Assembly (NCBI GenBank): GCA_965287045.1
Contig: OZ336877.1
Location: 112,158,001-112,222,000, forward strand
Source: Carcharhinus amblyrhynchos
Taxonomy: Eukaryota
Reading direction: 5' to 3'
DNA: 64,000 nucleotides
The position numbers were made by a program, and so were the translations under genes. Positions 1 through 64,000 of this stretch are shown piece after piece (within the stretch, counting starts at the first letter, position 1; each line of letters opens with the position of its first letter). Below the pieces are notes generated by a model. It saw nothing but the letters and a program-made list of their open reading frames with translations. It had not been told where the DNA came from and made no database searches.

Positions 1-995
1 CAGAACGTTGGTTAGACCGCATTTGGAGTACTGCGTCCAGTTCTGGTCACCTTATTACCGGAAGGACGTGGAGTCTCTGGAAAGGGTGCAGAGGAGGTTT
101 ACCAGGATGTTGCCTGGCATGGGGGGACTGGGTTACGAGGAGAGACTGAAGAGACTGGGGCTATTCTCCTTGGAAAGAAGGAGATTGAGAGGGGACATGA
201 TAGAGGTATATAAGATACTGAAGGGAATAGATAGAGTTAATAGTGAGAGACTGCTCCCTAGACTGGGTACGAACACAAGAGGTCATCAATTAAGGGTGAG
301 GGGGGGGAGGTATAATTTGGAGGTAAGAGGAAGGTTCTTTACACAGAGAGTTGTGGGGGTCTGGAATGCGCTACCGAGTAGGGTGGTGGAGGCAGGCACG
401 TTGGACTCGTTTAAGATGCAGTTAGATAGACATATGAGTGAAACGGGAATGGAGGGATATGGTAGGGGCTATTAAATAGGGTAAACCTCAGGAGACACCG
501 GAAGGGCAGGCTGTATAACTAATATGTTTTGTCTTTATTCCACAGGTGGAGGTCCACCTCGTGTCAAGCGAGGGGCATGCACACGGCGGGTTGTGCGTGG
601 GCTGCTCTTGGAAGTCCAGGAGTGGCCTAGTACTTCATGTCGGTGTGTGTGCTTGATCCTGGACCGATAGACGGGCTCCACAACAGCTCAGTGACTAGCA
701 CTGCTAGCTGTGCAGATACATGGATTTGGGCCTGTGTCTGTGGGAGTTTGCGCATTCTCCCTGTGGTTGCGTGGGTTTCCTCCGGGCGCTCCGGTTTCCT
801 CCCACACCCCAAAGATGTGCTCTTAGGCTAATTGGTTTCCACCAAATTGACACTATTTCTTCCCTGAATCTGACTGAGTAGGGTCCCATTCGTAGACATG
901 CAGGGTAGAATAGGTGTAGGGCGATGCGGCGGCGCGGGCTCGTTGGGCCGAAGGGCCTGTTTCCCGTGCTGGGTTGTTCTTTGTTCTTTGTTCTT
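1..995 (+). mobile_element. Young CR1 LINE 3' end (ORF2 C-terminus to 475) with ~520-nt 3' UTR
   Basis: VRPHLEYCVQFWSP...LERVQRRFTRMLPG...FFTQRVVGVWNALP. Ends in the GGGCCGAAGGGCCT stem-loop and (TGTTCTT)n tail at ~945-995. Confidence 0.93.
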
Positions 996-1592
996 GTAAA
1001 ACTGCACACAATACTCTAAATTCAGCCTCACCTAATGTCTTATACAACCTCGCCATAACATTCCAACTCTCACACTCAATATTTTGATTTATAAAGGCCA
1101 ATGTACCAAAAGCACCCTTTATGACCCTATCTACATGTGACGCCACTTTTAGGGAATTACGTTTCTATATTCCCAGATCCCTCTGTTCTACTTCACTCTT
1201 CAGTGTCTGACCATTTACCTTGTATGTTCTACCTTGGTTTGTCCTTCCAAAGTCCAATACCTCACACTTGCCTGCATTAAACTCCATCTGCTATTTTTCA
1301 GCCCATTTTTCTAGCTGGTCCAAATCCCTCTGCAAGCTTTGAAAACCTTCCTCACCGTCCACTACACCTCCAATCTTTGTATCATCAGCAAATTTGCTGA
1401 TCCAATTTGTCACATTATCATCTAGATCACTGATACAGATGACAAACAACAATGGACCCAGCACTGATCCCTGTGGCACACCACTAGTCACAGGCCTCCA
1501 CCTCAGAGAAGCAATCCTCCACTACCACTCTCTGGCTTCTTCCATTGAGCCAATGTCTAATCCAATTTACTACCTCTCCATGCATACCTAAT
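996..1592 (-). mobile_element. Older CR1 LINE RT fragment, interrupted by the element at 1-995
   Basis: [17 protein letters not shown]...[10 protein letters not shown] and GTLAFINQNIE motifs with frameshifts. Confidence 0.9.
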
Positions 1593-2106
1593 TGTAGTTC
1601 ATGTGGTGAAGAAGTTCCCACAATACTATTGATTTTGACACAGCAATGTTTAAGGAATAGTAATACAAGGCAATTAGGGACAGGCAATAAACAGTGGCCT
1701 AGCCAGCACTGCCCACATCCCATGTAAGAATTTTTAAAAAATTCAATGTAGATTATATTGTCAAATGTAATTCTTGTGTTGGAAATGTGCTATCTCAGTT
1801 TCATTCATTTGTTTCATCTACATTTAATTTTCTGTTCTCTTCAGAATTCATCACAACTAAGGTCAAAGGGTTTCTTTACAGGATATGTTAAATTAATGAC
1901 TTGCTTATTTCATCAGATGGGCACAAAGATCCTTGGCAGCATTCAAAGCAGTAGGGAGAGCTTTCACAGACCTAATAGGCAGAACGGTCTCCTTTTGTGC
2001 TGCATCGCTCTAGGAATCTTTGGGAATCCTGGCCAACATTCCTTCCTTGGACAACACTGATGTAACCAAATAATTCATCAGCATTTCATAGAATCCCTAT
2101 AGTGCA

Positions 2107-3141
2107 AGCTATTACTAAAGTGAAAGAGACTGTTCTGAGAGATTTCCTCTTTGCCGATGACTGCGCCCTGTATGTTGGCTCACAGCCAGAGATGCAAGTC
2201 AGTATGGATAAATTTTCCACAGCTTGTGACAACTTTGGACTCACCATTAACATTAAAAAGACCGAAGTCATGCACCAGCCTGCTCCTCATGCACCATACA
2301 CAGAACCCATAATCACAATCAAAGGGCAGAAACTACAGGCAGTGGACCAGTTCACTTATCTTGGCAGTACCCTCTCCCAAGCAGTGACTATTGATACAGT
2401 AGTTAACTGCAGAATAGCAAAGGCAAATTCTGCTTTTGGTAGACTGTGCTCCACTGTATGGGAACGTCGAGGAATCAGTCCAGCAACAAAACTGAAGGTC
2501 TATAGCGCTGTGATACTCACTATGCCTGTGAAACGTGGACTGTGTATCAAAGGCATGCAAGACATCTCAATCGTTTCCACATGACTTGTCTTCGCAGAAT
2601 ATTACGCATCCGTTGGCAAGACAAAGTACCAGACACTGAAATTCTCTCCAGAGCAAGTCTACCATCCGTCCACATGCTGCTGATGAGAGCACAGACCCGT
2701 TGGGCAGGTCATGTCATCTGTATATCAGACGCGCGCATACCCAAGCAGCTCCTTTTTGGGGAACTCTCTGCTGGAAGATGCTCGCATGGAGGGCAGAAGA
2801 AATGTTTCAAAGACACACTCAAGACCTCCCTGAAGTCACCTGACATTGACACGACCACTTGGGAAACGCTGGCACAAAACTGCCCTACCTGGCACTGCCT
2901 CATCCACAAAAGGCTGTCAAGCTCACAAAGCAAGTGTATTGCTGAAGCACAACTTCAGCACAAGCTGCGCAAGTCTACAGCCACCAGCGCAACAACTACA
3001 GTGTCTACACAAGTCTGTCCAATACGTGCCAGGACATTCCATGCCCGAATTGGCCTGATCAATCATCTTCAGACACACTGCAACCAGCCTCAAAACGATT
3101 AATGGTGTCGAGGTCATCGATGACGATGGATGAGCAACAAC
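2107..3141 (+). mobile_element. 5'-truncated RTE-clade LINE with 8-bp TSD
   Basis: LFADDCAL, GLTINIKKTEVM, FTYLGS, RWAGHV and a C-terminal CP..RTFHARIGLINHLQTH motif; (CAA)-type tail. ATAGTGCA at both 2099-2106 and 3142-3149. Confidence 0.92.
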
Positions 3142-3149
3142 ATAGTGCA

Positions 3150-3432
3150 GGAGACCGCTATTTGGCCTATTATGCCTGAACGACAACAATCTCACCCAGG
3201 CCCGATTACTGTAAACCCACATATTTACCCTGCTAATACTTCTGACACAAAGGATGTGGCCAATCAACCGAACTCACACACTTTGGACTGTGGGAGGAAA
3301 CAGGAGCACCCAAAAGAAACCATGCAGACACAGGGAGATTATGCAAACTCCACACAGACATTGACTCGAGGCCAGAATTGAACCCATGTTCACGGTGCTA
3401 TGAGGCAGCAATAGTAACCACTGTGCCATCCC
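3150..3432 (-). mobile_element. HE1-like V-SINE (CR1-type tail); tail tip displaced to 2087-2106 by the RTE
   Basis: Reverse-complement tRNA-like head (gcacagtggttact...gggttcaatt) and V-domain (ggagtttgca...gtttcctcccacagtccaaag). Confidence 0.85.
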
Positions 3433-4847
3433 AGGTTTAAATATATCATTTGTTACTACACTACAATTCTCAACGGCAATTAGGGATAGGCAATAAATGC
3501 TTGTCTAGCATCCCTGAAAGAATAAAAATAGTATGGCTGCCATGTTTGCCTACATAAGTAATTGGAATGTTAATGGTTACGTAGCTCTCGAGACACCACC
3601 TTGATAATTTGCTAAGAGGTGATATGAATGGAAACTCCTTTCTCGGCTTCTAGTTTAGCGTACATGCATTTTCACAAGCATCTCTATCTCCACATATCTC
3701 AAAGTTTGATTAAGAATCGCTTGTGCGGTACAGTTTAAAATCCACATGACCCTCTGTCATGCTCTAAGATGAGAATTATCAGACAATATTACAATTACTC
3801 AGCTTGACTATTGTATTAAATTTCAAAGGGAACTACAATTTATACAGCATGTGAAAAGGATGGTGATTGGTTTGCAAGTAGACTCTGAAGGTAAAGGCAC
3901 TGCCATGGAGAATGCACCAGGGAACAGTTATCATTTGCTGTTCGTTTAATTGAAAAATTCATAAGATCTGGACACTGTTTGCAGAGGACTGGCCTGCATA
4001 TGAACGAGTTTAATGTAAGTGAACAACAGAGTGCAACTGATTAAATTAAATTGCTTGTTTATGCCATTTTTAGCATACTCGGAATTGTTCAGTAAATGCT
4101 GTCCAATGGGGAAAATCACATCCCATGTTGGATGCTATGCTCTGAGTTTTGCAAACACAGCCAGGTTGAGTACAGTCATACTCTGCCCATTGTGAATAGC
4201 CAAAGGAAGATGTATAATCCACTAGTTGTGGGCACATATGGCTCACATAACTGGCAGTGAAATTCATTTACCACATTAATCATTTGTGATAGGTAGAATG
4301 TCCTCTTGGCCTGATGGCAACATCCTGTTTGATTCACCTCACCTTGTAAATCAGTCATTTGCTCACCATTCTAGCTTGATGCCAAAATAGGGCTCATCAA
4401 ATCTTTCCTATGGGTTAATGGTGACCTGGGTCAGATCTTGCTCACTATATATTGTGCAAACCCATGAATGGGCCCAGGGTCTCCAATTTCAGGCCTGAAA
4501 TATGCCCAGTCTACCTCAAATTACCCGAGAAGAGTACAGTGCTTCAAAAAAATCTAAGAGCAGGTGAAGCCAGCTGTTTCACGCTGTTACAATGTAGTAG
4601 CAACACAAGTAGCATTCTCCACCAATAGGATGCAAGATAAAAAGCTTTGACATGTTTCTTCTTTTGGCAACAAAGCTGATTTTTTTTAAAAAGCTATCGT
4701 ACAGGTTTCAGGCCAAACCACATCCAACAATCTGCTCCAAAAATCCTGCTCAGAGACGAGACAAATTCCACCACAGTAGCTGAGACAATCCAAAACAGTT
4801 CAATTAAAAAAGTAAATTTAGCTCATATTCCAAGGTTAACAAGTTCT

Positions 4848-4990
4848 CTAAAAAGAAGGGGGTGGGGGGGGGAAAGAAAGAAAAGAGAAGGGGGGGGGGG
4901 GAGAAAGAAGAGAAGAGGGGAGGGAGAAAGAAAAAAAAAAGAGAAGAGAAGAAGGGGGGAGAAAGAAAGAGGGAGAGAGTAGAGAGGTTT
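4848..4990. repeat. Purine-rich low-complexity tract (G/A)
   Basis: Runs of G, A and GA/GAA units. Confidence 0.9.
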
Positions 4991-5213
4991 TGTCTTTGTT
5001 AAACTGTTTTGATTGTACATTAATATTTATTTCCAAACTTCAAACGTAAAATGGTGAGCTGGTTAATAATTTTACTTTGAAGAACATAAGTACAACTAAC
5101 TTCACCTATAATTTTATTGACATCTTAAATTGGCTAAATATTGCAGAAGAAATGCTCAAGGTAGTACAATTACAAGAGGAATAAAAGAACCGATGTTTAA
5201 CACGTCATTGTAC

Positions 5214-5782
5214 CTTTTACATCCGGGTCATCTATGTGTGGTTCTAAGTTCTCCAGCATTTCTTCCAGTTCTTTTCTAGTGGCGGTGCTAAAGCTTGGAC
5301 AGTCTAACACTTCTTCCCGTGTTGAATCTTTGCTTTTCTGCTTATCTGAACATTGTGGCAGCTCTAGTTCCAAGTCAAGATCTATTGTAGGGATAGGAGT
5401 CCTCCAATAATGGAATGAGTTGTACATGTCCTCCAAAATTACAGTCTTTTCTGAACTGGACCCAGATTTTTGTGAAGACAAGATTGAATTTGTACTGTCT
5501 GAATTTGGCAACTGACTTTTGCCAACAACGCCTCGTATTTCAGATGATCCAGATTTAGTACATACATATGAATCAGAGTGTGATTGTAATGATGTTGCCT
5601 GGGCATGAATGGCATCACTTCTACATTCACCAACATGGTTTGGTTTATCTTTTAGGGAGAGTTCAGTAGTTGCATTTACTGATTCCACAGTACAAGAGCT
5701 AAAGCTTGAACTTTGTTGTTTCGTTTCAACGAGATCAACAGCTCCATCTGCAACTTTTGATGATTCTGCTGCATGTTTTACA
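5214..5782 (-). CDS. PPP4R1: PPP4R1 coding exon 11 (569 nt, low-complexity linker exon)
   Basis: ttcaccttag|T GTA AAA CAT...GTA AAA G|gtacaa; open frame with PPP4R1 motifs YNSFHYWRTPIPTIDLDLEL and ATRKELEEMLENLEPHIDDPDVK. The acceptor was inferred from phase. Confidence 0.9.
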
Positions 5783-6189
5783 CTAAGGTGAAAGATAACA
5801 GCTCCATTATTTCATCAATAATAGCAAAAATCTAGGGTAAAAAAATTACTTCACAGCCACAGTCTAGGTAAAATGTTATTTCACAGCTTCAGTTCTTGTA
5901 ATTTTAAAACATCTTGAACATGGTAAACACAAGAATTGAGCTTGATAACCCCATTGGAAAGCACTAAATTACCCAAAAGTTATCCTCTGGGTTAACGCAC
6001 CTAAAAATGAACAAATTAATCTTCCAATAAAGCTGGCTACTGAGAGATTAACTACAAGTCTTAGTGACAAGACAAAACTTGAAATAAAAGTCTTCCTTTC
6101 AGTCCCAGACTTTAAAAATGTACTTTGAAATGAGTCAGTGCACACCATTTAATTTCTTGTAGAATGAGTAGCAAATATAGACTACCCAT

Positions 6190-6290
6190 AACCAAAAGAG
6201 AAAACACTGGAAAATCTCAGCAGGTCTAGCAGCATCTGTGAGGAGAGAAAAGTGCTGACTTTGAGTCCAGATGACCTTTTGTCAAAGCTA
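6190..6290 (-). mobile_element. Penelope-type terminal-repeat remnant with decayed hammerhead core (family P2)
   Basis: Minus strand ttgacaa-aaggtcatctggactc-aaa-gtcagc...cacagatgctgctagacctgctgagattttccag; homologous to 59720-59830 and 9310-9400. Confidence 0.6.
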
Positions 6291-6466
6291 CCCATAAATT
6301 GACAGTTCTTAAAAAATATCAGCTTTCCTCCCATTTAAGTTTCTGAAACAATACATTATTCTTGATTTAGCAGTCAAATCTCTAAATGATAATTCAGGGA
6401 GTTTTACCCATCTTATTTTTCTCTTGCATCAGACAGTATTGCCTGGCTTGTGAACTCTCAGTGAGG

Positions 6467-7663
6467 AACTGTGGGTTTGATGGTCCTGCACACGGTCTCA
6501 CTTAATGTGATATGGTCTACTTGTGCAATGCATTCTGTGCCAAAATGTTGCACTACAGTTTGAAATGGATGTGGCTATGGACATCTAGTTAACGCTGCAT
6601 GGTTCAATATTAGAGTTTTTACAAATATTCACAAGTAAAGGATGAGATTACAGAAGCAAGAGGGTTTTCCTTGTTCGGGTTCCATTGACGTGAAAGCCTT
6701 AGAAAATAACATGCTGACCAGAAAGTCCTTTTTTGCATAGCACAATTTTCAAGTTTGGTCTTAGCTTCAAGATTCTATCCTGAGTAGATATTCGCACCTG
6801 CAACTCATTCCAGACTTAGTACTCCAAAAGTTATTTCACCCATCCTTTTAATTTTAATTAATCAAAATTCATATCAATTTTTTCCCTGCACTCACCCATT
6901 TTGTCACCGATTCCCAGCTCTCAAATATAAAATTCCCATCCAGTTCATTGATGACCTCGCTGCCCTCCTAACCCTATAACTTTAAACAGTCTGACATCTT
7001 CTACCCACCATTGTTTCTGTGCAATATACCTCTACTTTCTTTCCATGATTAGCAACAATGTTTAGCTAGAGGTTGGACGCTCTGAAACTTCCTTTCTAAA
7101 TTCCCTTCAAAACCCTTTTCACGTTTGTCCTTAAACCCTAATAAGTCCTTTAGCTATTCATCCAATTTTTTCATAATTGCATCTTTCCATCAGCCTAAGC
7201 ATATAAATGGTCAAGGGCACTAAGGGAGAGCTATACCATTTTTATTGTACCATCGCAAGTAAACTGTGGCCAGACACAAAAATTTTTTTTTGTTTAAAGC
7301 AATGAACGGTCTTTAAAAGCATTCTTCATAAACTAATGCACTATTGATAAAATAATCCCTGAAAATATTCTGAGGCAAAATGTTGCATCGTAATTTGAAA
7401 TGGATGTGACAGAATATTTTCCAAGACATTCACGTCAGTGAAGCCAGAACAAGGAAAACCCACTTTGTTTTGTGATCACATCCTTCACTTGTGGATACTT
7501 GTAAAAACTTTAATATTGAACCATGCAGCGTTAACTAGGTGCCTGCAGCCATATCCTCACTTATTTCAAACTACAATGCAACATTTTGGGTCAAAGTGCA
7601 TTGCACAAGCAGGGCACATCACAATTAAGTGAGACAGTGTGCAGAGCCACCAAACCCAGAGTT
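6467..7663. repeat. Inverted repeat, arms ~6467-6710 and ~7413-7663
   Basis: Reverse complement of arm 1 aligns to arm 2 throughout, e.g. shared taatattgaaccatgcagcgttaactag and gaacaaggaaaaccc. Confidence 0.9.
6880..7190 (+). mobile_element. Highly decayed L2-like 3' fragment inside the foldback spacer
   Basis: Pyrimidine-rich, with weak resemblance to the L2 3' end (aaattcccatcc...gacctcgctgccctccta...ctctgaaacttcctttctaaa). Confidence 0.35.
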
Positions 7664-8739
7664 GGAGGTCCATAACTTGAAGCACCATTTGTCTTCTCAG
7701 GTGTATGAAAATAATTCCATGTTACCATTTAAAATAGAGCACCTTTTTCTTCCATTACAACCAAAAATAGAGTCTCTGATGATACACTCAGTATCAGACT
7801 TTTACACATTACCAACTGTATTTCAGAGTAATCCAATAATTGTAAAAAAAGTGCTAAAGACTCATGATGCAAAGCTATTTATTCACACACGACCATGGTC
7901 ATATTCAAGGGTATACCATGCAAAATCATAACCCTTATTTTAGCACTGTAGAGCTTTAATCATAATATTGGATCTGCTACTTTGACAATATTCCCCAGAT
8001 TTCTTTAGGTATTAGTGGTGAAACCAGTTTTAATACCTGGACAACATGCCAATGAAGGTAACTTAGCAAAACCATGTGTAATTATAAAAGCATCTGCATT
8101 TCAAGGATTACATGACAGGAGGGTTTTAACGTTATAAAGCTACTAGTATTACAAAGTCACTTCAATTAATGTAGTAGGGTCCTGTGGACATTGGAATATA
8201 CAGAAAATGCAGCTGTAATGGTTAAAATATCGTTTTTATTAAGAAAGCTCAGTAACAGCACAGGATATATTCAATGTTCATACTGTCCTTTGCAATGTTA
8301 AGGGTCAACAGAATACTGGAAACAAATGTTGCTTTAGAATAAGCATTTAACTCCTCTATAGATACTTAATACAAACACTTAATTTTCAAAATGAAGGGCA
8401 CTTCATTGCCCAGCATGGATATCACCTAAAGGAACACATATCAGTACTCTGGTATAACATTAATTAAAATGATTCACAATGACGAGGCCATCAGTATATT
8501 TTCAGGGATTATTTTATCAATAGTGCACTAGTTTATGAAGAATGCTTTTAATTACCGTTCATCGTTTTAAAAAAAATCAGGCGTGCCTGGCTACGGTTTA
8601 ACTGCAAAAGTCTTCAAGCTAATCTCAGCCACGAAGAGAAAAAATGTAACAGAAGGGCACCAAAGAGAAAAATGGTAAGGAACAAACTTAACATACGCCA
8701 TTCAAGTTACTTCCCTGCAGAGTAAAATAGCTGAGAGTA

Positions 8740-9015
8740 TAGCAGTGTAGTAGTCAGGTTATATGACTAATAAATCAGAGGAATGGACTAAAACTACAGG
8801 ACCCAAGCTCAAATCACACCACTGCAGTTTGGTGAATTTGAATTGACGTACAAGTCCCCTATCCTTGAGGGAAGAAAACCTGTTGTTCTTACCTGCCCTG
8901 GCCTAAACAACTTGGATCCCACACCAACATAACTGCCTCTTAAATGGCAAAACAAGCCACTCAATGGTACAAGAAAATTAGGGATGGGTAATAAAGGCAA
9001 TCATCCTGAGAATTA
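8740..9015 (+). mobile_element. Second SINE family (SINE-B), decayed
   Basis: gggaagaaaacctg..cttacctg..ctggccta..aagccactca..aattagggatgggtaataaa; homologous to 15445-15828, 52545-52848 and 59645-60162. Confidence 0.75.
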
Positions 9016-9086
9016 ACAAAATGACATGCTTCAAATACTTCAAAACTTAAATACAAAAAAGTAAAAGTACTGATCACAGAGTATAC

Positions 9087-9229
9087 CTGTTATGGTTTTC
9101 TGTCCCTTTACTTTGCGATACATTCTTGGAAGAAAGCAAATCTTCCTCTTTGAAGTAATGGCCAGCACCAGAAGAGCCAGCAAAGGTTGAGATAAAGGGC
9201 CCTAATGACTGAAAGGCAGCTTGACGAAC
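9087..9229 (-). CDS. PPP4R1: PPP4R1 coding exon 10 (143 nt)
   Basis: ttgcag|GTT CGT CAA...AAC AG|gtatac; VRQAAFQSLGPFISTFAGSSGAGHYFKEEDLLSSKNVSQSKGTENHN. Confidence 0.93.
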
Positions 9230-9661
9230 CTGCAAATCAGAGTATTACAGGGTTAAAAACATTGCCTACTTTATACAGCTTCCAGTAAACTACCTTGCAT
9301 TGCTAAGAATAAAAACAGAAAACGTCCCAAAGACTCAGCAGCTCAGGCATCTTTTGTGGAGAGAGAAACAAGAGTAAGTAAGTTTCACCAGAATTGGAAG
9401 AAGTTGGGAGAAACCGCAGCTTTTAGAGGTTGAAACTGTGTTTGGGGAAGTGGACAGGGAAAAGGCAGCTAGTTTAACAAATTAAATTGGTATATTTATT
9501 TCTTAAGAGTTGCAATCATTTAGTGTCCCAGCTGACTATATGTAAAATATAAACAAGTTAATTTAAAATAAAATGCTCATTTTGCCTCAAAATCTTGAGT
9601 GTTGCCCCCTCTTGCATTTATGGCACCATACATCTTGGGAGCCTACAATCTGCACATCAAG

Positions 9662-9662
<1 letters not shown>

Positions 9663-9732
<70 letters not shown>
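9663..9732. repeat. (TG)35 microsatellite
   Basis: Perfect TG dinucleotide run of 70 nt. Confidence 0.98.
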
Positions 9733-9735
<3 letters not shown>

Positions 9736-10154
9736 TCTTCATTTGCTCTCTTCGCCATTATAAATTTGATGTTTTTGGCCTGTGATTGAGATTCTGTGAA
9801 AAATGCAATTCCATTTGACCACTGGCATCTTCTTGCACAGCCCCACTTTTAACCAATGAGAAACCTGACAGGAAATGAACTGGATTACTCCCATTTCCTG
9901 TAGCAATTGCACAGGCCAAGGATAATGCCAAGCAGATTTGCTGTTTATGTTAAGGTAGAACATTGGAGTTAGGGATCAGGGCAATTGAACAGGTCAGGGG
10001 AAAATACTTGAAAAAAAAACTGAGGACAGAGCAGTCAGCAAGAAATCCAGAAAGGAAATTGAACGCTTGCAATAAAGCAAGAAATGCTTGCTAGTGAGTA
10101 ATTCCATGACAATGGGTGATATTTGGACTGAGATTAGGGAGTAGGAAGTTCTAA

Positions 10155-10463
10155 GGACAGCACAGTGGTTATCACTGCTGCCTCACAGCGCCAGGGACCT
10201 GGGTTCGATTCCCAGCTTGGGTCACTGTCTGTGTGCAGTTTGCATGTTCTTTGTCTGACTGCGTGGGTTTCCTTTGGGTGCTCTGAATTCGTCCAAAAGT
10301 CCAAAGATGTCCAGGTTAGGTGGACTGGCCATGCTAAATTGCCCCTTAGTGTCAGGGGATGAGATGGGGTAAATGGGGTTATGGGGATAGGACCTGGGTG
10401 GGATTGTGGTCAGAACAGACTAGATGGGCTGAATAGCCGCCTTCTACACTGTACGATTCTATA
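10155..10463 (+). mobile_element. Full-length HE1-like V-SINE with CR1-type tail
   Basis: A-box-like cagtggttatcact, B-box gggttcgattccc, V-domain, and tail gatgggctgaatagccgccttctacactgtacgattctat. Confidence 0.92.
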
Positions 10464-10718
10464 ATGCAGCTAATGACATATCTGAAATTTTTGCCCTTCG
10501 TGAAAAGCAAATGTCTGGTACCTGTTAGGAAGAAAAACAAATTATTTTGGTGCCAACTAGAAGTTCAGACATGGCCCTACAGATGTAAAAACACCGCATT
10601 GAGTAGGATGATGTATGGTCAGTTCAATACGGAAAATTCCAGAACTAACACAAACATGATCATTACATTGCTGATCTACTAAAGCTTCAGAACATACAGA
10701 AAAGACATTGCACCTCAC

Positions 10719-10877
10719 CCATCGTGAAGGGTCGCTGATCAGGTTAATGAAGAGTGAAGAAAGTTTTGTTCTCCGAACTTCCTGAGAGGTTGCACAAGAA
10801 ATGCCCATAAAGCATTCGGCACATGCTTTCCGCACTCCCCACACATTATCAGAGCAGAGCTGGAAGAACCTGGGTAA
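10719..10877 (-). CDS. PPP4R1: PPP4R1 coding exon 9 (159 nt)
   Basis: gtgcag|TTA CCC AGG...TGG|gtgagg; LPRFFQLCSDNVWGVRKACAECFMGISCATSQEVRRTKLSSLFINLISDPSRW (HEAT repeats). Confidence 0.97.
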
Positions 10878-11774
10878 CTGCACAGAAAAATCCAAGGGAA
10901 TGGGGTTTTCAGTTATGATTGACATTTCACTTCAGAGGGGAGGTTTTTTTGAACATCACCGTCACCGCATTTAAAGATGGTCATTACAGATGTTGGGTTA
11001 TAGCTGCATGAAAGCAAACATTTCAAACTTTCGTTTTTGGGCCTTGGCAACAAACATTCAGGAGCATCATACATTAATTCAAAATAAACTTAATCAATTT
11101 CTAATTTTATTCAAGGGATCAGTAAAATTTTGATAATTTGTTCTTGCATTTGCAAAAAAAATTGCTCCACGACACTTGGTTAAATAGGTATTAGAACAAA
11201 AGCAGGGATGTTCTCAACAGTCCCAATATTGAACATTAATTTCAATGCAATGTGCCTGAGGGAATTTGTTCTCAAAATCTAAAATGAAAAAAAAAACACT
11301 GACTAACTTATTTGAGACATACATGGAATATAGTTCAAATTCTATTTTATCACATTTCAATTGTGGTCAGTTCAAAATTCCATTTAATTTTAAGGCCCAC
11401 TCCCCAAGAGCTGGAAGCAACTAGTAAAAAGCAAAACATGAATTCCACTGATAATTGAGTAAATGCATTGCCTAGTGTGTTACTGAGCTTTATACATTAA
11501 AGTTATTCATGACTCAAATTCTGGTTTGTCCTTACTCATCTGATTCAGTATTACAATTGATCTCTGTGTCTCTATAATTGAGAAGGGTTCCTGCACAGAT
11601 TTCTATCCACTGTCCCCACAAAGTGAATGCTTTTGAGCAAGGATCAGATTTAATCCCCCCACCCCATCATCATGCATGGTCAAATATCCTGCTGACACTC
11701 ACTGTCAAGGTTCATACATTAATAGTGGTTCATTGTGAATTACCCGAAAGCTGCCGGCACCTGTCGAACCTTAC

Positions 11775-11786
11775 CTCAGGATAAGC
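11775..11786 (-). CDS. PPP4R1: Candidate alternative 12-nt microexon of PPP4R1 (Ala-Tyr-Pro-Glu) in intron 8
   Basis: ~55-nt AG-free pyrimidine tract, then gaag|GCT TAT CCT GAG|gtaagg; in frame in a phase-0 intron. No transcript evidence available. Confidence 0.5.
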
Positions 11787-12289
11787 CTTCGAAGGAAACA
11801 GAGGAAAAGAAGGAAATAGGAGACAAATAATAGGAAAAAAAAACCACTCAAACCGATTCAGTTCTACTTTTTAAAAAAAAGCTTCATTGTCAACGAACAA
11901 AGACGTTCTCAAGAATTACAAAGGAATCATGCACTCATCATGAGTGTAACATGAGGTTTTGATGTGGTTTCACAAAATTATTTCAACACCAGGCTGTTCG
12001 ACAATGAAGTGTTGAAGTGAATGTGATTCCAGAAAACAAAATAATTAAATGCACACAAACACAAGCTCACTTTTGCTATCAACCAAGGTTTGACCTCATT
12101 ATTCATGGGGGAAAGATTGACTTGACAAATTTGGCAAGATTATTAATCGTATTACTTATTCAGAACAATGTCACGGTAACATAAATGATTAAAACATTTA
12201 ATTTGGATTTTTTTCCTTTCTTTGCCGTCCTTGATAGCTAAAGGCTAATATTTAGTATGAAGCGCTGATCACTATTTGTGTATACCTAC

Positions 12290-12355
12290 CAACAATCCTT
12301 CAGTGGCCTCACGACCAACGACACCGGATATATCTCCAATATTGGCAGCACACAC
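12290..12355 (-). CDS. PPP4R1: PPP4R1 coding exon 8 (66 nt)
   Basis: ttcag|GTG TGT GCT...TTG TTG|gtaggt; VCAANIGDISGVVGREATEGLL. Preceded by a 99-nt intron. Confidence 0.95.
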
Positions 12356-12454
12356 CTGAAAGAAAAAGATCATGTCTCTTACAAATTAAATAAAACACCA
12401 AAAAAAAGGAGGTATGAAGTGAGAAATCGCCAAGTGATAGTTATGTAAACTAAC

Positions 12455-12562
12455 CTTGCGAACATGGAACATTCGACAATCACAGCACATCTCACAGAAC
12501 CGGTGCAGTATATATTTCTCTGTGATAGCCTTTCCCACCATGGGAGCCATTTTACACATTAT
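12455..12562 (-). CDS. PPP4R1: PPP4R1 coding exon 7 (108 nt)
   Basis: tatag|ATA ATG TGT...AAG|gttagt; IMCKMAPMVGKAITEKYILHRFCEMCCDCRMFHVRK. Confidence 0.96.
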
Positions 12563-13489
12563 CTATAATGAAGGCAAAAGTAAACCAGTAAAATAAAACT
12601 CTATTAAATACAACAGCAGGTTTTTCTTAATTTCTGTGAAACAGAACTCGTGTTCCTTTTGGAGGCTCATGCATTTTCCTGCAACAACTTAAACTACTTA
12701 TAGCCTATTTAGGAACATACAACTAAAAACCTATTCGCAGGGAAAAAATGCTCACTTTTACCACATAGCCTCTACAGGCTCATTAACTAGCTTGAAGAAA
12801 AACTTCACGTACTTCAATGTACTTATCGTGTCCTCTTGATTTTTATAATTGCATGCATCCTCCACACAATTACAAGAAAAATAGGAAGCTTTTATTCAGT
12901 TTTTCCTTTAAAGGGATCAATACAAAAAAACCTTGCTTGTTGCAAAACATGATGTTTGCTACATAGTAAAGAACTCTATCTTTGCTTGATGAAGGCAAAA
13001 ATCACAATTGTATCATCAATTATTCTAACACAAATGAGTAACATGGTATACTAATTTCAGAGCCAGTGCAATGCCAGTTACTTAGGCCATATGTTCCAAT
13101 GACTGGCACATTGTATCAGAGAACACATCCATTTGGCTATTTGTAATATGCAGAGCACTGACTGTACTATCAACCCATGCTTGCAAAGCTCAGAACGTTA
13201 TGTTTGATGTCAGATATGATCCTGCAGTTGCACAGCACTTGCTGCCTCACGTGTGCTAAGGATTAGACTAACAACCAATTCAATATCATTAACCGTTGTC
13301 TCACACTTGCTAGATGGTACATATATTCATATATAGGGACCTGTCCTCTGCAAGCAAATGGAACATGCCCGAGATTGCACCTTTTTTGAATTAAAAGGTT
13401 TGGGTGTTACAAGAAAGCTTGTAATATTACTGTAATGAAGTTATTGCAAAAATCCCCTACAAACACATGGAATGAAAGAGGTGCGATAG

Positions 13490-13640
13490 TTTCGTGGTGC
13501 ATTCTCCATGGCAACACTGTTGACTTGCACCCTTTTCTTATACAATTTAAATTGTTGCTCCCCTGAAATATCATCCGTGGCTGCTCTGATGAGTGCAAGA
13601 CAAAAAGCTTTGACATTTGTCTTTTCAGCAACACTCATAG
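13490..13640 (+). mobile_element. Short repeat with decayed minimal hammerhead core (family P1)
   Basis: CTGATGA-gtgcaagac-aAAA-agct-tt-gaca at 13586-13615; homologous to 58200-58450 (-), 4590-4680 (+) and 3850-3990 (-). Confidence 0.65.
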
Positions 13641-14473
13641 CTTGAATTAGCATGTTCCACAAAAGGAAATATCTGTGACGATATTAACTATTCCAGAAAC
13701 ACGAGATTGGTATGGAATTGCATAAATTCATATTGGAGAAATTAAATTCAGTAGAATACCTACAAATGAAACTACTAATAAGATAAGGATAAAGTAGTGA
13801 CATATACGACCAACCTACTTAAATAAGAGTCATTCTGAGTCATGGGTAAGAAAGGGTTCAGCACATCAAAAGAAAAGCAGAAAAGCTCTTTTTATCCATT
13901 TATTACAAAGGGGACTTTGAAGTCTTAATTATGATAAGCATCTGCCTGAAAAGTTTAGAAATGCGAATCAAGCAGTTAAGCAACAGTGGCTGTAAGGAAT
14001 AAATATAAGGCAGTGTTGAATGATATTCAAGATGAAATGCAAATTGTCATCTCAGAGGAATGAGAAGAAGATACAAAAAGTGGGTAATGGAATAGATAAT
14101 TTAAAAATCCATTAACATCTGATAACTATAGTCTATTGTTAACATGTTTAAATTCTCAGGATAAATCCTTGTATTTGCAGTGCTTAATTATTGTTGGCTT
14201 AAGAAATTTGTTCCATCTGATAACGTCGTGGAGCTATTAATTGGAGTACATTACACGAATGTATTTACTCCATCTTCAACACCACCCAAACTTTTATCCT
14301 AAAATGGACATAATTCCATTTTCTGTACTCCTCACATTATCTAATGTGATGTACATAAAATTACAATTGCCATCTTTTAGCTTAAACATAGTGGTGCCCA
14401 TGTTCTCTTGAATGTTCCAAATCTTCTCATTTGTAATTATATTTTTTACACAAAAAAAAGACATTTCACTTAC

Positions 14474-14620
14474 TGCTACAGCCTCAGTTTTCAGATCATC
14501 ATTGCTTTCAGGAGCAGTTAGATCCAGTAGAACAGGACATACTTTTGTCTCCACATCATATCTTTCTATTATCTCTTGTTCTAACACCACCAGCAATGCT
14601 GCCTGGCTCGTCTTCCTCAC
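14474..14620 (-). CDS. PPP4R1: PPP4R1 coding exon 6 (147 nt)
   Basis: tatag|GTG AGG AAG...GCA|gtaagt; VRKTSQAALLVVLEQEIIERYDVETKVCPVLLDLTAPESNDDLKTEAVA. Confidence 0.97.
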
Positions 14621-15200
14621 CTATAAATAGTAATTGGAGTTGAGAAGTGATTTGTAGCCAACCAACTAAGGAGAAAGAGCGCAAAATACAGACAGTTTGC
14701 AACACAAAACAATCAATTAATCGATTCAACACCGCGACTGAACTTCAAACGGAAGCTTATTAAATAAAGCTGTATTTCTAGTTTGCCTTTCACTGACTTA
14801 ACAGAGGATGTCAGGATTTCTTAATGTCGTAACACAACTACTGTATCTGGTGCAAATTCAGATCTACTATTCCTTCATCAGGGTAAGAATTACTCACTTG
14901 CATAATACAACAGTCAATTTGTAATAAATTGATTGATTTAAGAGATTCAGTTCACAGGGTAAGTGTTTAAAACATTTTTCTTAAATTACTTTGGTTACTG
15001 AATTTGTGTTCCCTTTCCAGTAGATTATTTTTCCTATTGCAAGAAATAGCTGAATTGAAGAAATGTAGTTTTATTTGTTCCCTTCTCCAGGGTCATCACT
15101 GAAGTCACATGCTATGATCAAACACATGATTAATTGGTCTAAACTAAAAGCAACTAAAAAAGAAAGCCTCCTTTCAAAAAGGAAAAAAAAGACACAGTAC

Positions 15201-15343
15201 CTGGTTGTTGGGGTCTGCAAGACATCGAACCATAAAGGGCAACAAGTATTTGGAGAAAGCGAAAGGAATCGAAGGCCTATTTTCTTGGCAGAATATGGCA
15301 ATATGAGGCACCTGTTCCATCAATTCTGCACGGACTGTTGGTT
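15201..15343 (-). CDS. PPP4R1: PPP4R1 coding exon 5 (143 nt)
   Basis: ttacag|AA CCA ACA...CAG|gtactg; (E)PTVRAELMEQVPHIAIFCQENRPSIPFAFSKYLLPFMVRCLADPNNQ. Confidence 0.97.
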
Positions 15344-15444
15344 CTGTAAAGAAAATTTCATGTGACTAGCAATAAGCAGGAAAAAGTATTTTGCCATGAG
15401 TACTTGTTTAAAAGGTGTTTATTTTCCATAGATTTTGGATATCT

Positions 15445-15828
15445 TTTATTCATTCAGGGGATGCGGTTGTTGCTGGCTGGCTGGCCCTGCCTTTGTTGCC
15501 CATCCCTAACTGGCCTTGAACTCAGAGGCTTGCTAGTCCAGTTCACAGGGCATTTAAGAGTCAACCACATTGGATCTGGAGTCACTTGCAGGCCAGATCA
15601 GTTAAGGATGGTAGATTTCCTTTCCTAAAGGGCATTAGTGAACCAAATGGGTTTTTCCAATAATCAACAATAATTTCAAGGTCATCAATAGATTCTTAAT
15701 TCCAGATATTCGTTATTGAATTCAAATTCTATCATCTGCTGGGGTGGGATTCAAATCCAGGTTCTCAGAACATTAGCTCAGTTTGTGGATTACAAGTCGA
15801 GCAATAATACCACTAGGCCATTGCCTGC
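15445..15828 (-). mobile_element. SINE-B, near full length
   Basis: Reverse complement has a tRNA-like head (ggcaatggcctagtggtattatt...ggatttgaatcccacc), core ggttcactaatgccctttaggaaaggaaatct, and tail gttagggatgggcaacaaagg...tgaatgaataaaa. Confidence 0.85.
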
Positions 15829-17031
15829 ACACCCCCCCAACTTGCTCCCCAAATCTTGTATAAATGCCTGTATTCTGGCAGTTTGGTTGAGCCTCCCAGT
15901 TCAGAAGGTTGTGTTACATAACGACTATTGCACTCCAATATGACGGATTTATTAGTCATGCAGACTGAATAAATGTTAAAGAGTTATGTAACCGGTATCT
16001 CCACAATGCACTTTCAGTCCTATTTATTGGATTCCACAGTCCAGGGGAATCTCATTACAAACTACACTATAGAAATGAGATGTTTATTTAACAAGCTGAA
16101 TATATTAATTACTTATTAACAGAAATCAAGAGGCTCTTGGAGTCCCCGTTCTCCATGCTTCTAAACAGTTTAAGCTCTTTTTGGAACAGAAGTTGTTCTT
16201 TACAACTAACTCTTTCCGGGTTTTGCAGTTACTTATGGGCATGTTTAGAGTTTTTTTTCAAATTACACGCAATGACTACTGTATGGGCGCTGTAATTAAA
16301 TCTAAACTCCAGTCCCTTGGGCAGAAATAAATTGCCACACCTAGCAACAGTCACAAACACACACATCTTCTGTTACTTGACTATGCAAATTGAATTCAAC
16401 TCTTCAAACAAGTTTATATAAAACAAAGTGTAAAACAGAAACTGTTGTGCGCTGGTTATTTGTCATCGGGAAAGAATCTCACAACAATGGACTGAATCAA
16501 CCATCAGCAATTATGTGCTTAACCTGGAGCAGTAGTAAATGCATAATACATTTCCAAAAACAAATTCCAGTTGATAAAGAGCACTTTATGATTTGCTGTG
16601 ATAACTAATTTTACAACATCCTACCACACTTCAAGTAGAATAGGTCCAGATTGTATTCAATTGTGAAAAAATATCTTTTGGGACAAATAACAGCGCTTCC
16701 AAATAACTTTAATGATCACTGTCTCAGATCTCCAAAGATGAATCTGCACACAAATTTTAAATACTTTTGCCATTCCTAATGCAAAATATAATGTAGGACA
16801 GCAACCATATTATAGCCAGAATGCCTCATGCATTTGCCATTTGAAGACTGCAAACACACATCAAGTTAAAATACAGTTACTAAATTAACTAAAATATTTT
16901 GAAGACTTGGGCTCACCAACTGGAAGCCTAAAGCCCATCACAGAACCTTTTAAAGTATTAACACAAAATTCAATCCCCTTGCTTCTTCCCTTGGCATCAT
17001 GAGCGATTGTACTATCGTCTTCAATGGATTT

Positions 17032-19795
17032 AAGAACATAAGAAATAGGAGCAGGGGTAGGCCATCTAGCCCTTCGAGCCTGCCCCGCCATTCATTAAGA
17101 TCACGGCTGATCTGAAGTGGATCAGTTCCACTTACCCGCCTGCTCCCCGTAACCCTTAATTCCCTTGTCTACCAGAAATCTATCTACCTGTGACTTAAAT
17201 TATATTCAACGAGGTAGCCTCCACCACTTCAATGGGCAGAGAATTCCAGAGATTCACCAGCCTTTGAGAGAAGTTCCTCCTCAACTCAGTTCTAAACTGA
17301 CCCCCCCCTCCTTATTTTGAGGCTGTGCCCTCTAGTTCTGTGTCCCTTTCTAAGCGGAAAGAATCTCTCTGCTTCTACCCTATCTAGCCCTTTCATTATC
17401 TTGTAAGTCTCTATAAGATCCCCCCTCAGCCTTCTAAACTCCAACGAGTACAGGCCCAGTCTATTTAATCTCTCCTCATAAGCTAACCTCCTCATCTCTG
17501 GTATCAGCCAGGTGAACCTTCTCTGTACTCCCTCCAAGGCCAATATATCCTTACACAAACAAGGTGACCAAAACTGCACAGTACTCCAGTTGCGGCCTCA
17601 CCAGTGCCCTGTACAGTTGCAGCAAGACCTCCCTGCTTTTATATTCTATCCCCCTCGCGATGAAGGCCAACATTCCATTTGCCTTCTTGATCACCTTCTG
17701 CACCTGCAGACTGAGTTTTTGCGATTCGTGCACAAGGACCCCCAGGTCCCGCTGCATTGCAGCATGCTGCAACTTTTCGCCCTTCAAATAATACACCTTC
17801 CTACTATTATTTCTATCAAAGTGGAGAACCTCACATTTATACTCCATCTGCCAGATCCTCACACAGTCACTCAGCCTATCCAGATCTCTCTGCAGACTTT
17901 CCGCATCCTCCACACAATTTGCTTTTCCACTCATCTTTGTGTCATCAGCAAATTTGGTTACCCTACACTCAACCCCCTCCTCCAGATCGTCTACATACAT
18001 GGTAAACAGTTGAGGCCCCAGCACCGATCCCTGCGGCACTCCACTATTCACCAACTGCCAACCAGAAAAGCACCCATTGATTCCAACTCTATGCTTCCTG
18101 TTAGATAACCAATCTTCACGCTAACACTTTACCCCCAACTCCATGTACCCTAACTTTCTGCAGCAACCTTTTGTGAGGCACCTTATTGAACACCTTCTGG
18201 AAATCTAAAAACACCACATCCACCTTCTAGACCTTCTGTCTACCACACTAGTCACATCTTCATAAAAATCCAGTAAATTTGTCAAACACGACTTCCCCTT
18301 CACGAATCCGTGATGCATCTGTTTAATCAAACCGTTCTTTTCTAGGTGTCCTGCTATTTCCTCTTTGATGATGGATTCTAGCATTTTTCCAACTACGGAC
18401 ATTAAGCTAACTGGGCTGCAGTTCCCTACCTTTTTTTAAAACAGCGGCCTAACAGTAGCTGTTTTCCAATCCGCTGGCACTTCCCCAGAGTCCAGCGAAT
18501 TTTGATAAATAATTACTAAGGCATCTGCTATTATTTCTGCCATTTCTTTCAGAACCCCAGGATGCATTCCATCTGGTCCTGGGGGGTGTCTACCGAGCAC
18601 TACCTCTCCAGTAACAGTAATTGTATTAAGGACCTCATCCCCTACCAACCCTCCATCTTTAATATTCGGTAAGCTATTTGTGTCCGTGAAGACCGACACA
18701 AAAAACTCATTTAAAGTCTCAGTCGTTTCCTACCGCTAAATCCCCCCTCTCATCCACCAATGGTCCAACATTCACTTTAGCCAGTCTACTCCTCTTTATG
18801 TATTTGTAAAAACTTTTACTATCATGTCTTATATTTAGAGCTAGTTTAGTTTCATACTCTATCTTTCCTTTATCACTTTCTTAGTCATTCTTTGTTGTTT
18901 TTTAAATCTTTCCCAATTTTCTAATTCCCCACTACTTTTAGCTGCTCTGTACGCATCAGTTTTTAATTTAACACTCTCCATTATTTCCTTCGATAGCCAT
19001 GGCTGGTTATCCCTTTTCTTATGGTCCTTCTTTATCATCGGAATATATTTCTGCTGAGTACCAAAAAAGATCTCCTTAAAAATCCTCCACTGTTCCTCAG
19101 CTGTCCTACCAACCAATCTGCGCCCCAAACTTACATTAGCCAATTCTGCCCTTATCTTATCATACTCCCCTTTGTTCAAGCAGAGGACACTGGTTTGGGA
19201 CCCTACCTTCTGACCCTCCATCTGCATCAGAAATTCAACCATTTGTGTTCCAAGAGGATCCCTCGCAAGAAGATCCCTAATTCTCCTGCCTCGTTACACA
19301 GTACCAGATCTAAGATAACTCACTCCCTCGTAGATTCTGTTACATAGTGTTCAAGGAAACTATCCCAACAGCATTCCAAGAACTCTCCCTCAAGCCCACC
19401 ACGTCCGACTTGAGTCAACCAATGTGCAGGTTAAAATCCCCCATAATTCTTGCCGTTCTGTTTTTGCACACATCAATTATTTGCTTGTTTATAGCCCACT
19501 CCATCTCAAAGTTATTATTTGGGGGCCTATACACCACACCCACCAGTGACTTTCTCCTCTTACTATTTATTATCTCTACCCACAACGGTTCCACATTTTG
19601 ATCTTTGGACCCTATACAGCCATGATCTTATTGAATGACGGGGCAGGCTCGAAGGGCTGGATGGCCTACTCCTGCTCCTATTTCTTATGTTCTTATGTTC
19701 TTATCTTCTCTTACTACTGCCCTGATATTATCCTTTATTAACAGAGCTACCCCACCTCCTTTTTCTTCCTGAATATCCTTCCCAAATGTCTGATA
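17032..19795 (-). mobile_element. Long decayed CR1 LINE (EN to 3' tail) with internal deletions
   Basis: Tail ttcttatgttctt at 17032. RT motifs [20 protein letters not shown] and QHGFVKGKSCLTNL-like; EN motifs VGVVYRPP and GGGVALLI. Confidence 0.92.
19617..19703 (+). mobile_element. CR1 3'-tail-only insertion inside the CR1 above, opposite orientation
   Basis: cagccatgatcttattgaatgacggggcaggctcgaagggctggatggcctactcctgctccta(tttcttatg)n; near-identical to the tails at 21830-21918 and 39590-39669. Confidence 0.88.
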
Positions 19796-20084
19796 CAACA
19801 TTTGGCTATAGCTAAGTCATGACATGTAATTTCTACTCAAAACAAAAACACCCTGCAGATATACAATTGAGTCAATTGAAATATTTTGTTCCTTTACTGC
19901 TGAAAAATTGAAGCTTTTCTCCAAAGCTGTTGTGCTGTAAAACTACAAGGAGGCTTCTTTGGTCAAATGTGCAGTCAAACCAGAACAAATGGGTTCAAAC
20001 TACAATTGCTATATTATCTCTTCCAATTTTATCAGCAGCTGCACGACAGATAAATCTGGCTAACACCAAAGTGTAAGCATAAAG

Positions 20085-20200
20085 AACAAAGAATACAGCA
20101 CAGGAACAGACTCTTTGGCCCTCCAAGCCTGCACCGATCATGTGTTCCTAACTAGACCAACTGTTTGTATCCCTCTATTCCCAGTCTGCCCCCTTATCCC
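20085..20200 (-). mobile_element. Short CR1 3' tail fragment
   Basis: Reverse complement: atcggtgcaggcttggagggccaaagagtctgttcctgtgctgtattctttgttcttt. Confidence 0.8.
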
Positions 20201-20274
20201 CTTGGAGTTAAATATGGCAAATCAAAAGATGGCCAGGATTTAAAACTCTTCATTCCTGTATGTTCAAATACTTT
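20201..20274. repeat. 74-bp direct duplicate of 20710-20783
   Basis: 70 of 74 positions identical by manual alignment. Confidence 0.95.
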
Positions 20275-20824
20275 GTCGCATACTAGTCCCCTTATTTGTT
20301 TTTATGGGCTGTGGACTAACATTCCCCATGATCCCACTTGCGGGTCTTTACTCATTCACTCACTACTCAAATCACTATGCGCACTCCAGATTCTTTTGGT
20401 GGTTCACTACTGGCTTTTCCCACTATAAAATGTAACGCAAAGGCAAGCAGAGATAAGTAGATGTTACACAAAGAGAAACTGACATAGTCAACAAAATGCT
20501 GAATTGAACTCCAAGGGAAAATAAGTTCTATTATTAGATAGTGGTCTAAACTGCCAGTAAACGACTTATGCAGACCAAAACACTTGGTTGAACTCGGATT
20601 TTTGTCAACTCACTGGAAGGGGTTAAGCATTCACATATGCTGGAATGTCAGACAGCAGGACGGGAATGAGACGTAATGTCAAAAATATAACAATTTATAC
20701 AAAATATATCTTGGTGTTAAATATGGCAAATCAAAAGATGGCCAGGATTTAAACCTCTTCATTCCTATATGTTCAGATACTTTATACTGTATTATTTGGA
20801 CTAAATACAGAACATATTTCTTAC

Positions 20825-20931
20825 CTGGATCTTCCGCTAGTTTACTTATTCTCTCCAGCACTGCGAGGCAGTCTTTTTCGTCGTCGCTGACTGCCCGCAG
20901 CGTATCGAGCAAACCTCGTGCTACCATTTGT
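20825..20931 (-). CDS. PPP4R1: PPP4R1 coding exon 4 (107 nt)
   Basis: aacag|A CAA ATG...CCA G|gtaag; QMVARGLLDTLRAVSDDEKDCLAVLERISKLAEDP. Phases match both neighbours. Confidence 0.97.
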
Positions 20932-21394
20932 CTGTTAAAGAAAGAAAAGAATTAAAAGCCAAATGCTTTAACATTTGGTCTAATTGTCGAAAAGAACTTA
21001 TTTCAACCACCACATATTCTGTCTCTCCTCACTGGATAAACTTTGATTTGCCAAAACCACTGACTGAAAAAGACACATTGGCCAAATGCACCAATATTTT
21101 CTGGTGATTAGTTAGAAGGTAGCAATGCAGAAGCCGAGGAATATTACTCTTCTACAGCTATCAGTTTACCACTGATGAAGTCTTTATAATGTTTAAAGGA
21201 TACCAGTTAAAAAATCAGGCCCTTGTATTTTGCACCAAAACAGCAAGCAATCCGAGCACTTGATTTAAAATCTGCACTTTGCAACTTCGTTTTCAGGTCA
21301 ATGCATCTCGTCCTGAAGGTGAATATCATTGCTTTGTACGGGTTATGGTCTCTCAGAAGGCAATAATACATGCAGTGTAAAGGGACATGGCACT

Positions 21395-21918
21395 TATTTT
21401 GGCCCTGGAGGGAGTGCAGAGGAGGTTTACTAGGCTGATACCGGAGTTGAGGGGATTGAGCTATGAGGAGAGGCTGAATAAACTAGGCTTGTACTCGTTA
21501 GAGTTTAGAAGAATGAGGGGAGATCTCATTGAGACGTATAAGATGATGAATGGGATGGATAGGATAGAGGTGGAGAGACTCTTCCCGCTCAAAAAAGACA
21601 GTAGGACTAGGGGGCACAGCCTCAAGATAAAGGGGAGGCGGTTTAGAACGGAGTTGAGGAGGAACTTCTTCACTCAAAGGGTGGTGAATCTCTGGAATTC
21701 TCTGCCCGTTGAAGTGGTGGAGGCTGTCTCGCTAAATATTTTTAAGAAGTGGGTTGATGGGTTCTTGATAAGAGAGGGGATTAAGGGTTATGGGGAGAGG
21801 GCGGGAAAGTGGAACTGAGCTACAACAGATCAGCCATGATCTTATTGAATGGCAGGGCAGGCTCGAAGGGCTAGATGGCCTACTCCTGCTCCTATTTCTT
21901 ATGTTCTTATGTTCTTAT
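21395..21918 (+). mobile_element. Young 5'-truncated CR1 3' fragment
   Basis: Open ILALEGVQRRFTRLIPEL...FFTQRVVNLWNSLP...GKWN*; (TTCTTATG)n tail; CTTATTT at both ends; highly similar to 39160-39669. Confidence 0.93.
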
Positions 21919-24614
21919 TTCATTCTCTTCCATTATAATTTTGGTTTTTTTTTGTAAAATTCTTATTTCTGTTTTATATCATGTCCGCAAGACCCAAGCT
22001 CTCCAAATAGCTCAGTAACTCAATGGGATTAAGAGAGGAAAGGCTCATCTCAGTGCACTGAGATGGCTGATACCATTCAGGCGGTGGCCTTCGGCAACTG
22101 CAGACAAGCCTACCGATACATTCACTTTTGCTTAGACCTGGAAGAGCGCTCATTTGATTGTGGTGCTGGAGGGTTGCCAGCACAAATCACCAACTTCAAG
22201 GCGGGAGGAAAGGATTACAATTTTGGGTAGGGGCAGAGAAGGTAAGCCCAGCATCAATCCCTGCATGAGGGAACAAAGAGCTTTCTTCCTCTATCACTAG
22301 CAATGCTACTCAGGTGGTGACTGCCAGCACCACTGGTTTCAGTCAGGAACTAAAAAATTAAACAGTGGCTTTCAGAAGGGAGTGGGGCAGAGTAGTTAAT
22401 TCTTTTAAAGAGCAGACACGGACACAACAGGCTGATTCTGCACTCCAAGTTTCTAAATGGTCTGCAACTTTGTGCACATTAACTATGTCATATCTCAACT
22501 AGACTGGTCTTCAATATTCTCTCCATTTCATAAATGAATATGAAGTTATTTATGGAATGTGTGTAATACTAACAGATTAGCATTCAGTAACAACCAAAAT
22601 CATCATCCTAAAGGAAAACATGTATTTAAATGAAAAATGAAATTAAGCTGCATCAAAATCTGAAACAAAAAGGAATATTTTGTTGGCAACATAACTAACC
22701 CAGCATAGAATCATTGGAAGATTAAAGAATGCCAACTTGGTAAGTATTTCACCTGCTGGTAATTCCACAGACAAGTCACAGCATTGAAAGTCAATATATT
22801 ACAGTGGTACTCACCCTTAGATTGAGTATAATGCAGGGAAATCTAGAGTAACAATTGGGTACTATCCCAGAAGTTTTCAAAACATAGTTAAAGTTGACCA
22901 GTGCGCTCTCTCATTGGCAATAAAATGGCTTAAGTCAAAATTTAGATGCAGATCTGTACTCCCTCCTCTTGTAAACAATGGAATTATGTGACAGGCACAC
23001 CAAGGAGATTCTTTATTTGCATGTAACATAAAATTATTAGAGTCTCAACTCGACTGGATATTACAGCTAAGCCCAATACTATCCACAAGATAGCCAGAAT
23101 TCTGGCTGAGTAACACTGTCATTGTTGCTTCTTGCTGATATTTTAGGCCCAAATGCTCACCTTTATCAGCAAGATCAGTACAGGATCTCCATTTAATAAA
23201 AATTCTAGCTGCTTAATTATTACTCATTAGCGAATTTACTTTACTTGCCTGAACAGGCAAAATTGTAAAATCTGCTGCAGAAAATTTCATGTAGTGCTGA
23301 TTTAACTAATCAGTGACAGTTTAATCCATTAGCACTAACAGATGCAAGAACTAATTAGAAAACCTAAACAGTTAGTAGTAAGCAAGATAATACTCTATAT
23401 ATGATGTTTCAAATAAAAAGCAGAAAGCAAAGCTGCAGAGAAAGTAAAAGCCTTATTCCCAATTTATTAGTCATGATAATACTTCAAAATTATTTCATTG
23501 GTAGTGAAAATGCTTTAAAATGGCCTGTAGTCATGAAAGGCACCATATAACACAAATCTTTTATTCAATGAGTCACGAAGAATTAGACATGTTTTGTAAC
23601 TATTAATGGTAACTGTAGATGGGCAGCTGCACCTTAAACAAGTTTTCAAATTAAGCTTTGTCAATCTTAGAGGAACTGCAAAAACTGAAATGTCTTCTAA
23701 TTTGCCCATACCCTTTGTTTATTTTTATTTCTCATCATACTAATGGAAACATTCCCTCCACTCCCTGCCCCCACAGACTGCAATGCAAAGGTTAACTGCC
23801 TTTCAGAAATTATATGGGTTTCCAGAAGTGTCAATATTAAGAATGCTTGAAGTAATAGCAAGTGGACACGACTAACAAATTCCTAAACGACGAGACCAAA
23901 ATACTATTCACTTGAAATGGCAAGCAGCCAAAATCAAAATGATGTACAAGGCATAAATATTGCTTCCTTGTTCCCCTTACCACTCAGGTTCCCCATATCC
24001 TATCTCACTACTTTCACTGACCTTTGCAATAAACCCTGCACAATGCTATTGTAATTACACTCTGCAATCCCTCACCTTTGATTTTTTGCACCCCAGGACA
24101 GATGTAGACTCATCTAACCCTAATCTCAGATCCTATCATTGTTTTTGCAATCTGTCATTCACCTGATACAGTCCCATCTTAACTGCTTCAAATAGGAGTG
24201 TGCATAAACACAAGCTAAATTGGTACACCACAGGCCTTTCTCATCACCGCAGGATCTGATTTAAACAAGTTAAGCAATACCATATAACACTCTCGTCTGC
24301 TACAGCTACCTCCTGCTCTGGGATCACTTTTCTTTTTGAGTTACACATTTGCCACAAAAATGTATTTGCATTACAACGACAAACAATCAGCACTATCCTG
24401 ACATACAATATAAGAAAATCCATGGCCACTTAGAGGGTTCATATGGATATTTCTTGTCCAAAGGTTGAGACCGTGCATGCTCCTGCCACCCCCGTCCCCA
24501 CAAAGACCTATCCATTGCCCTTCCTCCCATTCCTCAAAGAAACTTCCATTCGTTTCACCTACACCATTCTGTTCTTCACCAATCATCACCCTTCCATTCC
24601 CCCGAATGAATATA

Positions 24615-25205
24615 TATAGAAACACAGAAATTAGAAGCAGGAGTAGGCTATTCAGTCCTTCAAGTCTGCTCCGCCATTCATTTTGTTGGAATTCAATATC
24701 CTGATCCCCCCTTACCCCATATCCCTTAATTCCCTTTAACCCAAAGAGCGATATCTACTTTTTTCTTGAAATTAGACAATGTTTTAGCCTCAATTACTTT
24801 CTGTGGTAGTGAATTCCACACATTCACCATCCCCGGGTGAAGAAATTTCTCCTCACCTCAGTCCTAAAAGGTCTACTCCTTATCTTCAAACTATGACCCC
24901 TAGTTCTGGACTCTGCCACCATCGGGAACATTCTTTCTGAATCTACCTCGTCTAACCCTGTTAGAATTTGATACGTTTCTATGAGATTCCCTCTCACTCT
25001 TCTAAACTCCAAATGAATACTAACTAGTCTCTCTTCACGTGACAGACCTGCCATCCCAGGAATCAGGCTGGTAAGCCTTCACTGCACTCCTGCTATAGCA
25101 AGGGCATCCTTCCTCGGATAAGGACACCAGAGCTGCACACAATAATCCAGATGTGGCCTCACCTCACCCTGTACAATTGCAGCAAAACACCCCCATCCCT
25201 ATACT
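24615..25205 (-). mobile_element. Decayed CR1 3' fragment
   Basis: LEFRRVRGNLIETY...RTRGHSLKI...RRNFFT; tail agcaggagtaggc at ~24640. Confidence 0.88.
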
Positions 25206-25214
25206 CATATCATC

Positions 25215-25900
25215 ATGCGTAAATCATCACGTCCTAGCTGTCTCTGCCTCTCCCATGTTTCACTGTTAAAGTTCTCCCCTTTCAAGGTTTGGCCTTCAGC
25301 TTCTCTTCCCCCATTATGGTCAGTCTCATCCAAAACCTCTTTTCCATCATCTTGCTTTGAAAAATTGCTCTTGCATGGTTTCATTTTACTTGTCTGAACG
25401 TTGCCACAGCAGCTTCGGCAGTGGTTTAGTTTCCTTCCCCACACTATTGTCCCTGGAGTGTCCCAAAGATCTCTGCTTGACCTTATCCTCCATTAATTAA
25501 TTCCTGCCCCTTGGTAACACCAGACTGTGAATGAGTCACAACTTACCCCATTTCAAGCTAACATCACACGTTCGGTGCCCGTGACAAGTTTTATACTCAT
25601 TCACCAGGCCATAACCTCAAGATGAGCCAGGCTGTTTGAAGCATTCACATTTAGTTAGATCCCAAGCCCAGGTTTGTTCCTACATTCCAATACATCCCAT
25701 TGCTTTCAGATTTCACTATTCCAAGGATCTTGTTGCTGGATTTACATCTTCCAGCAAAACCCAGCTGCCTATACTCTTGTCACTTATTTGAGCATCATCC
25801 TGCCCTCACAAACATACGTTAGTGCCACATCAAAGGTTTAGGAATGTTTAATATCCTCAGGTTTAAAATCTTCCCAATGCACTCAGACCAATAATATGAA
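25215..25900 (+). mobile_element. Highly decayed L2-like RT fragment
   Basis: ctggagtgtcccaaagatctctgcttgaccttatcctc resembles L2 GVPQGS.LGP coding sequence; no open frame. Confidence 0.35.
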
Positions 25901-27497
25901 TGATCATCTTCTGATCACAATGTTGGCCAGAACACCAAAATTCTTTCTTCACTGAAAATGTTCAAGGGGTATGTTTTTATCCACCAGAACATGTTGTAAT
26001 AGTGTCAACATGGTTGTGTGCTCAAATATCATTGTCTGGACTTGTGCAGCTATACCCATTTTCCACCTTTCTTTTCAATTCTCTGCTTCCTTATTCTATA
26101 AAATAAAAAGCTAATAGTGAATTTGCTTTGGACTGTCCCGAGGTCAAGAGAAGATTACGTTTATTTAGAATGTACTCAAGACCTTGGTACACTTCAGAAA
26201 ACAAGGAAATCCCAAAATCCATAGACTATGAAAAGTCTGCGTGCTTAAAATGCTTGTGCAATAGTTCTCTTTTAGCTGGGCAAGATGACAAGAAAAATCT
26301 TGAATTCCTTGAGAATATAAAATTGTCAAGCATTCGTGAAAAAAAAAAGAAACCAATACCAAATCATTCCTCCTCTGCAATCCCTCATTCTTCCGACTGC
26401 AATTGGATATGCAATTAACTGGAATGCCGTTTCTTACTGAAACGAACAAAATTTTTCACTAAGCTTTTCACAAAATCTAAACCTCATCATCAGCAAAATA
26501 TCTGTGCCCAACCAAAAAGTAGCTTTAAAGAATGCACATAGCCTCATTTCCTTTTTTGTATTTCAAATAGTATTCTAATTAAATTTCAGGAATTACATTT
26601 CATAACCAAACCTGTATTACTTGACAAAACAACTTCTCACGGCCACATCATACTTGGTTAAAAGTTATTTGGCTTAAATGGCATATGACAGAGCGTACTC
26701 ACCTTAATCCTACTTAGCACTTCTGCACTACACCCGCATGTAACCACTGCTAATCTTGACAACTGCAAGCTTAACTAACCATGAACTGTTTTCTTCCTCA
26801 AAAGCACAATATATTTCAGTATCACAAAATCTGCACCCAAACTCACTGCTTCCATTGTATTTTTGTGACAGCACTGCTATTCAATCAGCTGATGCAATAC
26901 ATGAAGGAACACCTCCAAATGTATTCCCCTACCAGCTGGCTACTGGATACCACATAGCACAACTATTTTTGGTGACAACAGAATCAGCGCTTATTCCATT
27001 TGCGGATCCGTCTGGATCATCCAATGCTGTGGAAAGCTCACAGGCAGAAAATTGAAAGATGCAGTTCTGACACTTAAGCAAGGGTTTAGTGATCATTTGT
27101 TTGTCTCATGATTTGTTTCTCAAAGTAAACTTTACAGATTCTTAGGGCAGCAGGAACTGACGCACCCAGAATTATTTCTGTACAACAAATTCCATGTCAG
27201 GGCATGCTCAAAGAATGACTGTTACATAACCTTTCCAGCTGTTACATTGGTTCCTACAACATTCTGTAACTGAGATACAAACATAATGCCACATCTAAAC
27301 ATGACTTACTTATATTTTTAAGCACAGAGTAAGTGCATTTGAACATTGAGCATAATTTCAGAATTGTTCAGGAACTGTCTATTTTAAAAAAAAAGCACAA
27401 TTGGATATTCAGGCAGAAATGGCACCCAATATCCCGTGCCACAATGCAGCACAACATGGGTTTACACCACTGATTTACCAATTTTTGATTGGGGTAT

Positions 27498-28302
27498 TGT
27501 GATGTTAGTGTACCTTTTAAGAGAATTTTTTCTAAATCACGTTTTCTGCAGTAATAAGCAGGCATTTTTGGCTTCAGTTGTTTTTTCATTATGCTGGAAG
27601 CTTGACTGAAAATGTCTCTTTATTGCTGCTTAAATGGAGGGTTGTTTATTTTTATTGGGATGTTTATGACTCTGCATTGTTAAGAGAAAAACTGGTTGAC
27701 AGGTTAGGTGCCAGAAGTTCTTTCATTTTCACTTTGGAGCTGTTCAGGTTTTAGTTTTAGATGAGGCATCAAGCTGAAAAGTCATCTCTCTCTCTCTCCA
27801 TCCCCCACCCCTCCGGACTTTGGAAATTCTGCGGCTTAGCTGAAAGCCTACTTGGAGCAGAAAATCTGCTGTTAGTGCCTTAACCAGAGACTACCTGGGG
27901 CTCTGGGAGATTGTTCAGAGTCTACCCACAGAACTGCAGACTTCATCAAATGATCTCAAGTCCAGTATTACATGAGCATTAGTCTTTGCTGTGTTAAACC
28001 TGTGAACAGGGCTTTTTGTCTACAGGATTAGTTTGATTGGAACACATTAAATATATTTGTTAGGGTTATTCATTATAGTGGTTGTTTTGTTTCCTGTTTG
28101 TATTTGTTAAGAGTTAGTGCTAATTTTCTTACTATACATGTTCTTAAATAAACTTTGTTTGATAAAAGGTCCTTAGTGGGTCTTTTGAATCACACCTGAA
28201 GTGAAACATATCATGCTTACCCGAGCCAAATTCAAAATGCAAAGCTTATGATCCAGGTGGGCTCTATAAAACATTTTGGAGTTTCTGACCTGAATCATAA
28301 CA
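27498..28302 (+). mobile_element. Candidate solo LTR (~805 bp)
   Basis: TGTGATG...CATAACA imperfect terminal inverted repeat and AATAAA at ~28147. Shares aaataaactttgtttg and ggagtttctgacctg..ataaca with 50047-50618. No clear TSD. Confidence 0.5.
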
Positions 28303-30344
28303 TATCTTGCTTAGAAGTTGCACATTGTCATATTAAACATTTTCCCAATGACCAAATGAGAGATTATGTAAATATTCTTTATTCTCATGAAGGACAATGT
28401 ACATTTACCTCTGTTACGAATGGGATGTTTTGAACGGTCCCTTTAACTGAAGGCAGAAAGGAGTAATGAAGAGGGCCGTATGATATGCTACAAATTCTGC
28501 TGACAACAAGCCTGCATGGCTTTGTTATCATACAGACTGGGGACTCAGGTTGAGACTTAGGTGGAATTCTCCCAAGAATTTTGAAGTGTTGTCTCTAGTA
28601 GGAAAATTGGTGACATTAGGTTCACAATCACAAACATTTGTTTTTGGGAGCCTGGGGAGATTGCTACTGAATTCTCCCACACAGGAACCCACTCCACACA
28701 ACTCCCCCACCTTTCAGGAATTCCCCCCCCCGGCTCAGGAGACCCCCCCACCTCCCCCTCACCCCTCTGGAACACCCACCTAGCCCCCCTCTCTGGAGCC
28801 CCCATGCACCCCCCTCTCTGGAGCCCCCCCCACCCCCTTACCATTATAGGGAAATTGAATTCAAAAATTTATGACTTAGGAAAATTGGGTGACGTGTACT
28901 CGTTGGATGCTTGGGAGTGCTTTTAGATTGCTTCCTGAAAGTACTGTAAAATCTACACATGCTGTGGGGCTATCAGCCATGTTAAGCCATTAACAGGGTA
29001 TTAGTAAGAGCTTTCACTGTTGCATAGTATTAGTTGCTAAAGTAAAGTTCAGTTAATGTTGATTGTTAGTGTTAGTTTTAAAACTGAAAGGAATTGTACA
29101 ACAATTGTTCACTGTGAGTTTAAATATCTTTTTAAAAAGTTATCGGAACACCTTGCACAGCAGCACATTAACTAAACCCAAAGGCAGTGGCTCAGGTTGG
29201 CAAGAGCCAAGTGTTGCAAATCATCTCTCTTCCCTTTCTCCACACTTCCAACAAGTTTGTTGTGCTCAAGCCATTACTGCTCTGCTTACCAATGCATAGT
29301 AAACATCTACACATCCAGCTAGCTCTTCTTACCCATTGTAAAGCACTGGCATGCAAAGTTATCCAGAGTTGATTGAAAAGAATACAACCTCAATGACAGG
29401 TGCAGCTAAGAATGCAGGTCATGTGTTTTTTTTAAAAACAGAAAGGTAAACTCAGACTGTATTCACACACTTCTTTTTATTGTAGCGCATGAACAGCTCA
29501 AGAGTTAGACTCAAATTCAATCGCTTAGCTAGAAAAAAAGGGATTGTGATATGGAATACCAAGGAGAAAAATGCAATTGTTTGCCATGTTACAAAATGTT
29601 GGAAAATAAGTTAGCAAATTTACAGATTTCAGTTCCCTTTCCAAATGCAGTTAATTCATGTTGAGATTAAGGCTCCACTGGTAAAGACAGCAGGTTATTT
29701 GACCAAGGCAGGCATCATATTCAGGGCAGTGTCAGCATTTACTTGATATCTGCACATTTACATTATTGAGCAGAGGTCAATGGATCAGGAGTTGGTGATT
29801 GCTGTTTGCAAGTCTCAACAGAAGGCCAACTATAGTGTTCCACCATTATGTAAATCAAGATCAGCACAGATCATAATCAAACCTGAATGGCTTGGATTAT
29901 GGCTCAGTAACATCCCAGTTACTTATTCAATAAATCACTTATCAAACAATAAACTTTAATTATGTATCCAAATTAGCAATGGGCAGATCATGAATTACAT
30001 TTATTTGTATAAGACTAGATCTAATTTACAGGTGGCTTCTGAAAATACTGTAGTTCTAATTTTAAATGCTTTTAATTAGACTTTACCGTAACCATATAAT
30101 GATCGTATCACAATGTTGTGTTTTGTTACTATACTTCCTCACCAAACAAAAATAGGGTAAAGCTAATATTGTCCAGTTAGATTTTATAACTCAATGCAAT
30201 ATCCCATCCAATGCACATCAGAGATTGTGGTATGAAATATGCTTACGATTGAAACAGAAACTTTAATCTTTAGAAGTTTAAAATAAAGATAAATATTTAT
30301 TTCACAGGGGTTATCTGCATTAAGTGTACTTCTCCACATCATAC

Positions 30345-30480
30345 CTGTTAAACGTGTTCTCACTAGCAATGTACTTATCCAGTCGACCCAACGGTGTTAG
30401 CATCTCGTCTTGAGAAACAAAATCCAAGGCTGAAGGTATAATAAGGACATCAGACTCTGAGCTGTAGTCATCCACACCAA
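30345..30480 (-). CDS. PPP4R1: PPP4R1 coding exon 3 (136 nt)
   Basis: ctgccag|...AG|gtatga; encodes (F)GVDDYSSESDVLIIPSALDFVSQDEMLTPLGRLDKYIASENTFN(R), nearly identical to PPP4R1. Confidence 0.97.
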
Positions 30481-33400
30481 CTGGCAGAGACATCAGAAAT
30501 GTTAATTGTAATTGCAACCTGTTTGAACTACAAATCTGAACGACTCCTTATACACAGTGCTGATATAACAGGATGTACTGTATTATAGTCACAAATCTCT
30601 AGCCTATTCAGAGCAGATAGAGGAAATAAAGGCACTAAGGGGTATAAAATAGCATGTTGCCTTGGTAAACATTGCAGCCGTGCTGGGTGGAATACAGCTT
30701 TGATGTACTGAAGGCACCATTAAAACAACAGCTCAGTGACGTATAAGAATCTTTCCTTCCATACATTTCGGTGCAAACACACAACAAAGTGAAGCCACAT
30801 TATATTGCGTTCATTTAATCTCCAAGTGACCTTAGGTGCAAACAGCCAACCAAAAGGACTTCACTTTAACATTGTAGTCACTTCCATCAAGTAGCCTGAC
30901 AATTCTTTTGCAGCTTGCCACGTGTTAGAATCAGGCAAGTGAGTTGAAAGGGAATGCTTCCACTCAGTCAACTCTGTGGGCTGCCTGGGTGTTCTAACAT
31001 GAGCTCAAAGGTTTAACAAGTTTATCCAGTAACCTACTGAACATTTAGAAAGGTTTGGTGCAGGAAGAAATAGCACTCAGCTGGCCTTGTTTGGCATGTT
31101 AAATTGACCCAAGTGCCCTGAGATAAGGGGAATAATATCATCTATTTATATTCTATAGCCAACAATACGAGCTGAAGTACACCAATGCTGAGCAGGGCTC
31201 TCTTACAGTTACACAGCTTGTCAGCAATAATCATACAGGTCATTTGAATAAGGATGACTTAAGTCTTCAGTAGGACTCCCCATGCCAAGAATGTGAAATT
31301 CCAATCTAGGCCAAAACCCAAGCGGAGAGGACATCAGGTTGAGGGACTGAAAATTGGAGGGAACTTGATTCTGTTGGAGATTAGTTTTCGCCCTTATAAA
31401 AATTCCAGTTGGAGAAGAAGCTGGGGCAGGCTGTAGCATGAAAAAGATTTTCCAACTCATTCCCTCAATATTGAGGAGCATAAAGTAGTTGAGTATAACA
31501 GGAGTTTCATTCCTTAAGCTTGGAGGGTTAATAATTGTTTCAAGATAAATAATGGGCCATAACTTCCTGAGTGGCAACTAGCTTTGGATTGCCACCTTAT
31601 GCCACTTAGCTATGTCAAATTTCTGTGCCAATCTTACCCAATCTACTGACTCAGGGCAGGTGAAATCCAAACAGTGCAGCTGACTCCAAAGCCCAGCACT
31701 GAAGTAAAGGAGATGATTTGGGGGAGGACACTTTTTTTTAAACTGCACTAGCTGCCATAAACCTGATACATTTAACAGCTCCAATAAAATTGACAGGCAG
31801 GAGAAGCAAATTCATAGGACTTCTTTTGTAGGGGATGGGGGGAGGTGGCAGCATGAGGAGTTCCATGTGGGTGGGGAGAATCTCATGGGATCAGGGGTTG
31901 GAAAATACCATGGGGGAGGAGGGCGGTGCAGATAGAGTCCTGAGAGATTTCAGTCTGGGTCTTCACAATTAGTCAGTCAGAAATTAGAAAATGTTTTAAT
32001 TCTTCTAACCTTTTCCTCAGTAATTAATGGGGTACTCTGAGAACCATCCGAAGTTTGCAATTTAAAATCTGACGCTGGGAAGCTCAGAAGTGACAGCCAC
32101 TATCATCTATGCATCGATTTATGTTACTTTAGTATTTGGCTCCTTTAGCAGCTGAAGAACTTCTAAACTTCCTTGGGCTCAGAAGGGCTTCAGGTCGTCT
32201 CAAGCAGAGTAGTCACTAGACGCTCCAGCTTTCAAGGACGGATGCAACTGAAGCAGCCTTGCCGGTCTTGGACACTGTGGTATTGCCAATTCCCCTTCCA
32301 CACAAATCCAGACTATGGCCCATTCTGCCACCACAACAATTCAGTTGAAAATTTGGCTGCAAGAGTTTTAGGCACCATGAGGAGTGGGAGAAAAAAGAAA
32401 GTTGGGGAGTGGAGTATACAGAATATTAAGAGGTTTCATATGATTCAACATCATGACAAACTTTAAGAATTTCTACACTTACCACAGCTCCAGTTACAAC
32501 AAAATATAAATCTCACTGGCAGCAAAAATGCCAGTTTCTAGGTTATTTGTAGAAATCACAAATGCCCAAGTATATATTTATCTCATATCTCTACACTTTT
32601 GGACATATAGTTCTAATTATTCCATGCCTTCGTTATCAGTTCTGATATGCATCTGTGACCAACTCCACAGAGCAATCAGGACCAGCCTCAATACTGATCC
32701 AGACAGACTTGAATTAGTAACAGCTGGATATCTAATAGTATTCAACAGGTGCTTCCACTCTTAATTCAGACATTTAAAAGTCCATGACCTGAGAGAAAAA
32801 ACAGTGCAGGAGGCAGCCTGGTAACTGACCACCACTCTGACCTCTTAGTTGTGGAGCTTTCAGAGGGAACAATATTAGAAACAACACTTTGAAATTACCA
32901 GAAAACATGGCCAAATGCAACCCTACATCTATCTTCATATTCTGAAGAACTTCTGAGTCTGAACTAACAACACCTGAAATTGTTCAAACAAGGTTTTTTA
33001 GGCTAAATGACTGGTCAGAAAGGTATGACTGAATCAACACTGAAGATACCAGATTTAAGGGCTAATTTTATAATTTCAAGGCCTAGAGGGGAACCTCATC
33101 TGTCAGAAATGTTGCCATTTTTAATTCCCAAAAAGCTTCAAAAAGGTTAGACAAGTATGCTAACTTGATAAAACATGCCAATTACATTCCTGGATTTCAG
33201 CAATTTTCATACTGACGTGAAATTCAGAGACCTGTAGTTACTTCAAATGTGTACACACATACCATCTCCCAATGCCCTGGCACAGATATTACCTAGCAAA
33301 GCCGAATAGCGCCATAACCTGCATTTTAGTATCTTTAACACTGTAAAACAACAGGAACATAAGGTGACAAGCCTGACAGCTCGCCGAGGTGGTGAGGGTT

Positions 33401-33519
33401 GTCAGTTTTCTCGCTGGAATCCTTCCATATGCTCCGGTCACCGCCACCCAGCCATGGGGTATTGCATCATTGGTAAGGCAAAACTGTTTGCAAAGTAGGG
33501 GGGGTGAGCTATCTCCTTG

Positions 33520-33775
33520 ACTGCCAAGTGGCATGCTCAGCCATTTTAAAGAGTAGTGAAGAGTCAAACGTGTGCGTGCCACACCAGACATGGAAGGTAG
33601 TTTCCTTGCCTAGAAGGATATCAGTAAACCAGATTGATTTTTACCACAATCTGGAAGTGACAAAGTTGTCGTTACTGATGCTAGCTTTTCATTCCAGATT
33701 TAACTGCCGTGGGTGGAATTTGAAGTTGCCGCCAGATTATTGGTTTTGGCCGATGAATTATTACTACTATGCTAT
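33520..33775 (-). mobile_element. SINE-B, decayed
   Basis: aagtggcatgctcagccattttaaagagtagtgaagagtcaaac...gaaggtagtttcctt...cagtaaaccagatt matches the SINE-B core. Confidence 0.65.
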
Positions 33776-36007
33776 TGTTCTATATATTTATTTCTTATTA
33801 TGCTTGGAGGGGAACCCTTTACCTGTACTAAACTATTTAAGCACCTTCCCTTCGCTCATCTTCCAAAACCTCCAGCGCTGCAACCTTCTTTCCCACTTTA
33901 TCCTTGTCTACTAATCTCTCACAATGTGTTTATGAAAGGGCACCTTAATGTACCATTCTTTCTTGATGCATTAGTCCAATAATTCAAACACATAACTCAC
34001 TAAATGCCAAGATAAATGCTTTTTAGAGCAGTATTTGATTCATTACACCATTAAGTATCACTCGTGCTCTCCTTAGCTGAGACTGCTGCTGCTTTACAAA
34101 ACTCTTCTGAATGCACTTCATAAATTTAGATTCTGCCACCTCAAAGTTCAATTTAATGTCAAATAAAACTTTCCACAATGGTCACTCAAAGCTGTTCAAA
34201 GTGAGCTCCGTCACATCATTTATTTGCAGCTTTAGGTTTGGCTTAAAATGCCGCTTTATGCCAAGCAATGCGTGTAATAAACTCTCATTCGTGAGGTGCT
34301 CAGATGCCACTGAAATAGCACAATAAGATGCAAGTTGCATGGTACAGTTGTGTTAGCATCTGACATCCTCTGGTTTTTCATTCAGTTGGATATAAAAGCA
34401 TCAACAAGTATTAGCACACTGTTTAACTGTGGCTGAGGGGGAATGGATATCAAAGCTTCATCTGATCTGTATTATTAATTCATGCACTTGCAAAAGCAAT
34501 TTCTGGATGGTAGTCAGGAGTAGAAACCCCAGTTTACTGTTTTCTTCATTAATCCAGAAGCACCCTGGCCAACTGCAGTCCTGGTTGAGAGCCCAAACTC
34601 AGCCTATGCCAAAGATTGAACTCGAGACCTTCCTGGTAGACACAGTTGAGTCACAAAATGATTAAGTCACAAAAGCCTGAATGCCAAGTGGATTACTTTA
34701 AAAATATTGCTCAATTTAATCTTTATATTGTTTACTTTAAGTCAGATCTACCTAATGCTCTTCCTACCCTTCTGAGAAAAAACTGCATGGTAGAACTGAA
34801 GAATTAAGCATGTAATAAAACAAAATTGCACACTAACGTGAAACTTAGTTGGCTTTTTAGCTCCGCTCCTGAATTAACAAACCAATGTAGATCGGCTCCT
34901 AAAAGCCCAGAGCATCAGAACAAACAAGGAGGAGGAGTTGGAAATGTATATTACTGACTAAATGAAAGAGAATTTGCTTTTTAAACATAGCTACCTGGGA
35001 TAATTAAAGTCAGGAAGCACTCATGCCCACCACATTCGCCCCACCCACCCCCCAGCCTCTTCCCCTGAAACAAGTACCCAACTAGTCTCATTCCTCTACT
35101 TCTCCCACTAACCTCCTCCTCCCCCCACCCCCCAACTCCCAAAGTATAGATTCCAAGTTAATCTGCCTGCACAACCCTTTCAGACAGTGCATTCCACATC
35201 ATAACTCGTATCATTAACAATAACCCACAGGAATCACGTGATGCCAGCGCAGGAACGGCTGCATTTTTGCGAGCTCTGGCACTGTTCATCTTTTAATCCT
35301 TTTATTTATCCAGATGCATAACCCATAATTGTCTAATCCTGGAGTGTATACTCTGTGCTGTGTTGCTAAAAGATACGTGTTGTATTTGGGTGATGGGGAG
35401 CCAAGCAAAGTCAAGAAAATCCTCATTTGATCAAGGTAGGGGTGATATTTGCAGTGCGGTTTAGCTGGTGAACGGGCTAACGCGTTGGTGATGTCGTAGG
35501 CATTGAGATGTTAGTTGCCCGATAATAGTCTTGGCTCCCCGGCATAAATCATTGGTGTTCTCATGATGAACTGTAAGATATCCGAAAGAAAATGGGTGAT
35601 GCAAATGCAAGAATCATATCAAGTCAAAAAGGCAGGGTCCTCAGTGGAAGTTCACCTCCTGCCCACGGAATTCCTGCTGCATGGTATGTCAAACATCCTG
35701 GTTAATTCAGAGATTGAGCCGGAGAAGGAGCGTCTGCGCACCCAATCTCCCAAGATGAACTTCCGTCTGAATTTGAGAACTTTTGAAACCTTTTGAAACC
35801 TCAATTTGAAGGCTGAACAATTTAAGGTTGAAGACGCATACTCTCTCTGGTCTTGGAGATTTGGGGTCAGTTAGATACCCCAATTACTGGTCTTATGTTG
35901 TCTTGACCTCGGTGTTTGTCAAGAAGCACTGGAGGCAGTAAGGTGCAAAGGGACCTCATCACCTGATGGGGTTTCTGAGAATAACAATGCAGGTTTAGTG
36001 ACCTCCA

Positions 36008-36970
36008 TAAGATCTAAGAGCAGAATTAGGCCATTCAGTCTATCGAGTCTGTTCCGCCATTCAATCATGGTTGATATGATTCTCAATGCCGTTCTCCTGG
36101 TTTATCCCCGTAACTCTTGCTCCTCTTATTGATCAAGAGCCTATCTCCATCTTAAAAACGCTCAATGACCTGGCTTCCACAGCCCTCTGTGGCAATGAGT
36201 TTCAGAGATTCACAGAATCCTACAGTCCACAGCCCACTGAATTTGCACCAACCACAATCCCACCCAGACCCTATCCTCATAACCCCGTGCATATATACTA
36301 GCTAGTTCCTCTGACACCAACGGGCAATTTAGCATGGCCAATCCATCCAGCCTGCACATCTTTAGACTGAAGGGGAAAACTGGAACACCCAGAGGAAATC
36401 CACACACACATGGGGAGAACGTGCAAACTCCACACAGATGATTCAAACCAGGAATCCAACCCTGACCCCTGGTGCTGTTAACCTTAAGAAAGTCAACAAA
36501 ATTCCGAAGTCCCTGTGCTTCAGATTTCCGAAGCCTTTCCCCAAATAGAAAATAGTCTATGCCTCTACTCTTCTTACCAAAGTGCATAACCTCTCACTTT
36601 CCCACACTGTATTCCATCTGCCACTTCTCCTAGCCAGTCCAAGTCATTCTGCATCCTCTCCACTTCCTCAACACTACCTTTCCCACTACGTATCTTCGTA
36701 TTATCTGCAAATTTAGCAACCATGCCCTCGGTTCCATTTTCCAGATCATTCACGTATGTAGTGATAAGTTGTGGTCCCAACACTGACCCCCGTGGAACAC
36801 GAGTAACTGGCTGCCATTCTGAAAAGGACCCCCTCATCCCCACTCTCTGCCTTTCATCAGCCAATCTTAAATCTATGCCATTACCTTACCTACAACACCA
36901 TTGGTTCAAGGCTTATTTAGCAGCTTTCTGTAAGGCTCTTTGTCAAAGGCTTTCTGGAAATCCAAATAAT
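36008..36970 (-). mobile_element. Decayed CR1 with nested HE1-like SINE (36210-36478, minus)
   Basis: CR1 tail at 36008-36070 and RT motifs GSVLGPQL and KFADNTK; V-domain SINE in the middle. Confidence 0.85.
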
Positions 36971-37799
36971 TCACCTTGGTGAAACTATGGACGGATCCTT
37001 GATGTTGCTCGACAATCCAGTTAAGACTTTGGCCTTTTCAAGCTCCGTGGATGGCTATCTTATCTGTTCTTCACTGATGCTCAACTACTCCTTCTCATGA
37101 TTATAATCCTGATTTTGTGATGCTGCCTTTTATCCTGACAAGGGTGTTTGATATATGGACACTGAGGTGTATGCTGCCTGTTATTCTTGGAAAGTCAGAG
37201 ATATCCATTTATGTTTAATGGAAGTCATCCACTGGTATACTCTGGCAGTAGAAAAAGGAAGGCTTTAGGTCAAAGTGTATATTCAATTGTCTTTCCCTGC
37301 ATTGTCAGAGAATCAGTGTAGACTCAATGGGTCAAATCACCTCCTCCTGCACTGTAGGGATTCTATGATTCTAAATCTCCACTGCATCCTAAAGTCAATA
37401 TATCTGACCTGGAGTACTGTGTCCAGAACTGAAAACAGTAGTTCAAATGGGGTCTAACTAGAACTTTATGCAACTGAAATATAATTTACACATGTTTCAT
37501 TCTGGTCAGTTTAGATAAAGGCCACAATTCCACTGGCCTTGAGTTTTCTGTAGCTGTCCTCCACAATTCTTAGCTTCTCATCATTTAGAAACTGAACTGG
37601 CTTTCTTGGATCCAGATGACATCACACCTTCCCAAACGAAATTCCACCCATCAGGTTTGCTAATTTACAGACCATCAATGCCACCTCCCTGTTCCTAACC
37701 ACACTACCCATTATGCCACCAAGGACAGCATTGATATGCAGGTCTGTTCTTCACTCAAATCAGTTAATTGACAACGACAAGGGGGTCGACATATGTTCG

Positions 37800-38310
37800 A
37801 ATGGTATAAAACACTCCAATAACTGGAGTATTGCGTGCAGTTCTGGTCATCACATTACAGGAAGGACATAATTGCTCTGAATGAGAGTAGAGGAGATTTA
37901 CAAGAATATTGTCAGGGCTGTAAAAGTCTAGCTATAAGAGATTGGATAGGTTGGGGTTATTTTCCTTGAAACAAAGAGGGCTGAGGTGTACAAAATTATG
38001 AGAGGAAGTGATAGAGTGGACAGGATATAATTGTTTCCCTGGGTGGAGAATTCTAGAACCAAGAGATGGAGATTCAAGTGCCAGAAGTGTTGAAGAGACA
38101 TGAGACAGAGGGTAATGTGGGTGTCTGCAACTCACTGCCCAAATTGGTGTTGAAGGCAGAGAGCTCAAAAAGTATCAATGCCTGCATCTTAAATGCTGTG
38201 AACCGTGGTGTTGTAGGCCAGGTGTAGGAAAATGGGATTAGATAGTGCACTGGGTGTCCTCAGGCTGGCACGGACAAGTTGAATCAAATGGCTTTCTTAT
38301 GTGCCGTAAC
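37800..38310 (+). mobile_element. Decayed CR1 3' fragment
   Basis: ctggagtattgcgtgcagttctggtca...gctataagagagattggataggttggggttattttccttg. Confidence 0.8.
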
Positions 38311-38444
38311 TCTGGGAGAAGGTTAAAGTGCAGCATGGGTGCCTCGCAGGTGATGAGCTCAGGGGGAGGCTGGTTGAATCATGGAACAGATTTCTTTTTG
38401 AGACTGCTAGTATTTTCTCTCTAACATCCTGTACAGTCTGGTGA

Positions 38445-39669
38445 AGACATGTGGACTGAGGAGTGTGATAGATGTGGTCTTTTTGGATTTTCAGAAGGCG
38501 TTTGACAAAGTACCTCACAAGAGGTTACTGCAGAAGGTCGAGGGACATGGAGTTGGGGGTAGGGTGTTAGCGTGGATAGAGGATTGGTTGTCAAATAGGA
38601 GGCAGAGAGTGGGGGTCAACGGGTGCTATTCGGATTGGCGGATGGTGACGAGTGGAGTGCCCCAGGGGTCGGTGCTGGGGCCTCAGCTTTTTACCATTTA
38701 TATAGATGATCTGGAGGAGGGAACCGAGTGTAGGGTGTCGAAATTTGCTGATGACACCAAGATTGGGGGAACGGCAAATTGTGCGGAGGGTGTGGAGAGT
38801 CTGCAGAAGGATCTAGATAGGCTGGGCGAATGGGCCAGGAAATGGCAAATGGAATTTAATGTTGGCAAGTGTGAGGTGGTCGGTCCACTTTGGTAGGAAT
38901 AATGGTAGGAAGGACTATTACTTACGTGGCGAAAAACTGCAGCAGGCGACGGTGCAGAGGGACCTCGGGGTCCTTGTGCATGAGTCGCAAAAACCCAGCT
39001 TGCAGGTGCATGTGGTCAGGAGGGCGAATGGGATGCTGGCCTTCATAGCGAGGGGGATTAAATATAAAAGTAGGGAGGTCTTGCTGCAGCTGTATAGGGC
39101 ATTGGTGAGGCCGCAGCTGGAGTACTGTGTGCAGTTTTGGGCGCCGCACCTGCGCAAAGATATTTTGGCCTTGGAGGGAGTGCAGAGGAGGTTTACTAGG
39201 CTGATGCCGGAGTTGAGGGGGTTGAGCTATGAGGAGAGGCTGAATAAACTAGGCTTGTACTCGTTAGAGTTTAGAAGAATGAGGGGAGATCTCATTGAGA
39301 CGTATAAGATGATGAATGGGATGGATAGGATAGAGGTGGAGAGACTCTTCCCTCAAAAAAGACAGTAGGACTACGGGGCACAGCCTCAAGATAAAGGGGG
39401 GGCGGTTTAGAACGGAGCTGAGGAGGAACTTCTTCACTCAAAGGGCGGTGAATCTCTGGAATTCTCTGCCCGTTGAAGTGGTGGAGGCTGCCTCGCTAAA
39501 TATTTTTAAGACACGGGTTGATGGGTTTTTGATGAGAGGGGATTAAGGGTTATGGGGAGAGGGCGGGAAAGTGGAACTGAGCCACGACAGATCAGCCATG
39601 ATCTTATTGAATGGCGGGGCAGGCTCGAAGGGCTAGATGGCCTACTCCTGCTCCTATTTCTTATGTTCT
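38445..39669 (+). mobile_element. Young CR1 RT-to-tail fragment with few frameshifts
   Basis: [48 protein letters not shown]; tail ctcctatttcttatgttct. Confidence 0.95.
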
Positions 39670-40429
39670 AGAAGAATGCTAAATTGATATTTAAATATGG
39701 CAACAGGACCTCCTAACCTTCCAGCTGATGGTGGGTGGACCAATTAGCTGTCGGCCCACCAGGAGATTCAGAGGAGAACTCGCTCGTACATAATTAACGA
39801 GATTCCAAATGCAGAAACTGACGCAGGATCCCACCCTCCTAGCTACTGGGAAAGACGTTGCCGGAGCCACCTGCCACTGCACTAGAGTTTTAAAAAAAGA
39901 GAATTCTGCCCATTGTTTTCACACTTCTCCGCATTAAACTGATCTGCCATGCATCCACCCATTTCACCAGTCTATCATTTTGATGCCTGCCAGTATCATC
40001 TGCAACTTTCAAAATTATGCCCCCATACCAAAATCAGATTGTTAAAAACACTGAACACTATAAGCACTTTTCTGGGCACATCAATGTACACTTTTGTGTC
40101 CATGATTCCATTTTCTCTAAACTGCTTAGTCTTGTAAAAACTTATTTTATAGTAATTTATCAAATATCTTTTGAGAATCTATTTATACATCAACTGCACT
40201 ACTTTCAACTTTCTCCATTATTTTAACCAAGAACTCAATCAGACACAATTTGTTTTCAACTGCTGTCATTTACTAATCCATGTTTTTCCAAGTGAAAATT
40301 AATTTTGTCTCTAGAACTTGGTCTACCACTATGACAGTCATTGAACAAGAATATGTGGGCAAAAAAAAAACATTTGTACCCTGCCTGTCTTATAATATTA
40401 CTCTCATTCAGTTTCTATATTTCCATTAC

Positions 40430-41130
40430 AGCTCTTGGCGCTGAAAGGATCAAGGAATATGGGGAGAAGGCCGGGGGGGGGGGGGCAAAAATCAGGATAT
40501 TGAATTTGATGATTGGCCATGATCATAATGCATGGCGTAGCAGGCTCAAAGGTCGAATGGCCTACTCCTGCTTCTACTATCAATGTTTCTATTATAGCAT
40601 AGGAAGACTGAAAAACTGTCATGGCAGCCTCTGCTATTTCCACCTTAACTTCCCTCAGAAGCCCAATATATATTCCATTCTGACAGGGTTCCTTTTCTAC
40701 TTCAAATGCACAAACATTTTAAAATACCTCCTCTATTTTGATCCTATCCAATTTCTCTACCCCTCTGCCTTTAATACAACTTTGGCAGCACTGCCATCTT
40801 TCACGAAGACTTACACAACACAGATTTCGTATCTCAGACATGACCTCCGCCTCCATAAGATGATTGCCTTTTCTGTCCTGAAACAGTCCCACCCTTCCTA
40901 TCCTTTCACTCTTACACAAGACTTCAGTAGACCTTCTTATACGACGGCTATATTTTTCCTCATGCGCTAACTTTACCCTCCTCATTTAGATACAAAATGA
41001 GATGTCCATCCTTTCGTTAGATTGTGATTCCCATTTTGGTTGCCTGCCTTCTACAGATTTACAGGTTTCCTTGTTCAACTTTACTAGCTTTTTATCAATT
41101 CTCCTGGCTGTTTTCACAATCCAGTTGCAT
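40430..41130. mobile_element. CR1 tail (+, ~40430-40600) followed by an old CR1 fragment (-)
   Basis: gcaggctcaaaggtcgaatggcctactcctgct tail, followed by decayed antisense CR1 linker-region sequence. Confidence 0.6.
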
Positions 41131-43872
41131 TCGATTGGGACTTTGCACCCAATAACAGACGTTAACATAGGTGATTAGGGCTGATGCATCCAAGTGAGCC
41201 AACTAGAGAAATCCACATAGTGGGCACTTCAATTTCTTCAATTATCTTTCATTACTTGAAACCTAGCCCCATTACCAACAACCCTATCTGCAAAGAAAAC
41301 CCAGCCAAAATTGAATATAAGAAGCCGATAATAATCCAAAGTTTAAGCTTTTTTGCAAATTTCAAAGTAACTGGTATGGTTACTAACATATCAATTACTA
41401 CACAATTATGAAATAAAACCCAAAATATCTTGTTACTTTATTAGGGCCGGATGCAGTTTGGAATGGTGATTCCCAATGTTATTACAGGTGAATAGAACAT
41501 TTCTGAACAGGGAGAATTATTTCTTCTCCTTTCACAAGTACTTTTTAAAAAATCTGCAGCAAGATGTATCCATCATTATTGACATATCTCAAGTTGAATG
41601 GACACAAATAGCTCCCATTGCAAGGATGGTTGAATTAGTAATAAGAAACCAAAGTATCGGTCCTTGTGATGAAAGACCTCCATATGCTCATGTCACTCTA
41701 CTCAATTCATTTATTTTGCTACTTTGTGGTCAGCAGCAATGGAGAAGGTGTAAACTGAGAGAGATGGCATTAATCTATACATCTGACAAGGTAAAACATC
41801 TGCTGTTAGAGATAGCTATACATTTTATTCTTGCTGACTGGTATGTTGCCCTTCCAAGCTGCAAATAGTAACTTTCAAGTGCTCGTGTGACAGCTTGCTT
41901 TCATCTGGTGCTGATGATATAGAAACTACTCTGGAACACAAAGAGGTTCAGTTGTTTCAATATCAGGAACTATAGGTAGGACTACAGAACCATTCCCTGG
42001 AGTGGTTCTGCAAGGCATACACATCAGTATAGTCATTTATTTCTTTCTTTTCCTCAAACAACTGAAGGTCACGACTTCCAAAACAATTACACCATTGAAG
42101 ACATTGCCAACTTCCCAAGTTATTAACTGGGAAATAATCTTAATTATTTTTGAAGTATTTTGAAGAGATCAGAAAACTAATTTTCCTTAAACCTTGTTAT
42201 CTGTCTGCTTGACCACCCTTCTCAACCCTCCCCCACCCCTTTATAATTTTTTCAACAAATATCAACAGGTAAACTACTTTAGACTTCCTGAATACAACTT
42301 CAAGGTGTGGTGTGCAAACAAAACTTAAGTTATAAAACCTCTAGCTTTCCATCCTACGCGGAAACACCTCAATTTACACTTGGAACTTTGCTCAACAGTT
42401 GTTTCGACGAGACCAGGAATTCAATGCAAATCTGTCATCACTACTCATGGGACAGCACAATAAAAAGCTACTTTGTCACTGTGCAAGCATGCATGCAAAT
42501 TTTGTGTACACATTGCATCAGCCATTACAGGCAGAGTTTGCAACACCAACACAAATTAATTCAAAATGCACATTTTAGCAAAGTCTACCCAAATATCTAC
42601 AACTGCTTTAACTCATTGCGTCTACACAGAAGTCTAAAGAATAGTCAATTGTTCAAAAATGTACAACTGTAAAGCAATACAGAAGTGACTTATGCATGCA
42701 TGTAGTGCTCCTTAAACTTCAGGTTATGCCAATTTGTCATTTAATTCAAACACTAAAATATTTAAATATTCAATTCATTTTAAAATATTCCAAGATTTTC
42801 ATTCAAAACATTATTTGCATTTTAAGACAGTCACAAACTGTACTGCAACAAGTGCCAAAAAGCTCCAAGTCAAAACAAAATGGTGGTGCTCTCAGAAATT
42901 GCCCTTTCCCCACACTGTTTCTGCAATGGCTGTTAAAATCCCAATCATGCAGACCTTGACACTCCCAGAGTCTTTATTCTGTTAACATGTCAGCAGCAGT
43001 AGAGCTTCTACAATTGGTCTTTCCTGGGTTAGATCTATTCTGACAGAATATCAGTACCTGACTGATATTGGAATTAAGTTTTGGACATCAGATGTGGGTA
43101 ACTGAGATGCAGTTAATCAGCCAGCTGCCACTCACCCACCCCCCAAGTTACAGATGAAAAAAATGGCCACTTGAACTCGGTACTGAGAGGACAACCTTAA
43201 GCACACAAACCAGCAAGGAACAAAAAAAAACGGAGGGGGGAAATCAACTGGACTGCACTCGTTTAGCAACCAATTTGATTGCTTTTCATTCTACATCACT
43301 CAACTACAATTTACTGCTGAATAAAGCTTGCGGGATGATAATGCCAAGCAAGCATTCAACTGGCGCGTTGACAGACAAACTGACAGCATCCAAGAGACAT
43401 GTTCCCGATCGAGAAGCAGAGAAATGCCGCTAATAAACCCTCTCCCCCGCGAATTGAGTGTCTAAAGGCATCTCTCCCCACGTAAAACAAGCCCCTTATA
43501 TTTCCACTGAGAAACAAAACCACACGTCTATTTTCCTTCCAAATTGGCGGCTCCATCATTTCCGCTCCGACCACACAGAGGGGCGGACGGGACTCTCCTT
43601 CCCTTCTTTCCGTCAACTCCTCAAGGCGAAACAATCAAAGATTGGAAAGTGTATTTTGATATAATATATACACAGAAAAAAGGACAGCATGTTTCCCATC
43701 CCTTTCGGAGCCACGCTTTACCAATTTGGGGGGGGGGGGAACGGGAAGATAATTTCTACTCCAACCTCCACTACAAACTCCTGAAGGGACAACGAGAGGG
43801 GGAAGAGAGTGAAGCCCGAGTGAGGGGATGGGGAGGAGGAGGGAGAGAGAACAGACACCGCTCATCACTCAC

Positions 43873-43917
43873 ATCCGTCCAGATCCTCCTGCAGCTCCTC
43901 CTGCACCAGCGACAAAT
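43873..43917 (-). CDS. PPP4R1: PPP4R1 coding exon 2 (45 nt)
   Basis: tttgctgcag|AT TTG TCG CTG GTG CAG GAG GAG CTG CAG GAG GAT CTG GAC GGA T|gtgagt = (D)LSLVQEELQEDLDG. Confidence 0.92.
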
Positions 43918-44225
43918 CTGCAGCAAAAAAAAAGAGCGGAAAAAAACAATTTAAAAAAAAATCAAATCACCTGCTAAAATCGGCAATTACAACAATAACC
44001 GACCCCCCCCCCCGCACCAAAACCAACAAGGCTCCTGACACAAACTTTCTCCTTCGCTAAATAATAAACGGATTTTCACGAAAAAATATCGGCGCACCGA
44101 CTTCCTAAAATATGTCTATACCGCTTATAAAAATTAATAATCGCAAAGAAGTGAGAAACGCGAGTCAAGGGAAATAATTCCCGCAGTTAAATAAATAAAT
44201 AAAACAAGAGCCAACTCTCTCCTAC

Positions 44226-44232
44226 CCGCCAT
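44226..44232 (-). CDS. PPP4R1: PPP4R1 coding exon 1 (ATG GCG G)
   Basis: Minus strand reads caagATGGCGG|gtagg. Splicing to exon 2 gives MADLSLVQEELQEDLDG, matching the vertebrate PPP4R1 N-terminus (MADLSLLQEDLQED). Confidence 0.85.
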
Positions 44233-44345
44233 CTTGTTCCCCCTCCCCCCCCCAGGTCCTACATTTAAAACCGTCCCCGCCCCCCTGCCTGCGTCCCCAC
44301 CGGAACTGGCCGGGCGGCACCGCTCGTACTGAAGGAAAAGGCCTA
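44226..44345 (-). promoter_or_regulatory. PPP4R1 5' UTR / proximal promoter region
   Basis: Locally GC- and CpG-rich. YY1-type motif CAAGATGGCGG overlaps the ATG (44226-44236), with CCGGAA (ETS-type) near 44300 and GGGCGG near 44312. The TSS cannot be determined. Confidence 0.55.
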
Positions 44346-44774
44346 TCCTTCCCCTGTGGGGTACACCATCAACAAACACACACACACACACAGTTTATGA
44401 TTTAATTTAATTGTGTTTCCTTTCTAATAATTTTGGTGCTGATGCCCCCTACGTTTTTTTTAAAGAATTGCTTTTGATTCTGTTGCCCATCTGAAAAAGA
44501 GTGGAAATGTCCTTCCGCTCCCACTTGTACTTGGATAAGAAGTTAGTGAAAAGAGATAAATGGGTCACTTTAATCTCACTTCAACACGTATGGAGCTGTG
44601 CGCCCATTAAAACGATATCACACCCAACCCAGCTCACATTTTTATTTTAAAATAAGTGAAGCTCGCTGCTAATTGCTGTTAAATTGTATGTTGAGTTCAT
44701 TTAGTTTGGGAAGCACTTCAGGTTTCTACACCTGAGAACTGAAAGTAGCTGCATTATATACTGCAAGCAATCCA

Positions 44775-46235
44775 GCAACAAGATCATAAGGCATTGAAGC
44801 CAATAGGGATCCGTGGGAAAACTCTACACAAACTGGAATTACACCTAGCACAAAGGAGAAAGGTTGTGGTTGGTGCAACCTATTATCTCAGTTCCAGGAC
44901 ATTGCTGCAGGAGTTCCTCCATGCGTCCAAGGCCAGACTATCTTCAGCTGCTTCATTAATGACTTTTCCCTCTGTCATCAACTCAGAAGTGGGGACATTT
45001 GCAGATGATTGCAGGATGTTCAGTGGACGTTGAAGCCTGCCTGCATGCGAAACAAGACTAGACAATCTTGGGGTTTTGGCTGATAAATGGCATGCAACAT
45101 TGTGCCACATGAATGCCTGACAGTGACTATTGTAGAAAGTTGTGGTTCCTTAAATCACTGACAACAAGGACTTCCAACAAAGGTGGTTTATTCCTGAGTT
45201 CAGCAGCTATGCTCAGCACTTGTGCTCTGTCTGTGCCCTGGGATTAAACCCAAGCTGCTGCCATGTGAGCTCTTTTGAAGCTATATGTTCTCGCATGACC
45301 ACTTTATCTACGAATATCTCCAGCAAGAAATGAGTCTAATTCCCTCTCTTATATTCAGTGACATGAGCACTGGTGAAATCCCACACTGTCAACATACTGG
45401 GTATCACTTGCATTGCTCAAAAACTTAACTTGACCAGACACAAACATACTGTCGCTACAAGACCACACCAAAGGCATGAGTCTTCTGTGGTGATTTACTC
45501 ATCCCTGATTTCCCATAGCCTGTCCACCACCTTCAAGGCACAAATCAAAAGCATAGCGGAATATTTTCCACTTGCCTGGATGAGAGCAGCTCCAACAACA
45601 CTCAATAAGCAACCTACGTGATTAACATCCAACCACAACCTTAACCATGCACTGCCTCTACTAACAGTGCTCAGTGGCAGCGTAGTGTGTACAAATGCAT
45701 TTCAGTAACTCCTAACGGCAGGTAGCAGGGTGGCACAGTAGATCGGGATCTGGGTTTGATTCCTGGCTTGGGTCACTGTCTGTGCAGAATCTGCATGTTC
45801 TCCCTGTGTCTGCTTAGGTTTCCTCCAGGTGCTCCAGTTTCCTCCTACAGTCGGAAAGACGTACCAGTTAAGTGCATTGGCCATGCTAAATTCTCCCTCA
45901 ATATGCCCGAACAGGTGCTGGAGTGTGGCAACTGTAAGGGATTTTCACAGTAGCTTCATTGCATTGTTAATGTAAGCATGTTGTGACAAAATAATTAAAT
46001 TTTCAACTTTTCAACATTAGTTTTCAAAGCCACAACCTCTACCGCCTAGATCAGGAAGAACAAGTTTTACAGAAGTATGGGATGGACCTTGCCACCTGCA
46101 AGTTCCCCTCCAACACACATCTCACTCTGACTTGGATATCAACATTTCTTCACAATTGGTGGATCAGAATCACTTCCTTAAAGGCAATCAGGGAATAGAT
46201 GCTGAACATGCTCACATTTCATGAATAAATCAAAG
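44775..46235 (+). mobile_element. Decayed CR1-group LINE of a different lineage (candidate SINE-B partner), interrupted
   Basis: GIRGKTL..LE.HLAQR and INSEVGTFADDC motifs, AWMRAAPTTL; 3' end ggcaatcagggaatagatgctg..ctcacatttcatgaataaa resembles the SINE-B tail. Confidence 0.75.
45717..46015 (+). mobile_element. HE1-like V-SINE with alternative (non-CR1) tail
   Basis: V-domain followed by ctaaattctccctca...gtggcaact..gggattttcacagtagcttcattgcattgttaatgtaagc. Confidence 0.85.
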
Positions 46236-46934
46236 AAAGTATTGGAAGGCATGGATACATACTCACTTATCTAAACCAGGCCTAACCCTACTGCCCTAAG
46301 CCAAGCTCAAGGAGGACAGAAACTTTCTGTTCAGCAGACACTCATGTTAAAATCAGCAAACTCAATATAGAATGGAAATAGAACCTATAATTGTCCTGCT
46401 TGTTATAGCTCATCAGTATCTTTGACCTTCAAGAGATCTTGTGGCATATCGTCACCATCATCCTCGAGCATACATAGTGATCATGCCATTCCAATTATGC
46501 TTCAGAGCTCACAAAGGTGAGCACTTATCTGGCCTCCCATTACTTTTTCTTGAATCGCTGCAGTCCATGTGGTGTAGGTACTAGTCTACAAGTTGACTCA
46601 ATTGACAATTCCCTCATCCAAGAAATCAGTCTCCTGAACCTTCATTGCACTCTTCCTCAGAGAAGTATATCCTTTTTTAGGTAAGAAGACTGAAACTGTA
46701 CACAGTACACCAGAACTGGTTGCACCAAGACCTTTGCAAATGCAATAAGACTTTACAATGCTGTACTATAATTTTTTTGTAATAAGACCATGCCATTTGC
46801 TTTCTGAATTGTTTGTTGTAACTGCATGTCAACCTCCTGTGATGCACGTCTGAGGACCCAAATCTCTCTGAACACCTGTGGGTGGAATTTTCTCTTCTTT
46901 TGACCATGTGTCAACTCAGGTGGGAAAAGCAATA

Positions 46935-47284
46935 TGACAGAGAAGGAGGTGCTGGAAATCTTAAAGCACAATGAATCAATGGAGCCAGCGTGCACGGAGT
47001 TGCCGCGTGTGACGTGTGACACTCAGAAATGTATATATCCACGTGATTTGGACAGGCTGAATGTGTGGACATGTACATGGCAGATGCAGTACAATGTGAG
47101 GTCATCCACTTTGGTAGCAATAATAGGAAGGCAGATTATTACTGGAATGGGTGTAAATTGAGAGAGGTGGATACTCAGCGAGATCCTTGTACCTCAGTCA
47201 CTGCAAGGAAGCGCGCAGGTACAGTAGGCAGTAAAGAAGGCAAATTGTATGTTGGCCTTCATAGCGAGCGGATACAGGAATAGA
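46935..47284 (+). mobile_element. Old CR1 fragment, continuing at 49864-50045 and 52285-52540
   Basis: tgtgaggtcatccactttggtagc...gttggccttcatagcgag; collinear continuation after the young insertion. Confidence 0.75.
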
Positions 47285-49863
47285 ACATAGAACATAGAAC
47301 ACTACAGCACAAACAGGCCCTTCGGCCCACGAGTTGCGCCGATCACATCAACACCTACCAACCTACAGACCTATCTATAACCCTCAATCTCATTAAACCC
47401 CATATACTCATCCAGAAGTCTTTAAAAAGACCCCAGCGAGTTCGCCTCCACCACCACTGACGGCAGCCGATTCCATTCACTCACCACCCTCTGAGTGAAA
47501 AACTTACCCCTAACATCACTTCTGAACTTCCCTCCCTTCACCTTAAATCTGTGTCCTCTCGTAGCAACCATTTCAACCCGGGGAAATAGCCTCTGAGAGT
47601 CCACCCTATCTATTCCTCTCAACATTTTGTAAACTTCTATCAGGTCGCCTCTCAACCTTCGTCTCTCCAGGGAAAAGAGTCCCAGCTCCCTCAACCTAAC
47701 TTCATAAGGCATGCCTCCCAGTCCAGGCAACATCCTTGTAAATCTCCTCTGTACCCTCTCAATAGCTTCTACTCTTTCCTATAGTGAGGCGACCAGAACT
47801 GCGCACAATACTCTAAATGAGGCCTGACAAGGGTCTTATAAAGTTGCAGCATTACCTCCCGACTCCTAAACTCAATCCCTCGATTAATGAAGGCCAGTAC
47901 ACCATACGCCTTCTTGACCACCTCCTCCACCTGCGAGGCCGATTTAAGAGTCCTGTGGACCCGGACCCCAAGATCCTTCTGCTCTTCAACACTAGTCAGA
48001 CTTCTGCCCTTGATAGTGTACTCGTTCATCCCGTTGGTTCTGCCAAAATGGACGACTACACATTTATCTGCGTTGAAGTCCATCTGCCACTTCTCCGCCC
48101 AGTCCTGCATCCTATCTATGTCCTGCTGCAACTTTTGCCATCCTTCCAGACCATCCACAACACCACCGACCTTAGTGTCATCAGCGAACTTACTTACCCA
48201 TCCCTCCACTTCCTCATCCAGGTCATTTATGAAAATGACAAACAACAAGGGTCCCAGAACAGATCCTTGAGGCACTCCGCTGGTGACTGACCTCCATTCA
48301 GAAAAAGTCCCATCCACAACCACTCTCTGCCTTCTGCAGGCAAGCCAGTTCTGAATCCACAAGGCCAAAGGCCCTTGGATCCCATGCCCTCTCACCTTCT
48401 CAAGAAGTCTTGCATGGGGGACCTTATCAAACGCCTTGCTGAAGTCCATGTACACTACGTCCACGGCACTTCCTTCGTCAATGTGTTCAGTCACATTATC
48501 GAAGAACTCAACTAGGCTTGTAAGGCACAACCTGCCCTTGACAAATCCATGCTGACTATTCCTGATCATGTCAAACCTCTCCAAATGTTCGTAAATCTTG
48601 TCCCTCAGAAGCCTCTCCATCAGCTTACCAACCACTGAGGTCAGACTCACCGGTCGGTAATTTCCCGGGCTATCTCTGTTCCCTTTCTTGAAAATAGGAA
48701 CTACATCCGCAATCCTCCAATCCTCCGGAACCTCTCCCGTCTCCACTGACGATGCAAAGATCATCGCCAGGGGCTCTGCAATCTCTTCCCTCGCCTCCCA
48801 CAGTATCCTGGGGTACATCCCATCTGGTCCAGGCGACTTATCTACCTTGATAGAATTCAAAAGTTCCAACACATCCTCCTCCTTAATATTCACGTACTCA
48901 ATCTTTTCCATCTGCTGCAAATCCATAACAAAATCTCCCAGATCGGCTTCCACCGTGAATACTGAGGCGAAGTACTCGTTAAGCACCTCTGCCATTTCTT
49001 CTGGTTCCACACAAACCTTTCCCCCCTCACCTTTTATAGGTCCTATCCCTTCTCTTCTTATCCTTTTACCTTTCACATATTTATAGAAGGCCTTGGAATT
49101 CTCCTTAATCTTACCCACCAAGGTCTTCTCATGACCCCTTCTGGCTCTCCTAATTACCCTTTTAAGTTCCTTCCTACAGTCCTTATACTCCTCAAGATCT
49201 TTAACCTCTCCTAATTCCCTGAACCTCTTGTACACCTTCCTTTTCCTCCTGACTAGGTTCAACACAGCCTTTGTGCACCACGGTTCCCGCGACCGACCAA
49301 AACCCCCTCGTCTCATCGGAACGTTGTCATTCAGAGCTCCAGACACACATTCCTTGAATATCTGCCACCTTCCTTCGGTACTTTTCCCTAAGAACGCCTC
49401 CTTCCAGTTTATTTGTCCAAGTAACTTCCTGACTTCTTCGTATCTCCCCTTACCCCAGACAAACACCTTCCTAGCCTGCCTGATCCTATCTCGTTCCAAT
49501 GCAATTGTGAAGGAGATAGAATTATGGTCACCATTTCCAAGATGCTCTCCTACCGAAAGATCCATCACCTGCCCTGGTTCATTCGCCAGTACCAGGTCAA
49601 GTACAGCCTCTCCCCTCGTAGGCTTATCCACATACTGTGTCAGGAAACCTTCCTGAACACACCTAACAAACTCCTCCCCATCCAAACCCCTTACCCTAGG
49701 GATATTCCAGTCGATGTTTGGGAAATTGAAGTCTCCCATCACGACAACTCTGTTATTAAAACATCTCTCCAGAATCTGTTTCCCTATTTGCACTTCAACT
49801 TCCCTGTCACTATTGGGCGGCCTATAGAATACACCCAGCAAAGTTTTTGACTCTTTGCTGTTT
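47285..49863 (-). mobile_element. Young 5'-truncated CR1 (~2.58 kb), ORF2 with one frameshift near 47775
   Basis: NSKESKTLLGVFYRPP...MGDFNFP...GDHN...[13 protein letters not shown]...FADDTK; (TTCTATG)n tail; 7-bp TSD GAATAGA at 47278-47284 and 49864-49870. Confidence 0.96.
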
Positions 49864-50046
49864 GAATAGAGATGGTTTACTGCAAATTTTATTGGCTGCT
49901 GATGAGGCCACAGTATTGTATGCAGCTTTGGTTTCCTTTTCTGAGGAAGCATGTCCTTCTATAGAAGGAGTGCAGCAAAGGTTTACCAGGCTGGTTTCAG
50001 GGATGATTGGTTTAACACAGAAAACAAGGATGCTCATGTAATGCAT

Positions 50047-50618
50047 GGAGTTTCTGACCTGGATTATAACAGGAGGCAGTGGCATAATGTCACTGGACTG
50101 TAATCCAAAACTGAAAGTAAAAGAATTCTTGTCACCATCCTTATTTTCTGTGTTAAACCTAGTGGCTGTTTTAGTTAGAAGGTGGTTTCACTTCAAGCTG
50201 AATGTAGTGTTCTCTCTCACCCTCTGGTATTGTAAATACTGTGACCCAGCTGGAAGCAGGTCTCCTTGCCTTCCTGGAATGAAATTTCTGTTGGTGGTTT
50301 GTGAGCTGGTGACTAGAGTGTTTCTCTCTCTGGTGTTTTGGGTTCTGATTTAAAGCTTGTTTCTGTATGTGTCAAGAAAGTTGTAGAATCCAACCAAAGG
50401 ACTAAGTTCCAGCATCACTTGAGCATTCTTGTTTTCTATTATAAGCCTGTGACAGGGGTATATTTATAGGGAAGTTTGTTTGGCTGGAACATTTCATATG
50501 GTTGTTAATGTTTATACAATAACACGGGTTTTTTTCTTGTTTGTAATTAGTAAAAGATTTTGCTAATTTTCTTTCTAAGTTAACTATATCCTCAAATAAA
50601 CTTTGTTTGGTAAAACTT
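50047..50618 (+). mobile_element. LTR-like fragments related to 27498-28302, plus a SINE-B head (50072-50108)
   Basis: ggagtttctgacctggattataaca and gctaattttc...aaataaactttgtttgg shared with the candidate solo LTR. Confidence 0.5.
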
Positions 50619-52235
50619 GGGCAAAACTTAGGGAAATAAATAGTGATGTCTTGAGGAGTGTACATATTACAGAGCAGGAGGTGCTGGAGGTCTTAAAGCG
50701 CATCAAGGTAGATAAATCCCTGGAACCTGATGAAATATATCCCAGGACGTTGTGGGAAGCTAGGGAGGAAATTGCAGGTCCCTGAGCAGAAATATTTGAT
50801 TCATCGACAGCCACAGGTGAAGATTGGAGGTAGCAAACGTTGTGTCTTTGTTTAAGAAGGGCTGTAGGGAAAAGCCTGGAAACTACAGACTTAACGTCTT
50901 TAATGGGTAAGTTGTTAGAAGGTATTCTGAGAGACAGGATCTCAGGCATTTAGAGAGGCAAGGACTGATTAGGGACAGTCAGCATGACTTTGTGAGTGGA
51001 AAATCATGTCTCACAAATTTGATTGAGTTTTCTGAAGGGCTAACCAAGAAGGTAGAAGAGGGCAATGCAGTCATGTTATCTACTTGGACTTTAGCAGGCC
51101 TTTGACAAGGTACCGCATGCTAGATTGTTGCACAAGGTTAAAGCTCACGGGATCTAGAGTGAGGTAGCCAATTGGATACAAAATTGGCTTGACGACAGAA
51201 CACACAGGGTGGTTGTAGAGGGTTGTTTTTCAAACTGGAGGCCTGTGACCAGCGGTGTGCTTCAGTCATCAGTGCTGGCTACACTGTTATTTGTCATTTA
51301 TATTAATGATTTGGATGAGAATTTAAGAGACATGGTTGGTAAGTTTACAGATGACACCAAGATTGGTGACATAGTGGACTTTGAAGAAGATTAGAGTTGC
51401 AATGGTATCTTAATCAATTGGGTTGGTGGACTGATGAATGGCAGATGGAACTTAATTTGGATAAATGTGATGTGCATTTTGGTAGATTGAATTGGGGCAG
51501 GACCTACACAGTTAATGGGCATTGGGAAGAGTTATAGAACAAAGGGATCTAGGGGTACAGGTTCATAGCTCTTTGAAAGTGGAATCACGTATGGACAGGA
51601 TGGTGAAGAAAGCATTTGGCATGCTTGCTTTCATTGGTCCGAGCGTTGAATACAGGAGTTGGGATATCGTGTTGAAGTTTTACGAGACACTGGTAAGGCT
51701 ATCCTAGAATACTGTGCTCAGTCTGGTCACCCTATTATGGAAAGGATACTATTAAACCAGAAAGAGTGCAGAAAAGATTTACTGGGATGCTGTTGGAACC
51801 TGATGGTTTGAGTTATAAGGAGAGGCTGGATAGACTGGGACTTTTTTCTCTGGAGCATAGAAGGCTGAGGGGTGACCTTATAGAGGTCTACAAAATAATG
51901 AGGGGCACAGATCAGCTAGGTAGTCAATATCTTTTTCCCAAAGGTAGGAGAGTCTAAAACTAGGGGGCATAGTTTTAAGGTGAGAATGGAAAGATAAAAG
52001 CGGGTCCAGAGGGGCAATTTCTTCACTCAGATGATGGTGAGTGTCTGGAACGAGCTGCCAGGAGTAGTAGTAGAGGCTGGTATAATTTTGTCTTTTAAAA
52101 AGCATTTAGACAGTTACATGGGTAAGATGGGTAAAGAGGGATTGGGACTAACTTAAAGGTAAAAACTGAGCAGCACGGACAAGTTGGGCCGAAGGGCCTG
52201 TTTTCATGCTATAAACCTCTATGATTTTATGACAC
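50619..52235 (+). mobile_element. Decayed CR1 (RT to tail)
   Basis: KVDKSLEPDEIYPRTLWEAREEIA, FTDDTKIG and RRLRGDLIEVYK; gggccgaagggcctg tail. Same subfamily as 61660-63125. Confidence 0.92.
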
Positions 52236-52544
52236 TAACCAATAGGCTTTGCTGGTGTCTTTATGAGTACCCATCAGGCTACATTTTCAATGATGGCGGA
52301 GTACTGAATCAGGGATCACAGTCTAAGGATACGGGGTAAACCAGCCTGTGGAATTTGCTACCACAGAAAGCAATTGAAGACAAAATATTGTACGGCTCTT
52401 GTACATTGTCTAGCTCCTGGTGCTAAAGGAATCAAAGGATATGGGGGGGAAAGCAGGAACAGATTACTGAGTTGGATGAATGGCAGAGCAGGCTTGAAGG
52501 ACCGAATGGCCTATTCTTACTTCCTATGTTTCTACGTATGTGGA

Positions 52545-52848
52545 TTTCGTTGGCAGGACCAACATTTATTGCCCATCCTTAATTACCCTTGAATTGAGTG
52601 GCTTACTGGGTGGCCATTTTGCAGTCAATCACATTGCTGTGGGTCTGGAGTCACATGTAGGCCAGACCAGGTGAGGATGGCAGATTTCCTTCCTTAAAGA
52701 AGTAGATGGGTTTTTACAACAATCGGCAATGGTTCCATTCGACCTTTAGTTCCAAATTTTCTATCAAATTGAAATTTCACTATCAACAAGTGGTGAATTC
52801 AAACCTGGGTCTCTGGGTGGCTAATCCAGTGACAATACCACTGTGCTG
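52545..52848 (-). mobile_element. SINE-B
   Basis: catttattgcccatccttaattacccttgaattgagtggc...gggtctggagtcacatgtaggccagaccagg. Confidence 0.85.
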
Positions 52849-52850
52849 TT

Positions 52851-53430
52851 GTGAGGGGAATTGAATACAAAAGTGGGAAGGTTATGCTTCAGTTGTACAG
52901 GAGACTAGTGAAACGATATTTGGTATATTGTTTACAGAATTGCTCATCTTTGAAGAAAGATGTAAATGTGTTGGAAGCAGCTCAGCAAAGATTTACAAGA
53001 CTAACACCTGGAATGGGCAGCATGTCTTATGAGGAAAGGTTAGAAAGGCTAGGCTTGTATCCACTGGAGTTTAGAAGAATAAGAGGTGACTGGATTGAAA
53101 TATAAGATCCTGAGGGGTTTTGACATAATGGGTTGAGAGAGGATGTTGGGGAGAATATAGGTGTCAATGTTTAGTAATAAGGGGTCACCACTTTACATGA
53201 AGACGAGGTGAACTATTTCACTCAGAGCCTTTGGACCTCATTTGGAAGCAGGGTCTTGGAATATTTTTAAGGCAGAGAGGGGTAGATTTTTGGTAAGTAA
53301 GGGAATGGAAGATTATTGGGAGTAGGCGGAATGAAGATTGGAGGTACTTTCAAATCAGCCGTAATCTTATTAATTGGAGGAATAGGCTCGAGGGGCTGAA
53401 TGGCCTATTCCTACACCTTGTTCATGTTTG
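52851..53430 (+). mobile_element. Decayed CR1 3' fragment
   Basis: RGIEYKSGKVMLQLY...YEERLERLGLYPLEFRRIRGD; tail ggctcgaggggctgaatggcctattcct. Confidence 0.88.
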
Positions 53431-53499
53431 TAGATCTTGGGGGTGCCCATTGAACCAAATTCTCTTGTGATTCGCTACCAAATAGATTGTATCTGTCAT

Positions 53500-53670
53500 T
53501 TTTTGATTTTGATTTGATTTGATTTATTATTGTACAGTGAACAGTATTGTTTCTTGTGCACTATACAGACAAAGCATGCCGTTTGTAGAGAAGAAAATGA
53601 GGGAGTGCACAGTGTAGCATTACAGTCATAGATAGGATGAAGAGAAAGATCAACTTAATAAAAGATCCAT
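53500..53670 (-). mobile_element. Rex1/Babar LINE 3' tail fragment
   Basis: (TTTGA)n followed by tttattattgt...tgtttcttg...agagaaagatca; homologous to 58616-58790. Confidence 0.75.
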
Positions 53671-54097
53671 TTTTCCTCTTTCTGTTTGGAGCTTGAAGAA
53701 CTATACTCCGTTTCTAAGCGGAAAGCTTTTCTGCCAAAAAACAAACCTTGAATTAGCCAATTTTCCAACCATCAAAGGAAGTTCATGTTCTTGGTTTAAC
53801 TCCTCCCTTGACCTGCTGCCAAGTTTGGCAACTTGTCAGTTGGAACATTACAGCACAATATAGGAGATTAATGATGTGCTCTGCCACATTTTGACGCTCT
53901 TCAACAAGGTCTCATGGGATGACACCCACACATCTGCCAACTAGCATTGAGCTATCGCTGTAGCTTTTGCTTCTTAAAGGGGAGCAGGACTTATTGTAAT
54001 TTTGGAACCATCTGTGTTGGGATTCAATGTTGAAAAATGTAACAATGGATTCTCATTTCATGGAATGATACCAAATGAAGAATTGTTTGGAGTCTTT

Positions 54098-54223
54098 GGG
54101 CAGGATTTTCTGGCCGCACTCATTCCAAAACTGGAAAATCCCAGCTAAGGTCAATGGACCTTTGCATGGTCTGCCAACTGCAAGTTCCGATTCCCGTGGT
54201 GGTGGGCTGGGGAAACTCCCCCC
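54098..54223. mobile_element. MITE-like element
   Basis: Termini gggcaggattttc / ggaaactcccccc, with an internal ggaaaatccc repeat. Confidence 0.55.
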
Positions 54224-54849
54224 TTGATGAATATTTTTATGATATCATTATAAATGTCACCAAGTCACCTCTGCTACAAAGAGGGTGGGTGATGGGCATA
54301 AGGGTTCAATATTAGCAAGGAAACACAGAGGACTAAGAATCACAGATAACATTAACAATGTGCATTCACTGGTGAGGACATCTTCAATACAGTAAAACAC
54401 ACAAAGTAGCTTGTGTAACCGAATGATATTTGAAATGGGGCTGTATGTGAAGATATAAAGTGGTATATTGTACAGAGCCTTATTGAAGGGAGGAAGGACA
54501 CTGGCAGTGCCAGCCTGTGCGCCCTGGCACTACACAAGGGGAAAAGTGCCCATACCCAGGGGGCACCTTGACACTGCCTATTGAGCAATGGGCAATGCCT
54601 AGGGGGTGGTGCCTCGGGGGTATGGCCTGATGGGGCGAGGCCTAGGGAGTGATGGGGGGGTCCCACTGCCACTTTGCCTAGTGATCAATGAGGCCAGCAA
54701 TCGGTGCGGGCTTGGGGGGGCAGGGGTCTGCCAAGGCAAGGGGGGAGTCTGCCAAGGGGGGTTCTGCTAGGAAGGAAGGGTGTCTGCACTGCGTGGGGTG
54801 GGGGGGGGGTGGACTGGTGCTACATGGTCAAGTAAAGTAAAGTTTAATA

Positions 54850-57430
54850 AAATAGGAGAGGAGAGGTCACCCTGTTGGGAGTCTTTTATAGACCTCCTAA
54901 AAGTTCTAGAGAGGTTGAGGAAAGGATTGCGGAGACAATCCTGGTTAGGAGTGAAAGTAATAGGGTAATTGTTATGGGGGACTTTAACTTTACGAATATT
55001 GATTGGAGTTGCTATAGTTCTAGCTCGCTAGAGGGGTCAGTGTTTGTACAAAGCGTGCAGGAAGGTTTTTTGTCTCAGTATGTAGACAGGCCAACTAGAG
55101 GTGAGGCTATATTGGATTTGGTGCTGGGAAATGAGCCAGACCAGGTGCTAGACTTGGAAGTTGGTGTGCATTTTGGTGATAGTGACCACAATTCGGTTAC
55201 GTTCACCTTAGTGATGGGAAGAGATAGGCGTGAACCTCGGGTCAGCAATTTTAGCTGGGGTAAGGGCGATTATGAGGCTATCAGGAGTGAATTAGGAAGC
55301 ATGGATTGGATTAGGGGATTACAGGGACTGGGAACATCTGAAATGTGGAATTTTTTCAAGGAGCAGCTACTGCGAGTCCTTGATAGGTATGTCCCTGTCA
55401 GGCATGGTGGATTTGGTAGATCTAGGGAACCGTGGTGCACTAAAAGAGTTGAGTCGATGGTTAAAAAGAAAAAGGAGGCTTATGTTCGGATGAGATTGGA
55501 GGGCTCAGATAGTGCACTAGAAAGCTTTAGATTGGCTAGGAGGGAGTTGAAGAGTGAGTTGAGAAGGGCTAAAAGAGGACATGAGAAGACTTTGGCTGAT
55601 AGGATTAAGGAGAATCCTAAGGCGTTCTATAAGTATGTCAAGAACAGAAGGTTGGTCAGGGCAAGATTAGGGCCAGTTACAGACAGCAGGGGGAAGTTGT
55701 GTGTGGAACCGGAGGAGATTGGAGAAGTATTGAACCAATATTTCTCTTCGGTGTTCACGCAGGGGGACATGAATATAGCTGAGGAGGACATTGGGTTGCA
55801 GGGGTGTAAAATAGACAGTATTACGGTTGATAAAGAGGATGTGCTGGAAATTCTTGAGGGGCTGAAAATAGATAAGTCCCCTGGTCCGGATGGGATCTAC
55901 CCTAGGATTCTCTGGGAGGCTAGAGAGGTGATTGCAGAGCCTCTGGCTCAGATCTTCAGGTCGTCATTGGTCTCTGGTGTAGTCCCGGAGGATTGGAGGA
56001 TAGCGAATGTTGTCCCATTGTTTAAGAAGGGGAACAGAGACTTTGCCGGGAATTATAGACCGGTGAGTCTTACTTCTGTTGTGGGCAAGGTCTTAGAAAA
56101 AATTATTAGGGATAGGATTTATAGTTATTTGGAGTGTAATGAATTGATTAGAAATAGTCAGCATGGTTTTGTAGCAGGTAGGTCGTGCCTTACTAACCTT
56201 ATTGAGTTTTTTGAGAAGGTGACCAAAGAGGTGGATGGGGGTAAGGCAGTTGACGTGGTATACATGGATTTTAGTAAGGCGTTCGATAAGGTTCACCATG
56301 GTAGGCTTCTGCAGAAAATGCAGATGTATGGGATTGTGGGTAATCTAGGAAGTTGGATCAGGAATTGGCTATCAGATAGGAGACAGAGGGTGGTGGTGGA
56401 TGGTAAATATTCATCATGGAGTGCAGTTACGAGTGGTGTGCCTCAGGGATCTGTTTTGGGGCCACTGTTGTTTGTAATTTTTATTAATGATCTGGATGAG
56501 GGTATAGTTGGGTGGATTAGTAAATTTGCTGATGACACCAAAGTTGGAGGTGTGGTTGATTGTGAGGAAGGGTGTCATAGTCTGCAGGGAGACTTAGATA
56601 GGTTGCAGAGCTGGGCCGAGAGGTGGCGGATGGAATTTAATGCGGAGAAGTGTGAGGTAATTCACTTTGGTAGGAGCAACAGATGTGTCGAGTATAGGGC
56701 TAACGGGAGGACTTTGAATAGTGTGGATGAACAGAGGGATCTAGGTGTGTGTGTACATAGATCCCTGAAAGTTGGGAATCAAGTAGATAAGGTTGTCAAG
56801 AAGGCGTACGGTGTCTTGGCGTTTATTGGTAGGGGGATTGAATTTAGGAGTCGCAGTGTAATGTTGCAACTGTACACTACTCTAGTGCGGCCGCACTTGG
56901 AGTACTGTGTGCAGTTCTGGTCCCCGCATTACAAGAAGGATGTGGAGGCGTTGGAGAGGGTGCAGAGGAGGTTTACTAGGATGTTGCCTGGTATGGTGGG
57001 GAGGTCCTATGAGGAGAGACTGAGGGATCTAGGGTTGTTTTCGTTGGGAAGAAGGCGGCTAAGAGGGGATCTTATTGAAACATATAAGATGATTAGAGGT
57101 TTAGATAGGGTGGATAGTGATAGCCTTTTTCCTCGGATGGAGAAAGCTAGCACGAGGGGGCATGACTTTAAATTAAGGGGGGGTAGCTACAGGACGGATG
57201 TCAGGGGTAGGTTCTTTACCCAGCGGGTGGTGAGGGATTGGAATGCCCTGCCTGCTGCAGTTGTAGATGCGTCTAGTTTGGGGGCGTTTAAGAGATCTCT
57301 GGATAGGTTTATGGACGAAAAGGGATTGGTATAGGCTAGTGGGTCATTGTTTTTGTAACTGGTCGGCGCAACATCGTGGGCCGAAGGGCCTGTTCTGCGC
57401 TGTAATGTTCTATGTTTCTATGTTCTATGT
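54850..57430 (+). mobile_element. Young 5'-truncated CR1 with uninterrupted partial ORF2 (54851-57334)
   Basis: Open frame >800 aa: partial APE endonuclease (GVFYRPP, MGDFN, SDHN), RT ([28 protein letters not shown]), C-terminal region; gggccgaagggcct stem-loop and (TCTATGT)n tail. Confidence 0.97.
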
Positions 57431-57686
57431 TATTTATTCGTCTCTAGTAAGGCTTACATTAGCACTGCAATTAAGTTACTGTGAAAATCCCCTAGTCACC
57501 ACACTGTGGCACCTGTTCAGGTCACTGCACCTAACCAGCACATCTTTCAGAGGAAACCGGAGCACCTGGAGGAAATCCACGCAGACACGGGGAGAATGTG
57601 CAAACACCACACAGATAGTGACCCAAGCCGGGAATCGAACCCGGTTCCCTGGTGCTGTGATGCAGCAGTGCTAACCACTGTGCCAA
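57430..57686 (-). mobile_element. HE1-like V-SINE with alternative tail; tail tip (aagtaaagtaaagttta) left at 54830-54846
   Basis: Reverse-complement head ggcacagtggttagcactgctgc...gggttcgattcccggcttgggtcact, V-domain, and tail ggggattttcacagtaactt. Confidence 0.88.
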
Positions 57687-58199
57687 CATACTAGGAGGGC
57701 AGGAGAGGGGAGCTGGAGCTCAGAGTAGTCTGGGATGGGGGTGGTAGGGGTGCCAGGAATGGTCAGGGGGCCATGATCGGGCCTTACGGGAGGTTGAGAG
57801 GCAACACTGCTGGGGTCCTGGGTTAGCCAGCAATTGAGGTGGCTAGAAAATGGGAGGTTGACAGTTGGGCCATTGCGCATGCACAGAAGCCCCAGACCCC
57901 GCCCAAGGCTGAATTGGGAGGCTGCTGAATACATTCCCTGAATTGATCCCAATTATTAATAACCCAACTCAATCCAAAATGTTCCAATTGTGTGAGACTC
58001 AAACATTTTGATCTAACACTCATGACCAGAGCTTTAGAGGACGGAAAATAATTTACCTATTTTTTAAAGGAGACATATTAAACATAAGCAATATGCATTA
58101 ACTCCTCACTCTCAATTTGCCACACTTGTCTTCCCTCATTTAATATTTGAACTATTCTTACCTCCGCCATGATCATTAAGAAAACCATTTCCTTTTTAT

Positions 58200-58450
58200 T
58201 TAAAAGAGAAACATTTTGTTGAAGATTTTCATCTTGCATTCATCAGGACAAATGCAAGAATACCAAATTTCAAATGACAACAGTGATTTCCACTAAAGAG
58301 CAAAAGTGTGCTGATTGGTTGACTAGTCAATTCTGATAGGCGGAGGCATTGCCATACAGAAAGCAACAAGGAACAATAGGCTCCCCAAGCTTCTTGGTAA
58401 TTCCAAAAATGGGACAAGGCTTAAACATATTCCTTTCGTTTGGAGAGAAC
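58200..58450 (-). mobile_element. Family P1 repeat containing a near-intact minimal hammerhead motif (58215-58252)
   Basis: tttgtc-CTGATGA-atgcaagat-GAAA-atct-TC-aacaaa on the minus strand. Confidence 0.65.
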
Positions 58451-58615
58451 GGGTCCCAGCATATTAACATTTTGCAACTCTGGAGCTGGACGCTGTCTCT
58501 CAAGATGTAATGACTTTAACTAGGCAATTGAGGTTGGCCTACTTAAATATAAACTCCTCATTTAAGTGTCTAATTGATGGTCCAATCAGGGAACTCCAGG
58601 ATTTGTACTTAAACA

Positions 58616-59210
58616 GGATTTGATTTGATTTGATTTATTATTGTCTCATGTATTAACATACAGTATTGTTTCTTGCGTGCTATGCAAAGCATACAGTTCA
58701 TAGAGAAGGAAATGAGAGAGTGCAGAATAGAGTGTTACAGTCATAGTGATTGTGTAGAGAAAGATCAGTTTAATGCAAGGTAAGTCCATTCAAAAGTCTG
58801 ACAGCAGGAGGAAAGAAGTTGTTCTTGATTTGGTTGGTAAGTGACCTCAGATTTTTGTATCTTTTTCCCAATGGAAGAAGGTGGAAGGGAGAATGACCAG
58901 GGTGCATGGGGTCCTTAATTATGCTGACTGCTTTGCTGAGTCAATGGATGGGAGGCTGGTTTGCGTGATGGATTGGGCTACATTCATGACCTTTCGGAGT
59001 TCCTTGTGGTCTTGGGCAGAGCAGAAGCCATACAAAGCTGTGATATAACCAGAAAGAATGCTTTGTATAGTGCATCTGTAAAAGTTGGTGAGAGTCGGAG
59101 CTGACATGCCAAATTTCCTTAATCTTTTGAGAATGTTGATGGGCTTTCTTAACTATAGTGTCGGCACGGGGGGACCAGGACAGTTTGTTAGTGATCTGGA
59201 CACCTGGAGT
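58616..59210 (-). mobile_element. Rex1/Babar LINE 3' fragment
   Basis: LTNFYRCTIQSILSGYITALYGFCSAQDHKELRKVMNVAQSIT is typical of the Rex1-Babar RT C-terminus; (TCAAA)n tail. Confidence 0.88.
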
Positions 59211-59644
59211 GTCTGTTCCTTTGACAGCTGTAGTAGGCTGCACACTGAGAGCAGTGTGAATAGCATTGTAGGATCTTGTAAACAAAGGAATTCTGGTGAA
59301 GGGACTTTCACCTTTGAGGACTTACTACACTATGCGATTTCTAGCAACTGTAAATAAGCCAAGTTCCAAACTTGATTGATTGTCTTAAATTGTAGTGTAG
59401 TTTTTAGTGCAGCTATTGATGCACAGGATTGTTCAAATCATAGAATCACATCCCATTTGTTCTGGGCTGGTTGAGAACATTCCGTATTCTGTCAATTACG
59501 AACAACTGAAGGAACATGCTCTTTGATTCACGCAACCAATCATTGAGATGCCCATCTGTACCTGGCATCACACCAGCAGTGAAATTCATACATGACATGG
59601 CCACATGAGTGACATTTTCCACCAACAGGATTTTAAAATTCTCT

Positions 59645-60162
59645 TTTTTTTATTCATTCATGGGACGTGGGTGGCCAGCATTTATTGCCCATCCCTAGTT
59701 GCCCTTGAGAAGTGAGCTAAAAGCAAAATACAAAAACAGAAAATGCTGGCACATCTCAGCAATTCTAACAGTATCTGTGGGGAGAGATTAGAGCCAATGT
59801 TTTGAGTCTAGATGACCCTTCATCAGAATTCGGTGTCTTCTTCAATCACTGCCACATACAACTGAGTGAATTGCTAGGCCATTTCGGAGGGTAGTTGAGA
59901 GCCAACCACATTTCGGTGGCTCTGGAGTCACACATAGGCCAGACCAGGTAAGCACAGCAGATTTCCTCCCCTAAAGGACAGTGGTGAACCAGATGGGTTT
60001 TTCCAACAATCGACAATGGTCATCAGTCAATTCTTAATTCTACTTTTTTTTATTGAATTCAAATTCTCACACCTGCCGTGACAGGATTCGAACCTGGGTC
60101 CCAGAACATGAGCTGAGTTTCTGGATTAATAGTTGAGTGATAATACCACTAGATCATTGCCT
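59645..60162 (-). mobile_element. SINE-B interrupted by a family P2 remnant (59718-59830)
   Basis: Tail ttttattcattcatgggacgtggg..catttattgcccatccctagttgcc, with core and head downstream; inserted aaaatgctgg...gacccttcatcagaa block. Confidence 0.82.
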
Positions 60163-60516
60163 GCTCTAAATGCCATCAGTCCAAAAAGACATTCTACCAA
60201 CCATACTTTCTAGTGCTGATGCTCTCAGCATGAACCGATAATGCGTTGTCCAACTTCAATCTGTAATTTCCCATTGAATGCAATGAATGAAAAATCGCAA
60301 GCTGCTGGTATGATATTTTGTCATTCTGTGTGGATGAAATCTTACCAAAAATTGGCGGAGTGTTGATACTGGCACAAAAAACTGAGTGATTCCTGCTGAC
60401 AGCCCCAATGTGTTTTCGGGTGGAATCTTGTGCCTTATTAGTAATAATTTTTATGCCCATGCATTGGGAATGGAAGCATCATTCATTCTAGATCCTGAAA
60501 ACACCCATAATTCTCT

Positions 60517-60636
60517 GGCTGGAATCCTCCAGTCTCACTGCCAACCAGAATGGAGAATTTGGCACTCAGCCAAATCTCCATTCTCAGCAGCAGGACTGAA
60601 GAATCTCAGCCGTGGGTGAGATTGGAGAATGCTGTT
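60517..60636. mobile_element. MITE-like palindromic element
   Basis: Terminal IR ctccagtctcac / gtgagattggag; internal IR gaatggagaatttggc-actca-gccaaatctccattc. Confidence 0.6.
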
Positions 60637-60659
60637 TCCCTGAATTAAATACTGAACTG

Positions 60660-60965
60660 TTTAAGTTTATTTATTTATGAGTCACAAGTAGACTTATATT
60701 AACACCGCAATTAAGTTACGTGAAAATCCCCTAGCTGCCACACTCTGGTGCCTGTTCGGATACACTGAAGGAGAATTTAGCATGGTCAATGCACCTAACC
60801 AGCACGTCTTTTGGACTGTGGGAGGAAAGCGGAGCACCTGGAGGAAACTCATGCAGACATGGGGAGAATGTGCAAACTCCATGCAGACAGGGACCCAAGC
60901 CGGGAATTGAACTTGGCTTGGTGCTATGAGGCAGCATTGCGAACCACTGTGCCACTATGCTGCCC
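60660..60965 (-). mobile_element. HE1-like V-SINE with alternative tail
   Basis: Reverse-complement head gcagcatagtggcacagtggttcgca, V-domain, and tail ggggattttcacgtaactt...cttgtgactcataaataaa. Confidence 0.9.
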
Positions 60966-61659
60966 CATTGAAACTCCCTTTTTATAGGAGGGGATGATAT
61001 TGCCACTGATGACTTCTATTAGGTGCAGTTTTAGATCTGACTATACGCAGCTTCCAATGGTGTTAAGGATAAAAAGATAAGGTGACTTGTTCGTAACACT
61101 GTGTTGAGTGAGCTTCATTGAAAAGCACACTGGTGTGAATGTTAAGTGAGAACACAGCTTTGGGAATCGAATTATAGTTTTAACAATGTCTTATGTTAAC
61201 AGCTACACGAGCAATTTAATTTCTTGTCTGATCCATTTCTCTTTGCTGCTCTGTTTTTGTTCAGAACATAACCATTACTCCAAAGTATTTCCGGGTTTAG
61301 TTTGAAATGAGGCTTATAATTTATGGTGGGACATTCATGTTTGGTTTAGTCTGGTAATGACATGGTTGACTTCATAAGAAATGACTTCTTAATTTGCACT
61401 TTTGACTAATTATAAGATGCATAGAAAATGCTACAATTTCAGTTGCATTGCAAAGTTGAACACTTTCTATCTAATCAAAAATTTTAGGTTGCAGACAGGG
61501 AACAGTTGACAAAAAAAGAAGCCACACCGTTGAGGAAACATATGATCAGTGATATGCCACTGGGAAAAAAACACGCATTCGAGCATACTGAAAGAAATCC
61601 ACACTTGTTGAAAGCCACTTGAAATTTATAATTTACAAAATAACTCAGTAAAAAGAATT

Positions 61660-63125
61660 TGAATCATCGATAGTTACGGGTGAAGTGCCTCAAATTGGAG
61701 GTTGGCAAATGTTGTGCCTTTGTTTAAAAAGGGCTGCAGGGAAAAGCTTGGGAACTACAGGCCAGTGAGCCTCACATCTGTGGAGGGTAAGTTGATGGAA
61801 GGTATTTTGAGAGACAGGATCTACAGACATTTACAGAGGCAAGGACTGATTAGGGACAGTCAGCATGGCTTTGTGAGTAGAAAATCATGTCTCACAAATA
61901 TGATTGAGTTTTTTGAAGGGGTAACCAAGAAGATAGATGAGGGCAGTGCGGTTGATGTTGTCTACATGGACTTTAGCAAGGCCCTTGACAAGGTACCGCA
62001 TGGTAGGTTGTTGCATAGAGTTAAATCTCACAGGACCCAGGGTGAGATATCTAAATGAATACAAAATTGGCTTCTTGACAGAAGCCAGAGGGTGGTTGTA
62101 GAGGATTGTTTTTTTAAACTGGAGGCCTGTGACCAGCGGTCTGCCTCAGGGATCAGTGCTGGTTATTTGTCATTTATATTAATGATTTGGATGAGAATAT
62201 AGGAGGCATGGTTAATAAGTTTGCAGATGACACCAAAATTGGATCGTGAAGAAAGTTATCTCTGATTGCAACGAGATATTGATCAATTGGGCCAGTGGGC
62301 TGACGAATGGCAGATGGAGTTTAATTTAGATAAATGTGAGGTGATGAATTTTGATAGTTTGAACCAGGGCAGGACTTACTCAGTTAATGGTAGGGCGTTG
62401 AGGAGAGTTACAGAACAAAGAGATCGTGGAATACACGTTCATAGCTCTTTGAAAGTGGAGCCACAGATGGACAGAGTGATGAAGAAGACATTCAGCATGC
62501 TTGGTTTCATTGGTCAGAACATTGAATACAGGAGTTGGGACATCTTGTTGAAGTTGTACAAGACATTGGTAAGGCCACATTTGGAATACTGTGTACAGTT
62601 CTGGTCACCCTATTATAGAAAGGATATTATTAAACTGGAGAGAGTGCAGAAAAGATTTACTAGGATGCCACTGGGACTTGATAGATTGAGTTATAAGGAG
62701 AGGTTGGATAGACTGGGATTTTTTTTCTCTGGAGCGTAGGAGGGGTGATTTTATAGAGGTCTATAAAATAATGAGGGGCATAGATCAGTTAGATAGTCAA
62801 TATCTTTTCCCAAAGGTAGGGGTGTCTAAAACTAAAGGGTATAGGTTTAAGGTGAGGGGGGAAACTTACAAAATTGTCCAGAGGGGAAATTTTTCACACA
62901 CAGGATGGTGAGTATCTGGAATAAGCTCCAGAGGTAGTAGTAGAGGCAGGTACAATTTTGCCTTTTAAAAAGCATTTAGACAGTTACATGGGTAAGATGG
63001 CTGTAGTGGGATATGGACCAAATATGGGCAATTGGGATTAGCTTAGGCGTTTTAAAGAAAAGGCAGCATGGACAAATTAGCCAAAGGGCCCCTTTCTGTA
63101 CTGTAAACCTTGATGACTTCTCAAA
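61660..63125 (+). mobile_element. Decayed CR1 (RT to tail)
   Basis: ANVVPLFKKG...NYRPVSLTS...YMDFSKALDKVPH...VRPHLEYCVQFWSP. Confidence 0.93.
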
Positions 63126-63199
63126 CATGACAATACAAAGCAAAATTCACAAAGTTCTATAATTATAGTGTAAGCAGATGTTGAGCAAGTTCACTTTAG

Positions 63200-63640
63200 G
63201 CAATAAGATATTGGAGCAGTATTAGGCCATTCGGTCCATCGGGTCTGCTCCACCATTCAACCGTGGCTGCTATGTTTCACAACCCAATTCTCCAGGCTTT
63301 TCCTTGTAAACTTTGTTCCCTGTACCAATCAAGAACCTATCTATCTCTGCCTTAAATACACTCAATGGCCTGGCCTCCCCAGCCTTCTGGGCAATTAATT
63401 CCACAGATTCACCACTCTCTAGCTGAAGAAATTCCTCCTTATTTTTGTTCTAAAATCTGAGGCTGTTCCCTCAGATCCTAGTCTCTCCCACTAATAGAAA
63501 CATCTTCCCCACATCCACTCTATCCTGGCCTTTCAGTGTTCTGTAAGTTTCAATGAGATTCCCCCCCCTCCCTGTCCCCACCCTTCTAAACCCCATCGAG
63601 TACAAATCCAGAGTCCTCAGACGATCCAAATACTTCATTT
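63200..63640 (-). mobile_element. Decayed CR1 3' fragment
   Basis: ggagcagtattaggccattcggtccatcgggtctgctccaccattcaa tail, followed by antisense C-terminal coding remnant. Confidence 0.85.
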
Positions 63641-64000
63641 GAGAAGCTTCTGAGGACCCATTTGCAGTTGGTTAATGTGCATTTTCCACATTATTTACTC
63701 AAAGACAAAGCTTTACAGGAATATATGAGATCACCGGGTGTTGTTATTTATATAAAAGGCAGCAATGCAAAAACACTTAGATTGTTTAAAAAATTCACAA
63801 TCTCACTCAGTTCTTTTTCTAACTCAGTTACAGTTGTGGCCAAACAGGCCACTAAAGATGGTGGTTGCAAAGCATGATGGGATAAGATGGCCAAGTGTGT
63901 GTAAAGAATAAAACAAACAGACGACAGCCCCAAATGAATCTGAGCCCCAGCCTTAGACATCAGGAATACACAGGAAATAGACCATCCTGAAGACAATGGA

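What the first reader, a model, noticed from the sequence alone, without database searches (positions are those of the whole stretch)
11671..11850. Candidate undescribed 12-nt microexon (AYPE) in PPP4R1 intron 8
Seen on the minus strand: tttttttttcctattatttgtctcctatttccttcttttcctctgtttccttcgaag|GCTTATCCTGAG|gtaagg. This is a long AG-free pyrimidine tract, a 12-nt exon (11775-11786) and a strong GAG|GTAAGG donor. Intron 8 is phase 0, so inclusion adds Ala-Tyr-Pro-Glu between EATEGLL and LPRFFQLC without a frameshift. A TGCATG lies ~100 nt downstream (11671-11676), and the flank retains several CpGs in otherwise CpG-poor intron. Established: downstream UGCAUG is an RBFOX enhancer position, and frame-preserving microexons remodel interaction surfaces. 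Inference: a tissue-specific insertion into a HEAT repeat of the PP4 scaffold. The UGC motif typical of SRRM4 targets is not evident.
Basis: partly seen in the sequence, partly recalled or inferred. Interest (0 to 1): 0.72.

Follow-up and report, generated by a model that had tools for sequence, protein, structure and literature searches.

The report
Shark PPP4R1 microexon, one codon shorter
A tiny optional exon of a shark phosphatase-scaffold gene (PPP4R1), already seen as a five-amino-acid insert in database gene models of other sharks, is present here without the usual splice signal in front of its first codon, so it is likely spliced one codon shorter: a real but fairly ordinary microexon.

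Summary
It is the only such site on either strand of the window. It is a real cassette microexon of sharks. Database models from four other shark annotations (two Scyliorhinus, Mustelus, Pristiophorus) carry KAYPE or KAHPG at this junction, three beside skip isoforms: 16 of 350 assessable proteins. All 16 have five residues (15 nt) and none has four. The extra Lys codon AAG lies right before the 12 nt here, but after CG instead of AG. Most likely this lineage lost the outer AG of a tandem acceptor and uses the inner one (AYPE), a known NAGNAG-type boundary shift. Inclusion in this species is not shown: 4 of 4 RNA contig sets laid give only the skip joint, and contigs cannot show absence. AlphaFold places the insert mid-helix in HEAT repeat 6. 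Tissue specificity and RBFOX control are untested. A small chance remains of a non-AG (CG) acceptor.

The parts
12290..12355 (-). PPP4R1 exon 8 (66 nt, ends EATEGLL, phase 0)
10878..12289 (-). intron 8, 1412 nt, GT..AG; removed whole in the skip isoform
   Evidence: joint in 4 of 4 runs
11928..11933 (-). upstream TGCATG, 141 nt before the acceptor (RBFOX-type motif, recalled; function untested)
11792..11844 (-). polypyrimidine tract, 53 nt, 89% C/T, inside a 58-nt AG-free zone
11790..11791 (-). CG where the outer acceptor AG of the 15-nt exon would be expected
   Evidence: 15-nt length inferred
11787..11789 (-). AAG: the Lys codon of the exon in other sharks; here likely the inner acceptor
11775..11786 (-). 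microexon core, 12 nt, Ala-Tyr-Pro-Glu
   Evidence: same peptide in Mustelus and Scyliorhinus models
11769..11774 (-). 5' splice site GAG|GTAAGG
11663..11725 (-). dispersed repeat-like stretch, 78-93% alike to four other genome places; overlaps the downstream TGCATG
11671..11676 (-). downstream TGCATG, 99 nt after the donor (function untested)
10719..10877 (-). PPP4R1 exon 9 (159 nt, starts LPRFFQLC)

Best explanation
This is the homologue of a cassette microexon that other sharks' gene models carry in PPP4R1 intron 8 as 15 nt (KAYPE/KAHPG), and in this genome, where CG stands before the Lys codon, it is likely spliced at the next AG as 12 nt (AYPE), which would break an outer helix of a HEAT repeat. 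SHOWN: the splice signals, the frame, identity of the peptide with the database inserts, paired inclusion and skip models in three annotations, and the skip joint in close relatives. INFERRED: the ancestral acceptor was a tandem YAG-AAG read at the outer AG; one substitution or a 1-nt deletion removed that AG after the split from the Mustelus line; scanning from a distant branch point now meets the inner AG first. INFERRED: skipping is the default and inclusion is limited to some tissues or low levels, helped by the strong tract and donor rather than by an SRRM3/4 UGC element. PREDICTED: the insert splits helix A of the sixth N-terminal HEAT repeat at the conserved Leu-Pro kink. It likely acts as a Pro-containing spacer that bends the solenoid, not as a sequence-specific binding motif.
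For: 16 of 350 assessable homologues carry a 5-residue insert at this junction: 12 Scyliorhinus and 1 Mustelus (KAYPE), 3 Pristiophorus (KAHPG). The pairs P0298/P0274, P0285/P0296 and P0128/P0031 differ by this one indel. The window reads AAG GCT TAT CCT GAG = KAYPE then GTAAGG, once in the genome. The window is nearest Mustelus (92% in the variable exon 11, against 81-82% Scyliorhinus and 71% Pristiophorus), so its nearest relative and both outgroups have 15 nt. No model has a 4-residue form, as expected if relatives have a canonical outer AG; PMC3250501 reports a proximal preference and 18.5-fold enrichment of exon gain/loss at 3' splice sites. No separate AG-AAG-GT exon exists in the intron. 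AlphaFold: skip form, one helix 246-261 at pLDDT 95-96; inclusion form, helices 246-255 and 258-265. Pro is kept in both peptide versions while 2 of 5 residues differ, although 22 of the 25 columns L253-M277 are 100% conserved in 65 skip-form rows.
Against: No read or contig shows inclusion in this species. 4 of 4 RNA contig sets laid (4 of 17 RNA? runs listed; kind guessed, tissue unknown) hold only the skip joint and no letters between. No protein anywhere has AYPE without K (0 of 350). No genomic DNA of a related shark was compared, so the AG in relatives is inferred. AAG is a less favoured acceptor than CAG/TAG (PMC3250501 passages). Models from Carcharodon, Cetorhinus, Heterodontus, Heptranchias, Stegostoma, Chiloscyllium, Hemiscyllium, eight batoid genera and Callorhinchus lack the insert, so the distribution is patchy. 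The database models are automatic predictions whose read support I could not see. The lower pLDDT around the insert (58-67) partly reflects 4 of 69 alignment rows holding it.
Confidence: 0.6

Rival explanations
1. Silent remnant: the exon is real in other sharks, but loss of the outer AG has switched it off in this lineage, and it has not yet decayed.
For: Only skip joints in 4 of 4 runs whose exons are 99% or more alike to the window; no 4-residue isoform in 350 proteins; many shark models lack the insert.
Against: The tract, donor and all five codons are intact and the site is the best of its kind in 128 kb of strand; an in-frame AG remains; contigs drop rarer isoforms.
Confidence: 0.18
2. 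The CG is an allele or assembly error; the species normally has AG and splices the ordinary 15-nt KAYPE exon.
For: All 16 annotated inserts are 5 residues, including the nearest relative; PMC2374985 found that 6 of 20 apparent non-AG tandems were SNP alleles absent from the reference.
Against: A chromosome-scale assembly should have few base errors (general knowledge); no second haplotype copy was found.
Confidence: 0.1
3. Non-AG acceptor: the exon is 15 nt here too, spliced after CG in a TCG,AAG tandem, like the TG tandems of CNBP (TTG,AAG) and CACNA1A (TTG,GAG), and relatives may share CG or TG.
For: The layout matches CNBP intron 3; such sites always sit beside a weak AG, and reached 85% use in CACNA1A brain; a CG acceptor in Drosophila per is cited (PMC2374985). 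The K codon is kept intact here, and CpGs cluster at the site.
Against: Only 36 human introns had such sites and all validated ones were TG. Four annotations would have had to pick a non-consensus intron with no AG-derived AYPE model among those listed. A survey of non-canonical sites has no 'GT-CG' in its main text (PMC4176328).
Confidence: 0.07
4. Chance splice-like sequence or splicing noise with no function, picked up by automatic annotation; or a recursive AG|GT site.
For: Patchy annotation; skip form only in the runs laid; 2 of 5 residues differ in sawshark.
Against: The same in-frame peptide at the same junction in squalomorph and galeomorph sharks; 0-3 of 2000 shuffles. Recursive sites leave no peptide and occur in very long introns (recalled), while this intron is 1.4 kb.
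Confidence: 0.05

Closest known systems
RefSeq/UniRef PPP4R1 isoforms of sharks: XP_038664605.1 (Scyliorhinus canicula X1), XP_072324466.1 (second Scyliorhinus assembly, X1), XP_078073099.1 (Mustelus asterias), UniRef100_UPI00398E8DBE (Pristiophorus X1)
   Same: Same gene, same exon 8/9 junction, same AYPE core (AHPG in sawshark); skip isoforms sit beside them in three of the four.
   Different: They are 15 nt with a leading Lys; here the Lys codon has no AG before it.
NAGNAG-driven exon boundary shifts (Bradley et al. 2012, PMC3250501)
   Same: A one-codon difference between orthologous exons at the 3' splice site, with a NAG as first codon of the longer form.
   Different: Described for ordinary exons of mammals and flies; here it would remove a fifth of a microexon. 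The outer AG in relatives was not seen.
SRRM3/4-dependent neural microexons (bioRxiv 10.1101/2024.09.17.613571)
   Same: Short, in frame, strong pyrimidine tract, weak AG context.
   Different: No UGC within 93 nt upstream (present in 74-79% of those); the tract runs right up to the acceptor; the insert was found only in sharks among the proteins held; tissue unknown.
TG-AG tandem 3' splice sites (Szafranski et al. 2007, PMC2374985; CNBP, CACNA1A, GNAS)
   Same: NYG followed by a weak AAG acceptor 3 nt downstream.
   Different: The dinucleotide here is CG, not TG, and its use is not shown.
PP2A scaffold PR65/A HEAT solenoid (PDB 1b3u and others)
   Same: Nearest solved structures by sequence (E about 1e-21); same Leu-Pro kink in helix A (recalled).
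   Different: No solved PP4R1 chain came up among the 20 matches; the matches are mainly to the C-terminal repeats.

Membership tests
Cassette microexon | 3-27 nt with AG and GT ends | tested here: met
   12 nt, ag|...|gtaagg
Cassette microexon | keeps the reading frame, no stop | tested here: met
   phase-0 intron, 4 codons
Cassette microexon | inclusion and skip isoforms both exist in the lineage | tested here: met
   paired database models in three shark annotations; skip joint in RNA contigs
Cassette microexon | included in transcripts of this species | tested here: inconclusive
   4 of 4 contig sets show skip only; contigs drop rare forms; species and tissue unknown
SRRM3/4 neural microexon | UGC between branch point and AG | tested here: not met
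   nearest TGC is 147 nt upstream; the motif is common but not strictly needed
SRRM3/4 neural microexon | neural-specific inclusion, lost without SRRM3/4 | not testable with these tools
   no tissue-labelled raw reads were listed
SRRM3/4 neural microexon | conserved across jawed vertebrates | tested here: inconclusive
   no such insert in any non-shark protein held, but only the best 120 hits per search and 15 members per cluster were seen, and no placental mammal was among the named rows
RBFOX-enhanced exon | downstream UGCAUG | tested here: met
   11676-11671; but also one upstream at 11933-11928, and 16 in 38 kb of the gene's sense strand
RBFOX-enhanced exon | motif conserved and needed for inclusion | not tested
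   no related genomic DNA compared; the motif lies in a dispersed repeat-like stretch
NAGNAG boundary shift | orthologues differ by one NAG codon at the acceptor | tested here: met
   AAG (Lys) is exonic in 16 of 16 inserts and has no AG before it here
NAGNAG boundary shift | outer AG present in relatives' genomes | not tested
   no shark genomic DNA was obtained; the one metagenome match was unrelated
Non-AG (TG/CG) tandem acceptor | canonical AG within 28 nt | tested here: met
   AG 3 nt downstream (rule)
Non-AG (TG/CG) tandem acceptor | junction reads at the non-AG site with genomic DNA verified | not testable with these tools
   no inclusion reads available

The most novel reading that the evidence does not exclude
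Sharks splice a conserved 15-nt PPP4R1 microexon at a non-AG acceptor (CG here), preferring it to the AG three bases downstream: a vertebrate GT-CG intron end kept from sawsharks to ground sharks, which sets a helix-breaking insert in the PP4 scaffold.
Probability: 0.07. Interest if true: 0.7.

Novelty: new member of a known kind. Interest (0 to 1): 0.33.

Why it matters
If the best reading holds, it is a clean natural case of a microexon that arose or survived only in sharks and then changed length by one codon through an acceptor shift. It also lands in the middle of a near-invariant HEAT helix instead of a loop, which makes it a small testable handle on how PP4R1-PP4c is tuned. That is of modest, specialist interest, since the exon is already in database models. 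If the CG were used as acceptor, it would be a rare vertebrate exception to the AG rule and of real interest to splicing biochemists.

Tried and rejected
No run on record as RNA was listed as a holder; 17 were guessed RNA, all kept as contigs. A degenerate splice-site motif scan of metagenome contigs gave 1 match, with no similarity to the window beyond the motif itself and no PPP4R1 coding match: chance. The paralogue on contig C16 (85% in exon 9) has an intron 8 of about 0.7 kb with no microexon candidate under a relaxed scan and no similarity to this intron. A separate 3-nt AAG exon as source of the Lys was rejected: no AG-AAG-GT in intron 8. Rfam gave 0 matches at E up to 1. The region folds worse than all 200 shuffles (z +2.4), so there is no structural element. 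Exonised repeat: the exon and acceptor had no other match in the genome, only the stretch 50-110 nt downstream did. The 11-residue insert of 7 sea-turtle models and the 25-residue insert of 2 falcon models at the same junction are unrelated in sequence and were not counted as support. 13 of 363 proteins held could not be assessed (fragments, or lacking an anchor). Earlier findings of the scan: nothing by sequence or place; one unrelated MPP7 note by words. No complex was folded.

Full report
Observation. On the minus strand a pyrimidine tract (11844-11792, 89% C/T) leads to cgaag, then 12 nt (11786-11775, Ala-Tyr-Pro-Glu), then gtaagg. Exons 2-10 were placed by tblastn and by their AG/GT ends. 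Exon 8 (12355-12290) ends at codon 253, so the 1412-nt intron is number 8 and phase 0. With rules chosen after seeing the site (AG-free for 40 nt, at least 70% pyrimidine, 3-30 nt, AG|GTRAG), this is the only hit on both strands of the window. 3, 0 and 0 of 2000 shuffles of the intron give a hit at 70, 80 and 85%. Its tract is stronger than that of each of the 10 constitutive acceptors scored.

What it is. Three protein searches (best 120 of 573, best 120 of 504, all 22) and three cluster look-ups (at most 15 members per cluster) left 363 proteins in hand; 350 could be read across the exon 8/9 junction. Of these, 325 have no insert, 16 have five residues, and 9 have unrelated longer inserts (7 sea turtle, 2 falcon). 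The 16 are: 8 of 9 listed models of Scyliorhinus canicula; 4 of 5 of a second Scyliorhinus RefSeq assembly (name cut off; probably S. torazame, my inference); the one readable Mustelus asterias model (all KAYPE); and 3 of 4 Pristiophorus models (KAHPG). In three of these annotations, isoform X1 and X2 differ by this indel alone, so it is a cassette exon. The window holds AAG GCT TAT CCT GAG, which is KAYPE, once in the genome. KAHPG is two single-base changes away. The element is therefore homologous and at least as old as the split of squalomorph and galeomorph sharks. The window is nearest Mustelus (92% in the variable exon 11; Scyliorhinus 81-82%, Pristiophorus 71%).

The 12 versus 15 problem. 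No protein has the four-residue form. No separate 3-nt exon could supply it. Since the nearest relative and both outgroups have 15 nt, the long form is ancestral by parsimony. The simplest history is a YAG-AAG tandem acceptor read at the outer AG, which this lineage lost. PMC3250501 (passages and section 12 read) shows that outer sites are preferred and that such one-codon boundary shifts are common. I did not see any relative's genomic DNA, so this step is inferred. The alternative is a non-AG acceptor. PMC2374985 (parts 1-3 of 6 read) lists 36 human introns with TG acceptors, including CNBP TTG,AAG and CACNA1A TTG,GAG with 85% use in brain, and cites a CG acceptor in Drosophila per. The layout fits, but such sites are very rare, and four annotations with no AG-derived form listed argue against it. 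PMC4176328 (passages only) has no 'GT-CG' in its main text.

Expression. Of 17 runs guessed to be RNA, four from four organisms were laid on 10600-12500. All four join 12290 to 10877 directly, with exons 99% or more alike and no letters between. This shows that the skip form exists in close relatives. Contigs drop rarer forms and the tissues are unknown, so it does not show that the exon is unused. Models of Carcharodon, Cetorhinus, Heterodontus, Heptranchias, Stegostoma, Chiloscyllium, Hemiscyllium, eight batoid genera, Callorhinchus and all bony vertebrates held lack the insert. That pattern fits restricted inclusion, repeated loss, or both. No placental mammal was among the named rows, so I cannot say that human lacks it. 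The paralogue on contig C16 has no such exon in its intron 8.

Regulation. There is no UGC within 93 nt upstream. In bioRxiv 10.1101/2024.09.17.613571 (passages), 74-79% of SRRM3/4 microexons have one, though it is not strictly needed. TGCATG occurs 99 nt downstream and also 141 nt upstream; by recalled RBFOX position rules these would act in opposite ways. The gene's sense strand has 16 in 38 kb. The downstream copy lies at the end of a stretch with four look-alikes elsewhere in the genome. RBFOX control is thus a lead only. The long CU-rich tract would also suit PTBP1 repression (recalled, untested).

Protein. AlphaFold models of the catshark pair put the junction in helix A of the sixth N-terminal HEAT repeat, counting helix pairs. 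The skip form has one helix, 246-261, at pLDDT 95-96. With KAYPE it splits into 246-255 and 258-265, with block pLDDT 67 and 58; few alignment rows (4 of 69) hold the insert, so the drop is weak evidence. 22 of the 25 columns L253-M277 are invariant in 65 skip-form homologues, while the insert varies at 2 of 5 positions and likely loses its Lys here, keeping Ala and Pro. I read it as a helix-breaking spacer. PP4R1 is a regulatory subunit that binds PP4c (bioRxiv 10.1101/2021.11.07.467570, passages). The nearest solved structures are PP2A A subunits. Any effect on binding is untested.

Known or new. Paper searches: PPP4R1 + microexon, 0 papers; the junction peptides, 0; PPP4R1 + alternative splicing + exon, 14 listed, none on this exon by title or abstract start; microexon + shark, 16 of 18 listed, same; PPP4R1 with shark terms, none of the 10 listed of 2,139 holds ppp4r1. 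Supplementary microexon tables of these papers were not seen and might list it. The exon is in RefSeq/UniRef models but apparently not in print; the 12-nt form is in neither. Verdict: a real microexon, a new member of a known kind. Interest 0.33; best reading 0.6; non-AG acceptor 0.07.

Noticed in passing
window 11663-11725 (-); L002-L005: A 40-65 nt stretch just downstream of the microexon is 78-93% alike to four places on other contigs, which also resemble each other: probably the remnant of an old low-copy repeat. It has no Rfam match.
   Followed up: partly
window 30345-30480 (-), exon 3: Shark isoforms often lack a 17-residue piece at the start of exon 3 (S. canicula, the second Scyliorhinus, Pristiophorus, Heptranchias and one orectolobiform set). 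This fits an alternative acceptor 51 nt into the exon; the same event in human is recalled, not checked.
   Followed up: no
G000 contig C16, L009/L010: A PPP4R1 paralogue (85% in exon 9) with the same exon layout; its transcripts also show up in the RNA contigs. No microexon in its intron 8.
   Followed up: yes
window 12126-12290: Run X1 has a 165-nt contig at depth 2.2 covering the 5' part of intron 8: unspliced RNA or DNA.
   Followed up: no
proteins P0006-P0012: Seven sea-turtle models have an 11-residue insert at the same junction that starts with Val (a GT codon), which looks like read-through of the exon 8 donor.
   Followed up: no
window 54851-57331 (+) and 47772-49958 (-): Long open frames (827 and 729 residues stop to stop) that resemble LINE endonuclease/reverse-transcriptase ORFs (resemblance recalled, no family scan); many shorter pieces of the same kind fill the introns.
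   Followed up: no
window about 9663-9731: A long (GT)n microsatellite in intron 9, and a SINE-like stretch near 10137-10409 (label recalled).
   Followed up: no
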